Shown here: positions 1 through 26,889 of the stretch, piece by piece
Numbering within the stretch: the first letter of the stretch is position 1
How the letters are laid out: each line of letters starts with the position of its first letter
IMG/VR virus record: IMGVR_UViG_3300026206_000005
Location: 1 to 26,889 of that record
Direction: 5' to 3' (one strand)
Origin: a virus
Lineage: Duplodnaviria; Caudoviricetes
DNA: 26,889 nucleotides
Notes under the pieces: model-generated
What the model was told of the DNA's origin: nothing
Seen by the model: the letters and a program-made list of their open reading frames with translations, nothing else
Databases searched by the model: none
Made by a program: the position numbers and the translations under genes

Positions 1-26
1 CCAGCTGCTTATGGTTAAATAATGAT

Positions 27-55
27 TATTTCTTTTTTAAACGACAAGGTATAAT
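27..55 (+). promoter_or_regulatory. Putative sigma70-type promoter
   Basis: Perfect TATAAT at 50-55 in an AT-rich stretch upstream of the first ORFs; the -35 is poor (TATTTC at 27-32). Confidence 0.4.
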
Positions 56-61
56 AAACAA

Positions 62-244
62 TTGGAATCAAAACTTAAAAAATTCATGACGGTTGACCAG
101 CAAAATCAATTACGTGGTCTTCCAACGTATCATTCGATATGTTTTACTAAATTTGGTATATCTCGCCCTGGAAAAACAGCTAAAGATTTAGCTATGGCTG
201 CAATACGGGCAAAAGAGAAAGAAGAAAACAAAAGTAATGATTAA
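62..244 (+). CDS. Hypothetical small basic protein
   Basis: 60-aa ORF with TTG start (alternative ATG at 86), no clear RBS and no recognisable motif. Confidence 0.45.
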   Translation: MESKLKKFMTVDQQNQLRGLPTYHSICFTKFGISRPGKTAKDLAMAAIRAKEKEENKSND

Positions 245-297
245 TTGTGGCACCGTGGTTAATTATTGCTTACCTGGAACGGTGCAAGGGAGAAATT

Positions 298-636
298 ATG
301 TCTAGATCAGAACGAACATTGATTGGTAACTACGCTACAAGACGTTTAGTAGCAAAGGATGTAAAAGTGTCTAAGAAAAAAACGATGATGAAAGAGGCCA
401 GAAGTAAAGGCAAAACATACATCTTCAGAGGTCGTGGATCAAGAATTGGTGCAGCTATCGAAGCTATGGCTGACGGATCTTGGAGAGATGCTTTCAATCC
501 AGATAACCCCATAACCAAGAAAACAAGGCTTACCCTGCGTGAGTACGATAACGCATACAATGCCATATACAGGAAGTATTGTCAAGATCTTCCTCTTCGT
601 TATTCAGACCGGATGTCTGTATATTTAAAGGTTTAA
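298..636 (+). CDS. Hypothetical basic phage protein
   Basis: In frame with track ORF 247..636. ATG at 298 is preceded by a strong RBS (AAGGGAG). K/R-rich with an RGRGSR motif; followed directly by a terminator. Confidence 0.75.
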   Translation: MSRSERTLIGNYATRRLVAKDVKVSKKKTMMKEARSKGKTYIFRGRGSRIGAAIEAMADGSWRDAFNPDNPITKKTRLTLREYDNAYNAIYRKYCQDLPLRYSDRMSVYLKV

Positions 637-642
637 TCAGGG

Positions 643-677
643 AGGGTGCTGGTGAAAGCTGGCACCCTTTTTTATTT
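643..677 (+). terminator. Rho-independent terminator
   Basis: Stem AGGGTGCTGGT / GCTGGCACCCT (with G-U pairs) closing a GAAA tetraloop, followed by TTTTTATTT, just after the stop at 636. Confidence 0.85.
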
Positions 678-687
678 GGAATTAATA

Positions 688-1191
688 ATGAACGTGGTTA
701 AACTACTAAAAAGAATGAATGAGCAATCAGATCCACCTTGTAAGACATGCCCATATTTTGAACATTGCGAAGAAACAGAACAATGCTGTGATTTGTTTGT
801 TAATTATGTGGAATTCGGGGTTACATGCGATATAGGATGGTTTGATAACGATCCTAGAAAGCCTTATCTGTTTACGTGTGTCCCTAAAAGGGGGATATCC
901 ATTAAAGAAATAAGTAAAGCATGCGACATGACAACAACCAAAGTACAAACCATGCTATCTTTTTGTAAAAAATATAAATTAGCTTTTGAAACCACTGGTT
1001 TCTACATGACGAAAGATATAGAAAATGAAATTAAAAACATTAGCTCAAGATCAGTTAAACTTCGAAATGCTAAGATTACACTTTGCAAGATATTGTTGGA
1101 GAAGGATGAACAAGTTAACCCCAAGCGGACGAGTAACTTGGTCAAAGAGGTTCGAAGAAATGTTCAGTATGTCGCTAAGGGAGTTTGCTAA
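688..1191 (+). CDS. Cys-rich protein with possible HTH (putative metal-binding regulator)
   Basis: The track start at 646 lies inside the terminator, so ATG 688 is preferred. Contains CxxCx5Cx5CC (PPCKTCPYFEHCEETEQCC) and an HTH-like segment (ISIKEISKACDMTTTKVQTML). Confidence 0.65.
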   Translation: MNVVKLLKRMNEQSDPPCKTCPYFEHCEETEQCCDLFVNYVEFGVTCDIGWFDNDPRKPYLFTCVPKRGISIKEISKACDMTTTKVQTMLSFCKKYKLAFETTGFYMTKDIENEIKNISSRSVKLRNAKITLCKILLEKDEQVNPKRTSNLVKEVRRNVQYVAKGVC

Positions 1192-1267
1192 AAAACAGGC
1201 CAATAAGGATGTCAAAAAAGATAAAAGAAAAACTAAAACAGTTAGAGGAGAAAGAAAAGGAACCTAA
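1025..1267 (+). CDS. Hypothetical protein
   Basis: 80-aa ORF with a protein-like aromatic core (RYCWRR...TPSGRVTWSKRFEEMF); overlaps the upstream ORF by 167 nt. Confidence 0.55.
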   Translation: MKLKTLAQDQLNFEMLRLHFARYCWRRMNKLTPSGRVTWSKRFEEMFSMSLREFAKKQANKDVKKDKRKTKTVRGERKGT

Positions 1268-1308
1268 ATTTAAACACTCAGAAGAAGAGGAATTCTTTTG
1301 GGGCAACT

Positions 1309-2190
1309 ATGAAGAGGGATGGCCATATCCAGATGACGAAAAAACATTCGAGCATGAATGAAGTTTATTCAAATGTTATTACAGACTTAAGATGTGACGG
1401 GAACCTGGTAGATTCTTATCAGAACGGGTCATGTATAGGTGAAGTAATAGAACTGCTTAACTATCAGGTAACACTTACTGATCCAACCAAGCTGGGCATT
1501 GTTCATCCAAAACGCAAGTGGAAGGAGAACTATGCATTAGCAGAGTTTCTTTTTTATATAGGAGCTAACAGAAAGATAGGTAACATGTACAAGAAGGCTG
1601 CTATCTGGGAAGTTATAGCAGACGAATGGGATGAGGTTGAAAGCAATTACGGAACCTACATATTCAATTCAAACTGGTTAAGAACTGTTGAAGAGTTGAT
1701 GGTTAACCCTGGTAGTAGACGGGCTGTAATACCAATATTAAATGAAAAGCATCTCAGAAAGAACGAAAAGGATTACCCATGTACTGGATACATACAGTTT
1801 CAGATACGAGAATCTAAGTTGTACTTAACGTGGAACATGAGATCTTGTGATGCCATATTTGGTTTGTGCAATGATATGTTCTGTGCTTCAATGATACAAC
1901 AGATGATGCTAAATGAATTACGCTTAGAAGAGCATTATGTAACACTTGGAGACTTAACGTTTAACCTTGGGTCACTGCATATATACAAGAGACACTGGGA
2001 TTTACTATTTGAAGATGTAAGCGATTGGAAGAACTATTCTTTCAAGGGCTTTACGTTGAAACCAAACTGTATTCCAGATGCTGAGTTCAAGAGACGATTT
2101 GGTGTTTATCCAGAAGATGATGTCAAGGAGATAGACGCTAAAATTACAGATTTTTGTACTACTAAAATGAGGGGTGGCGACTTTGGATAA
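1309..2190 (+). CDS. Thymidylate synthase-fold enzyme of the dCMP hydroxymethylase (T4 gp42-like) type
   Basis: Motifs VESNYG, SRRAVI, DYPCT (catalytic Cys, codon 1780-1782), NMRSCDAIFGLCND and GSLHIYKRH. Asp (codon 1873-1875) sits at the position where dUMP-specific ThyA has Asn. The start may be ATG 1333. Confidence 0.85.
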   Translation: MKRDGHIQMTKKHSSMNEVYSNVITDLRCDGNLVDSYQNGSCIGEVIELLNYQVTLTDPTKLGIVHPKRKWKENYALAEFLFYIGANRKIGNMYKKAAIWEVIADEWDEVESNYGTYIFNSNWLRTVEELMVNPGSRRAVIPILNEKHLRKNEKDYPCTGYIQFQIRESKLYLTWNMRSCDAIFGLCNDMFCASMIQQMMLNELRLEEHYVTLGDLTFNLGSLHIYKRHWDLLFEDVSDWKNYSFKGFTLKPNCIPDAEFKRRFGVYPEDDVKEIDAKITDFCTTKMRGGDFG

Positions 2191-2521
2191 AGAAGATTAT
2201 ACAAAACCGATACTAGATATCGCTAAGGCAATAGTAGTAGATAGAGCTACTAACCATAACAACTATGGAGAGTTTAGCGAGAGTATGGGAAGAGCTAGAC
2301 TAATTTATATAGGTATGACTGGAAAAGAGATGCTTATAGAGGATATGTACAAGGCGTTGATTGCATTAAAGCTTGCAAGAGAGAGTTTTGTACATAAACG
2401 AGATAATCTTGTAGATACCTGTGGGTATATACAGGGCCTAGAGGACTATTACAATGGAACAAAAAGAGAAGTCGACGGACCAATTGATGAACTACCAAAT
2501 CAAGCTGAACACATCAAGTAA
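2174..2521 (+). CDS. DUF6378-like all-helical protein (possible nucleotide pyrophosphatase)
   Basis: The pattern R...YG.F...LKLAR...HKRDNLVDTCGY is typical of this phage family. RBS GAGGG overlaps the upstream gene end. Function is inferred. Confidence 0.7.
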   Translation: MATLDKEDYTKPILDIAKAIVVDRATNHNNYGEFSESMGRARLIYIGMTGKEMLIEDMYKALIALKLARESFVHKRDNLVDTCGYIQGLEDYYNGTKREVDGPIDELPNQAEHIK

Positions 2522-2699
2522 ACCAGTTCTTCACTTTCTTTTAGCTGTTCTTTCGTTTGCTGAAAAAACGCTTAAAGATAACATGGAACTACAAGACGAA
2601 GATGGATATTCAATAACTGTAGAGGAGATAGAAGGTGAACATATTGAAATTTTCACGGGTGAGGAAGGTGATACCACCGAAAAGAGCGCACTCTCTTGA
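2487..2699 (+). CDS. Hypothetical acidic protein
   Basis: In frame with track ORF 2454..2699; fills the gap between the DUF6378-like and dUTPase genes. ATG 2487 minimises the overlap. Confidence 0.5.
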   Translation: MNYQIKLNTSSKPVLHFLLAVLSFAEKTLKDNMELQDEDGYSITVEEIEGEHIEIFTGEEGDTTEKSALS

Positions 2700-3114
2700 T
2701 GCTGGTATAGACTTCTTTGTACCGTCTGATTTTAGTGTAACCAAAGTTTCACCTGGCAATAGCATTAAGATACCAAGCGGTATCAAGGCAAACATACCAC
2801 AGGGTTATGCGTTAATTGCGTTTAACAAATCTGGTATATGCACAACATTAGGTTTGATAGCCGGTGCTTGCGTTATTGATTCAGGATATCAAGGCGAAAT
2901 ACACATTCATTTGATCAATGCCTCTAAACGAGAGGTGTGGATAACTGCTGATACTAAGATAATACAATTTTTATTGATTCCAGTATCTGGTGTAGAAACT
3001 GAAGAAACTAGTATAGAGGATTTATTTATTGAAGAATCAGAAAGAAGTGCAGGAGGTTTTGGAAGTACAGGAATGGGAGCACTCTGGCCTCGACAAGCTA
3101 GTGGCACCGGATAA
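2635..3114 (+). CDS. dut: Trimeric dUTPase family protein
   Basis: All five motifs are present: DAGID, NKSG (usually RSG), VIDSGYQGE, IIQ and RSAGGFGSTG. Confidence 0.92.
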   Translation: MNILKFSRVRKVIPPKRAHSLDAGIDFFVPSDFSVTKVSPGNSIKIPSGIKANIPQGYALIAFNKSGICTTLGLIAGACVIDSGYQGEIHIHLINASKREVWITADTKIIQFLLIPVSGVETEETSIEDLFIEESERSAGGFGSTGMGALWPRQASGTG

Positions 3115-3427
3115 AGACAAACTGCCTCCGTGGTGTATCATAGATGATGGCAAAATAATAACCGAGTTTAGATTTGGCAAACACTTTGATTTGTTTTATA
3201 AACATTACAAAGATTGCTTGATGATGCTCGAGTTTAAAAAGGGCAAGTGCCCAAATTGGATTATAACATACATTGCCGCGTTTGAATTAACAATAAGCGA
3301 TCAGGAACAACCATTATGGATCAAGAATATGATCTTTCCAAATTGCCAATCGAACATCGATACGGTATATTCCCCGCAACAATTATCGGCGATAGCCGTC
3401 TTAAGGCGGGACAGCTCAGATGCTTAA
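3101..3427 (+). CDS. Hypothetical protein
   Basis: In frame with track ORF 3029..3427; GTG 3101 is a plausible start. Fills the gap before the initiator but overlaps it by 112 nt. Confidence 0.4.
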   Translation: MAPDKDKLPPWCIIDDGKIITEFRFGKHFDLFYKHYKDCLMMLEFKKGKCPNWIITYIAAFELTISDQEQPLWIKNMIFPNCQSNIDTVYSPQQLSAIAVLRRDSSDA

Positions 3428-4014
3428 TGTCTGTCCTTGCATGGCGTAACCAAAGAACAACCAATACTAGACCAATACACCTAGAAGCTTTGCAACTCAT
3501 GATGCCTATGTATACCAAGGGCAGCATACAGAACTATATGCAAGACTTGAAGGCGTACGGCTACATAGATATAACAGCAAGAGCTGGCACAACATCGTTA
3601 TACACCATCTGCGATAAGGCTGATGCACACATACAATACACGCAAAACGTAGGCAGCAGCGTAGCTAGTCAGCAGGTAGAGAGCAACGCGTCTGACCAGC
3701 TAGTCAGCAGCGTAGCTGACGCAAAGAATATAAATAATAAAAAGAATAATACAAAGTCAGTGTTTATGAGTGTGTGGTCGGCTTATCCTGAACATAGACG
3801 CAACACAATCGCCCGTGATATGAAAACGTGGAGGGAATTTGGCGATGAAGCTATTGCTGACGTGATTGTAGAAGATTTAGAGCAGCGCAAAGAATCAGAA
3901 CAGTGGACTAACGATGATGGCAAATGGATTCCAGGTCTGAGAAAATATTTAGAAACAAGGGTTTGGGAGTCGCAACCATTAAAGAAGAAAGAAAAATTTT
4001 GGAGTGAATTTTAA
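3316..4014 (+). CDS. Phage replication initiator (lambda O / replisome organiser-like)
   Basis: N-terminal winged-helix-like region (…SIQNYMQDLKAYGYI), low-complexity linker ending KNINNKKNN, and C-terminal F..VW.AYP ... W..DDGKWIPG.RKYL...VWE. RBS AGGA; coupled to the helicase by a TAATG overlap. Confidence 0.8.
   Translation: MDQEYDLSKLPIEHRYGIFPATIIGDSRLKAGQLRCLMSVLAWRNQRTTNTRPIHLEALQLMMPMYTKGSIQNYMQDLKAYGYIDITARAGTTSLYTICDKADAHIQYTQNVGSSVASQQVESNASDQLVSSVADAKNINNKKNNTKSVFMSVWSAYPEHRRNTIARDMKTWREFGDEAIADVIVEDLEQRKESEQWTNDDGKWIPGLRKYLETRVWESQPLKKKEKFWSEF
3652..3752. repeat. Iteron-like repeats plus AT-rich tract (putative replication origin)
   Basis: CAGCAGCGTAGCT at 3654 and 3705; AGCTAGTCAGCAG at 3663 and 3698; palindrome GTCAGC-N6-GCTGAC at 3703-3720; A-rich tract at 3723-3752. 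Confidence 0.65.
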
Positions 4015-5009
4015 TGGTTGATTACAAAAGAGCAAGAGAAATAGCAACGCGTTTAGAGCTTGATGAAGAACAGATTAACAAGTATTCGGAAGGAATAGAG
4101 AAGTCGTTTGTTCAATCACCTTTAATATTCGTTGATGATGCATTAAAACACCTAAGAAATAAAGATAAAAAACCAGGCGGTAGACTGCCATGGGATATAG
4201 ATTTCAGAATACTACCTAATACATTAACTATATGGGCTGGAATGAATGGGCATGGTAAAAGCCTTATAGTGCAGCAGGTCATGCTTTACCTAATGACTGG
4301 TGATTATTCAACAAGAGATGAGAAAGTTTTGTTTTGGTCTCCAGAGTTAGCACCAATATACCAGCTCGAAAGGCTAGCAAGACAGATCACTGGAGATATA
4401 TATCCAAACCCAGAGGATGCTGAAGAGGCGTGGTGTTGGTTAAACGAGAAGATGTGGATATATACCAGGGAAATAGATTGTGGGGCTAAGCAGCTTATAG
4501 CTGCAGCAAGGTATGCACAAGAAGAGTTAGGTGTAACCCAGTTCGTTATAGATTCTTTAATGAAGGTTAATCTAGGTTCAGAACAAAGAAACATATATCT
4601 AGCTCAGAAGAACTTTGCAAACATATTGGCTAATGTCTGTAGAGATACAGGACTATGCATACATCTGGTAGCCCACGTTAGAAAACCAGATGATGAAACC
4701 AAGAGATGTAGTAAGTATGACATAAAGGGAGCTTCAGAGTTAACAGATCTTGTTGATGCAGGCTTCATGGTTCATAGAAATAAGACAGAAGAGAAATCAA
4801 GGGAAGGCGGTAATACACCTGCAGCTCCGCAAGCTGCATTAGAATGTTTTAAGAATAGGCATGGAGGTTTTGAACCAATGTGCGGTTTAGATTATGGCGA
4901 ACAAAGTATGAGATTTCACGACTATGGAAGAGAAGAACAAGATTTTTATGAAAAATATGTTGGAGAGAAAAGTACACCTTTTGACGGAGCTTTTAATGAG
5001 AACCAGTAA
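4014..5009 (+). CDS. SF4 (DnaB / T7 gp4 / Twinkle-like) replicative helicase, no primase domain
   Basis: Walker A GMNGHGKS, Walker B FVIDSL, LVAHVRKP, DIKGASELTDLVD and KNRHG. Confidence 0.88.
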   Translation: MVDYKRAREIATRLELDEEQINKYSEGIEKSFVQSPLIFVDDALKHLRNKDKKPGGRLPWDIDFRILPNTLTIWAGMNGHGKSLIVQQVMLYLMTGDYSTRDEKVLFWSPELAPIYQLERLARQITGDIYPNPEDAEEAWCWLNEKMWIYTREIDCGAKQLIAAARYAQEELGVTQFVIDSLMKVNLGSEQRNIYLAQKNFANILANVCRDTGLCIHLVAHVRKPDDETKRCSKYDIKGASELTDLVDAGFMVHRNKTEEKSREGGNTPAAPQAALECFKNRHGGFEPMCGLDYGEQSMRFHDYGREEQDFYEKYVGEKSTPFDGAFNENQ

Positions 5010-5298
5010 TTGGAAAAATGTAGAACGAGAAGCTGCAAAGCTTTTCGGTGGAACAAGAACCGGTTGCAATGGCGAAAGCAGAAGAGATGTGGAACATCCA
5101 ACATTGTCAATAGAAGTAAAACACAGAAAAGTACTTCCAGATTGGTTGCATTCAGCTATGGAACAGGCTATCAGAGAAGCAGAACATAGGAAACCAATAG
5201 TGTATTTACACGAACGATATATGAAATTTGAAGATGGTTATGTGGTCTTGCGAGCTAAGGATTTTAAAGATTTGTGCCCCGATATAATAAAGAAATAA
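4996..5298 (+). CDS. PD-(D/E)XK nuclease, probable Holliday junction resolvase
   Basis: ATG 4996 with RBS GGAG (in frame with track ORF 4924..5298). ERE.AK, RRDV...IEVK and P.V..H pattern. Confidence 0.75.
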   Translation: MRTSNWKNVEREAAKLFGGTRTGCNGESRRDVEHPTLSIEVKHRKVLPDWLHSAMEQAIREAEHRKPIVYLHERYMKFEDGYVVLRAKDFKDLCPDIIKK

Positions 5299-5300
5299 AT

Positions 5301-5343
5301 GATAAAATTAGGCTTTTATCTTAAATGCTAGGCATGATATAAT
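5301..5343 (+). promoter_or_regulatory. Extended -10 promoter with an inverted repeat over the -35 region
   Basis: TGaTATAAT at 5335-5343; inverted repeat GATAAAA-N6-TTTTATC at 5301-5320; RBS AGGAGA downstream. Confidence 0.65.
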
Positions 5344-5369
5344 TATTTTTTAACTCAGGAGAATAAAAA

Positions 5370-6227
5370 TTGGGAGAATACACTAATAAACACAACTATC
5401 CCGAATGGTTATGTAACGTACTGAAGTATAACCCATATACTTCTGGTCCAAAACGGTCAGATATCAGTACCACTCAACTAATCGACTCACCACAGGTATT
5501 ATCGTTAAGAAAAGCCAATAAAGATAATATCGTAGAAGATGTAAGCGACAGAACTTGGGCAGTATGGGGAAGCGCTGTTCATGCTATTTGTGAGTACGCA
5601 AACATGTCTAATTCTGACGTGTTGGTAGAGAAGCGGTTTCATAAAGATTACGGTTCACACTCAGTCAGCGGTCAAGTTGATGTATATGATATTAAAAATA
5701 ACATCATATACGATATTAAAACTGTAGGCGCATTTGCTCTTTCATATGGCATAAAACCAGCGTGGACTAACCAACTAAATGTTCTAGCAGACTTAATGAA
5801 GAGCGATGGTTGGAAAGTATCTGGATTAGCTATCGTAGCGTTCTCTAAGGACTTTAACGAGAAGAATGTTAAACCTGGTTCTACGTATCCAGAAGGCGCT
5901 TTAAAGGTTATACATGATATACCATACTGGCCTGCAAGCGAAACCAGGTGGTACATAGACAAAAGGTTGCAAAGGCACTTCTTTGATGAGCACATGTGCG
6001 ACAGAGAAGAGCGATGGCAAAGCGAACGCAAAGTCGCTGTAATGAAGAAGAAGAAGGTTAGAGCTGTAAAACTCTTTGATACAGAAGACGACGCAAACGA
6101 TTTCATCATAATACAAAAAGACCAGGAAGATCTTTATATAGAAGATAGACCTGGTTTTAACATGCGATGCAGCAAGTATTGCAATGTCAAAAGGTTTTGT
6201 CCACAATACACCAAGGAGCATAGATAA
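5370..6227 (+). CDS. Cas4-like / PD-(D/E)XK recombination exonuclease
   Basis: GSAVH, VEKR, SGQVD...YDIKT and QLNV motifs; C-terminal Cys cluster (MC...RCSKYCNVKRFC). TTG start with a strong RBS. Confidence 0.82.
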   Translation: MGEYTNKHNYPEWLCNVLKYNPYTSGPKRSDISTTQLIDSPQVLSLRKANKDNIVEDVSDRTWAVWGSAVHAICEYANMSNSDVLVEKRFHKDYGSHSVSGQVDVYDIKNNIIYDIKTVGAFALSYGIKPAWTNQLNVLADLMKSDGWKVSGLAIVAFSKDFNEKNVKPGSTYPEGALKVIHDIPYWPASETRWYIDKRLQRHFFDEHMCDREERWQSERKVAVMKKKKVRAVKLFDTEDDANDFIIIQKDQEDLYIEDRPGFNMRCSKYCNVKRFCPQYTKEHR

Positions 6228-6745
6228 TGGTTAAAGAGATAGTAAATGTATATCATGAAACAACAGAATTTACCTGTATGTTTCCTAATCTTGTAGAAAC
6301 TGAGAAGTTTCAAGAACAGGACACAGGTATGTATTCTATCACAATGTGCTTCGATAAAGGAGATGAAGGCGTAAAGGAAGCCTTAGATGAGAATATCGAA
6401 GAAGCCAAGAATAATGACGAGAAAGTAGCTAATGCTAAAGAACCGTACATACCTATTAAAGACGGGGATGAAATGGGTAAGGAATGGTCTGCTGGTCGTT
6501 GGGTATTGAAAGCTAAAACAAAGTTCAAACCAAAGATAGTAAGCAGAGTGGGAGGTGAGTTAAATCCAGAGTCTGTACACAATGGATCTATATGTCGAGC
6601 TCACATTGTATTCCGTCCGTTCATCGCTGGAACTAACAAAGGTGTTACCTGCTCCTTGAAAGATCTTCAGTTTATATCTGAAGGTGATGGCGTTGGTGGT
6701 GGAGTACCTACATTTTCCCCATTAGATGATGATGTGCCATTCTAG
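6227..6745 (+). CDS. Single-stranded DNA-binding protein (T7 gp2.5 / DUF2815-like)
   Basis: FP.L..., YSIT, PIKDGD, GS.CR and NKGVTCSL..LQF motifs; acidic-aromatic C-terminal tail DDDVPF. Confidence 0.85.
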   Translation: MVKEIVNVYHETTEFTCMFPNLVETEKFQEQDTGMYSITMCFDKGDEGVKEALDENIEEAKNNDEKVANAKEPYIPIKDGDEMGKEWSAGRWVLKAKTKFKPKIVSRVGGELNPESVHNGSICRAHIVFRPFIAGTNKGVTCSLKDLQFISEGDGVGGGVPTFSPLDDDVPF

Positions 6746-7605
6746 TGGCAAATGCTCACGGTCGCTCTATCGATAAGACTTTCTTATCGTTGGATAAAGC
6801 AGAAGAACGTGGGATTTTACATCGGGATTACATAGCCCATTGCTTAAGATGGAGCCATGTGGCTATGTATCTCCGACGTAAAAACCGTTATAAAAATGCT
6901 AATATCCTGGATATAGGACCAGGCAAAGAGATTCCTCTTGCAAGAACGCTATATGTAAACAGAACAACGCCCAAGACATACACCGCTGTTGATGTCTCAA
7001 AGCTTGAGATGCCGGCAATGTTTGAGAACGCTAATTGGAAACCTACCAATTTGATATCCAAAATGGATATTTGCGAATTGGATTTAATGACGCTTGACTC
7101 GGCTCCTAACATTATTGTTTGTTTTGAAGTGATTGAACATGTAGAGCCGGGTCATAGCAGAAGAATGCTAGAAAAGATGTACGATATGTTACGCTTTCAA
7201 GATAATGGGCCAGATTTTGATGATTCTGTTATATTTCTAAGCACTCCAAATTGGGATCCAAAGGTTGGTGCAGCAGGTAACCACGTAAACGAAATAAGAC
7301 ATCAAGCGTTAGGAGCCGTAATAGAAGATATTGGTTTTAATATCGAGGCCAGATACGGAACCTTCGCATCTCAAAGAGATATAAAACCACTCATGACCGA
7401 AGAAGAGTTATCGCTCATGGAGAAGATGAAAGAATATTACGACAGTAATTATGTTTCTACCATATTTGCTCCATTGTTTCCTGAAGTTTCTAGAAACTGT
7501 ATTTGGAGACTGTCAAGGAATCAACAAAAGAAGAAGTATCCATATCTGTATAATGTAGAAAAACCTTGGACTTCCTCAGATAAATGGAAAGATCTTAATG
7601 GATAG
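6745..7605 (+). CDS. Class I SAM-dependent methyltransferase, substrate unknown
   Basis: Motif I ILDIGPG, acidic AVDVS, IVCFEVIEHV and FLSTPN; N-terminal HRDYIAHCLRW. No DNA-MTase catalytic motif (NPPY, DPPY or PCQ). Confidence 0.85.
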   Translation: MANAHGRSIDKTFLSLDKAEERGILHRDYIAHCLRWSHVAMYLRRKNRYKNANILDIGPGKEIPLARTLYVNRTTPKTYTAVDVSKLEMPAMFENANWKPTNLISKMDICELDLMTLDSAPNIIVCFEVIEHVEPGHSRRMLEKMYDMLRFQDNGPDFDDSVIFLSTPNWDPKVGAAGNHVNEIRHQALGAVIEDIGFNIEARYGTFASQRDIKPLMTEEELSLMEKMKEYYDSNYVSTIFAPLFPEVSRNCIWRLSRNQQKKKYPYLYNVEKPWTSSDKWKDLNG

Positions 7606-9451
7606 CTACCAACAGTATATTCACAAGAGTAGGTATGCTAGGTATTTACCTGGTAAAAACAGGAGAGAAAACTGGGCAGAAACAGTTAGTAGATACATTA
7701 CTTTTTTTGAACTTCATTTAGATATTAAAATTCCTAAAAGAGTTTATGATTCTATTTACAATCTAGAGGTTATGCCATCTATGCGCGCTTTTATGACGGC
7801 TGGCAAGGCGTTAGAAAGAGATAACGTAGCAGGATATAACTGCTCATACTTGCCAATCAACAGTTTGAGAGCGTTTGATGAAACGTTGTACATACTTATG
7901 TGCGGTGTGGGCGTTGGTTTTTCTGTAGAACGGCAGTATATATGTGAACTTCCAGAAGTCGCAGAAACGTTACACCTTAGTGATACAGTTATAACGGTTC
8001 GAGATAGCAAGATCGGTTGGGCATCTGCATACAAAGAATTAATATCGATGTTGTTCAGCGGTTCTATACCGTCTTGGGATTTGTCCAAGATTAGGGCAGC
8101 AGGTAAGCCACTCAATACATTCGGTGGTAGAGCTTCTGGGCCAGAACCATTAGATAGATTATTCAAGGTTACTGTAGGGGTGATTAAAAAAGCTCACGGA
8201 AGAGAGCTTACATCTATAGAATGTCATGACATTATGAACTACATTGGAGAAGCTGTTGTTGTTGGTGGAGTTAGGCGCACAGCAGAGATATCTCTAAGTA
8301 ATCATTCTGATGGACGCATGCGCGATGCTAAAATGGGTCAGTGGCCTGTTGACAACCCACAAAGGGGTTTAGCTAACAACTCTATTTGTTACACGGAGCG
8401 TCCAGACGTTGGCGCTTACATGAGAGAATGGTCTGCACTGTACGAGTCTCGCAGTGGAGAGAGAGGTATATTCAACAGACAGGCGTGCAAGAACATGTCT
8501 CCAGAAAGAAGAGACACAGATTATGACTTCGGGACGAACCCGTGTTCAGAAATAATTTTACGCCCGAATCAGTTCTGCAATTTATCTGAAGTAGTAGCAA
8601 GACCTGACGATACTAAAATGTCTTTGTTGAATAAAATAGAGATTGCTACTATATTGGGAACTCTGCAGGCTTCGTTAACTAATTTCAGATACCTATCAAG
8701 TAAGTGGAAAAAGAATACAGAAGAAGAAGCATTGTTAGGAGTTAGTATAACTGGTATATACGATTGTCCTTACCTACTTGAGAGCGAACCGAAGCAGTTA
8801 GAGGAATTAAAAAACCATGCAATCAAGATCAATGAAAGATGGGCAAAGAATATCGGTATTAATCCAGCTGCTGCTATTACTTGCGTTAAGCCTTCTGGTA
8901 CCGTTTCTCAGCTTACTGATTCTGCTAGCGGTATTCACCCTCGCTACAGCGAATACTATATCCGCCGCGTACGCAACGATAAAAAGGATCCTTTATCGAA
9001 AACTCTTATAGATCAAGGAATTCAATACATAACAGATCCGTATAACGATAATGCCTATGTGTTTGAATTCCCAAGGAAATCACCAAAAAGCGCAATAACA
9101 AGGAAGGAGATAAACCCGATATATCAACTGGGGCTGTGGAAGAAGTTTGCTATTTCCTGGTGCGAACACAAACCAAGCATGACGTGTTATGTTAATGAAA
9201 AAGAGTGGCCAGAAGTAGGATCTTGGGTATGGGCTAATTTTGATATAATGAGTGGAGTCAGTTTTCTACCAAGTGCTGACGAAGGTCATATATATCAAGC
9301 CGCCCCTTACGAGGATATAACCGCTGCGGAATATAAAGTACTACTCAAGAAAACTCCTGTTGAAATTGATTGGTCGCTACTATCAGAAGAATCTGATAAC
9401 ACCACCGCAACACAAGAGTTGGCCTGTGCCGGCGATAAATGCGAAATCTAA
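7598..9451 (+). CDS. nrdJ: Class II adenosylcobalamin-dependent ribonucleotide reductase
   Basis: YNCSY, GGVRR, GTNPCSEI, FCNLSEV, TCVKPSGT and C-terminal CAGDKCEI. No small subunit adjacent; 617 aa. Confidence 0.92.
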   Translation: MDSYQQYIHKSRYARYLPGKNRRENWAETVSRYITFFELHLDIKIPKRVYDSIYNLEVMPSMRAFMTAGKALERDNVAGYNCSYLPINSLRAFDETLYILMCGVGVGFSVERQYICELPEVAETLHLSDTVITVRDSKIGWASAYKELISMLFSGSIPSWDLSKIRAAGKPLNTFGGRASGPEPLDRLFKVTVGVIKKAHGRELTSIECHDIMNYIGEAVVVGGVRRTAEISLSNHSDGRMRDAKMGQWPVDNPQRGLANNSICYTERPDVGAYMREWSALYESRSGERGIFNRQACKNMSPERRDTDYDFGTNPCSEIILRPNQFCNLSEVVARPDDTKMSLLNKIEIATILGTLQASLTNFRYLSSKWKKNTEEEALLGVSITGIYDCPYLLESEPKQLEELKNHAIKINERWAKNIGINPAAAITCVKPSGTVSQLTDSASGIHPRYSEYYIRRVRNDKKDPLSKTLIDQGIQYITDPYNDNAYVFEFPRKSPKSAITRKEINPIYQLGLWKKFAISWCEHKPSMTCYVNEKEWPEVGSWVWANFDIMSGVSFLPSADEGHIYQAAPYEDITAAEYKVLLKKTPVEIDWSLLSEESDNTTATQELACAGDKCEI

Positions 9452-9696
9452 TAGAAGGAACAGATTATAGTGTAGAAAGATATTCTATGGGAGACAGAGA
9501 AAATAAAACATATTGGTTTATGTTAATAAGCGGTAAACAAACATACTTATGTTGTAAGGGACCTTTTAAAACGGAAGAATACAGAGATCATGCAGTAATA
9601 GAAGAGGTAAAAAGTCGTGAAATATCTAGCAATAGCAGTAGTAATAGTAGGAATCGTAATAGCATCTGGTTGCGCATTAAACGTAAGATTAGATGA
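9439..9696 (+). CDS. Hypothetical protein
   Basis: 85-aa ORF overlapping the nrdJ end. Its S/N-rich tail is the off-frame reading of the next lipoprotein gene. Confidence 0.55.
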   Translation: MRNLIEGTDYSVERYSMGDRENKTYWFMLISGKQTYLCCKGPFKTEEYRDHAVIEEVKSREISSNSSSNSRNRNSIWLRIKRKIR

Positions 9697-9748
9697 AGAT
9701 TCCTTTTCTTTTCAATACAGAAAACTTGTAGGTGAAGAATATGAGTAA
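9617..9748 (+). CDS. Small lipoprotein (43 aa; not in ORF track)
   Basis: GTG 9617 with RBS GAGGT. Translation MKYLAIAVVIVGIVIASG|CALNVRLDEDSFSFQYRKLVGEEYE has a type II signal peptide and lipobox. Confidence 0.72.
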   Translation: MKYLAIAVVIVGIVIASGCALNVRLDEDSFSFQYRKLVGEEYE

Positions 9749-9914
9749 GGTGTGCTTGTTTTTAGTGTTCAGTTTAATGTTTGTTGTAACAGGGTGCGTA
9801 GAGGTTGGTCAAACAACTGGTGGCGTTGATGTATGTACTGGAGACGCTGCGGAATGTGGAGACGGACATGATGAAAGTAACAACAACACGACAAACACTA
9901 CAGATACAACCTAA
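9741..9914 (+). CDS. Small lipoprotein (57 aa)
   Basis: ATG 9741 overlaps the upstream gene end. MSKVCLFLVFSLMFVVTG|C lipobox, two further Cys and an acidic T/N-rich tail. Confidence 0.75.
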   Translation: MSKVCLFLVFSLMFVVTGCVEVGQTTGGVDVCTGDAAECGDGHDESNNNTTNTTDTT

Positions 9915-9938
9915 CAACGCTGAAACCATCAACTTACG

Positions 9939-9989
9939 CCGCTATAATCTACATCAGTAAACTGTTGTTATTGGTGTATTTTATAGCGG
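9939..9989 (+). other. Long intergenic stem-loop (possible RNase III site or promoter-overlapping palindrome)
   Basis: CCGCTATAA (9939-9947) pairs with TTATAGCGG (9981-9989); TACATCAGTAA (9950-9960) pairs with TTATTGGTGTA (9968-9978) using 2 G-U pairs; 2x2 internal loop. Confidence 0.65.
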
Positions 9990-9993
9990 GGAT

Positions 9994-10251
9994 ATGGTTC
10001 TCTCCATGAATAAAGAAGAAAGTGACGATTTTATTTTTAAATTAGTTTACGTAGATTGGGTAGATACAGTCTCTTCCGCTGATTGGGATACCAAAGATAA
10101 TGTGAATCCTAAACTAGTAAAACAGGTTGGTTGGGTGGTTCATAATGATGCTAAAGTTATAAAAATAGCTTCCACATATTCTGAAGAAGAATATTATTCT
10201 ATAACTGCTATACCTGTTGGATGTATATTATCGGTAAAAAGCGTTACATAA
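9994..10251 (+). CDS. Conserved small beta-rich phage protein
   Basis: The pattern V.V.W.D....W...VGW...IP...I..V recurs in small phage hypothetical proteins. Last gene of the + arm. Confidence 0.75.
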   Translation: MVLSMNKEESDDFIFKLVYVDWVDTVSSADWDTKDNVNPKLVKQVGWVVHNDAKVIKIASTYSEEEYYSITAIPVGCILSVKSVT

Positions 10252-10254
10252 GGT

Positions 10255-10317
10255 GATCGGGGACTCGACGCAAATATTTACGCAGGGAGAGGACGCTTTC
10301 TCTGCGGAGCCCCGATC
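10255..10317 (+). other. GC-rich nested stem-loop at the convergence of both arms (atypical terminator or structured RNA)
   Basis: GATCGGGG(A)CTC pairs with GAGCCCCGATC and encloses CGCAGGGAGAG-gacg-CTTTCTCTGCG. No U-tract on either strand. Confidence 0.6.
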
Positions 10318-13300
10318 TAATTCTTAAGCCATCCTTTTGTTACTTCATGAAACTGTTTGTTCATATCATCTCTGGATTTTCTTCCATCCAATAATATACC
10401 AAACTCTACCTCGACATATTCATCGAATTCTTTCTTGCTCATGCTGTTGGTGGAGAGATATTCCTTTCTTCTCTCATCAGCAGTCATACCCTTGTACCTC
10501 TCTTTCGCGCTCTCTCTAACTTTTTGTAAAGCCTCATGCTTACGCTTGTATGACTCACTTTCTTCGCTCTTGAGGAAGCTACTCTGATCTGCCCCTTGAG
10601 ATTTTAGATACTGATTAATCATACTAGCTTTAGACTTGCGACCATCAGGGTTAAACCCAAGTTTAGTACGCATGTGCTTGTCTAGTTCACGACGATCCAT
10701 ATCAACTATCTGATCCTTAGACAGTTTTATTCTTTTTGCAGCATCGTTAGTAATAGAGTCTAGTAGTTTCTGTCGTTTAGCTTCCTTTGTTGCTGCTTTC
10801 TTTTCTTCTCTTTTTTCAAGAGTTCGTTTTCTTATTAGCTTACCCTTTTTATCTTTCGTATAATACGGATCCGCGCCCAAAGCTTCACGTATAGGTTTAG
10901 ATTTAGTAAGAGGTATGGCTCTAGCAAGTCTACCTTCAAGATCAAGTTCTTTACCCTGAGCCACATCAGCTCCAGCTTTACCTATGTTTCTAAATTGCTT
11001 ACCCATCGGACCTATAATATAATCAAGCATATCATCATAGGGATCCTTACCTTGCCAAGACCAATAGTTAGGTGTTCCTATTTGTACTGCAACAGATCCT
11101 AATGGGCCCATCAAACCTGTTCTTTCGAAATCTTGTATAAACTTGGCCCAATCTGGAGCCTTTTCTTCCCACGGGTCTTCATCTTCGCCATACTTGATAA
11201 GGTATGCTATCGCCTGAGCAAACTGTACAGCACCGTACATGGCTGCGGCGGTTCCAAACATGCCAGCTATTTGCTTGCTCTGTTGATACTTCTTGGAAAC
11301 GCCCTTACCTTCGGCAAACCTAACTCGTTGAGCTATAGTATTTATGAAGGTATTAGCAAATGTCGTAATGAAAGATTTGAACAATAAGAACGGTGCAAAC
11401 CTAGGATCTCTAAATACCTTGGGTAAACTACCTTCGCTCGGTAATGTAACAACAGACTGAACAAACCTATGTGCTGGACCAGCCAAATCTAATTTAAACT
11501 CTGGTGGTACGTCATGTATCTGTCTATGGCCAGCATCATACCACCTTACTAACTCATTTATTTCACTGTTGCTTAGTCCAAGATATTTGAGATTGCTCTT
11601 GATTTGAGCTACGGTAGAATCTAATTTAAAACCCTTACCTCTCTTAGCTTTCGACAATGCCTTAGCATCAGCTACTATATTCTGGTTGAGGTTAGTTAAC
11701 GCCATTAACTGTTGCATCTGAGTCATGGTCGTTAAAGCTGTAACCTCGAAATACACGTCCATGTTAAGCATGGCCCTAACTTGTCTTGCCCTGAACCTTC
11801 CTTTCTCTAGGTTTCCAAGACCGTACAGCCTGTATAATGCTTTAATCGGGAACGAATTACCAGTTGATCCTACACCAGCTTTAATAAAACTGGGCCCAAC
11901 ATATCGTTGAGCTGCAGCCTCTCCTAAGTTAGCTAGATCGTACAATCCTAACTGCCTTAGCATGGCCGCTCTCTTTCCCATCCTAGTCTTAGGATTGAAG
12001 TACCCCTTCATAGCCTTCCCAGTTAACAGCTTGTGCATACCGTTTAAGCCACGTAGAACGGCAAAGGTAGATGCTCCAAGAATGTTTGTCGCAAACTTAG
12101 CAGGGTTTTTAGTTCCTAATGCTGTAGCGGTAAGAAACTCTGGCATAGACGCAAGAGATACCAGTGTGAGACTAGCCATGGTAGTAGCGTTCATTGCAGA
12201 CTGCAATACCTTTCTACCTCTAGTAGGTATGGTATTGACCTTGTATCGATGGTTGATGATATCCATCAACTCGTCTATATCCTTTATAATGTCTTCAACG
12301 TTAATTAAGGTAGTACCGGCATTCTTCCTATTATGCTCAGCTACTTCTTTTCTTATATCGCGCTTCAGTTTATTTAAGTTTTCATTTCTATGACCAAATA
12401 ATTCGGCATAAACAGTTTTCTCTATAGCCTTGTCGATAAACCTAGGAATAATCGCTTGGTAATCGTTGAGAAGTAAATCTTCAAGCTGTTCTCTGGATAT
12501 CTCCCTTTCTATTTTTTCAAATAATTCTTGTTGACTTTTTATACTGCTTTCACCATCTAGGCGCGCCTTAATAGTAAAGTCACCAGACACAAAACCGCCA
12601 CTGCTTAAGATAATGTTATAAGCATCCGTAGCATCGTACTTTTCGTTGGCAGCATCATCCACTATACCTATACCGTTAAGTAGATCCATAAGTTTCCTTC
12701 TACCTTCAGGTGAAGCAACCTTATCTACATCAAATACTCGTGGAAATACGCCACCATCCAAAGGTCTGAGCGAAAAGTCTTCAGTATGTTTTTTACCAGT
12801 CTTGTCTGACCAGGCATATATTTTTTCTACAGCTACTTTTAATTTTTCAGCAGCTTCAGCTACCTTTCCATTTTCTGGAATTATACCCCTAGAGAAAAAG
12901 TCTGTCAGCTGCTGGTTTATTTTTCTAGATATAACGCCGCCTCGATTGGTAAGCGCATCTATCTGCTGTTGTATTTCAAACCTGAATTCACCCAAAGCCA
13001 TAGACTTCTTCTGGACATAGTCTCTTCCAGACTTCGTCTCCTTCTCTCTTAGCTTATGGTGTGGAGCTCTAAGTACTGTATCTGCTACGACACCAGCTGT
13101 TTTAGAAGCTCCTGAGTGACGTCTTACAGTTTGTGCAGCCTGACTATAGAGGAATCCCCAAAGAGATCGTAGTGTAGTTCTCTCTCTAGCTTTAGGTCGT
13201 GATGTCTCGTCACTACCGGTATACTCCTGTTGCGCCGCATCGTCCGCCTTTGTTTGTTCCTGAGAGCTTGGCGATGTATAGGCAGCACCAGTTTCATTGT

Positions 13301-16300
13301 ACTGTTGTTCGTTATCAGGGTTTACTCCTGTTTGGTTGTTAACAGCATCTCCAAAAGCTTCTTCTATTGTTCTTTTCTTTGGTAATCCTTTTTTCTTGGG
13401 TTCTGACCAAGCATTAAGCCAAGTGCTTTCGTCACTGTATTCTGGGCCGGCATCTTCTTCTATCTCAACCGGGCCTAATATGCCAACTATTTGTTCTTCT
13501 AAATCATGAATAGCATTACCAGTATTAATATCTTCTCTTCCAGTATATTCTTCAATATCTAGGTTATAAAGTCTTTCGGCGGTTTCAGTAAAAGAAACCA
13601 AATTTAAGTATTCTTCCAGGTTTGTTTTAGCTAAATGTTTAAGTCTTTGCTGTAAATCTTTTGCAGGGTATTTAAGAGAAAACACTGATTCTAAAGGAAT
13701 CATTAAGTCACTAACTGGAGCAATCCTTTCTTCTGTGGAAAGGGTTTTAGTTATATCTTTTATTACGTCTTCCGATACGTTATTGTTTCTCAGTATCTCA
13801 TTAGCATATTTGAACTTGTCTGGATTAACAATCGCAGACTCACCTCTAGGTGCTTCCATTTTTGCTTTTATTTCTCTAGCTCTAGCCGTAAGTTTTTCTT
13901 CTTCAGACAGTACAGCTTTTTCACCGCGTAGTATTTTGGTTGCGGTTAAGTTTTCTCTAACTGCTCCAGTAGAATAAAGATTATCTACTAAATCGTTAAG
14001 ATCATTCTTGCCAACGTTAATTCCGACCTTGGCTAGAATCATTTTGACTACTCTCTTGAATTTAGTAACCCAAGTTTCAGTATTCATAGAATCACTTTGA
14101 TACGCTAATAATTCAGAAAACATGTTCCACACCCTTTTCGATGCTTCTAATCTTTCTGATGATGTAGCAGCTGGTTTAGCTGCATCCCTCATTAACATAT
14201 CTAAAAACTCTATAGCCTCTTCATTACTCTCGATAATGACTGGCTTACCTTCTATAGAAAGTGTAGATAAGCCAAGACGTAAGAAAGCGTTTTCATCTTT
14301 GCGCATAAAATCAATCATTTCTTTTCTATACGCTTTATATAACTCTCTCCTGAACTTACCTAATTCTTTCTCGCTAAAGTTTGTACCAGTGCGATCTAAT
14401 ATTGCTCGCTCCCAAGCAAAGTGATTAACGTGGGTAATTTCGTGTTGTAGAACTGATCTAATAGCATATTCTTGAAGTTTTTCTTTTCCTATTTTCTCCA
14501 TTAACTCTTCTGGAGAAATACCAAGACGCGTTGCTTGCTCACCTATAACTTCAGTAATACCAGTTTCGTCAAATCGGGCTAAGTTTATAACTATTCTATA
14601 ATTACCGTGCAGTAGGCGCTCCTTGGCCATACCAAACTTACCCTTAGAGCCAGCTATAAACTCATCAGCTATAAGAATAGTAAATTTATCATCAAGATTT
14701 GGAACATATGCAAATTCTACATGGACTTCTGCTGTATCTCTACCACGAAGATTTAATTTCTTTATGATTCTTTTGTAGTCTATGCCGGGTAAATGCTCTT
14801 TACCGAAGAAAACATATTTTCTCTTGCCTGCAGTTTTTTTCTCGTCTATTACTTTAGCTTCGGGGTCTTGGTAAGCATTTGTAGTTTCAGGCTCGGTACT
14901 AACGGCAGCATCTACAGTAGGAGTATCTTCTTTTACTATTTTTTTGTGCTCTTCAATATCGCGCTGCGTATCCTTAATGTGTTGTTTTTGTTCTTCAATC
15001 TCCTTGTCTATTTCTTCAAGCTGTTTGTTATATTCTTTTTCGGTAGGATAAAGATCAGTATCTGGCGTTTGTCTTTGAAGAAGTTTCAGAAATTTTTCTT
15101 GTCTAACTAAATATTCTTCAAGTTCTGGTATTCTAGATTCTTCAAATAGCGGTCTTGTTTCTTTTTCTTCGCGTATAATTTCACCTTCTAATGGTTCTGC
15201 TTTTTTGATAGCTATTTCTTCTTCGATAGCTTCTATATTGTTCTTCTCTATTTCAATATCTTCAGCGATTTCTTCAGCAGAATAATCATCTTCAAACCCT
15301 TCAGGAGGAATTCCCGCTTCTAAAGATTTTAATCGATCTCTAGCAGATTTTAACTGTTGATCAAGTTCGTTAAGACCTGGAATCTTATCAGTTAATTCTT
15401 TTGTCCTTGCTATTTCTTCTATTTCTTGCTGTTTCTCATCAAAGGCTCGCATAGCCTCCCGTTTTCTTTTGTTTGTATTGTCTTCCTGGTCTCTTAATTC
15501 TTGTACCAGCTCTACGTTGTTTTGTATTGGTTGGCGCCTTCGCTCTCTTTCTTCTAGTATTTTCTGCTCTTTATCAAATTCTTGCCTAATTTTTGTGCCG
15601 GGAGCACGATCAGGATCATTCTGATCTCTTAAGTTTTGTATTTGACCTATGTTGTTCTGTATTAACGGGCCTGGTCTAGACTGGCTGATAGGTTCTTTTC
15701 TAAAACCAAAACCGTCAGTGCCTAAAATTTCAAAGGCTCGATCATAAGGCCTATTCATATAATCGTAGTTTTCTATTTCTTCATACCTCATCGGGCCGCC
15801 ATCATCACCCGTATTATCAAAATCTCTCTCTACGTTTGTAAATACTGGACGTAGCTCGTCACCAACAGCATTGGTACTGAAGTTATCTTTGACATAGGCC
15901 ATTATCGCTTTGTCTACATCTATTTGAGAAACCTCTTGAGACTCAACATAATCAGGTATTAACTCTGAAATATGTACTTCGCCGACAACTTCCATACCTA
16001 TATCAGGAGCACCGCTATATGAAGCATCGTATACGGTTACTATTCCGTTGTCTGGGTTAAACTCGACATCGATAGTATGTTCAAAACCCGTTGTTTCTCC
16101 CGGGTATTGATCCTTCCAACCAGATACGTCGAAGTTGTATGCAGACCACAGAGGTGGATTTGCATAATCAAACCTAACTAAAGTAGCGGGTAAACCAGCC
16201 TGTACTGGAGCGCTAACAGCAGCTTCGGGTGCTAAATCAGGAAGAAGATCGGTAGGACGAACAGTTGCAGCAGCTTGAGCCATATCCCTAGCTTTTCTAA

Positions 16301-17645
16301 GGAACTCTCTTCTTCTCATGTCTATGTGCTCCCCAGTCGCGCTAGGAGCAACTTCTTGAGCTGGCCCTTGGGGTAATGCAGGTAGGTTAGGTATTCCACC
16401 TGGCGCGATAGGGGGAGTTCTGATTGCTTTAACTATATCAACAGCGGCTGGAGGAATAGCCATTGCCCCACCAGATACACCACCGCCTAAACCTTCTAAT
16501 GCAACTTCTCCACCAAAGCCTGGAAAATTATCTGGCCCTTGATCTATAGCATGTAATGCACCAAATTCGCCAGCCATTTCACCGCCAGCTTGTAACGGTA
16601 TCGCAGCCCCTCTTCTTGTTAAGCTTTGAGCTAAGTTAGTTGTTGGGCCTCCTAGTTTTAATAACTTACCCATGCCAAAGCCGACAACCCCCTCTATACC
16701 AGCATGAGCCATGCCATACGTTCTTGCGTCGTCTAATACCTTGTTTAAAAACTCTGGTTGATCCATTAACATCGCTATTTGCTGCGGATTACTAGGATCT
16801 ACACCATATTTTTCTAAGGCTTGAGAAATACCAAATAATTGATTTATTGCATAACCGCCACCAGCGGCAGCAGCAGCGCCACCTACGCCACCGGTTGCAA
16901 TCGCAGCTAAACCAGAAAGAACTATTAGCGGAGAACTCTCCCCTACAGACTGAGCGGTTAATTGCATTGCTGCCTTAGGATTGTCTATAAAGGATTGAAC
17001 ACTGTTTAAAAACCCCTCACTTTTCATTATATTTTCAAGACCTGCAACATCATATTGCGGGCTTTTAGCTTGGTGTTCTTTTAATTCTTGAGTTGTACCA
17101 ACTAAATTATTAATAACTGTTTCAGGATCTAATCGGCGATCTCCAGCTTCCTGCATAGCAGTAGCTTGTGCTCTACCACGATATAAATTCTCGATCTCTG
17201 TTGGAACGCCTCGAGGGTAGTTTTCTGATTCCCAAGCATATTGCTCTTCAGAAGATATATCATCCCAATTTGCAGGGCGCTCATATCCAGGTATTGTAAA
17301 GGCTTGTTTTTCTAATTCAGAATTATTTATGATATCAACATACTGTTTATAATTTGCATAATCCTGAGCATCTTCTATTGCTTGCCCTTGAACAAATCTC
17401 TTAGGAAGTCTTTGAGCACCGTGTACAAAGTGAGCACCCAAGTTCCAATCTACATTTGGATTATTTTTTACAGTATTAACTACAGCAGATTCTGCGCGGT
17501 ACTTTTGAAGGTGGGGATTATGCTCGTAAGGGTTTGGAACACCCTCTTCAGCAGAATTAGGAGAGGCATGAGATGCATTTGCTACATCCATTTGATCTTG
17601 TTCGAGGTCTTTTACATACTCCTCGATTAAGAATAGATTAGGCAC
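10317..17645 (-). CDS. Giant internal virion / DNA-ejection protein with zincin-like (HExxH) domain and C-terminal HeH-like repeats
   Basis: 2,442 aa; last gene of the structural arm, after the nozzle and two smaller Ala/Gly-rich proteins. Hydrophobic Gly/Ala N-terminal region, acidic coiled coil, LQHEITH...ELLAY and a helical C-terminal region. Confidence 0.75.
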   Translation of the reverse strand: MPNLFLIEEYVKDLEQDQMDVANASHASPNSAEEGVPNPYEHNPHLQKYRAESAVVNTVKNNPNVDWNLGAHFVHGAQRLPKRFVQGQAIEDAQDYANYKQYVDIINNSELEKQAFTIPGYERPANWDDISSEEQYAWESENYPRGVPTEIENLYRGRAQATAMQEAGDRRLDPETVINNLVGTTQELKEHQAKSPQYDVAGLENIMKSEGFLNSVQSFIDNPKAAMQLTAQSVGESSPLIVLSGLAAIATGGVGGAAAAAGGGYAINQLFGISQALEKYGVDPSNPQQIAMLMDQPEFLNKVLDDARTYGMAHAGIEGVVGFGMGKLLKLGGPTTNLAQSLTRRGAAIPLQAGGEMAGEFGALHAIDQGPDNFPGFGGEVALEGLGGGVSGGAMAIPPAAVDIVKAIRTPPIAPGGIPNLPALPQGPAQEVAPSATGEHIDMRRREFLRKARDMAQAAATVRPTDLLPDLAPEAAVSAPVQAGLPATLVRFDYANPPLWSAYNFDVSGWKDQYPGETTGFEHTIDVEFNPDNGIVTVYDASYSGAPDIGMEVVGEVHISELIPDYVESQEVSQIDVDKAIMAYVKDNFSTNAVGDELRPVFTNVERDFDNTGDDGGPMRYEEIENYDYMNRPYDRAFEILGTDGFGFRKEPISQSRPGPLIQNNIGQIQNLRDQNDPDRAPGTKIRQEFDKEQKILEERERRRQPIQNNVELVQELRDQEDNTNKRKREAMRAFDEKQQEIEEIARTKELTDKIPGLNELDQQLKSARDRLKSLEAGIPPEGFEDDYSAEEIAEDIEIEKNNIEAIEEEIAIKKAEPLEGEIIREEKETRPLFEESRIPELEEYLVRQEKFLKLLQRQTPDTDLYPTEKEYNKQLEEIDKEIEEQKQHIKDTQRDIEEHKKIVKEDTPTVDAAVSTEPETTNAYQDPEAKVIDEKKTAGKRKYVFFGKEHLPGIDYKRIIKKLNLRGRDTAEVHVEFAYVPNLDDKFTILIADEFIAGSKGKFGMAKERLLHGNYRIVINLARFDETGITEVIGEQATRLGISPEELMEKIGKEKLQEYAIRSVLQHEITHVNHFAWERAILDRTGTNFSEKELGKFRRELYKAYRKEMIDFMRKDENAFLRLGLSTLSIEGKPVIIESNEEAIEFLDMLMRDAAKPAATSSERLEASKRVWNMFSELLAYQSDSMNTETWVTKFKRVVKMILAKVGINVGKNDLNDLVDNLYSTGAVRENLTATKILRGEKAVLSEEEKLTARAREIKAKMEAPRGESAIVNPDKFKYANEILRNNNVSEDVIKDITKTLSTEERIAPVSDLMIPLESVFSLKYPAKDLQQRLKHLAKTNLEEYLNLVSFTETAERLYNLDIEEYTGREDINTGNAIHDLEEQIVGILGPVEIEEDAGPEYSDESTWLNAWSEPKKKGLPKKRTIEEAFGDAVNNQTGVNPDNEQQYNETGAAYTSPSSQEQTKADDAAQQEYTGSDETSRPKARERTTLRSLWGFLYSQAAQTVRRHSGASKTAGVVADTVLRAPHHKLREKETKSGRDYVQKKSMALGEFRFEIQQQIDALTNRGGVISRKINQQLTDFFSRGIIPENGKVAEAAEKLKVAVEKIYAWSDKTGKKHTEDFSLRPLDGGVFPRVFDVDKVASPEGRRKLMDLLNGIGIVDDAANEKYDATDAYNIILSSGGFVSGDFTIKARLDGESSIKSQQELFEKIEREISREQLEDLLLNDYQAIIPRFIDKAIEKTVYAELFGHRNENLNKLKRDIRKEVAEHNRKNAGTTLINVEDIIKDIDELMDIINHRYKVNTIPTRGRKVLQSAMNATTMASLTLVSLASMPEFLTATALGTKNPAKFATNILGASTFAVLRGLNGMHKLLTGKAMKGYFNPKTRMGKRAAMLRQLGLYDLANLGEAAAQRYVGPSFIKAGVGSTGNSFPIKALYRLYGLGNLEKGRFRARQVRAMLNMDVYFEVTALTTMTQMQQLMALTNLNQNIVADAKALSKAKRGKGFKLDSTVAQIKSNLKYLGLSNSEINELVRWYDAGHRQIHDVPPEFKLDLAGPAHRFVQSVVTLPSEGSLPKVFRDPRFAPFLLFKSFITTFANTFINTIAQRVRFAEGKGVSKKYQQSKQIAGMFGTAAAMYGAVQFAQAIAYLIKYGEDEDPWEEKAPDWAKFIQDFERTGLMGPLGSVAVQIGTPNYWSWQGKDPYDDMLDYIIGPMGKQFRNIGKAGADVAQGKELDLEGRLARAIPLTKSKPIREALGADPYYTKDKKGKLIRKRTLEKREEKKAATKEAKRQKLLDSITNDAAKRIKLSKDQIVDMDRRELDKHMRTKLGFNPDGRKSKASMINQYLKSQGADQSSFLKSEESESYKRKHEALQKVRESAKERYKGMTADERRKEYLSTNSMSKKEFDEYVEVEFGILLDGRKSRDDMNKQFHEVTKGWLKN

Positions 17646-17650
17646 TTTTA

Positions 17651-19111
17651 TTATCTACCTTGGAAACCGAGACCGCCGTAACCATAAGGAGGATAACTTG
17701 ACGACGTTGACTGATCGATAGGTGTCGATTTTATTTTTGTTTTAGACGGCTTGAACTTACCAACTAAATCGGCTCCATAACCTAGCATTTGAGCGGCTGG
17801 GAACATAACTGATTGTTGACCGTGAAGAGTTAATGGTTTTGATTGCGCAATTCTGTCTAACTGCCCTTGTGATGCTAATCTACCAGCAATGTCTGCATAT
17901 TGAGAATCTTTTAAACTAGTATTAATATTAGTTCTAGACAAATCTAAACCAAGAGCGGCCAGATCTATACCCAACCCTTTATCATCTATGTCCAACCCTT
18001 TACGATCTATGTCCAACCCTTTACGATCTATGTCTAATTCGTCTTCACTCAACGCGACACCCTTATTTCTTAAACCAGCCGCGGCTAAACTCTGATCTGC
18101 TCCAGCTAATCCCATTTCTCTGTTTATTTTGTCTTGCTGTGCATTAACTCCGGACTGCGCAATATCTATACCAGCTAAAGGATCTGTTGATTCACTCATA
18201 GCTTCAGCAAACGCAGCTATCTCCGCCTTTCTAGAATCTCTAGCATAAGCTTCTGGACCTGAGGCAGCAGCAAAGTCTACACCATACCTTGATCCACCAA
18301 CTGTAGTGCCAGGGGCTGCTGCAATTAATGGATCTGTGAATGCTTTAGCTTCATCCTCGTAATCACCGGCTCTAGCGGTTAAAGAGTTTAGATAGTTTTC
18401 AACATCACGAACAGATCTGCCACCTACCTTAGCGGCTTCTTCCTCTGCTTGTTTTACAGCGCCTACTCCAGCTCTTTCTGTAGCTGCTGCGGCGCCTGCG
18501 ACATCAAACTCTTTGTCTTTTAGCGCAAGTTGATCTTCGTGTATATCTACTCTATCTTCGCCTAAATCTACTCTATCTTTGCTTAAATCTACTCTATCTT
18601 TGTCTAAATCTACTTTATCTTTGCCAAGACCTATACCTGTTCTATCTAATCCTATACTTGATTTAGCTAAACCCAACTGTGTACCGGCATTACCAAGTTG
18701 TCTGGCACGTTCACCTGCCTTTACTCCAAACTCTGCAGAATTCCTTGCTTCCCACTGTCTTTTAGTCCTCTCTGCTTCATCCCACTCTTTGTAGGTTTGG
18801 TACAGAGCAGCTAACATATGACCAGTTTGTAATACAAACTCTGCATTGTCCATCCAACCCCTTGCCTCACGTAGAGTGTTCCAATCGGCATCACTCTTAA
18901 TCTGGGCAGTCCGCATGGCAATGTCTGCTTTGGTCTGGGCTGCAATAGCAACAGCAGTAGCAGCGGTTCCTGGATCATAAACGACTATGTAGTTAATCCA
19001 AGGCTCGGCTTTAGCTTTTATGAATTCATCATTTTCAAACCTTGAGGGTTTTCTCGTAGATACGCTATCTACAGATCCGTCCCAACTCATATCGTTCATG
19101 GTTGCAAACAT
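17651..19111 (-). CDS. Internal virion (ejection) protein with heptad repeats
   Basis: Ala-rich, with two blocks of 7-aa repeats; lies between the nozzle and the giant protein. ATG 19111 with AGGT upstream (track start TTG 19117). Confidence 0.65.
   Translation of the reverse strand: MFATMNDMSWDGSVDSVSTRKPSRFENDEFIKAKAEPWINYIVVYDPGTAATAVAIAAQTKADIAMRTAQIKSDADWNTLREARGWMDNAEFVLQTGHMLAALYQTYKEWDEAERTKRQWEARNSAEFGVKAGERARQLGNAGTQLGLAKSSIGLDRTGIGLGKDKVDLDKDRVDLSKDRVDLGEDRVDIHEDQLALKDKEFDVAGAAAATERAGVGAVKQAEEEAAKVGGRSVRDVENYLNSLTARAGDYEDEAKAFTDPLIAAAPGTTVGGSRYGVDFAAASGPEAYARDSRKAEIAAFAEAMSESTDPLAGIDIAQSGVNAQQDKINREMGLAGADQSLAAAGLRNKGVALSEDELDIDRKGLDIDRKGLDIDDKGLGIDLAALGLDLSRTNINTSLKDSQYADIAGRLASQGQLDRIAQSKPLTLHGQQSVMFPAAQMLGYGADLVGKFKPSKTKIKSTPIDQSTSSSYPPYGYGGLGFQGR
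17963..18034. repeat. 21-bp coding tandem repeat (about 3.4 copies)
   Basis: ATCTATGTCCAACCCTTTACG twice exactly, plus variant and partial copies; encodes DRKGLDI. Confidence 0.9.
18545..18628. repeat. 21-bp coding tandem repeat (4 copies)
   Basis: ATCTACTCTATCTTTGYYTAA-like units at 18545, 18566, 18587 and 18608; encodes DRVDLxK. Confidence 0.9.
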
Positions 19112-19122
19112 TATCAAATTAC

Positions 19123-19662
19123 CTAAAGTATGTATTTCCTAGGTGCTGCACGATAGTTAACACCGGCAGCATCTGGTGTCCCTGAGTCAAGAGCATATTT
19201 GCGACCAGTAGATGGCCCTGGAGTATAACCACCAGCAAATGCTGATGTACCGGGTCTACCTGCTACGCTACCTTTGAACAAACCAACCCCACCGGGAGTT
19301 CCGATCTTACCAACCTGTGCTAACTTATACAATTCTGGTGCCAGAGATTCAAAATCGTTTCTTCCAGTTCGCATACCGGCAATAGCCTGGTTAGCAAGGT
19401 CTTCTCTCGCTGTTATATCTTGAGTTGCCAAATCTCTTAGGGATTGAGCATGGGCTGATCCGCCGTGAGTTCTTTTTCTAGCATACTGTTGAGTAGCTCT
19501 TGTTTCCGCAGCTTCTTTAGCTCTATTAAGTTGGTCTGCACCTATACCATATTGTTTTTTTGCAACATCCTGAAGTCCCGCATAAACGTTTGCTGCTGGT
19601 GAGCCGCCAAAAATACTGCTAACAGCTGTGTTGCCCGTTGTGATTCTGTCTCTTAAAGCCAT
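19123..19662 (-). CDS. Putative internal virion protein
   Basis: 179 aa, Ala/Gly/Gln-rich and helical; coupled to the nozzle gene by a TAATG overlap. Confidence 0.6.
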   Translation of the reverse strand: MALRDRITTGNTAVSSIFGGSPAANVYAGLQDVAKKQYGIGADQLNRAKEAAETRATQQYARKRTHGGSAHAQSLRDLATQDITAREDLANQAIAGMRTGRNDFESLAPELYKLAQVGKIGTPGGVGLFKGSVAGRPGTSAFAGGYTPGPSTGRKYALDSGTPDAAGVNYRAAPRKYIL

Positions 19663-21113
19663 TAGAAGATACCAAGTTCGTTGAAGTATAGGGTTAAACC
19701 ACTAAATAACATATCGGTATTAGCGGTTTGGGTTATTTTGAAACCAACCTCTGTTGTTACCAATTCTACCGGTAACAAGAGTCCAGGTCTAGAATCTCCC
19801 GAAATGCCTTGCGCAGTTGTAAATGTTGTAGGCGCGCGGGAGTCGTACTTGTATTGTACATCGGCAGCACCCTCGACCAGTGCGTCGGCTCCAAATATTT
19901 GCTTCCATAATCCAGACTTTTTCAAGGTCTGAAACGAGCTTTCCATGGAAACTGCTATCGATGATGTTGTAGCATCTGATTTTGTGTCTTGATAAGACGA
20001 CGGATTAAAGCAGAATATATAATCATTAGATCTTATGTACAAGTAATTTCTAAATGATGTTATATCTTGTATAGTTTCTGGCATCGAATAACGAGACCAA
20101 GCAGCCAGTTTATTTGATTGAGAAAAAGAATAAACATATATCTGTTTTTCGATTACACACACATACTGGTTTAATCCTGAGAAGTAAATAGATTTAGGTT
20201 CGTTAGATGCTGCATACGTGTCTATCTGACTAGATACTAACGGCTTTATACTTGACCCAATATCTACAGATTGTAATGTATCGGTATATAGTTTTTGAGC
20301 TAAAGATTCGAACGTTAGATCGTTAAGATATATGACATCTGTTCCAGCATTACCTACAGAATTCAAATACTTTAAATTAGCATTCTCTATTATTGTAACA
20401 AGTTCTATTAACGCAGGGTCTGGATCAGTTTTCCAGAGCTGTAAAGTATTTTCCATGAAAACAGCAAGCTGATCTTTGAATGAGAAAACACCTATTAAAT
20501 CTTCGTCAGGAGTCTCTTGTCCTGCTGGAATTCCTAAAGTTCCACTAGCATCTCTAATCTTTGACCAATCTGTCGGGTCACCAGTAGCTGAATACTTGAT
20601 AAAACCTTTTCCAGAGGCATTCTCATCTATTGCGTATATCTTAGAGTCGTGGACACATGCTGACTTAGTATGTGGGCATCCAGAATCTGTTATAACGGTA
20701 CCATCGTAGAAATGCTTTATTGTACCGCTATCATATTCTACTACAACGTACAATTTTCTATTAAATGGTAAGAATTGCCAAACTCTAGCGACAGTGTCAG
20801 ACCCATTATCTGGGTTAGCCAACACAAGCCTAACCACATCATTAACAGGTGGTACACCATAACCTACAAGCGTTGGAACAGACCCAGATGTATGACTAAT
20901 TACATACAGTTTTGAATCGAAGTAGAACAAGCCAGCGTTGTCAGTTCCCAAAGAGGTAGCACTAATGAGATCTAAGCCTGGTCGTTTTTGAACAGCAAAA
21001 CCACCAGTTATATAAGCATTATTGCATTCTCTTAGTCCATCAGAGTCGACCACTTGATCCGATGTTCTGAGATCTATTCCACTTTGGAAATTTTGAAACG
21101 TTATAGCTGGCAC
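19662..21113 (-). CDS. Tail nozzle / packaged-DNA stabilisation protein (P22 gp10 / tail tubular B-like)
   Basis: N-terminal F..GID.R...NAY.....VQKRPG, YS...DPTDW and AAWSRY; beta-propeller-like composition; synteny with ejection proteins. Confidence 0.75.
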   Translation of the reverse strand: MPAITFQNFQSGIDLRTSDQVVDSDGLRECNNAYITGGFAVQKRPGLDLISATSLGTDNAGLFYFDSKLYVISHTSGSVPTLVGYGVPPVNDVVRLVLANPDNGSDTVARVWQFLPFNRKLYVVVEYDSGTIKHFYDGTVITDSGCPHTKSACVHDSKIYAIDENASGKGFIKYSATGDPTDWSKIRDASGTLGIPAGQETPDEDLIGVFSFKDQLAVFMENTLQLWKTDPDPALIELVTIIENANLKYLNSVGNAGTDVIYLNDLTFESLAQKLYTDTLQSVDIGSSIKPLVSSQIDTYAASNEPKSIYFSGLNQYVCVIEKQIYVYSFSQSNKLAAWSRYSMPETIQDITSFRNYLYIRSNDYIFCFNPSSYQDTKSDATTSSIAVSMESSFQTLKKSGLWKQIFGADALVEGAADVQYKYDSRAPTTFTTAQGISGDSRPGLLLPVELVTTEVGFKITQTANTDMLFSGLTLYFNELGIF

Positions 21114-21488
21114 TTACTTTTTCTTCCTCTCCAGCGGTCCAGGCAATATCCATCCGATTATCATTGGTGCTACGAATATTAGTAGTAATGCCCATCCTCC
21201 TATTTCAACCAATGATTGCATGATTGTCCATATATTGTCTGGCGCACAGTCCATATCAATTCCCCTCATCCTCGTATCCATCATCGTTTCCGTCACTACA
21301 TCGGTCACAAAAGCACTCGTCATGGCACCCGCTATCGGCGCAAGTGCACCCCCCGATAAGACAGTACCCGCAGTCGCACCTATCGCCGCCCCTGTTGCTA
21401 CTACCGTTGCTTTTTTTATGGTCGTGCATCCTACGAGTCCAAGTACAGTAACAAGAGTAAGATGTCTGCTACGCCAAGGAGTACGCAT
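21114..21488 (-). CDS. Lipoprotein with glycine zipper and C-terminal TM helix (u-spanin candidate)
   Basis: Lipobox LVG|C21; GAAIGATAGTVLSGG; C-terminal GWALLLIFVAPMIIGWIL followed by RKKK. Confidence 0.65.
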   Translation of the reverse strand: MRTPWRSRHLTLVTVLGLVGCTTIKKATVVATGAAIGATAGTVLSGGALAPIAGAMTSAFVTDVVTETMMDTRMRGIDMDCAPDNIWTIMQSLVEIGGWALLLIFVAPMIIGWILPGPLERKKK

Positions 21489-21525
21489 AGTATTGTATGG
21501 TACGCTGTCCAGATAATATCATGTT

Positions 21526-21624
21526 TCACACAATCTCCTGTATCACTCCGATAACTATTACAACCGCTACAACCACAACAACAATCTTCCATTGGTTAGT
21601 TAAACCTTCCCATAAATTTTTCAT
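21526..21624 (-). CDS. 32-aa single-pass membrane peptide (not in ORF track)
   Basis: MKNLWEGLTNQWKIVVVVVAVVIVIGVIQEIV; RBS AGGA; ATGA overlap with the upstream ORF. Confidence 0.7.
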   Translation of the reverse strand: MKNLWEGLTNQWKIVVVVVAVVIVIGVIQEIV

Positions 21625-21794
21625 CTTTGTTTCCTATGTTGATTTAAACGCTGTTCTATTGGGAAATGCTTGGCCTCATAAGCTTCGATAAGCGTGACCG
21701 TAACATCCAGCTTTTCACCTTCGGGTGTGTCAGGGTCAGCCATCATCAGGCTTTCAATTTCTTTTAATGCCGCTTCATACTCGCGGTAGGTCAT
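21621..21794 (-). CDS. HigA antitoxin N-terminal-domain-like protein, no HTH (57 aa; not in ORF track)
   Basis: MTYREYEAALKEIESLMMADPDTPEGEKLDVTVTLIEAYEAKHFPIEQRLNQHRKQR matches the HigA N-terminal pattern Y.AAL.EI..LM.A.PDTPEG..LD.L.TL.EAYE.KH.P. ATGA overlaps at both ends. Confidence 0.8.
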   Translation of the reverse strand: MTYREYEAALKEIESLMMADPDTPEGEKLDVTVTLIEAYEAKHFPIEQRLNQHRKQR

Positions 21795-22057
21795 TTGTTT
21801 AATCCAAATGCACTTCCAGTCAGTATAGCACCAAACGCTAAATGAAAAATGCCACCTCCCATCAAAGTGAATGGTGAATGTTGGCCTGTCATTTTCTTCA
21901 TCAGTTCAAGTTGTATCAGTGGGTCCCCAACCGTATTAAGTATCTCAATAAATGTTCCCAAATCGGGCCTGTTCAGTCCATACCAAATTGGAACAACCAT
22001 AAAATCGTACAAGCAAATAACGAGGTAGACGCCGAGTGCAGTCCATCTCCAATACAT
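21791..22057 (-). CDS. Putative holin (GTA 3TM holin-like)
   Basis: Two hydrophobic segments; WR.....Y..IC..DF...P and P.TL.GGG.FHLAFGAIL pattern. Confidence 0.6.
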   Translation of the reverse strand: MYWRWTALGVYLVICLYDFMVVPIWYGLNRPDLGTFIEILNTVGDPLIQLELMKKMTGQHSPFTLMGGGIFHLAFGAILTGSAFGLNK

Positions 22058-22063
22058 CGCACT

Positions 22064-22288
22064 TTAGTTTAACCACTTTGTTAAAACACTTGCGCCGCCC
22101 GCGGAAAGACCTACGGTGGCGAGTAAAATTCCTAAACCCATTCCTCGACCCCTTTCCATCTGCGCTTCTACCGCTCGTAAGCGCCTGTTTGATTCCTCAA
22201 TCTGATTAGAGAGGGATTCCACTTGGGCAATCAATTTACCAATTTCTACTGGATCAATATCCAAGGGGCAACCCTCCGGCACGGCCAT
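22064..22288 (-). CDS. Coiled-coil protein with C-terminal TM helix (XhlA-like / lysis accessory)
   Basis: Heptad region IGKLIAQVESL...VEAQM followed by GMGLGILLATVGLSAGG. Confidence 0.6.
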   Translation of the reverse strand: MAVPEGCPLDIDPVEIGKLIAQVESLSNQIEESNRRLRAVEAQMERGRGMGLGILLATVGLSAGGASVLTKWLN

Positions 22289-22659
22289 TATATTTCTGTG
22301 CCGTCTGGTTTTTTCTCAGGGAAAATCGGCTCAGGATTCACCACAAATCCGAACCCGTCTGGGGATGTGCCTGACCACGCTAGGCAATGCTCTGTTTCAT
22401 TTTTTCCTGTGCGAGAAACCACAACAGATGTTGAGGTGTGATCCTCGTTTGCGAAGATTGTGATGGTTGTCGTTGCTGACATCTCCATTACCGCAACACC
22501 AGACTCGCCCCATGTGTCGCTGATGATCTCTGCCATTCGTGACATGGTTGGAACACAGTAGAGTTTGATTTGCACCACTTGTGGTTGCACATCATCGGGT
22601 GGTTCTATAGCCAGCACAGGCGCGGCGAATAGGGCCAGGATGAGTGCGAGCACTCTCAT
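22288..22659 (-). CDS. Exported protein with Sec signal peptide
   Basis: MRVLALILALFAAPVLA|IE; two Cys in a beta-rich mature domain. Confidence 0.7.
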   Translation of the reverse strand: MRVLALILALFAAPVLAIEPPDDVQPQVVQIKLYCVPTMSRMAEIISDTWGESGVAVMEMSATTTITIFANEDHTSTSVVVSRTGKNETEHCLAWSGTSPDGFGFVVNPEPIFPEKKPDGTEI

Positions 22660-22660
22660 G

Positions 22661-24259
22661 TTATGACCATCCTAGTGATACTGCTTGTATCCTAGTTGTT
22701 TTACTTGCCGATTGATTTAGTGTTTTAATTCTGTAGGCCATAGATGTTCCTGATGTTGACGTAAGTGCTACGTCATGGGCTGTTGCGATGTTGTGGCCGC
22801 CTGTAGTTCCTTCTGATCCAAGCGTCATGGATGTCCATGTACTGCCGCCATCTGCGCTGTACTCTGCCGTTACGTCAGTTCCTAGCGTAGTTGATCCAGC
22901 ACCGTTCGTATAAGTGAATACGATGTCGCCCTTGGTTGGGGCTGCTTGAGCGGTTGTTGTTGTGGAGACTAGGGTCATACTGTCGTAAGCAACAAACCCA
23001 GTATCTTCATATCTGATTTGAACGATACCCGAACCGCCCAAAACACTATCTCCTCCACCTGCTCCACCGCCAGTATTAGCGCCGCCGACTCCGCCGGTTG
23101 TACCCGAAGAAGTACCACTACCGCCAGAATTTATAGCACTGCCCCCTCCAGTTCCTCCACTACCACTAGCCGTTGTTCCACCACCACCTCCACCGCCAAT
23201 TCCTCCGTCACCGGCATTGCAGTCATAGCCAGCACCACCTCCGCCGCCGCCCCAATAGTAGTTATTACCATCAAGGTTATACTGTTTTCCTGCGCCACCA
23301 GCACCACCATAATCATAAGCGTCACCGGTTTGACCGGCAGCGGTCAGCCCACCTCCGCCTCCACCTGCCGGGTCTGGGCCATCACCACCATCGTATCCGC
23401 CAAATGCTGTACCATTTGTCGTAGACGGTGCTGTACCTGCGCCACCACTGCCGTTGCTGCCACCCCCGCCTCCGTTTGCTCCTGTGCCACCATTACCAAA
23501 TCCACCACCGCCGCCACCTGTCGCAGTTTCTCCAAAGACTGTGGTACTTCCGCCTTGGTTTCCTTGTGTGGATGCGCCGGTACCTCCAGCCCCAACGACA
23601 ACTCCATAAGTCTGGGCTGTAACCCCAAACGAGGACATGGTAATCATACTGCCACCACCACCTCCGCCGGCTTGGGCGTTAGAACTACCGCCACCGCCAC
23701 CTACAAGCATTGCATCTACATCGCCAGAAAGTTGAACTACAAAATCGCCATCAGCGGTAAAAGTGTGTGTTCTATAGTCTGTTCCGCCATCTGTATAAGT
23801 AGTTATAGTCCCACCAGTGGGATAATTAATGTAAGACCCACTATAATACTTCCCAGTTGCATCCCTGATCTCATTCGTAGACGCACCAGCATCCACACCA
23901 GACGCATCCTGAAAGTCATCAATGGTTTGATCGACTAGATTGTATTTGGCGAGTGATCCGTTTGATGCAACTCTAAAACCTAAGAGAGCGATGTCATCTT
24001 GGACACCAGAATCATCGTAGGTTGGGTCTGATGCTAACTTGCTTAATGCTATAGCCGCTGATGCGTTGATGTCGGAGTTGGTTATATCAAGGGAGAGTTT
24101 GCTCTGAGCGATAGCCGCTGATGTGTTGACATCAGCATTAACTATTGTTTCATCGTCTATCTTAGCACTTGTAACTGCATCATCTTGCAGCATTGTTGTG
24201 GTAACAGAGTCATCAACAGGGATGGTTGTTTGCGCTGGTTTTTTTCCTAGATAACCCAT
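22661..24259 (-). CDS. Glycine-rich tail fibre / adhesin, paralogue 2
   Basis: Start MGYLGKKPA at ATG 24259 (TAATG overlap). DDAVT.AKI repeats and GGGGG runs; shares N- and C-terminal blocks with the neighbouring gene and ends SLGWS. Confidence 0.8.
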   Translation of the reverse strand: MGYLGKKPAQTTIPVDDSVTTTMLQDDAVTSAKIDDETIVNADVNTSAAIAQSKLSLDITNSDINASAAIALSKLASDPTYDDSGVQDDIALLGFRVASNGSLAKYNLVDQTIDDFQDASGVDAGASTNEIRDATGKYYSGSYINYPTGGTITTYTDGGTDYRTHTFTADGDFVVQLSGDVDAMLVGGGGGSSNAQAGGGGGGSMITMSSFGVTAQTYGVVVGAGGTGASTQGNQGGSTTVFGETATGGGGGGFGNGGTGANGGGGGSNGSGGAGTAPSTTNGTAFGGYDGGDGPDPAGGGGGGLTAAGQTGDAYDYGGAGGAGKQYNLDGNNYYWGGGGGGAGYDCNAGDGGIGGGGGGGTTASGSGGTGGGSAINSGGSGTSSGTTGGVGGANTGGGAGGGDSVLGGSGIVQIRYEDTGFVAYDSMTLVSTTTTAQAAPTKGDIVFTYTNGAGSTTLGTDVTAEYSADGGSTWTSMTLGSEGTTGGHNIATAHDVALTSTSGTSMAYRIKTLNQSASKTTRIQAVSLGWS

Positions 24260-25668
24260 TACGACCACCCAAGGCTGATAGCCTGAATTCGTGTTTCCAA
24301 AGATGCGTCTTGATTGTGCGTTGTAATCTTGTAGCGCATTGCTGTACCTGAAGGTTGACCAGAGATGTCGAGGTCGTGAGCGGTTAGAATTATGTGACCA
24401 CCTGTGTCACCTTCGTCTACTAGGGTGAACTGGGTGTAGGTTGTTCCGTCATCGCGGCTGACCCAGCCCTTAATGTCTGTGTTAACCGTTGCTGTACCCG
24501 CACCGTTGGTGTAGGTCATAACGATGTCGCCTTTAGTTGGTGTAGCTTCTGCGGTTGTGGAGTTTGATATGAGGGTCATGTCGTTGTAAATATTTATAGC
24601 ATCCGTGTAAAGAAGAACTACTCCAGAACCGCCAGACCCGTTGGTGTATCCCGTGGACGCACTGTACGACCCGCCGCCACCGCCGCCTCCACTGCTTGCT
24701 GTACCCGGAGAACCTCCGTCACCGCCCCCACCATTACCTCCAGTACCACCATTACCGTCATGCGTATATCCACCACCGCCGCCGCCACCTGCAAAAAATC
24801 CAGATTCACCATGTGCTGAAAAATTAGTGAACTCTTTTCCTACGCCACCATTACCACCCGTTTGGTGTCCTGATCCAGAATTTGAAGAACCGACACCGTT
24901 AGCACCACCGCCACCGCAACCGGCAGCACTTCCATCTTCGCCGGAAGTCGTAGCAGAGTTTCCTCCGTCATTGCCGTAGCCAGTGCCACCACCAGAATTT
25001 CCTTGAGTTGCACTACCTCCGGTTGACCCTGAGTGTCTTGGCCCTCCGCCGCCGCCTGAACCTCCAGACGCACCAGATGTCGTAGCCCCATAACCCCCAG
25101 CGCCGCCACCGCCAACAGCGGTTATGGTATCGAAAACGCTATTACCACCTGATTCGCCATGGAAGCCACTAGCAGGATAACCGCCTCCCGCTCCAACTGT
25201 TACCGTGTAGGAGGAATCTGGAGTAACTGATCGTGATGTTTGATGAACTACTCCACCACCACCGCCGCCTCCGCCGGACTGCTTTCCACCTGCACCCCCG
25301 CCTCCTACAACCAAAACCTCTAGGCTGGTAAGTCCGGTAGGCGCAGTCCAAGATGTAGTTTCTACTGTAGTAAACGCTGTAATACCGGCTGGTGTAGTAT
25401 CCACACCACTGTAATAGTTAGCGGCATTTCTTACTTCATCTGTAGACGCACCAGCATCAATACCAGAAGCATCTTGGAAAGCATCTATAGTCTGGTCTAC
25501 CAAGTCGTACTTGGCTAACGACCCATTAGCCGCTACCTTGAATCCAAGGATTGCGATGTCGTCCTGTAATCCAGAGTCGTCAAATGGTGTGACAGCATCA
25601 CTTGCTAGATCAACAGCCTTGACCTGACCATCCGTGATATCTTCTGAGCGTATAGTTGTTCTAGCCAT
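24259..25668 (-). CDS. Glycine-rich tail fibre / adhesin, paralogue 1
   Basis: VLVVGGGG.GG...YTVTVGAGG...GGSGVV glycine-rich domain between conserved flanks; ends SLGWS. Confidence 0.8.
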   Translation of the reverse strand: MARTTIRSEDITDGQVKAVDLASDAVTPFDDSGLQDDIAILGFKVAANGSLAKYDLVDQTIDAFQDASGIDAGASTDEVRNAANYYSGVDTTPAGITAFTTVETTSWTAPTGLTSLEVLVVGGGGAGGKQSGGGGGGGGVVHQTSRSVTPDSSYTVTVGAGGGYPASGFHGESGGNSVFDTITAVGGGGAGGYGATTSGASGGSGGGGGPRHSGSTGGSATQGNSGGGTGYGNDGGNSATTSGEDGSAAGCGGGGANGVGSSNSGSGHQTGGNGGVGKEFTNFSAHGESGFFAGGGGGGGYTHDGNGGTGGNGGGGDGGSPGTASSGGGGGGGSYSASTGYTNGSGGSGVVLLYTDAINIYNDMTLISNSTTAEATPTKGDIVMTYTNGAGTATVNTDIKGWVSRDDGTTYTQFTLVDEGDTGGHIILTAHDLDISGQPSGTAMRYKITTHNQDASLETRIQAISLGWS

Positions 25669-25985
25669 TATTTAGGATACCTAGTCTTAACAGCCTGTCT
25701 TAATCCCTCAAGCCTTGTTACTGATGCCATGCGCTCCTCTACTACTCCTTCCCAAAGAGCGACTACGAGTTCGTCAATGGATGGGTATTCTGCTTGGCGG
25801 TTACGGGCGTATTCTTGGGAGTCGTATTCTGCTTGCCACTCTGCGTGGGCAGTTTCGATTTCAGCCTCAGATGGTTGTGGTGATGCGCTGTTCCACTTTG
25901 CAATATATGTACCATCGCCATCGTCTTGCAGAGAAAAGTCTGAAAAACTAAAGCCAAGATTTTTTAATCCTTCTGCGGAAATCAT
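25668..25985 (-). CDS. Tail fibre assembly chaperone (XkdW-like)
   Basis: LQDDG...I.KW....PQPS.AEI, EY.R.R..EYPSI and VK.RYPK; lies directly downstream of a fibre gene. Confidence 0.7.
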   Translation of the reverse strand: MISAEGLKNLGFSFSDFSLQDDGDGTYIAKWNSASPQPSEAEIETAHAEWQAEYDSQEYARNRQAEYPSIDELVVALWEGVVEERMASVTRLEGLRQAVKTRYPK

Positions 25986-26889
25986 ATAATCACCTTGAAT
26001 GCGCCGAACTGCGCCATGCCTGTTGGGATGCCGGGCGTTATACCGCTTTGCCCTTGGAGGATATAAAACTCAACGTAATCGGTTGAGCCGTTAAAGTTGA
26101 TGATTGCGCCGGTATACCCATAATTTTCATCGCTATTGCTTGCTGAAACAGACGTGTATACATAGATGCTTCCGTTCTTTAAAATTGCAACCTTCAACAT
26201 AGTCGATGTCATGTAGTGAACAGCGGCTTGGCCGTACACGAAATACTTCCCCGCAGTGGTCGGAGTGAACCGATAATTTGTCGAACTGTCATAACAGGAA
26301 TCGCTGTCAAAGATTTCTGAATCGAATTCAACTTTTGTCCAAGTGCCGCTCGATGAAACTGTTTGTGTAGCGGAAAGCGTGGCCGCGAACGCGGGAGTAT
26401 TATCCCCACCAGCCTCCGCCCAAGCATTATCCCCTCTTAGAAATGTTGTTGAATCCGCTGTACCAGTTGCAGATAGCATTGCAAGGTCTACTGCGCCACT
26501 TGCAATGGTAAGGGCTGTAGCCCCCGTTACATCACCAGTGTGAGTAGCGTTTGTTACCTTGGCTGTATTAGCCGTAATAGCACTGGCCTGCCCACTTGTA
26601 ATTCCTGTCTTAGCAGTGTTAGCAGCAATCTCAGTGTTAATCGAGTTGGCTAATTTGTCAGCAGTTACAGCATCGTCCTGAATCTTAGCGGTGCTAATAG
26701 AATCGTCAGGAGGAGTAACAGCCTCTCCTATGTCGAGGATTCCAATAACCTCCATCTCGTCAGTAGCGACCAATGCCGTATCCAGCGTCAGAGTAGTGCC
26801 AGATATAGAATAGTTGTTCTGCTGCTTTATCCCGTTTATCGTGATGATAAGGGATTGCTCACTTGCGGGTGTCCAAGTAAGTGTATGCG
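25982..26889 (-). CDS. Tail fibre protein with C-terminal C1q-like domain (5' end truncated by the window)
   Basis: The frame stays open to the window edge (…TLTWTPASEQSLIITINGIKQ…). Contains the DSTTFLRGDNAW fibre motif and NTPAF...V.FD.E.FD...YRFTP..AGKY...KNGS. Confidence 0.8.
   Translation of the reverse strand, partial: HTLTWTPASEQSLIITINGIKQQNNYSISGTTLTLDTALVATDEMEVIGILDIGEAVTPPDDSISTAKIQDDAVTADKLANSINTEIAANTAKTGITSGQASAITANTAKVTNATHTGDVTGATALTIASGAVDLAMLSATGTADSTTFLRGDNAWAEAGGDNTPAFAATLSATQTVSSSGTWTKVEFDSEIFDSDSCYDSSTNYRFTPTTAGKYFVYGQAAVHYMTSTMLKVAILKNGSIYVYTSVSASNSDENYGYTGAIINFNGSTDYVEFYILQGQSGITPGIPTGMAQFGAFKVII

Follow-up and report, generated by a model that had tools for sequence, protein, structure and literature searches.

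In the glucosyl-5hmC pathway of phage T4, the dCMP hydroxymethylase gp42 works alongside the gp1 kinase, the gp56 dCTPase and the alpha- and beta-glucosyltransferases. The 5-carbamoyloxymethylcytosine pathway of Yang et al. 2021 (PMC8670742) combines a thymidylate synthase (TS) homologue with PRA-PH/MazG and a dCMP deaminase. According to PMC13326640, N177D and an acidic residue 143 are common to the TS-fold dCMP hydroxylases, whose diagnostic change is D169N, and an Asp at the ThyA L143 position correlates with hydroxymethyl products. At the methyltransferase side, the ExxEH...H residues of HEN1 bind Mg for hydroxyl methylation (PMC10781085). Here, these systems are compared with a locus of an uncultured marine phage, contained in a stretch of 26,889 nucleotides (IMG/VR record IMGVR_UViG_3300026206_000005, positions 1 to 26,889), hereafter the window. 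The sequence leads us to propose, at evenly balanced odds, that 5hmC is made and then O-methylated to 5-methoxymethylcytosine in the phage DNA. The four ORFs on which the original prediction was built all lie where it had placed them (Table 1).

Table 1. Features of the locus, with positions in the window
Feature	Position	Strand	Basis
TS-fold enzyme, predicted dCMP 5-hydroxymethylase	1309..2190	+	Pfam, PDB match, diagnostic residues
DUF6378 helical protein, candidate non-P-loop dNMP kinase (from gene slot only)	2174..2521	+	Pfam, slot
Small acidic ORF, conserved in window lineage	2454..2699	+	cluster 15, 30 loci
Trimeric dUTPase-family enzyme, NKSG / GACV[IV]D subfamily, candidate dCTPase/dUTPase	2635..3114	+	Pfam, motifs, context
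Context: replication initiator, DnaB-like helicase, RusA-like resolvase, exonuclease, ssDNA-binding protein	3316..6745	+	Pfam, PHROG
Class I SAM methyltransferase, predicted 5hmC O-methyltransferase, HEN1-type E128/E131/H132/H180	6745..7605	+	family, fold, motif
Context: class II ribonucleotide reductase (NrdJ)	7598..9451	+	Pfam, PHROG

Specificity of the TS homologue

The TS homologue belongs to PF00303 (Pfam, E 3e-19) and contains SNYG, KDYPCT, RSCDAIFGLCND and GSLHIYKRH. Its residues D155, C158, D181 and D189 correspond to L143, C146, D169 and N177 of ThyA, in agreement with the original reading of an Asp at the base-specificity position (D189) together with SNYG and GSLHIYxRH. The enzyme displays the traits of the T4 gp42 type, namely Asp177 (D189), an acidic residue 143 (D155) and the catalytic Cys (C158), and lacks the Asn177 and Leu143 of ThyA. 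Its best PDB match is gp42 itself (E 2e-16, ThyA reaching about 1e-8), with GLCND aligned to GFRND of T4, and it is 40-47% identical to the TSs of jumbo phages. Judging from the N-termini of relatives, its true start is probably Met9 (1333) or Met16 (1354). The Pfam and PHROG labels and the RSCD shared with ThyA would fit an ordinary thymidylate synthase next to a dUTPase and an unrelated methyltransferase; this is extremely improbable in view of Asp177 plus Asp143, a score far under every NCBIfam ThyA cut-off and the preference for gp42 as a match.

The C5-modified dCMP originally proposed could have been hmC, mC or hydroxy-C; dCMP specificity is supported, and Asp143 and D169 point to the hydroxymethyl form as the likely product. 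Because an Asp occupies the ThyA L143 position, a hydroxymethyl rather than a methyl product is favored. A dCMP methylase forming 5mC, as in Xp12, or serving as a dTMP source through 5m-dCMP deamination, would also agree with Asp177, with the dCMP deaminase that adjoins the module in most other backbones and with the lack of another dTMP source in the window lineage. However, besides the correlation of Asp143 with hydroxymethyl products, the nearest TS relatives accompany glucosyltransferases, no deaminase is seen in the window lineage, phage AXL3 carries the methyltransferase and a separate ThyX, and L339 and L353 carry a canonical ThyA in addition, making a methylase very unlikely. With neither ThyX nor ThyA nor a dCMP deaminase seen in the window lineage, dTMP must be supplied by the host, which counts against the proposed pathway. 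Hydroxy-C is argued against by the retained Asp at 169 (D181), which is changed to Asn in hydroxylases of the RB69 gp48 type. A dCMP hydroxylase with 5-methoxycytosine as the final base would have N177D and an acidic residue 143 too, and tRNA offers a known case of a C5 hydroxyl being O-methylated; this reading is barely credible given that D169N occurs neither in the window nor in any of the 66 methyltransferase clusters having a TS.

DUF6378, the dUTPase-family enzyme and the window lineage

As anticipated, the TS gene is followed by a DUF6378 gene and a variant dUTPase (Pfam, E 3e-8 and 1e-17, respectively). The idea that both are pool-editing enzymes fits the latter, a candidate dCTPase/dUTPase, better than DUF6378: since DUF6378 never appears with a P-loop dNMP kinase (0 of 88 clusters), it is likelier to act as the missing kinase than as a second pool-editing enzyme, and it occupies the kinase slot in L063. 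The predicted DUF6378 model (pLDDT 79) matched only DUF6378-type viral models in the fold search; it resembled no PDB entry in sequence or in fold (best Z 5.6), and the atlas gave no usable match. Neither sequence nor fold comparison detected homology to the T7 gp1.7/DUF3310 kinase or a MazG-like fold, the DUF6378 profile showed no similarity to the single DUF3310 sequence compared, and none was found to the kinase C-terminal part. In one paper that names it DUF6378 figures as an annotation only, and the slot analysis provides a first testable function for this domain, which is common in phages.

The dUTPase-family enzyme keeps all five motifs of trimeric dUTPases, with R changed to K and G to C in what we take to be motifs II and III. 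Its NKSG-type subfamily, placed in the usual MazG slot, is a candidate dCTPase from its gene context; phage P2559Y, a case that speaks against the pathway, has the same subfamily without a TS. Between this gene and DUF6378 lies the small ORF, missing from the original prediction, which has no Pfam, PHROG or NCBIfam match.

Neither between 3316 and 6745 nor elsewhere in the window lineage did Pfam or PHROG recognise a DNA polymerase, and the lineage, devoid of a recognisable polymerase or kinase, is a newly seen form of the module. The same searches found no DNA glucosyltransferase in the window or its relative G001, both being partial records. The suggestion that a kinase or transferase might lie outside the window gained no support either, none being found in a relative that covers the remaining gene order.

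The methyltransferase and its association with Asp-type TS

The methyltransferase (Methyltransf_23, Pfam E 3e-8) is located 3.6 kb from the TS-DUF6378-dUTPase trio, a distance that counts against a shared pathway. It sits between ssb and nrdJ, as first described, sharing 1 base with the stop codon of ssb and 8 bases with the start of nrdJ. The motif search also upheld its lack of DNA-methyltransferase motifs: it has no PC, [DNS]PP[YFW], ENV or QxRxR, and does not carry the motifs of DNA C5 or amino methyltransferases. It is not the orphan once supposed, as its family comprises 1417 clusters, nearly phage-only, and recurs with Asp-type TS. ExxEH is kept in all 146 distinct full-length members and aligns (E128/E131/H132) with EVIEH of HEN1; H180 is invariant and, from its spacing, would be equivalent to HEN1 H860. 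HRDxxAHxxRW and GTFAS are invariant as well. Top fold matches include ChlM (Z 17.9, rmsd 2.8, 187 aligned) and HEN1 (Z 17.3, rmsd 2.6, 186 aligned), N- and C-methyltransferases appear at nearly equal Z, and the best sequence match is a lysine methyltransferase.

The association of the methyltransferase with Asp-type TS had been set beforehand as a refutation test, and it stood: an Asp-type TS is present in the locus in 66 of 77 methyltransferase clusters and an Asn-type in none, the rest being ten contig-truncated clusters and one with a TS 58 kb away, with the reservation that the loci are phylogenetically non-independent and that TS or DUF6378 served as the bait for some of them. The D143/C146/D169/D177 signature is found in 65 of these 66. 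Of the 80 viral loci collected with the methyltransferase as bait, 66 include a TS (all motif-readable ones Asp-type) and three more have one elsewhere on the contig. Several TS clades are paired with this methyltransferase; compared with polA-type phages, the window shows 51-53% identity in the methyltransferase and only 26-32% in the TS. Since the trees of both enzymes disagree, the pairing must have been re-formed, always with an Asp-type TS. Many unrelated phages have the four genes together, which in L347 and L128, two phages without kinship, fall within 2.6-4 kb.

In L101, L103 and L108, T4-type alpha-glucosyltransferases lie downstream of the trio, and the gene next after DUF6378 encodes one of two enzymes, this methyltransferase or a beta-glucosyltransferase (L185, L147). 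Loci without the methyltransferase have glucosyltransferases in the slot, apart from exceptions with no visible second enzyme. It is highly probable that the methyltransferase belongs to a 5hmC pathway, and reasonably likely that it carries out O-methylation. Plain 5hmC in DNA, with the methyltransferase as a linked accessory directed to RNA 2'-OH, a protein or a host defence factor, would fit the HEN1 similarity, TS-only genomes such as the complete G047 (no methyltransferase or other visible second enzyme) and the internal deletions of the methyltransferase in L166/L167, where the TS stays. This is nonetheless rather unlikely, given the absence of Asn-type partners, the repeated re-pairing with different Asp-type clades and the existence of fusions to MazG; fusions to a C5 DNA methylase also occur. 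Action elsewhere on the base (N4-methyl-5hmC), or transfer of another SAM-derived group, fits the co-occurrence data equally, has N-methyltransferases among the fold matches and, for N4-methyl-5hmC, predicts the same mass as the O-methyl product. It is unlikely, since metal ligands of the HEN1 type serve to activate a hydroxyl, transferases using the 5-CH2OH replace the enzyme in other loci, and the amino-methyltransferase motif is absent.

Restriction-site avoidance was considered separately as a proxy for modification. A weak trend in loci (median 1.07 with the methyltransferase versus 0.67 without) was contradicted by whole records (0.35-1.11 with, 0.12-0.82 without), and the measure was therefore not used as evidence.

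Proposed pathway and comparison with known systems

In the proposed route to 5-methoxymethylcytosine, the NKSG-type dUTPase would hydrolyse dCTP and dUTP to monophosphates, an activity we favor slightly. From dCMP and methylene-THF, the TS homologue would form 5hm-dCMP, which its observed residue signature makes very probable. Phosphorylation would fall to host kinases or, tentatively, to DUF6378. As no polymerase is seen in the window lineage, a host polymerase is proposed to incorporate the modified nucleotide. The metal-dependent methyltransferase would then cap the 5-CH2OH, on the nucleotide or on DNA, and the methyl cap would take over the role of the T4 glucose in blocking restriction enzymes and enzymes attacking bare 5hmC. 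It is doubtful that the broadest version holds entire, that is, a widespread 5-methoxymethylcytosine in which a HEN1-like enzyme gives 5hmC the most compact cap it could bear, with a marine lineage using DUF6378 as a non-P-loop dNMP kinase, a trimeric dUTPase turned dCTPase and copying by the host polymerase.

AXL3 and PW916 are cultured phages that carry the module, so the pathway is directly testable. AXL3 DNA resists 35 of 37 restriction enzymes, A/T-only enzymes alone cutting it (PMC7504290). The proposed base, if real, would account for this unexplained G/C-dependent resistance, which could also be due to 5hmC alone. It would moreover extend both the natural DNA bases and the nucleic-acid O-methyltransferases by one, across hundreds of phage sequence clusters of aquatic and gut origin, and provide a counter to defences that excise 5hmC when bare or remove its glucose (Brig3/BapA). 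No report of phage methoxymethylcytosine or methoxycytosine, or of such a module, was found in the openly available literature, and an earlier computational mention may exist.

Like T4, the locus has a TS-fold enzyme with Asp177, Asp143 and Cys146, predicted modification at the nucleotide level, an adjoining pyrophosphatase and a further enzyme that would cap the hydroxyl. Unlike in T4, the searches revealed neither a glucosyltransferase nor a P-loop kinase, a gp56-type enzyme, a dCMP deaminase or a polymerase of its own; the window has in their stead a class I methyltransferase, DUF6378 and a trimeric dUTPase. The predicted addition of a small non-sugar group to the 5hmC hydroxyl resembles the pathway of PMC8670742, where a carbamoyltransferase takes the place of the SAM methyltransferase and a table gives Methyltransf_23 as only nominally enriched (27 vs 1436 contigs, corrected p 1). 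The RB69/DLP3 arabinosyl-5-hydroxycytosine pathway (PMC13326640) also has a TS homologue in which N177D is combined with an acidic residue 143, but relies on D169N and flavin/O2, whereas D169 is retained here. Finally, the methyltransferase shares with the RNA 2'-O-methyltransferase HEN1 the class I fold, the ExxEH...H ligands and an STP after strand 5. It differs in having no RNA-binding domains, in its own HRDxxAHxxRW and GTFAS motifs, and in being tied to dNTP-modification genes instead of RNA repair, a gene context that argues against an RNA 3'-terminal 2'-OH as its probable substrate.

Association of the methyltransferase with Asp-type TS

The four-gene feature of the original prediction, comprising a thymidylate-synthase-fold (TS) homologue, DUF6378, a dUTPase and a SAM methyltransferase, is real, and its pathway is well linked. 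Contrary to the first description, the methyltransferase is no orphan: its relatives number 1417 at 90% clustering and 333 at 50% (E below 1e-30), and viral sequences make up 95-100% of the atlas clusters shown. Five GenBank phage records, including cultured AXL3 and PW916, carry it in the order methyltransferase, MazG-like, kinase, TS, dCMP deaminase. TS was present in 66/80 methyltransferase-baited IMG/VR loci, with Asp in every readable motif; of the other 14, three carry an Asp TS on the same contig but outside the locus, and the remaining records are partial. In a wider set over all loci (223 ORFs, some baited by TS or DUF6378), the proposed co-occurrence was borne out, since Asp-type TS (Asp at E. 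coli ThyA position 177) lies in the locus of 66/77 methyltransferase clusters at 90% and 27/31 at 60%, and Asn-type TS in none. Among the 11 clusters without TS in the locus, flanking sequence on one side is shorter than 1 kb in ten; in the remaining one, the TS trio lies on the contig at a distance of 58 kb.

Quick trees for the two families (TS, 82 rows; methyltransferase, 31 rows) are incongruent. The methyltransferase partners TS clades PYD, LGND, YIND, FCND and LCND; in the polA-type phages compared, identity to the window is 51-53% for the methyltransferase and 26-32% for TS, while jumbo-phage TSs share 40-47% identity with that of the window. This repeated re-pairing suggests that the tie reflects function rather than common descent. 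In the FCND clade, DUF6378 is followed by the methyltransferase in some loci and by a beta-glucosyltransferase in others (L185; also L147), and two unrelated phages (L347, L128) carry exactly the four predicted genes close together. Fusions join the methyltransferase to a MazG-like domain (P0254) or a C5 DNA methylase domain (P0264). The link is one-way: the methyltransferase comes with TS, not the reverse, and none of 36 selected TS- or DUF6378-baited records lacking it in the locus has one elsewhere (only 2/36 at least 90% complete).

Features of the module and of related loci
Feature	Location	Strand	Observation
TS homologue	window 1309-2190	+	
DUF6378	window 2174-2521	+	
Small acidic ORF	window 2454-2699	+	Between DUF6378 and dUTPase; kept in 30 loci of the window lineage
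dUTPase	window 2635-3114	+	
Methyltransferase	window 6745-7605	+	
Probable internal virion protein	window 10317-17645	-	2442 aa; no match in Pfam or PHROG
dNMP kinase	L046:11438-12439		This and related 330-aa polA-type-cassette kinases have an extra ~140-aa C-terminal domain without Pfam match; its motifs presumably resemble a uracil-DNA-glycosylase fold
Block after TS trio	L094:11441-17519		SGNH-like protein, inositol-phosphate synthase, FkbM methyltransferase, hmU-kinase-like helical domain, C5 methylase; possibly another hypermodification
SAM-synthetase-like gene	L128:11312-12118		Between methyltransferase and dUTPase; gut-associated locus
Shortened methyltransferases	L166:2652-2957; L167:6469-6774		In-frame internal deletion leaving 101 aa; TS intact

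Predicted hydroxymethylation and its proposed capping

Among solved relatives, the window TS ranks T4 dCMP hydroxymethylase first (E 2e-16), followed by CMP hydroxymethylase and ThyA. In the available part of PMC13326640, N177D is diagnostic of dCMP, an acidic residue at L143 of a non-methyl product, and D169N of hydroxylases. The window enzyme has D177, as originally read at the base-specificity position, together with D143, D169 and the catalytic Cys, a signature from which 5hm-dCMP is predicted as its very probable product; the 5hmC step of the pathway is likewise very probable. Gene context fits this. Fifteen of the 28 TS-baited loci (L094-L108) come from outside the window lineage; TS-DUF6378 is kept in 15/15 and dUTPase too in 14/15. 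A T4-type alpha-glucosyltransferase (PF11440) lies directly downstream of the trio in three, and some others have the uncharacterised family phrog_13881, with motifs that look SGNH-like. Some Asp177 TSs have Arg or His at 143, paired genes or Cys at 169 (L313, L344, L355, L358, L360; L351, L352; L102), and may possibly make other products.

The methyltransferase lacks DNA-methylase motifs, as first noted. Its structure model (pLDDT 93) has a class I fold whose top VIA match is 4htf (Z 19.0, rmsd 3.4, 203 aligned), presumably the tRNA enzyme CmoM, followed by ChlM (Z 17.9) and HEN1 (Z 17.3, 22% identity). Because N- and C-methyltransferases score only 1-3 Z units below the top matches, the modelled fold leaves the substrate unfixed. 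A sharper clue is the ExxEH...H metal-ligand set shared with HEN1: E128/E131/H132/H180 are invariant in 109 aligned sequences, ExxEH occurs in 146/146 distinct full-length ORFs, and these residues correspond to HEN1 E796/E799/H800/H860 (H180-H860 from spacing), which the accessible text of PMC10781085 describes as Mg ligands in hydroxyl activation. Given the hydroxyl-bearing base upstream, the hydroxyl-capping transferases found as alternates and the HEN1-type ligands, the predicted chemistry is most economically read as O-methylation of 5hmC, which could occur on the nucleotide or on DNA. Overall, the final methyl ether stands at about even chances.

DNA of AXL3, whose TS has D143 and D177, resisted 35/37 restriction enzymes, the only cuts being made at A/T-only sites; in the available text the authors left the modification unidentified and took the TS for a dTMP synthase, though AXL3 also has ThyX (PMC7504290). 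This pattern supports a modified C or G, and fits 5hmC and its capped form alike.

Other loci differ beyond the TS trio. A recurrent block adjoining it (L181, L187, L340, L322, L363), with an SGNH-like protein, a 346-aa protein without assigned function and a PLP-enzyme-like 'threonine dehydratase', likely provides a different second step. The complete 31.5-kb phage G047 (L200, L201) has TS, DUF6378 and MazG with no second enzyme visible, and strongly avoids C-containing palindromes (CCGG 0.00, CATG 0.06).

Candidate roles of DUF6378 and the dUTPase

The roles of both genes are testable guesses. Among 88 Asp-TS clusters, 48 have a P-loop kinase, 32 DUF6378, 8 neither and none both, an exclusion drawn from few lineages, in which jumbo phages could carry a kinase elsewhere in the genome. 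Since DUF6378 also takes the kinase position of a standard cassette (L063), a candidate kinase is favoured, but homology tests of sequence and fold detected no kinase relationship. DUF6378 does lie beside TS as first noted; it is not simply the pyrophosphatase, because it occurs with MazG in 14 of the clusters, and it is likelier a kinase than the pool-editing enzyme first envisaged.

MazG (64 clusters) and dUTPase (20) never occur together among the 88, with one later exception (L364). A further dUTPase-baited set of 62 loci, not dereplicated and without the 18 closest, includes 50 with an Asp177 TS, 2 whose TS is truncated and 10 lacking one; NKSG and GACV[IV]D are common to nearly all. This exclusion, neighbourhood and signature suggest a candidate dCTPase/dUTPase subfamily; P2559Y, which has the signature without TS, speaks against this. 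In cultured gut Bacteroides phage BF503P1 (L199), two TS homologues annotated dCMP hydroxymethylases flank a related dUTPase, making it a handy system for dCTPase activity.

Genome context and known pathways

The window is a partial genome (CheckV 65%). Its first 10.2 kb or so carry replication and nucleotide genes on the + strand; past that point, virion genes lie on the - strand. Near-identical DNA occurs in 20/24 listed runs (16 studies), every one a marine or seawater metagenome, two possibly being source data. Its 36.6-kb relative G001, about 70% identical in amino acids in the genes considered here, begins in the tail-tube region, continues through the shared replication block to terminase, portal and capsid, and ends in the window's last gene; from these two genomes, the whole gene order appears to be covered. 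Scans covered 25 ORFs of the window and another 41 from G001, close relatives and the window (for Pfam, all but one short G001 ORF). Together with module HMMs and a kinase query, they turned up no ThyX, glycosyltransferase, carbamoyltransferase, DNA polymerase, P-loop dNMP kinase, MazG or dCMP deaminase. The kinase or transferase envisaged outside the window is thus not found in G001, also a partial record, which extends the gene order.

The literature searched yielded no description of this predicted base or gene module, a 2013 computational mention being possible. Taken as predicted, they would be a variant on known phage cytosine-modification pathways.
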